23,077 nucleotides of DNA, taken from Vermamoeba vermiformis. Its lineage: Eukaryota. The first letter of the stretch is position 1. Each line of letters begins with the position of its first letter. Location of the stretch: NCBI GenBank assembly GCA_045837725.1, contig JBEWZL010000178.1:186001-209077 (forward strand), given 5' to 3'. The position numbers were made by a program, and so were the translations under genes. This document shows, one piece after another, positions 1 to 23,077 of the stretch. The notes under the pieces were generated by a model. That model was not told the origin of the DNA and did not search any database. It worked only from the letters and a program-made list of their open reading frames with translations.

Positions 1-1781
1 AACTAGTTCAACTACCAATTCAAGAACACCCGTGGTTCTTTGGCAACGCATCCAGAGAAGAGATTAAAAGCGCTCTTAATAGTAAGTCTTTTTGCAACAC
101 AAATATATTTTATAGGAATTTCTAATTAGCGTTGAACAGTTTCATCAACAAACAAATGTTTTCTGGTTATTTTTACCGGATCGCGTTTGTTTCGTTGCCA
201 AACTTATCGAAGAACGTTAATTCATAATGAAAACAGCATTAACGGACTAAATCAGTTCGGAGTGTCGAACAAAGGCGTTGTTAAAGACTTTGAACTTTAT
301 CAATTTTATTGCAGCCTCGTGGCGCAAGATCTTCAAAGCATGAAACAGCTTCAAACTACTCATAGTAAGTAAATTACTTATATACCATATTAAATATTTA
401 ACTTTTTGCCTTAATATATATCCGAGATACTTTAATAAAAAGTCGTTCTGATCCGGTTGATATTTTTTTCAGAATTCAATTGGGCCACTATAGCCAGACG
501 TGAACATCCGAAACCTTCATATGTTTCAAAACTAATTGGCCATCAACCGCATCCATTAGTTGAGTACTTGAACGTTGTTGATGACATTCGTCAAGACATC
601 GTTGAATGGCTCTTTCAACTTTGTCCGCTCAAAGGGTAAGTACAATTAAATACTATACTAACTTAATCGTATCGTTTTATCTAAATCATATGAATTTATT
701 TTACTTCGGTACAAAATTTTTGTTAGATCCGATAGTGCCGAAGTCAATTTTTTGGTTATATAAACGTGTGCTTTTTAAAATAATTTATTCGTACTCTATA
801 TATATTAAATATTCTTTTAACACTTAATTTCACAGAATCAGCTTTGACTGGCAGAGGAACGAAATTTCCGATCAGCAGTTGAGAATTATCCAAAGAATTA
901 TTGAAGATGGCGGCTATATTTCAGCAAACTTGTTGATTCAATATGTTACTAAAGTGGTGCCAACAAAAAGAAGCGAGTTGACCATGTTGGCAAGTGCATG
1001 GGACGATGTCGACCGTAACAAAGTGTGGCCGTTCGTGCTTGAAAAGTACCAAGATTTATACAAACAACGACGAGTAACTTCAGAGACAAATATGGCAATA
1101 TTATTGGCTTGGAAATATGCGGACGGCGAGTCAGTCGGATTTCGAAGTCTGCCGAAAGAGTTGATCCGATTGATCGTTGATTTTATTGACGAACCTCCGC
1201 TGACTGTTCGAATCTTTGCAGAAATTCTTGCTGTTCGGTGCGCGAAATTCAGCATTCATTTCAAACTTAATTGGAAAACTTGGCTAGAAAAAAATCTTTG
1301 GGGAATTGAATTCTTTGCTAAAACACGTGACGGTGGCTTTACCCATGGAATTATTGGATCTGTCGCTAGAGCAGCTATAAATATGAAATACCACGTATTT
1401 AGGCGTTACAAGAATACTATCTTGGATCTGGCAGTACGATCGAATTCATACAGCCAAAAATTCCTGGAATTTATCATCAAGTACGAGACACAAGTTCCAA
1501 ATTTAGAAAAAATGTGGTCAGTCGTATTAACGAACGATTACATGATGTTTTCTAGCGCGGCCATTTTGCGCAAGCGGAAAGAGAAAATTGTTTCGACTGC
1601 AGCATTCAGAGCAAAAAATGTAACTTCCTTGAAATTTCTTCTCTCAAAAGCAGCGCTATGGATACCAACAAAAGAACAATTTGACCAATTTATCAAACCA
1701 AAGCATAATGTAACGTACCAAGAAGCTATGAACCTAATCGAAGAGATCAAGAACTCCAAAACGATTGATTCGCGAAAATAA
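1..1781 (+). CDS. Uncharacterised protein, paralog A (5'-truncated by window); degenerate SH2-like segment and internal F-box-like motif
   Basis: Exons <1..81, 140..364, 473..635, 836..1781 joined by GT-AG introns in consistent phase. Translation includes QLPIQEHPWFFGNASREEIKSALN and LLAWKYADGESVGFRSLPKELIRLIVDFIDEPP. Colinear with paralog B, with introns at equivalent positions and phases. AATAAA at about 1809. Confidence 0.8.
550..632 (+). repeat. Near-identical coding block 1, copy in paralog A (partner 3553..3635)
   Basis: 5 mismatches in 83 nt by manual alignment; encodes HPLVEYLNxVDDIRQDxVEWLFQLCPL. Confidence 0.9.
1079..1204 (+). repeat. Near-identical coding block 2, copy in paralog A (partner 4092..4217)
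   Basis: 6 mismatches in 126 nt by manual alignment; encodes SETNMAILLAWK..LPKELIRLIVDFIDEPPLT. Confidence 0.9.
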
Positions 1782-2067
1782 ATGTCATTAATTGCCATTA
1801 ATCTACAAAATAAATGCTATCGCTCGATTTCTTTCAACACGAAAAAATTTACTTAGCCTGTAGTCACGTGATCGTTAGTCTTTATCAGTATCATTATTGG
1901 TTCTTGCGCTCTACCTTCGTTGATTATTAGCGTCTCCAGTTCATTGTACCGCATTTAAAAAATATTGAAGAAGTAAATGGTGAACTATTTGAACGTACTG
2001 AGGGCCGTAAAAAGTCTTCAACCAGAATTTTCTTATCTTTTCTGTTATACATAACCATACGACGGCA

Positions 2068-4764
2068 ATGGACGAACAAAACTTGAAATCTGTTATATCG
2101 ATAGTCGTATCACGATTGAAGCGCTCAGAAGATAGCCTCGAAGTATTCAAAGCAGTATTGAATTTATCAATCGCTTCAAAATCATTTAAAAATTATTTGA
2201 ACGATAAATTATTGGTAGAACTAAGCTATAGATACGTTAAAGGTGAGTTTTGTAATTTTCGAATATTCTTCAATATTAATTAACCGAAAATTATTCTTCA
2301 GATCGAACGCAATTCGTTAAAAACAGATTGAAGTACTATATTCGTAGTAATAATTTTGATAAATTTGCCATACGTAAGTAATTAATAGTATCTAAAATAA
2401 TTGTATTAACGCGATAGTCTTTAGTGGCAGATCTCGTTGTCGCGCATTATTCAAAGCTTGAAGGCGTTCAAACACTTAATAACTTGCTCGAATATGTTAC
2501 AAAACACGCAACATGTGAATTTTTGAAGTCATATTTGGCGTATTTTTTGGATCGTGGCTTACACGTTGGATGCATCCAAAATTTTTTCAAGCTAAATCAA
2601 GAAGGAAATAATATTTACCCCGATTTTAGACCAACAAAATTCATTGACGCAATGAATATAACTCATACAAATAGATGGACTGACAAATTACGGTCTTTGG
2701 CCGAACGATTTGTGCGGTACCTGGATCTAAAGGAAGATACCGTACAAGAATTTTTGGATGTAATAAGCAATAGCCATATATATTATAAGAGGCTTGAATT
2801 TTCGGGAATTCGCCGTATTTTAATGTGGCACTACAAAAATAGACCCTACTACACTGACGAACGAGAACTTCTTTCGATACCCCAAGATCCTGGTACAAAA
2901 ATTCATGCAATATATTTTCTTAGAATTAATGCAATAAATTTTATTATTAGTGTATTGCTATAAACCTCAAGGCACTACTACAGTCACAAAAGAATTGCTG
3001 CAATTACCGTTTGAAAAACAGCCGTGGTTCTTTGGCAACTTGACGCAGCTCGAAATTAAGCAAATATTTGAAAGTAAGGTGCTCTTTTGTATAAATTAAA
3101 AATTAAAATACGTATTTTAATTTTTAATTTAATTAGGATTTAAAAACAACAAAGATGTTTTTATTACGACATTTTTTGGCGCGCAGCTGCTCTGCATGCA
3201 AAGGGTGAACAAAAAATGGCCTATATATGGAAAGCGAAAAAAAGGATTCCCCACATTTGCGATATTAAATAATTCTGGCATTGCGAAAGATTGGGATCTG
3301 CATCAATTTTATCTTCGCTTGATTGAAAATGATCTCGAAGGCATGAAAAAATTACAAAGTATTCATGGTAGGTATATGTATTTGATATTACGAACAAATT
3401 TCAAATCTTTAGCTCGAAGATCAGATCCGGATCTGAAAATCAAGTTGGATCTGACAGTTAATATTACATTGATAGGTTTTGACTGGAGTACTCTATCGTT
3501 GCGTCAAACTGAGCACTGTGAAAACAATACGTCTATCGCTGGCACTCAACCTCATCCGTTAGTTGAGTACTTGAACGCTGTTGATGATATTCGTCAAGAC
3601 GTCGTTGAATGGCTCTTTCAACTCTGTCCGCTCAATAAGTAAGTACTAATATGCCCTATATTATCACAATTGACCTAAATTATCAATATTATGCTTAATA
3701 CGCAATATTTTTGATTTGCATTAGGCAACGGATTTGTACCGAAAAATTCACTGAGTTTATGTTTCGATCAACGAGATGTGCAAAAATATCCTTATATGGT
3801 ATATCGTTTACTCTTAATAATTATTGTTTTGTACAGTATTTGCGTTAGATGGGACAAAAATGATTTTCCAGCACACCACCGGACAATTTTTCAACGAATT
3901 GTCAAGCACGGAGGAAGCTTTGATGCAGAAAATTGGTTAAAATATGTGAAAGCTATAATGCCTAAACATATCGTGGATTCACATTTGAAACACTGCACGA
4001 ATTTCGAGTATGATGTTAAGTACAAAAATCTGGTTGACTGGGAAAAGATATTTGACGAGTACCGTAGTCATATGAAACAGCAACGAATAATTTCAGAGAC
4101 AAATATGGCAATTTTATTGGCTTGGAAACATGCGGACGGAGAGTCGATCGGATTTCGAAATCTGCCGAAAGAGTTGATCCGATTGATCGTTGATTTTATT
4201 GACGAACCTCCGCTGACCCGAGTCTTTGCAAAAATTTTGGTCGGTAGATTTAAATATCTTGAATTATTTACTGTAGGGAATTATCGAATCCGAGACTGGA
4301 TCAAAAAATATAGTTGGGCCATTGAATTTTTAGCGAAAGACAAAGGTTTTCGTCCCTCATTATACGAAATTGATGTAGAGAGTAGTATGGACTATTCTAA
4401 ATTTATGAAAATGAAACATTGGCTCTTGGAGATCGCGATCCGAAACAAAAAAATCAAAGGTCAATTTCGGTCCTTATTTTTCAAACACGAGGAAGATATT
4501 CCAAATTTGGAAAAATATTGGGCATTCGTTAAGCAAAAGCACGTGGATAAAAATCTCGATGAATCGGAAATTCAGCAGAAATACGCATCCATCTCATTAT
4601 TGGTGTTGCAAGCCAAAAATAGAACGTTTTTAAATTTTCTGATGAACAAATCGGCGTTTAGAATGCCAAAAAAGGAAGAATTTACCGACGATAGCTCCTA
4701 CGAAGCTGCGCTGATCTTCATCGCAGATGTTGAGAAAGAACGAAACCAAAACTTGAAAAAATAA
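2068..4764 (+). CDS. Uncharacterised protein, paralog B; N-terminal F-box-like helix, degenerate SH2-like segment, internal F-box-like motif
   Basis: Exons 2068..2242, 2302..2373, 2425..2892, 2951..3073, 3137..3367, 3476..3638, 3837..4764, all GT-AG and in frame. Motifs VLNLSIASKSFKNYLND, LPFEKQPWFFGNLTQLEIKQIF, LPKELIRLIVDFID. Clear homology to paralog A. Confidence 0.82.
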
Positions 4765-4930
4765 CCTTGTATATTAAATAAAATAAATGTAAATATGATA
4801 AACTGCTCAAATTAACCTTTACTTACGGACAGAAAGACTACTGAAATTTCCGGATGCGTTTTCGGCTGAATTAGCGCAAAATCAATTTGATTTTTTTCGT
4901 TTATTCATGTTACACAACCACAACTAACCA

Positions 4931-6479
4931 ATGGCTTCGCAAAATTTGTTCGATTTGATATTATCTGACGCACCCGTAGACCCACAGCCGACCGGTAATA
5001 GCTCCACCTCGTGATCTTTCGAACAAAATATTTTAAATTAATTTTAATTAAGCAAATAATAATATTATAGTAATAACCTATATATGAGGCATAAAGATCA
5101 ATGCATAGAAAAATGACTATCATTTTTATTGAATTTTACCTAAAAATTACCGTTGTTACATTGATCCGTACTGCTACAATAATCGCATAAATATTATTAT
5201 GCTATTCATATTTAATTATTAACAATTGGCTTTATAAATAAATAACGGCTATTTTTTTAGCACAATATCAAGTCACAACTTCCATCGTATCAACACCACG
5301 TGCTTCAGACGATAATATTTTGCCCGCGCCTAGCGTTAATAATGCAGAACATAATAATAATGAAAATAAATCTTCATGGGATCTGTCCGCGTTTGAAGGT
5401 AAGATCAACATCCGAAAACAATTATTTTTGTATGGAACTAATAAGACTATTTATATTATAGTGCCTCAACCTTCGGTATCTATAATAAGTTCATCGGAAA
5501 AACAACAAGCTCCTGATGATTTGAGCGATTTTTTCGGAACTCCCGTACCTGCATCTACACCGCAACAAAGAGACTCGCCAAATCCTCAACATAGTACGAC
5601 TATAATTATATTATTATTAATCTTATAATATTAATTTAATTTAATTAAGGCCCGCAAAAGAAGCCCCACGTGAACGATCATTTTTTCAGTGAAAACTTTG
5701 AGCAAGGCCCTAAGGAAATTTCACAGCCGCAAAAAGAGGTTCATGAACCACAAAGTGTTAAAGAGAGCCCGCCAATAGCGAAACAAAATAATAACCAACC
5801 GCCGATAAGTCCGAATGCGGATCCGCATGTTGGCGCCAAAGAGGCGAAGAAAGAAGATACCAAAACACCTGTTAATAAGCCAGTTAATATTGACAACGAG
5901 TTCCTAAACAAATTTGTAAAAGAATTAGATGAACAGTACGCGAACAATATGAAGAAAATATTGGCCATTATGAAGGATAACGCGGCTCATACAAAAGAAA
6001 CTGTCATCGTAAGTATTTAATTTTATCAATTTTAAATACTATAGTTCTATTATTACTAACATTATGAATACTATTGATGCTATAATATTAATTATTTTTT
6101 ATTAGGACAAATGTCACGGATTAGCGGATGCGAATCAACAACTTGAACGACGTCTGAAAGAATTAGAAGTACGAACACGATTAATTTTTATCAATTTTAT
6201 TATCATCCGTACTAATATAGTGGCACTATAATTAGGAACAGAACAAACAGTTAGTGACGGCAGTTAAAAATTTGCAATCGCAGAACAAAACGTTGGTGTC
6301 AAGATTGAGTAAATACGAGGTAATTACTAACGATTGATATTCGTTTTAAACGGCCCAGATCAACTCGTAATGCTATAATACCTATAATAATACTCACTCG
6401 AATTGATCAGGACGTTTCACAACTGGACACACAGACAAGCTTTGGTGCAAAAATAATTGGATTTTTTACTGGAAAGTGA
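4931..6479 (+). CDS. Hypothetical protein: P/S/N/Q-rich disordered N-terminus and C-terminal coiled coil
   Basis: Exons 4931..4994, 5261..5398, 5462..5593, 5650..6008, 6106..6168, 6236..6319, 6411..6479 splice in frame from MASQNLFDLILSD to SFGAKIIGFFTGK-stop. Heptad-like segment LADANQQLERRLKELEEQNKQLVTAVKNLQSQNKTLVSRLSKYE. Confidence 0.75.
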
Positions 6480-6649
6480 GATCTAATGTACGAATATCAA
6501 AGCAGAGTGGGCCAATCATTGACACGTGTCAGTCTCACCGCAACATGTTAGATAGACATAAATGTTTGAATGAAACATAAACAGCTTGATACTTTATCTA
6601 TCATGCAAGTGAGCCTGGTTCAGTGGTGTTTGAAATCAATTTCTTAGTT

Positions 6650-6838
6650 ATGAACACGTACTTGAAACAATGTTTTTGTCCAAAATTGAACTTGCTAATC
6701 ATTTTTTCAGTGCTGGATGTCAAATCGATAGTGTCTTGCCGCCTGATTGCTATCATCGTAAAAATTAATATTCGTATTGCCTCGTTGCATGCAAACGTAC
6801 CCGAACTGGATCCAATTAATCGAAAAACAAAACATTAG
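6650..6838 (+). pseudogene. Possible F-box gene relic or short F-box-like ORF
   Basis: Translation PKLNLLIIFSVLDVKSIVSCRLI resembles the F-box consensus LPxEILxxIFSxLDxxSLxxCxxV; no convincing downstream exon found. Confidence 0.3.
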
Positions 6839-7192
6839 CGGGAACATAAGATAATCCGCAGCGCATAAAATGGATATTAAGTGTCTACCAGTGAACACAT
6901 TTTTTTCGAGGAGATCATAATAATTGTTGTAATTATTTTTGAGTGATACTCGGGCAATACCTTGCAAAGCATGAAAACGCAACGACCATGAACAAATGAA
7001 AACACTGATGATCTACAATGAGAGCTTGAATTCGGACAAATCGGTTTAACTGAGCAGGTATATTTTTATCAATTGATCAATTGACGCGCCTAAAATCACA
7101 CTGGAAAATTGCAAAACGAGTTTAGTAAACATCCGTGTGTAAATTTAGGAACATGAGTGATTGTGAGGTAACTTTAGGATATTTGTGAGAGA

Positions 7193-7210
7193 TTCTCGAA
7201 TATTCTAGAA
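7193..7210. promoter_or_regulatory. Heat-shock element (four alternating nGAAn units)
   Basis: TTCtcGAAtaTTCtaGAA ending about 92 nt upstream of the LRR gene ATG at 7303. Confidence 0.55.
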
Positions 7211-7302
7211 TATACTTCCTGGCAATACAAATTAGCTCCAAGATCTCTTTCGTACTGAACAACCGAGAAGTATCTACCGGTCATTTATTTACTATTTGTA
7301 AA

Positions 7303-8213
7303 ATGATCGTCTTACTTATATTGCTGTGCGTAGTATCGGCACCGGTAGTTTCTTCAAACCAACATAAACGATTTGATCAACAGCGTGAAATCTTGGTTGA
7401 ATTATTCAAGTCCACTAATGGAACCGGTTGGAGAAATAGTAATGGATGGCCGGATGCTTCAAACGTATGTCAATGGTATGGCGTTACTTGCAATTCTAGT
7501 AGCCAGGTAATTACCTTGTGCACCTCTATATCGTTTTTCTTAGCATTGTATTTTAGGTCATTTTGCTAAAACTTGGCAACAATCAGTTATCGGGAACGAT
7601 TCCATCTTCATTAGGACAGCTAGGTGGTATTCGATGGTTGGATCTTGGTGGCAATCAATTATCGGGAACGATTCCGTCTTCAATAGGACAAATACGTAGT
7701 CTTCAATGGTTGGATTTTAACACCAACTGGTTATCAGGAACAATTCCTTCTTCGATAGAACAGCTCAACAAACTTCAATCGTTGGATTTTGACAACAATC
7801 GATTATCGGGAACAATTCCATCTTCATTAGGAAAGCTACTTGATCTTCAACGGTTGCATCTTGACAACAATAGATTATCGGGAACAATTCCATCATCAAT
7901 AGACCAGCTCAACAAACTTCAACGGTTGGATCTTGGCAACAATCGATTATCGGGAACGATTCCGTCGTCCATTGGGCAACTCAAGAATCTTCAATGGCTA
8001 TACTTGAACAACAATCAGTTATCGGGAGAGCTTCCGTCACTGGCACAACTCGAGAATCTTCAGCGGTTGTATTGCAACAATAATCAACTCCAATACATTA
8101 GTCCGAAGATGAATTTTCCGGCAAGCATACGTAATTGCAATTTGTCGTTAAATGACTTCCAATGCCCCATTCCAAATTGGGCAACTACGAGTTGTTTTGC
8201 AACTTGCCATTAA
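7303..8213 (+). CDS. Secreted leucine-rich-repeat protein (plant-type LRRs with Cys-containing N-cap; PGIP/RLP-ectodomain-like), about 286 aa
   Basis: Signal-peptide-like MIVLLILLCVVSAPVVS; N-cap LVELFKSTNGTGWRNSNGW...CQWYGVTC; intron 7507..7556; about 8 LxxLxLxxNxLSGTIPSS repeats; Cys-rich C-cap CNLSLNDFQCPIPNWATTSCFATCH; no transmembrane segment. Confidence 0.92.
7581..8085 (+). repeat. 72-nt tandem coding repeat (LRR units)
   Basis: The core TTATC(G/A)GGAAC(G/A)ATTCC recurs at 72-nt spacing (units starting 7581, 7653, 7725, 7797, 7869, 7941; the 8013 unit is more diverged). Confidence 0.9.
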
Positions 8214-8384
8214 GCAGATATTATTCTGTTATCGTTAATAAAATTCAAACTTGCCCTTGTATTGAGACTCAAGCGATAAGTAATTTACAATAACAAATTT
8301 GCATTCAACCGAGTAATTTTGCAGTGCAAAAATGTTTTTGATCTGCACGGAACGAACACCAAGTCTATTAATAAAGCACATTAT

Positions 8385-9944
8385 TTACAACCATCCATGA
8401 GTCTGAGCCATGCGCTGGAACGCGTCTTTGGCCTCAGCCTCAGTATAATCTCGTTTGTTCATGAAATCCAATCGCGCGCCACCCTCGCACAACTGCGCTC
8501 TAATCGTCACTATTACAGACTCCATAGTAATAGCTACGACATGTTATTAGTATGATATGATAGACACCGTGGGCTACTTCAAAACTTACCAGGGCTCCAT
8601 CCTTTGTTCGTTAATAGCTCCGTGCAAATGGATCCGCCAATCGTCACATGACCAGTTCTATATACAAATCGAGGTCTAATCACTCGAATAAACGGCGGTG
8701 CAAAGGGAAATGACGAGGGGAACGTGATGTGCAACGTAATATGTTCCTAGTAACACTAGTATTGGTATCATGGAAAAGTAATATTTGCAGATCTGCTGAG
8801 CAGATCTAGATCCAGCAGACCATTCGAGCACGATACTTACAATATTCATTTTTTTCATGTCCTTGGATAAAGGCTCGGACTTATCAAAGTCGAAAAACCG
8901 CAGTTCCCAGTGATAAATATTGTCGTCAACTGGCTCGACTGAATAACCCTTCAAACGATCATTAATAAAGGTCCAACCTCCATATATATATCGTATGTAT
9001 ATAGTACCTGTTTCTCGGGCTCTCCTTTCAATAAGTGCGTTAACTCCGCGTACAATCGTTCGGTCGCCTTTCCAGTGCTGTTCTTTGGCACCAATCCGCC
9101 GCCGTGAGAAGTCTTTGGTTTCTTCGGCATAAACTCCTATGCGATTGTTAGTCTCGTCTATATTAATAATAAGCTATATTTAGACTAGCCTTAGTGTCTC
9201 TAACTGATAATTCTTTGCCGCAACCATTGACCGGACACGCAATTTTGATGTCCGTAGCTACTTTGTCTTCAATATAATTACGAATACAAGGCTTGCAGAA
9301 CCTTAAGTATAGTATAATATATTAGGGCTTGTCGGCCTCATATTAAATATGACTTACTTATGCGAACACTCGTCTAAGATATAAATAGAATCAACGCTAA
9401 AGGTCTTGTTGCACTTTTGACACAAAATTTGTCCCGGTGACGACGAGGAAATTTGATTTTCTTCTTCAGCAGCGAGCATTCGTGCATATTCTTCATCTGT
9501 CATTTCATCAGCTGATCGTTTTTTGCCTATTATACTGTTCGATTTTTCTTCTGTTTTAACCTACCGTAACCGAAGAAGTCAGCCGTATTTTCGCCAAGGT
9601 CTTTGTACTATGAACAATTTAGAATTAAATGCAAAAATAATTTTTAAATAAATGTAAATTATAATAAACAGCAAAGGTATGGCGTAAACTCGAACAAGAA
9701 TTATTACTGAATTTTATTCGAAGAATAATATTTGTTATTATTGAACGAGTGCCTAATCCAGTATGTATTCGAGCAAATATTATTAAAAAATAATATTTAC
9801 CTCATTTGAACCTGAACCTTCAGATTCGTCGTCAAAAAGTGCTGCATCCAAATGTCCATCGCCGTCCAAGCATTTATTAACGTGTGCTTCTAATTTGGAC
9901 TCTAAAAACGTGCGACTACACACTGGACAAACAGCTGCGCTCAT
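8385..9944 (-). CDS. UBE2Q-family ubiquitin-conjugating enzyme fused to N-terminal UBZ zinc finger, MIU-like motif and RING finger
   Basis: Exons 9944..9801, 9607..9565, 9526..9358, 9301..9190, 9136..9008, 8948..8841, 8746..8590, 8533..8385. UBZ-like CPVCSRTFLESKLEAHVNKCLD; DEEYARMLAAEEE; RING CQKC..ECSHKFCKPC..CPVNGC; UBC FPSSFPFAPPFIRVIRPRF..GHVTIGGSICTELLTNKGWSP ending AFQRMAQTHGWL. Confidence 0.88.
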
Positions 9945-10067
9945 TATTGCAGTTGTGGTGATTAATTTGCGGGAACAAAAAAAAAAGGTGGATCTGAGTT
10001 CGTTTTTGCTTTGGACAGATTGGATCGATTAAGACTTGCTAATTACACTTTATATATGTAAGCTATA

Positions 10068-12779
10068 CTAACAGTTCTTGCCAAGATTAATTTGGTTGAC
10101 AAATTCAAGATGTGGAGTGTCAGATTCGGTGCCATTGAAGTGGTGAAGCTCCAAGAGAATGATCTCATTGCGACCCTTCTTCAATAAAGGCCAAGGCACG
10201 TAATTAGTGACTTGCGGACCAGCGTTCCAATAACGACCCAAGTTGAATCCGTTCACCCAGATCACGCCCTTGACCCACTTGCTCATATCCAAGAACGTAT
10301 CAGCGACAGTATCAATATCGAGGTAGCCGCGCCAGAAGGTAGGCTCGTTAGTGCGGTCATTGTTGTCGTAACGTGGGCCAAATTTCTCGTTGATACTCGA
10401 GATCGGAGTTATGTCCGCGAGCGGCAATGAATACTGAGTGTAGTGGAATTGCCATTGACCATCAAGCTCGAAGGGCTAAATATAAAACATATGATTAGGA
10501 TGCTATTGATGACCTATCATATTAAAAAAACTTACCAAAAGTAGGCCTTTACGCTCAGTTTCCATCGCGCTACCAAAATTAATACGACCAGTGTTTTCAA
10601 CTAAGAAAGAAAGTTGTTGACCCTAATATACCATATACATTAGCTACATCATCATTGCACGAGCGATAATTAACTTACAGGTTTCTTGATCTGCAGTGGC
10701 ACGTTGTTGCTCTTGGCATTACCACGCCAAACAGCGCCTTGATAATCACCGTCCAAAAAGACCTGAGCACGATCTTTCATGTTGGTGAAATAAAGAGACA
10801 AGTTCAAAGGCTGTTGACCAATAGCAGCCAACGTGGTCTGGTAGTAGATGAAGCCGTAGTACTGATTGAAATCTTCCATTTGCTGCCAAAGATGCGTTAG
10901 ATAAGAATAGACGTAGCATGTGCACGAGAAAACTTACAATAGGGAACGTGCTCTCAAGAGGAGGAGGGCTAAGGACGCTCAAAGTGGTCGGATCCAACAA
11001 CTTGGCAACCTTGGAAACGCTAACACGACCGTAGGCCTTCTTAGGAGTAGGAGCAGGCAATTCAGGCTATAAAGTGTGCATAAAATTAGAGGTTGTGCTT
11101 CAAAAATTTGTGTTTAATACTTACCAAAGGATCGGTGTTGATCTGAGTGAAGATCTCCTTGAATAAATAGAACTTGAAGTTCAAATCACCAGCCTCGTTG
11201 ATAGGTGCGTCTGTGCATCGCATGTTAATAAAAGAACAATAAACGGTCACGTAACGTACCATAATCATAGCTCGTAACTTGCGGCGCGTAGTTGCCGTAG
11301 GTTCCATCTCCATTAGCGCCGGACATAAAACCAAAGCTAGTACCACCGTGGTACATGTACAAGTTAACAGAAGCGTTCCAAGAAAGCGTGTTAAGAAGAG
11401 TGATGGATGCCGAGATCGGATCACCAATATTGTGGCAACTGCCAGTCCAAGAGTCAAACCAACCAACCCTAGGGTAAAAAATAAACGATTTAGCAAGTTA
11501 ACAACGAGACACGACGCAACAACAGGGCAAAAGAGCAAAAAAAATCGCTCCCACCTGGGTTCGAACCAGGGACCTTTCGGTTAACAGCCGAACGCTCTGC
11601 CGACTGAGCTATGGAAGCTTGTTGATTTTTGCGAAGCGACCTTTTTTGAGACTAGTCAGGTCTAGACAACTTACCAGTACTCGGTGTTGAACAGAGGACC
11701 AGTTGTTTGATAACGACGCAATGTCTTGAAGGTACCGTCAACGTCCGTACCAATACCGTAGTTGGCGGTCTTGACAACTTCTTTGACTGCACCTCCTTGC
11801 AATTGTAGGTCGCTAATGCCGTTGGAAGAGAACAACACAGTCTCGATGCCATTGCTGCGCACGGTGTCGATGATGCCTTGCATGTACTTGTGGTCAGATC
11901 CGTAGCTGCCGTACTCGTTCTCAATTTGAACCAAGACGATAGGACCTCCCAAGTGGTATTGCAAGGGTTGAAGACGAGGCAACAAGGCGTTCAAGAATCG
12001 CTTAGTATAGAACATATACTGTTGATTGTCACAGCGCAAATGGACTTTGGGATCAGAAAGCAACCATCCAGGGAAGCCTCCAAACTCCCACTCTACGTAC
12101 GATTAGCACAAATATATTAAACTCGAGCTATTACTAGTCTACGTACCAGCACAAATATAAGGAGGAGGACGAATGATGACTAACAAGCCAACCTTCTGCG
12201 CGTATTGCACGAACTTGACAATGTCTAATCTGCCAGTGAAATCATAGCTATCAGCGTTCTTAGGTTGATGAAGATTCCACGAGACGTAAGTCTACGTTTG
12301 TTAATTCAAAATTAGTAAGGTGGATTTAGTCCCGTGTCTCTTCGGACACTTACCTCGACGGTATTCAATCCACCAGCCTTCATTTTAATTAATCGGTCCA
12401 TCCATAATTCAGGGAGAGATCTGAAATAATGAAACGCGCCTATATATTTAAAATAATTAATTTTGAATTTCAAAAAGATTTTTATTTTACCTGACAAAAT
12501 TCTAAATGGCTTGCCATCCTTAGCCCATGAATTGCCCATCACCACGAAGGTTCTATTATTTACGGCAGGATTATTTTTGCCATAGACATAGTCGTAAGTC
12601 GGAGGAGCAAAATCTGCCAAAAACATTTAATTTATTAATATTTATCCACATAATTTGGGCACATAAAAATAAATATTAATTTAAAGACGTCATCGCATAC
12701 CTTTGACTTTTAAACATCGCGCGACCGCAAAACTAGCCAGTAACACCGCTAGAAAACACAACAAATATGAGAGCCGCAT
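10068..12779 (-). CDS. Glycoside hydrolase family 35 beta-galactosidase, secreted or lysosomal
   Basis: Signal peptide MRLSYLLCFLAVLLASFAVA; GH35 motifs ILSGAFHYFR, MKAGGLNTVE, GGPIVLVQIENEYGSY, TEYWVGWFDSW, NLYMYHGGTSFG, TSYDYDAPINEAG, KGVIWVNGFNLGRYW; about 10 GT-AG introns. Confidence 0.95.
11537..11544 (-). terminator. RNA polymerase III terminator (T8) of tRNA-Asn
   Basis: Run of 8 T on the minus strand beginning 2 nt after the tRNA discriminator base. Confidence 0.8.
11546..11618 (-). tRNA. tRNA-Asn: tRNA-Asn (anticodon GTT), intronless, nested in beta-galactosidase intron 11469..11674
   Basis: Minus strand GCTTCCATAGCTCAGTCGGCAGAGCGTTCGGCTGTTAACCGAAAGGTCCCTGGTTCGAACCCAGGTGGGAGCG folds as a cloverleaf: acceptor GCTTCCA/TGGGAGC, anticodon arm TTCGG-CTGTTAA-CCGAA, T-loop TTCGAAC; no encoded CCA. 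Confidence 0.96.
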
Positions 12780-12990
12780 ACAAATATATGATATATAGTG
12801 ATATATTTACAAACTTAATAGTAATGGGATGACGGAAAGTAGCAAAAAAAAAGGTCCGTCGGAAATTTCTGTCGAATTGACCGGGTTGCAATTTACGAGC
12901 AGGTGCCCAAGGTTTTATTTACAATTAGTACGTTTAAGTAGACGTACATCAAATAAATTAACAAAACTATTAACAATAAATAACAAGATC

Positions 12991-15900
12991 TTATTTCGCT
13001 TCGGTTTCCGCAGCTAGCTTTTCTAACTTCGCATCCAGCAAGTCGTAGATGACAGTAAGCTTTTCAGGCGATACGTTCTCTTTCTCCAAAATTGAAGGTA
13101 CTTCTGATAACTTGCCATCGACCACCATTTTGTAGCATTCATCGACGAGCTTAGGTACATCCACGTTCTCGTTGTAGAGGACGCGAGGGCTGTTCGGTGA
13201 GTCAGTGCCCGCGGTACTGCTGCTCGCGCTGCTGATCTCATCCTCACTATCGTCATCGTAAGCCCAGTCAAAGTCCTCGTCCATGCCGCTGTTGGACGAC
13301 ACGTCAGATCGAGGTGAAGCCAAGTACTCGTCGACGTCATCAATGCTGCCATTTTGAGAAATCAAAGCTGACAAGAAAGAAGCGACATCTTGGTTGGTGT
13401 TCATGATCAAAGAAGAACGTCTCGGGGACATCATGTCAGTCGAGGTTGGTGAGGCAGGAGTGCTCTTAGTCTCTTCCTTATTGTTCGTGTTAGGGTTGAC
13501 GGGGCCACGAGGGGATGACGGCGTGCTTGCGCTGGAAGCGCGAGTCAATAATTGTTGCTTCTGTTCGCGCAGTTGACTCATCTGAGACTGGATCTTGTCG
13601 AGTTGTCGCAGCGATTGCTTTCGTGAATGAGTCTTTCCGGGCAACGAAGACATGCGTCTTTCGGCACCTTTAAAAGGAAATAATTCGATTAGACCACTAA
13701 AGAACACTAACAAATGGAGCTCATATCAACAAACTTACCTTTAGGTTTCTTGAGTCCGTGTTCTGTTTGTGATCGATGAGGCTTTCTTTCTTTGGTAATA
13801 TCCAACTTAGGCACGACGGAAGACTTGCGAGGTGATGCCTGTTAAAATTTGTTTAGTCAAAGTACTCCGATTTGATGTAGAGGTTACGCAAGCTTCTGGT
13901 GGATTGAAAAACTTACCTTAGCGCTATCTGGTGGTGACTCGTTTGTATTGCTGCCAGTGCTGGCTTGTTTTTTCAAAACTGGAATTATTCTATTCTTATC
14001 CGAAGAGGTAGTGACGGCAGATGAGGAAGATCTCAAACGGCTAGCCGGATCTTTGTCCTTTGATGAATCAGAGCGAGGCGAATCTGTTGTTGTTTCAGAG
14101 GGTGAAGAAGAGAGCGGGCTTTCGCTGATTGGTCCAAAAATCTCTTTAGCCTGATTTGGAAAAATTGTCAGCATCCAGCCGAGTATCATTTCAAAATAGA
14201 AAATGAATTAATCCTGCCGTGCAATAAAAATGTCGCTTTTGATCCAAAACTTACGTGTTTTCGTTCTCCTCTCTTTTTCTGCAATTTATCGATCAAGATC
14301 GGATCCGTAATCTCTTTGTCTTTGCTATCAATCATGCTAGACTGCCTTCGGTGACCGCCTTCGCTGTTAATTCGCTCTCTTTCTTTCTTAATAAGGTTGC
14401 TAGCGTATCTTAAAGTACCAGTACGCAACGAGTTCTGGAATGCTTTGACTTGTTCTTGTTTCTTGGATTGTGGACCTTGGTCCTCTTCGCCAGGAAGCGG
14501 CTTATTCTAAATAGGACACAAAAATTAGTTTCTTGCAATTTTCCGGGCAGCGTAATCTTCGAGAATCGTACCAAGAAGATTTGTTCGTAATATGTTATAA
14601 GAGTATTCAGTACTCGAGAAGCAGGGACCATATCCATAAGAATTTGTTGAATAGAATTATCGCGAGACCGACTACAATAAATCAATTGTTAGTAATCGCG
14701 TACTGGAGGCCAAATTTAAATTTTGACCGTCAAAGTTGAAAATTTGACTGTCAAATCCTCCGAGCAATCAATAAGAATTTATTCTGTGTGAATCTCTTTT
14801 ACGTAACGCGTGATTTACTGAGCTACTTACCTAATTAACGAAGGGGCGAAGATAGTGGCCAGGTTATTAGCGTCCATCTTGTTCTTGCCGTGGTTTTGAA
14901 CAACTTTGTGGAACAATCCAATCAGTGCCTGTGCCATATTAGTGATTAGAAAGGGCTCTAAGCAAGCGAGGATATCATGCTTTCCACGAATTATTTAAAT
15001 GCAACGTGTTTTTACCTCAGCAATAACTTTATGACCAGGCGGCAGTTGTTCCAGCGCTTGTCGAAGGCATTCGTGTTGCAAGAATGTATCAGCGATCTCT
15101 GTAACAGATATAATCAGTTAGAATCAGAAATAAACGTAAAAAGAGATGTTCCGCGGCACGATCACGCAGATGTCGGTATTTACCGGTTGCTTTGAGGAAA
15201 CTATCAGATATTTCGTATGTGAATAAAGGCTCGTCCATATCGATCAAAAATGACTTCAAAATGCCTGCTGCAAGATGCGGGTCCGTAACCGCCTTGTCGA
15301 ACTTTGACGCCTTGCCTACGATAAATTTTTATTTTAATATTGTGCCACTGCCGATAATCTAACTGTTTATAATTTACCTCTATCGAGCTCTTTTCTCATC
15401 GATTTAATAGCTCCAGCATCGCCAGGAATGCGAAAGATTCCTTCTACGGTCAATCCTGAAGTGTGATCAAAGATCAGATGACATTCGGTGAAATAAATTA
15501 AGCTAGTATTTTGGTCATCGATAGCAGTAACATAGTATTATAAGATGTACTAAAAAGTTAGCGTAGAGATCGCGTGACACACTTCACCGATCGCCGATTA
15601 TTTTAAAGTCAGAAATTTCAACAAAAAACAGCGCTTCTAGTGTTTCATACGCGGCAAGTTAATATAACTCGTATGAATTTAAAAGAATTGTTTGTAGCAA
15701 GTCGATAAGTAGTCATAACTTGGAAGCCTATCAAACGTGCCAACAACAAATCATTTTTGTGTTCGATAAAGCCAGCCGACCCGCGGCTATGGTTATATGA
15801 TAGTGAGCAGTATTAACAAATTAACCTTTGTAAATAATTTGCAACAAAATCAAGAAAATCTTTGCATTACCTTTTTGTTCTAAAAATTTGATCGGACACG

Positions 15901-16107
15901 ACACTGATGCAGGAAGTTGGGGCTTCAAAGGGTCAAAATCCTTCACCTACAACGACATAGAACGTTAATAATCAATTTTTAGACACTCGGACAAATTTAA
16001 AATTAAAACGATGCCGATCAACCGCATCCCAACGAAAAACTTGCCTTCTTCTTTGCCGCCTTTCTTGGCGTCTTCTTCGGCGTATTTCCAGATACTTTGA
16101 GGTACAT
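12991..16107 (-). CDS. RhoGAP-domain protein with long Ser-rich disordered C-terminal region
   Basis: RhoGAP motifs FLEQKGLTVEGIFRIPGD (arginine finger), DPHLAAGILKSFLIDMDEPLFTY, LFHKVVQNHGKNKMDANNLATIFAPSLI; about 10 introns. The start at 16107 is tentative and needs GC-AG intron 15947..16044. Confidence 0.88.
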
Positions 16108-16681
16108 GCTTGCTTTCGTGTTGTGTATACTGTACGACGAAATGCTAGTGACATAATCTTGGTGATTTTTTTGGCCGTTTTTTCGAACTCGAATTTTCGA
16201 CGTTTTTTAGATTATTTTTCAACGTGGTGCCAAAAAAGCACTAATCCACTGTACCAACGTTATAGCCACATTTGGCTCGTACTTGACGAAGAAAGAACAA
16301 AAATAGAGTGCGATCCGAACCCCAAAAGCAATTTTTAAACCCGTTTAGAGCCATTGGCGATATTTGTTAAGTAATTACGCATTAGCGTTATAAATTTGCC
16401 TTTTCTATCGTTCCGGAGATTGGCTTTGCGATAAAATTTAAAAAGATTCTGTGATCGAGCACGAAGAAAATTCAACATGCAATTAAATAATATTAACCAG
16501 AATGTCATATATCTCCTCAAAAAGATGTAATATATGCCATTAGAATCGTACCCGATTATTATTCTTCTCAATTCTAAATCCAGATCAACACCTGCGAATG
16601 CCACCTCCAAAGATTGGTATATTCGAGGAGGATCTCCAAATGAAGGGCCTTCATTAATATTTACAATTTTGTGGCTTCTTC

Positions 16682-19600
16682 CTATTCTGACTTGTCGCTC
16701 GTTGAGGTTTCATTCGTGTTAGGATCGGGAACTTCAGAGCTCGTAGCAGCTTGTTCCGCTTGACCTTCATGCACGCTATCGTTGGTACTAGGTGCCTCTT
16801 GTTGTTGGTTCGTATTTGTAGTATTTACAGCGGCCGTAGCATCTTCTTTAGGAGTCTGATCTTGATCTTGATCTGTGTTCGCTGGTGTCACTTGTCTCGA
16901 GCTATTATCTTCTTCATTTGTTGTCTCATTATTAGTACTAGGTGCTGGCTCGCCATTATTATCACCTTCAGCTTTAGCATTATTATTCTCTTCGTCCTTC
17001 AGTGGTTGAGATCCAGCGGTGTCGCTCGAGCCATTGCCGTTATTTTCTTGTAATTTCTTTTCTTCCAATAACAACTTCGTCAAGTTCTGTGGTGTAGGGC
17101 CGTAGAAGTCGATCAATTTGTTCGTCAGTTCCTCTGTAGCGATGAGTCTACGAGGACTGTCAAACAGTGAAACTACTGCTCGCGCAACAAACGGGATGAA
17201 CTCTTCGCAAGTGACCTATCGAGTCTCGTTAATAAAAGATGGAAATATGAGTGCTAAGTGCCTACTCTACACAGCTCGGCGTAGCCTTTCTTGTCTTCAG
17301 GCTTAGCAGCGTTGATGACATTAACAGTCAGATCCACAACGTGGTTAAGTGCATTGAACAGAGCAGTGCTGATTGGTGTCTGCAAAGATTGAGGACAGCA
17401 TTTGCGCAGTTCATTGAACGCTTGTAGAATGCTATTGAGTAACAGCGCTAACGGAACGTAGTCGATGAGGACACGAGGCGGCTGAAGCTTTGACGGATCC
17501 TCTGCACAAGTTAAATTAGGACCAATATCAGCTGCAAATACTAGATAGATCACAATAGACGTACCTTTTGTCGGAGTGACTGTTGGCGAAGGTGCAGAAA
17601 AAGATGAGTTCAGGGAGGCAGGTCCGCTGGATCTGACCACTTGTTAGAGCACGTGATACCTTTTGAAGGCAGTACTTACGGTGTGTTTTGTGGCGGCGTA
17701 AACTTCTTGATGGTCATTGTAAACTGATCGACTCCAGTATGCAAAGTATTCAAAAACATGTCTAAAATACATTTCTCAAAGATGGGCACGAGCAGGGCTA
17801 AAATTTTTTTTGTTAATCATGTAATAGTGCAAATAATATATTGGTACCTCTAAAGTCAGCGCCAGCCTTGGATAAAGATGAGCCCAAGTACATGCATTGG
17901 TTCATAATGTTCAAGATCGAGGAGCCGTCGGAAATTTGTGGCAAGTATCTGTGTGGAGTAAAGTTATAAACTGTCATATCAGTGGAGTATATAAATGCAT
18001 ATATATACACTTACTTCTTCAATATTTGAATAAAATCGCTGATTTTATGAACGAGCCAGCTGTACAAAATTCCTTCGTCCTAAAAAGGAAAACACGTGCA
18101 TTGTGAGCACTAAGATGACAATATATTAATCCCTAGTATTATATCTTACCTCTTCAGTGGTACTACTCGAGTCCTCTTCACTATTTGTATCGAAGATAGT
18201 CTTATATTGCGTAATAATATCGAAATATTGAGCGCGGCAGGTATCGATCAACTTGCTCAACTAAGATCCAAAATTAATGATTTATTCATATAATTAGAGT
18301 ATTAATGATATATATAACGTTATTTAATATAGTTTTAAGCTACTTACGTAATTGTAAGCGTTGTTGGTCGGGATCAAGGACAAAGCATTTTGCATGCTAA
18401 TGTCGCGGCATTGCAAGAAGCATACTCTAATCTCTCTATTATCATAGACTTGTAGTCTACTTAAATAGCCAATAGCACGAGAACATTGCGCTAATTGCGT
18501 CGTTGTGCTCAATTGTTGATGGAGTTGCGCGATCATCATTTCTGTGGCTTTTTCAACATCGTCATACTAATATTAATATATAAGTACGTGTATAAAGTAC
18601 TAATATGGTATATATTTCTATAAATGATAACGACTAGCTTACAATAAGTTTCAGCACTTTGACTTCCGGATGTGATTTGTACATTCGCGCGGCAAATTGT
18701 TTCAATTCAAGTGCTTCTTCATAATATTGACTCTATATATTTGTGTTATTAAAACGCACGAGGAATAAAATAACTACACAATTAAGTGCTATTCCGTACC
18801 TTAATACAGGTGTCGATCATTTGAGGCAGTTCCAACAATTCTAATAGTGTCGAGTGCTGTTTCAATGTCGTGTTGGCTGCTTTTCGTTTCGTTGAGATCT
18901 TGTTCGCTTGCGAGATAAAGTCCTAATAATACAAGCAAGTAAGCACAAAGATTCCGAGTACATCCGGACGGCGTTACAAAGCAGATCCACGCTTAGTGTA
19001 CATCTCATGATAGTCTATTTGATGGTTATGTATTGTATACGGGTACTTACTTGGCATGAGGCGTTTAAATCGGTTAAGTGATGCGTTGTTTTGTCGATCC
19101 CGCCTGAAACACCTGACAACTGAAAAAAAATACGTTAGACGATCTTCTACCAAATTTAAATAATATAGAATAGATAGTATGGGTGAGTTGGATTAGATAT
19201 GACGGATAATATGAAAAAAGATGTTGATGGCTTGGAGGAAAAATTTACCTGGTTTCTGATCTCGCGAGTGCATTCAGAGGTTTGAATAAAAGTCTTATAA
19301 TTCTTGAATGCTAAATCGTGCATTTCGCGTTGAATATGTTCGCGCTCAATAGCAAGTCGAGTAGGTTCTTCCGCGACTTTGTCTAAACTGAATTGACTCA
19401 GATCTGCTAGATATCTCGTTGTTTCTGCTACATAATTTGTGTCTCGTAGCTTTTGTTCATCTGGAAGGAGAAAGCGGAGCAAACTGAAAGAAACTACGTC
19501 AGATCCGAAAATACAGAAATAAAATATCGCTTGAAAAAAATCCAAAAATAGTATTGCACCATACAATAAATATAAATATGGGCGTTAGACGTAAATATTG

Positions 19601-19775
19601 TATATGCTAATTTAAAATAAAAATTTTAAGCTCGAAATTGACAATTAACGCGCTTGATCTCTTTACGAACCTGCTTTCCGCAGAGGACCCTAATTATGGC
19701 GAATATTAACATCATATAAAGCTGGTTATTTAGTATCTTTAACCTACCTTCAGTTTCTGTTTGGTACTCCTGCAT
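16682..19775 (-). CDS. COG8: Conserved oligomeric Golgi complex subunit 8 (Dor1 family)
   Basis: Motifs EEPTRLAIEREHIQREMHDLAFKNYKTFIQTSEC, LKQHSTLLELLELPQMIDTCIKSQYYEEALEL, RAIGYLSRL, QCMYLGSSLSKAGADFR, LQPPRVLIDYVPLALLLNSILQAFNELRKCCP; about 12 introns; first exon 19775..19748 tentative. Confidence 0.88.
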
Positions 19776-20201
19776 CTTGACTGACTAAAATTACCGCCTC
19801 AATTTTGATTCAAATACTCGACAAAACACAATAGGTCCACACAATAGCACCTTTCAATATTAATACAAATATTATATTACAGCCCTAGTGTAATCAACTT
19901 CAAAAGGAGGAAGGTCGAGAGATCAAATAGACCGGCTTGAGCAGCTAAAAATTATTATTATCGGGTGAGGTCCTTTTTATTTGTTCATGAACGTTTTTAT
20001 TATAGTACTACTATAGAGATGACAACCTGACAGTTCGTATTAATAATTGCAACTCGTTTGGATCTCGTAATTAAAGTTAATCCATGCGTAAAAATTGAAA
20101 TTGTTTGCTCCGAGGACAAATTTCTGCGTCCTAAAAATTGTTCTATTTAATTAATTTCAAGCACCGTTAACCACACTTGGCTACTGCAACATCCGTTCGA
20201 G

Positions 20202-22343
20202 ATGTGGCTTTTACTCATTGCTTGTGCAATCCTAGGCTGGCTTTTCTATCGCAAGGTATTTTCTACGATATAAATATTTAGTTAGCCTTGCGTACTAATT
20301 GATTATTCAAGGTACTTTGGCCGTGGGATGATCTTCCTAACATCCCGGGACCCAAGCCCGTTCCATTCTTCGGTGTAATTTTCGAGCTTATGAAATACAA
20401 GAGTTCTGAAGATTTTCAAGCGGCCTTCTCTAAGAAATATGGGCCTTATTACAAGTACGCGGAGCGGATCCTAATTTTAATGAATATTTTTATAATGATT
20501 GTATGATTCAGATTATACCTCCCGTTAACTCAAATGCTTCAAGTTGGTGACCCTGAAATAATCAAGGCATCCTTATATAACCACAAAGCTGGCTATGATG
20601 TTTTAATGCCGCTACTAAAGGTAAAGGAACCTAGATCTCGCTTACTCAACGTTACATCGCTTAAATTATTCGTGCTTTTACTGTTATAAGTCTATTTAAT
20701 ATTAATTATGATATAATAGAATGGGTTGGTGACTACTGAGGACGACAAATGGAAGCACGACAGAAAGTTATTGGATCAAGCTTTCTCGTTCAAATACTTG
20801 CGTGGCTTGCACTCTACTATCGTTAAGCACACTCAAATATTAATCGACGAGTGGAATAAGGTCCCTGTCGGCACTGAACTGAACGCTACTACGGATTTCA
20901 CCAACTTTACGTTTGACATTATTGGTGAAGTTGCTGTGAACGCGCAGTTTAACGCTATCAAATCAGGCGATAAGATTACTCATCCTATCTTATTAAGCTT
21001 CATCGAGTAAGTCGTTTCTTTTAAACTTAAAGTTTTCATCTGCATCTCTGATCCGTTACAAAACGGCAAATTGATTTAGAAATAGAAAATTCGCGTGCCC
21101 AAGTTAATTATATGCTTAATTTAACCTTATTAGGGCATTGACGGATTTAGCAACGTTGTTCAAGTACCCCTGGACTCAGCTCAATTTCTTCGCTCGCGCA
21201 CGAATCAGAAAGAACGTCAAATTTATTAAAGAACAAGTGGTGCGTGGTGTAAATGAGCGTAGAAAACAACGTAGCGAGTCGAGCGAGAGAAAGAACGATA
21301 TTTTGGATATCTTGCTGACCGTTAATGAGAAGACTGGCGAGCCTGAATTTACTGACGAAGATATTGTTGATCATTTGAACACTTTCTTGCAAGTACTATA
21401 GACTATATATTATTAGTAATTTTCTACGACTAATTTACTCAAAAACGGATCTTCGAGATCGGTTGGATCTTGCCGACATTTTTTCAGCATCATGATATAT
21501 TCTAATGATGATATTTGTATTTAGGTTTGCCGGCCACGATACCACTGCAGTACTATTATCTATGACTTATTTTGCTCTCGGCCAACGTCCCGAACTTAAG
21601 AAGAAGTGCCTCGAAGACATCGAATTTCTACGTAGCAAGAATTTCATTCCAAGCTACGACGATTTAGGAAACATGAATTATATAAGTATGGTACTTAACG
21701 AGTCACTAAGATTATACCCTCCTGCCTCATCTGCTCGGTAAGCAATTAATTCTTAAATTCGCTACATTTTTCCTGAAATTTCGTTACTAATAATAAATTT
21801 GATAAAATTAGCACGTTGACAGCAGAGAATGCAGCGGCGTTAGGCATTAAGGACTTTAAAAAGCTACGTTGTCCTACTCACGTTCATATTTCATCGTACT
21901 TGGCTCACTTGAATACGAAGTACTGGGACAATCCTATGGAGTAAGCTGGCCTTAATATATTAGCCTATTATTTCATAATATTTATATTTTATTTTTCTAG
22001 GTATAATCCTGAACGATTCTCAGCTGAAAATGTAGCGAAACGCGATCCGCTCGCTTATATTCCTTTCTTAGCTGGTCCACGAAAGTGCATTGGCAACGTG
22101 AGTTTATGCACGTATTTAATATTATAGATCGCGGCATAAGTTTTTGTTTTAAAACGGGATCTGGATCTGATCACTTTCCTTTTTTAGAATTTCGCGTTGA
22201 TGGAGGCTAAGACAGCGCTAGCTATGCTCTTACCTCGATTTGATTTCACTACTAGTCCCGCTGATATTGGGTGGGGCTATCAAATCGTGTCTAAGCCGCT
22301 CAAGGGTGTCAAGATTGTGATCCAGAACAAGACCACCATTTAA
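20202..22343 (+). CDS. Cytochrome P450 (membrane-anchored; CYP3/CYP4-clan-like)
   Basis: N-terminal anchor [18 protein letters not shown], hinge [12 protein letters not shown]-helix WKHDR, I-helix TFLFAGHDTT, K-helix ESLR, PERF motif, heme motif [11 protein letters not shown]; 8 introns. Confidence 0.95.
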
Positions 22344-22543
22344 TGCGCTTCAATCGACATAGTATGTAAATATGTTTAATATAGGCTATTTATTTACGAC
22401 ATTATTATAATTATTTTATGGCTGAGTAAGACGTTTTCGTTTTAACTCCGACTGCAAGTTTTTGCACCAGATCTGGTGCAAACTCACAATATCAATATTA
22501 TACAATTAATTATGGTACCATAATAATATTTAAATTAATAATA

Positions 22544-22801
22544 TTATTTTGGCGATATTGGCTCTTCTTCGCTGTATCGTTCTTGGATCAGATTCGTCAT
22601 TTGTTCTTTATACTTTTTGACGTCGGCTATTATCTCAGTTAACACTTCGTTCATATGCTCCATATAGTCCATTAATCTTAAATTTAATTCTAATGCATCT
22701 CGATCTCTTTCTGCGCTCGCTAAAATTTCGGTACGCAGCGCATCCAATTGCCGCACCATTTGCGAGTCAAATTTGTTGATTTGAGGGCCCGTACTAGACA
22801 T
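22544..22801 (-). CDS. Hypothetical 85-aa helical/coiled-coil protein
   Basis: ATG-to-stop ORF with amphipathic heptad-like pattern, flanked by very AT-rich noncoding DNA; no family recognised. Confidence 0.55.
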   Translation of the reverse strand: MSSTGPQINKFDSQMVRQLDALRTEILASAERDRDALELNLRLMDYMEHMNEVLTEIIADVKKYKEQMTNLIQERYSEEEPISPK

Positions 22802-23077
22802 ATTAAATTCACGATATAAGACCAGTGTTGTATCAATTTCGTTGTCTTTACTAAATTAAATTTGCGTTACAACTGCGAGTCGGTGTCAAATTCGCAGAAT
22901 GCAAAGAGAAATGCAGATCTGCTAAACTGACTCTGAAGCACATAAAAATTGACGAATTATGCAGCACACTTAGCAAGTGTTGTGTTCGCTTTTAAATAGA
23001 GTAACCGACGACTTGGTTCTTGACACGTTTTTCACCTCCGATCTCGAACTTTTTGCAGCGCTTGATCGGCTTGAAGC

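Follow-up and report, generated by a model that had tools for sequence, protein, structure and literature searches.

One expressed gene for a four-part chain

The window, a stretch of 23,077 nucleotides from Vermamoeba vermiformis, carries on its minus strand a real, expressed gene for one polypeptide, in which an N-terminal C2HC finger, an MIU-like helix, a RING1-like module and a UBE2Q-type UBC core follow one another. The gene (9944..8385) has seven exons and encodes 333 amino acids, the interval running exactly from the ATG at 9944 to the stop codon at 8387-8385, and the coding sequence aligns end to end with relatives. The original prediction, which had read this interval as a single chain, was borne out by RNA reads and contigs that cover five of the six joints, including that from RING to UBC, and all four predicted elements, the UBC part with its catalytic cysteine among them, are present in the sequence. 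We lean towards reading the product as an E2 that is guided by ubiquitin and self-contained, with a RING1-like module built in.

Exon 1 (9801..9944, residues 1-48), which was without RNA cover, encodes the finger at 9929-9870 and is followed by intron 1 (9561..9800; GT-AG, 240 nt), whose boundaries are predicted. Exon 2 (9358..9560) encodes the MIU-like helix (9509-9459) and then, from residue 95 (9422) onwards, the RING's first half; X5 contig record 4 is unbroken over 9547-9356. Intron 2 (9302..9357; GT-AG, 56 nt) lies within the RING, and its joint was seen in the X5 contig and in two X23 reads (9299/9356, cut +2). Exon 3 (9190..9301), at whose edge X5 contig record 4 stops exactly (9190), completes the RING at residue 143 (9220) and opens the conserved linker motif that follows it. 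Intron 3 (9137..9189; GC-AG, 53 nt) separates the RING exon from the first UBC exon, and its joint (9135/9189, with 3 letters of slack) was found in 4, 4 and 2 RNA reads in X21, X22 and X23. As this RNA-confirmed intron lies between the RING part and the UBC part, both belong to one transcript.

What remains of the linker is encoded by exon 4 (9008..9136) together with UBC helix 1, the UBC beta sheet by exon 5 (8841..8948), the active site, with the catalytic Cys273 at 8626-8624, by exon 6 (8590..8746), and the C-terminal UBC helices by exon 7 (8385..8533), which ends in His-Gly-Trp before the stop codon. X5 contigs provided the joints of the intervening GT-AG introns: intron 4 (8949..9007; 59 nt; joint 8947/9007, cut +1), intron 5 (8747..8840; 94 nt; joint 8745/8840, cut +1) and intron 6 (8534..8589; 56 nt; joint 8533/8590), the last of which interrupts a Trp-Ser-Pro-Ala loop. 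Thus five of the six introns (introns 2-6) are backed by spliced RNA reads or contigs. Intron 1 had no RNA read cover and was placed by frame logic and by the N-terminal finger in relatives; with the donor at 9800, the acceptor at 9561 is the sole phase-0 acceptor before the frame that is open from 9560. A weaker donor/acceptor pair, which would alter about ten linker residues, might be used instead.

Other splicing models were considered and rejected. A GT donor at 9204, giving a 328-aa model, was discarded as relatives keep the five residues gained with the GC donor at 9189, and it is also contradicted by the RNA joints at 9135/9189. An in-frame 43-nt mini-exon (9607-9565) with a 38-nt intron was discarded on the ground that 9527-9547 is covered without interruption by X5 contig record 4.

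It is extremely improbable that the model is an artefact in which an adjoining small RING gene and a separate E2 gene were wrongly merged. Exon 1 and intron 1 without RNA cover, and individual exons that score under the Pfam cut-offs, would fit such a merger, but the RING-UBC junction is spanned by RNA reads in three runs, four more joints are present in contigs, and the same order recurs in complete transcriptome ORFs of several species. In the spliced frame, moreover, start and stop codons are absent between the RING part and the UBC part. Between strains, 12 of 14 differences were synonymous.

The UBC core, the RING-like module and the N-terminal motifs

The UBC core begins about 25 residues after the RING and extends to the C-terminus. 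Exon 6 alone matched UQ_con with E 1.1e-5 (25.5 bits against a cut-off of 27), the relative P0026 reached 43.7 bits, and all 71 family members matched this Pfam model too. In comparisons that used relatives at about 50% identity to the Vermamoeba protein, the core matched human UBE2Q2 (E 2e-30) and UBE2Q1 (8e-29) by sequence against the PDB, the next match standing at 7e-14, and comparison of structures gave VIA Z scores of 24.6 for UBE2Q2 and 22.9 for UBE2Q1, with other E2s at most at 16.1. By both measures the core stands nearer to UBE2Q1/Q2 than to any other class of E2, and the predicted UBE2Q-type UBC domain with a catalytic cysteine was thus confirmed, with Cys273 in place and UBE2Q1 and UBE2Q2 clearly the best matches.

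Animal UBE2Q1/2 have an N-terminal RWD-like region. No such region was found in the Vermamoeba protein, as its first 165 residues consist of the finger, the MIU-like helix and the RING, which stand in its place, and RWD matches were confined to the UBC core (P0026 residues 227-256). Otherwise the human enzymes (UBE2Q1/UBE2Q2, PDB 2QGX, 1ZUO) have the same type of catalytic core, likewise without an HPN triad. In the Vermamoeba protein Thr-Gly-His stands at the place of the triad, in exon 6, and of 150 representatives scanned, 70 matched the active-site pattern, all 70 with this His. As in UBE2Q1/UBE2Q2, the loop at the active site reads Gly-Gly-x-x-Cys. The available text of PMC10971424 describes UBE2Q1 as lacking HPN and as depending on Tyr343, His409 and Trp414 for Ser/Thr discharge. 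In our alignment Tyr343 is replaced by the His of Thr-Gly-His, and His409 falls at a conserved place. Conservation of the terminal His-Gly-Trp within the family reaches at least 90%, but its Trp is at most a putative counterpart of Trp414, as the spacing differs, His409 and Trp414 standing further apart in UBE2Q1.

The RING, at residues 95-143, has eight zinc ligands in the order C-x2-C-x14-C-x-H-x2-C-x2-C-x16-C-x4-C. The domain is split by an intron, and exon 3 alone matched zf-C3HC4 with E 0.0092 (16.3 bits against a cut-off of 21); P0026 scored 23.8 bits against the same cut-off, and 34 of the 71 family members matched (E up to 0.01). All eight ligands were in register in 24 of 89 aligned rows, with the seventh displaced in 18 more. 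The first zinc site was missing in 24 of the 89, and the fusion was nonetheless retained. In many activating RINGs an Arg or Lys is conserved right after the last zinc ligand, at the linchpin position, and RING1 domains have no conserved linchpin. In this family the position was variable (K in 19, G in 16 and R in 3 of 89 rows). In 65 of the 89 rows, one-zinc forms included, a hydrophobic residue (L, I, F or V) stands between ligands 1 and 2; the Vermamoeba protein has Lys at this mostly hydrophobic position. The post-RING linker motif was strongly conserved, with Asp in 74, Leu in 68 and Arg in 57 of the 89 rows.

When the P0026 RING was compared with the PDB, its longest matches were the RING1 domains of RBR ligases, namely HOIL-1 (E 0.005-0.007), RNF144A (0.01) and HOIP (0.043), ranking second to seventh behind a short RNF4 match; ARIH1 RING1 also matched (E 0.33-0.43). 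The predicted resemblance to RBR RING1 therefore holds for the longest matches, at marginal E-values. These matches take in the Cys-Pro-x3-Cys end and the helix trailing it, but in RBR ligases an IBR and a RING2 follow RING1, where the fusion has the UBC core. No IBR family occurred among the best 25 of 31 Pfam families for the 71 members, and no RING2 was found, so the fusion protein is not an RBR ligase.

At the N-terminus, the C2HC finger (residues 6-25) has the spacing C-x2-C-x11-H-x3-C, as in Rad18/UBZ4. Exon 1 alone matched Pfam zf-C2HC_2 with E 1.1e-5 (25.4 bits against a cut-off of 27), and its PDB matches were to RAD18 UBZ chains (E 0.22-0.23), Pol kappa (0.45) and WRNIP1 (1.1), none of them significant. 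AlphaFold2 modelled the finger of P0026, at pLDDT 87-95, as two strands (4-6 and 13-15) followed by a helix (19-27). One MIU-like acidic helix motif follows at residues 66-82. The MIU consensus is one helix with a central Ala and with Leu and acidic residues on either side, and the region of P0026 that matches the motif was modelled as helical at 74-89. Pfam CCDC50_N, a region that presumably holds MIUs, was found in 2 of the 71 family members, and a search of the MIU exon against the PDB gave no significant match. The finger and MIU assignments thus stand at the level of motifs only. In 21 of the 71 members, which form a sister subfamily, a UBA domain stands at the same N-terminal place; that two unrelated ubiquitin binders, finger and UBA, occupy one position argues that ubiquitin binding is the selected property.

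Predicted packing and distribution of the fusion

For structure prediction and for Pfam searches at full length, relatives at about 50% identity stood in for the Vermamoeba protein. The full-length AlphaFold2 model of P0026 (pTM 0.55, pTM being the model's own confidence) had two disordered linkers, which left the arrangement of its domains unusable. For P0055, an N-terminally truncated relative, AlphaFold2 predicted a compact RING-UBC unit (pLDDT 91.1, pTM 0.85). The UBC core of relatives was modelled with a normal E2 fold, helix 1 present. Engineered RING-UbcH5 fusions (4R8P, 7JZV, 8UQ8-8UQC, 8V0D) have the same RING-linker-E2 order in one chain, and P0026 residues 95-295 matched 4r8p_L by sequence over both domains. 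These constructs are man-made, as were all RING-E2 fusions among the PDB matches, and they carry a canonical E2 with the RING on the canonical E2 face. The model of the natural family does not superpose on them: against 4r8p_L, Foldseek gave a TM score of 0.43 with an rmsd of 13.5 A over 248 columns, and VIA aligned only 123 residues. The RING-UBC packing is thus predicted to depart from the canonical E2-binding pose.

The spliced protein aligned end to end with P0019 (48.9% identity over 331 columns, E 1e-129), and full-length relatives at about 50% identity were present in amoebozoan transcriptomes, the closest named relatives being amoebozoan. A protein-atlas search with P0026 yielded no usable match. 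We then counted the family RING-region module, and not an intact RING, with an HMM built from 71 family rows that include one-zinc forms and the linker. By this measure the module and a UBC domain occurred together in 72 of the 120 exon-6 matches listed (with the finger as well in 11 of the 120) and in 20 of the best 150 50%-identity representatives. In a search with the N-terminal half, 20 of 23 proteins also had PF00179 (length band 181-578 aa). Named sources of the fusion were six Amoebozoa, Mantamonas and Trimastix, and the RING and UBC form was also present in a haptophyte protein cluster. These matches indicate that the fusion is kept across several deep eukaryote lineages, and such conservation of the reader-RING-E2 chain argues that its parts work as one unit.

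At E up to 1e-30, UBE2Q-type cores as such accounted for 1016 representatives at 50% identity, and they occurred among Amoebozoa, Mantamonas, Trimastix, a heterolobosean and a haptophyte protein cluster. This spread across protists fits badly with the view, given in the available text of PMC11354881, that UBE2Q domains are recent and essentially metazoan. In the literature searched we found no description of a natural RING-UBE2Q fusion, although the supplementary domain-architecture heat maps of PMC4327156 may list the combination. Given its recurrence in many protists the design is no one-off, though in that literature it is uncharacterised. The fusion is common in protists yet seems never to have been studied.

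Proposed function and significance

In the reading that we favour, Cys273 would be charged with ubiquitin by E1, as the intact UBC core suggests. The C2HC finger and the MIU-like helix may anchor the enzyme on ubiquitin or on ubiquitin-marked proteins, a role to which the motifs and the UBA domain of the sister subfamily point. The enzyme's own cysteine would then hand ubiquitin directly to a nearby acceptor with no separate E3, and such direct transfer would amplify, extend or branch an existing ubiquitin mark. In the AlphaFold2 prediction the RING1-like domain and the conserved linker helix would form a fixed part of the catalytic unit, packed in a non-canonical way; candidate roles for the domain are thioester activation, positioning of donor or acceptor ubiquitin, and recruitment of a partner. 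Homology with human UBE2Q1 suggests that ubiquitin may be passed to a Ser/Thr hydroxyl instead of a lysine, in view of the missing HPN and the conserved His and Trp. Human UBE2Q1, according to the available text of PMC10971424, modifies peptides in vitro without an E3 and prefers Ser/Thr and hydroxyl acceptors, so that chain extension through lysine is not what one would expect by default.

The original prediction of a self-contained chain-extending enzyme is accordingly kept in part: the architecture and the single transcript are confirmed, and with UBE2Q1 as precedent extension through lysine is not to be taken for granted. That the RING acts as a canonical E3 on its own E2 found no support, the geometry of the model being non-canonical and the position after the last zinc ligand variable.

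The same features would suit an ordinary E2 with accessory domains, which needs separate E3s and in which the RING-like module serves as a structural or autoinhibitory cap and docking site and is no E3 element; we regard this as possible, but unlikely. Non-canonical RING-UBC packing in the models, a linchpin position that is not conserved, and the forms that keep the fusion without the first zinc site would all be expected of such a protein. The available text of PMC10971424 also links UBE2Q1 to Cul2 adaptors, cullin-2 complexes having been proposed as such separate E3s for the human enzyme, and gives no validated UBE2Q1-specific E3; for the human UBE2Q enzymes it presents neither a specific E3 nor an in vivo substrate as established. 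Against a mere accessory role, the RING-region module stays with the UBC core across distant lineages, the position between ligands 1 and 2 is kept hydrophobic even in one-zinc forms, and UBE2Q1 itself acts on peptides in vitro without an E3. A relay of the RBR kind, in which the RING1-like domain would recruit a second charged E2 and ubiquitin would pass to Cys273, the fused UBC core standing in for the IBR-RING2 of RBR ligases, appears very unlikely. It would account for the longest PDB matches of the RING, trailing helix included, for the unconserved linchpin and for the catalytic Cys retained in the fused core. The RING1 E-values are marginal, though, and since the core has a normal E2 fold with helix 1, direct charging by E1 is the simpler expectation. 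We know of no E2-to-E2 relay of such a kind.

E2s and RING E3s are taught as separate proteins, and to our knowledge the known E2/E3 hybrids are all without a RING. UBE2O, BIRC6 and UBE2K chain a UBC core to substrate- or ubiquitin-binding parts, and a separate E3 is not strictly needed; they have no RING, the UBA of UBE2K is C-terminal, and their core families differ from that of the fusion. RAD18 is a RING protein tied to one E2, Rad6. Its finger shares the Cys-Pro-Val-Cys ... His-x3-Cys spacing, and its UBZ chains were among the best PDB matches (E 0.22, not significant), but RAD18 binds Rad6 non-covalently, whereas the fusion has its E2 in the same chain. RNF168 follows the same reader-writer logic as the fusion, with a RING and two ubiquitin-binding MIUs that bring it to targets already marked with ubiquitin; it is an E3 only, works with separate E2s and has its MIUs after the RING, and the likeness is one of motifs only. 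The MIUs of RNF168 rely on their central Ala, as stated in the available text of PMC2699339.

A broader and unlikely proposal is that UBE2Q cores in general work with an RBR-RING1-like module and readers, and that in these protists the whole unit writes ester-linked (Ser/Thr) ubiquitin on ubiquitin chains or ubiquitinated proteins, directly or by an RBR-style Cys-to-Cys relay from a second E2 to the cysteine of the fused core. If it were true, the fusion would serve as the Rosetta stone that reveals the UBE2Q enzymes' missing partner, and animal UBE2Q1/2 would be predicted to pair with RING1-type E3s. HOIL-1, which also makes ester-linked ubiquitin, would be one candidate.

The Vermamoeba protein and its relatives offer a compact, single-protein system for asking what a RING1-like domain does for an E2. 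The reader-RING-E2 chain would also provide a route to how ubiquitin readers steer a writer, and to what UBE2Q-class enzymes really modify.

Gene structure and transcription

The gene (9944..8385, minus strand) has seven exons and encodes a 333-residue product. On the minus strand these are exon 1 (9944-9801), exon 2 (9560-9358), exon 3 (9301-9190), which is the second RING exon, exon 4 (9136-9008), the first UBC exon, exon 5 (8948-8841), exon 6 (8746-8590), the 52-residue active-site exon, and exon 7 (8533-8385). Introns were 53–94 nt long, with the exception of intron 1 (240 nt). Five are of the GT-AG type and intron 3 (9189..9137, minus strand) is GC-AG. An in-frame GT donor at 9204 was rejected, as it would drop five residues that are conserved in relatives and are kept by the GC donor.

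The original prediction placed the RING and UBC domains in a single chain, and RNA reads spanning the RING-UBC exon junction confirmed this. The GC-AG joint was seen exactly in reads of three runs carrying the same species label (4, 4, and 2 reads), and as it connects the second RING exon with the first UBC exon, both parts lie in one mRNA. Joints of introns 2, 4, 5, and 6 were present in contigs of sequencing run X5, which are visibly spliced, the RNA type of this run being a guess in its labeling. Differences between the window and the reads or contigs were synonymous in 12 of 14 cases. Exon 1 and intron 1 were without read cover and the boundaries of intron 1 are predicted; given the donor at 9800, 9562-9561 is the sole phase-0 acceptor before the frame opens at 9560. 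A weaker alternative donor/acceptor pair for intron 1 would, from the sequence, alter approximately 10 linker residues and no domain. Opposite-strand joints at 9101/9189 (6 reads) and 9237/9248 (4 reads) were seen in run X21 only and are probably library artefacts.

The genes adjoining the E2 gene look unrelated to it. A plant-type LRR gene (7189-8213, plus strand; LRR_1 E = 4.5e-32) with an N-terminal hydrophobic stretch converges tail-to-tail on the E2 gene, ending at 8213, approximately 170 nt from the E2 stop. The last exon of a beta-galactosidase gene (10068-10475 and upstream, minus strand; galactose-binding domain E = 2.4e-24) ends at 10068, approximately 125 nt upstream of the E2 ATG, so the spacing is compact. 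Elsewhere in the window, an exon encoding a Dor1/COG8-like N-terminal domain was found at 19156-19584 (minus strand, E = 4.6e-11), whilst four long open frames (169–349 aa) at 828-4764 on the plus strand gave no Pfam match at E ≤ 0.001.

Domains and predicted structure

Residues 6-25 form a C-x2-C-x11-H-x3-C finger, scoring 25.4 bits against Pfam zf-C2HC_2 (cut-off 27). PDB matches to the finger include the UBZ of RAD18 (E = 0.22), Pol kappa (0.45), and WRNIP1 (1.1), which are below significance and suggestive of a UBZ identity. Residues 66-82 form an MIU-like acidic helix motif with Ala at its center. The matching region of the relative P0026 is helical in its predicted model, and several relatives have two such helices; a PDB search gave no significant match for the MIU label.

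The RING (residues 95-143) has all eight ligands. With the RING region of P0026 as query, PDB matches spanning the entire RING and its trailing helix came from RBR ligases, in each case from RING1 (HOIL-1, E = 0.005 and 0.007; RNF144A, 0.01 and 0.058; HOIP, 0.043; ARIH1, 0.33–0.43), supporting the predicted likeness to RBR RING1 at marginal significance. The top-ranked match was a tandem RNF4 construct, aligned over just 24 residues, twice. Across the 89 aligned rows of the family, the residue that follows the last ligand varies (K in 19, G in 16, R in 3), and a hydrophobic residue lies between ligands 1 and 2 in 65, the window’s protein having Lys. The post-RING linker carries a strongly conserved motif (Asp in 74 rows, Leu in 68, Arg in 57).

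The UBC core runs from approximately residue 170 to the C-terminus. Its proposed assignment to the UBE2Q type, with catalytic Cys273 present, was borne out, as relatives match human UBE2Q2 and UBE2Q1 far above other E2s (P0026: E = 2e-30 and 8e-29, next match 7e-14). The predicted structure of a second relative, P0055, aligned to UBE2Q2 and UBE2Q1 with Z of 24.6 and 22.9 (VIA-align; rmsd 1.4–1.6 Å, 150–156 residues), and to other E2s with Z of at most 16.1. The core lacks the HPN triad that canonical E2s carry, and has Thr-Gly-His in its place. Human UBE2Q1 requires Tyr343, His409, and Trp414 to pass ubiquitin to Ser/Thr and other hydroxyl acceptors, according to the available text of PMC10971424. 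When P0026 is aligned to UBE2Q1, His occupies the place of Tyr343 and that of His409 is conserved; a C-terminal His-Gly-Trp is conserved in at least 90% of the family, and its Trp may be the counterpart of Trp414.

All structures were predicted with relatives as stand-ins for the window’s spliced protein. Full-length P0026 (AlphaFold2; pLDDT 85.4, pTM 0.55) has a well folded finger, two helices, RING, linker helix, and UBC, with disordered stretches between. P0055, which is N-terminally truncated and holds RING, linker, and UBC only, reached pLDDT 91.1 and pTM 0.85 (AlphaFold2); for a 60-residue RING on a 160-residue UBC, such values suggest that the two domains hold a definite position relative to each other. 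Foldseek comparison with engineered RING-UbcH5c fusion chains gave TM 0.43–0.45 and rmsd 13–15 Å over approximately 250 columns, and VIA-align superposed only 123 residues on 4r8p_L, a length close to that of the UBC part by itself. Judged by superposition scores rather than interface contacts, the modeled position is non-canonical. An AlphaFold model had been suggested as a check for an intramolecular RING-UBC contact; the P0055 model predicts a compact unit that does not match the engineered canonical geometry.

Mechanism and relation to known enzymes

The gene gives one transcript for a conserved fusion of an intact RING with a UBE2Q-type core bearing its Cys. On balance we favor a self-contained, ubiquitin-guided E2, with the RING module aiding catalysis or positioning. 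Cys273 would be charged by E1, the finger and MIU-like helix would tether the enzyme to ubiquitin or ubiquitinated proteins, and ubiquitin would be transferred directly by the enzyme, possibly onto hydroxyls as by UBE2Q1; the RING1-like module appears fixed within the catalytic unit. For tethering by the N-terminus, a finger/UBA swap at one position carries weight: in a sister subfamily, the finger is replaced by a UBA domain (21/71 members, e.g., P0053, P0034, P0008, and P0014). The RING of this subfamily retains the second zinc site alone (24/89 rows), a form that Pfam assigns to zf-Nse in 16/71 members.

It is less probable, though a serious alternative, that the protein is an ordinary E2 dependent on outside E3s, its RING being only structural or regulatory. 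Human UBE2Q1 modifies peptides in vitro without an E3 and no specific E3 has been validated for it, as given in the available part of PMC10971424. A relay in the manner of RBR ligases, starting from a second E2, would fit the RING1-like module but is improbable. No IBR or RING2 was present in the alignment of relatives or among the Pfam families listed for 71 members, and the protein is therefore no RBR ligase. With the RING-UBC joint present in reads of three runs, a gene-model artefact is hardly credible.

In its working, the favored self-contained E2 is most like a merger of a reader-writer E3, of the RNF168 or RAD18 type, with a UBE2Q E2. RNF168 is such an E3 with a RING and MIUs (PMC2699339, in the part available), and RAD18 one with a RING and UBZ; to either, the window’s protein adds a UBE2Q-type E2. 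By both sequence and fold, the core belongs to the same family as that of animal UBE2Q proteins, whose N-terminal region is missing here. UBE2O and BIRC6 differ in that, to our knowledge, neither has a RING. Man-made RING-UbcH5 fusions, found among the PDB matches, are distinct from this natural protein. Full-text literature searches for a natural RING-UBE2Q fusion gave engineered fusions and general surveys, and a brief earlier mention is possible; the combination is unmentioned in the available text of PMC11354881, PMC3670738, and PMC4327156.

Family and distribution

With the 52 residues of exon 6 as query, 167 of 169 candidates were longer proteins at E ≤ 0.001. Many of these aligned end-to-end with the spliced protein, among them the relatives P0019 (48.9% identity, 331 columns, E = 1e-129) and P0024 (50.6% identity, 336 columns). 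A domain census using HMMs made from the family alignment found the RING-region module with UBC in 72 of the 120 exon 6 matches listed, and the finger also in 11/120. A profile search returned 4444 proteins at E ≤ 0.001 and 1016 at E ≤ 1e-30, most of them UBE2Q-type cores bearing other N-termini; among the best 150 representatives (50% identity), 20 had the RING-region module with UBC, 5 also with the finger. Searching the 181–578 aa length band with the N-terminal 165 residues gave 23 proteins, 20 with PF00179 and the remaining three short.

Named sources are the amoebozoans Soliformovum, Gocevia, Mastigella, Nematostelium, Flabellula, and Balamuthia, together with Mantamonas and Trimastix; a more distant RING and UBC form occurs in a cluster containing a Chrysochromulina protein. 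The majority of members are metatranscriptome contigs of approximately 1 kb, and existing database labels read ‘ubiquitin-protein ligase’, ‘E2 Q’, or ‘UBC core domain-containing protein’. By sequence comparison, the window’s gene is one member among a wide, uncharacterised family and not a one-off. The relative P0119 (933 aa; PF00644, PF00179, and PF00641) carries a UBE2Q-like UBC core alongside a PARP catalytic domain and a zinc finger of the RanBP type, and is a further predicted fusion of a UBE2Q-type core.

Named holders of UBE2Q-type cores include Amoebozoa, Mantamonas, Trimastix, a heterolobosean, and a haptophyte. In the available text of PMC11354881, UBE2Q domains are viewed as recent and essentially metazoan; the spread among protists (1016 representatives at 50% identity, E ≤ 1e-30) conflicts with that view as given there.
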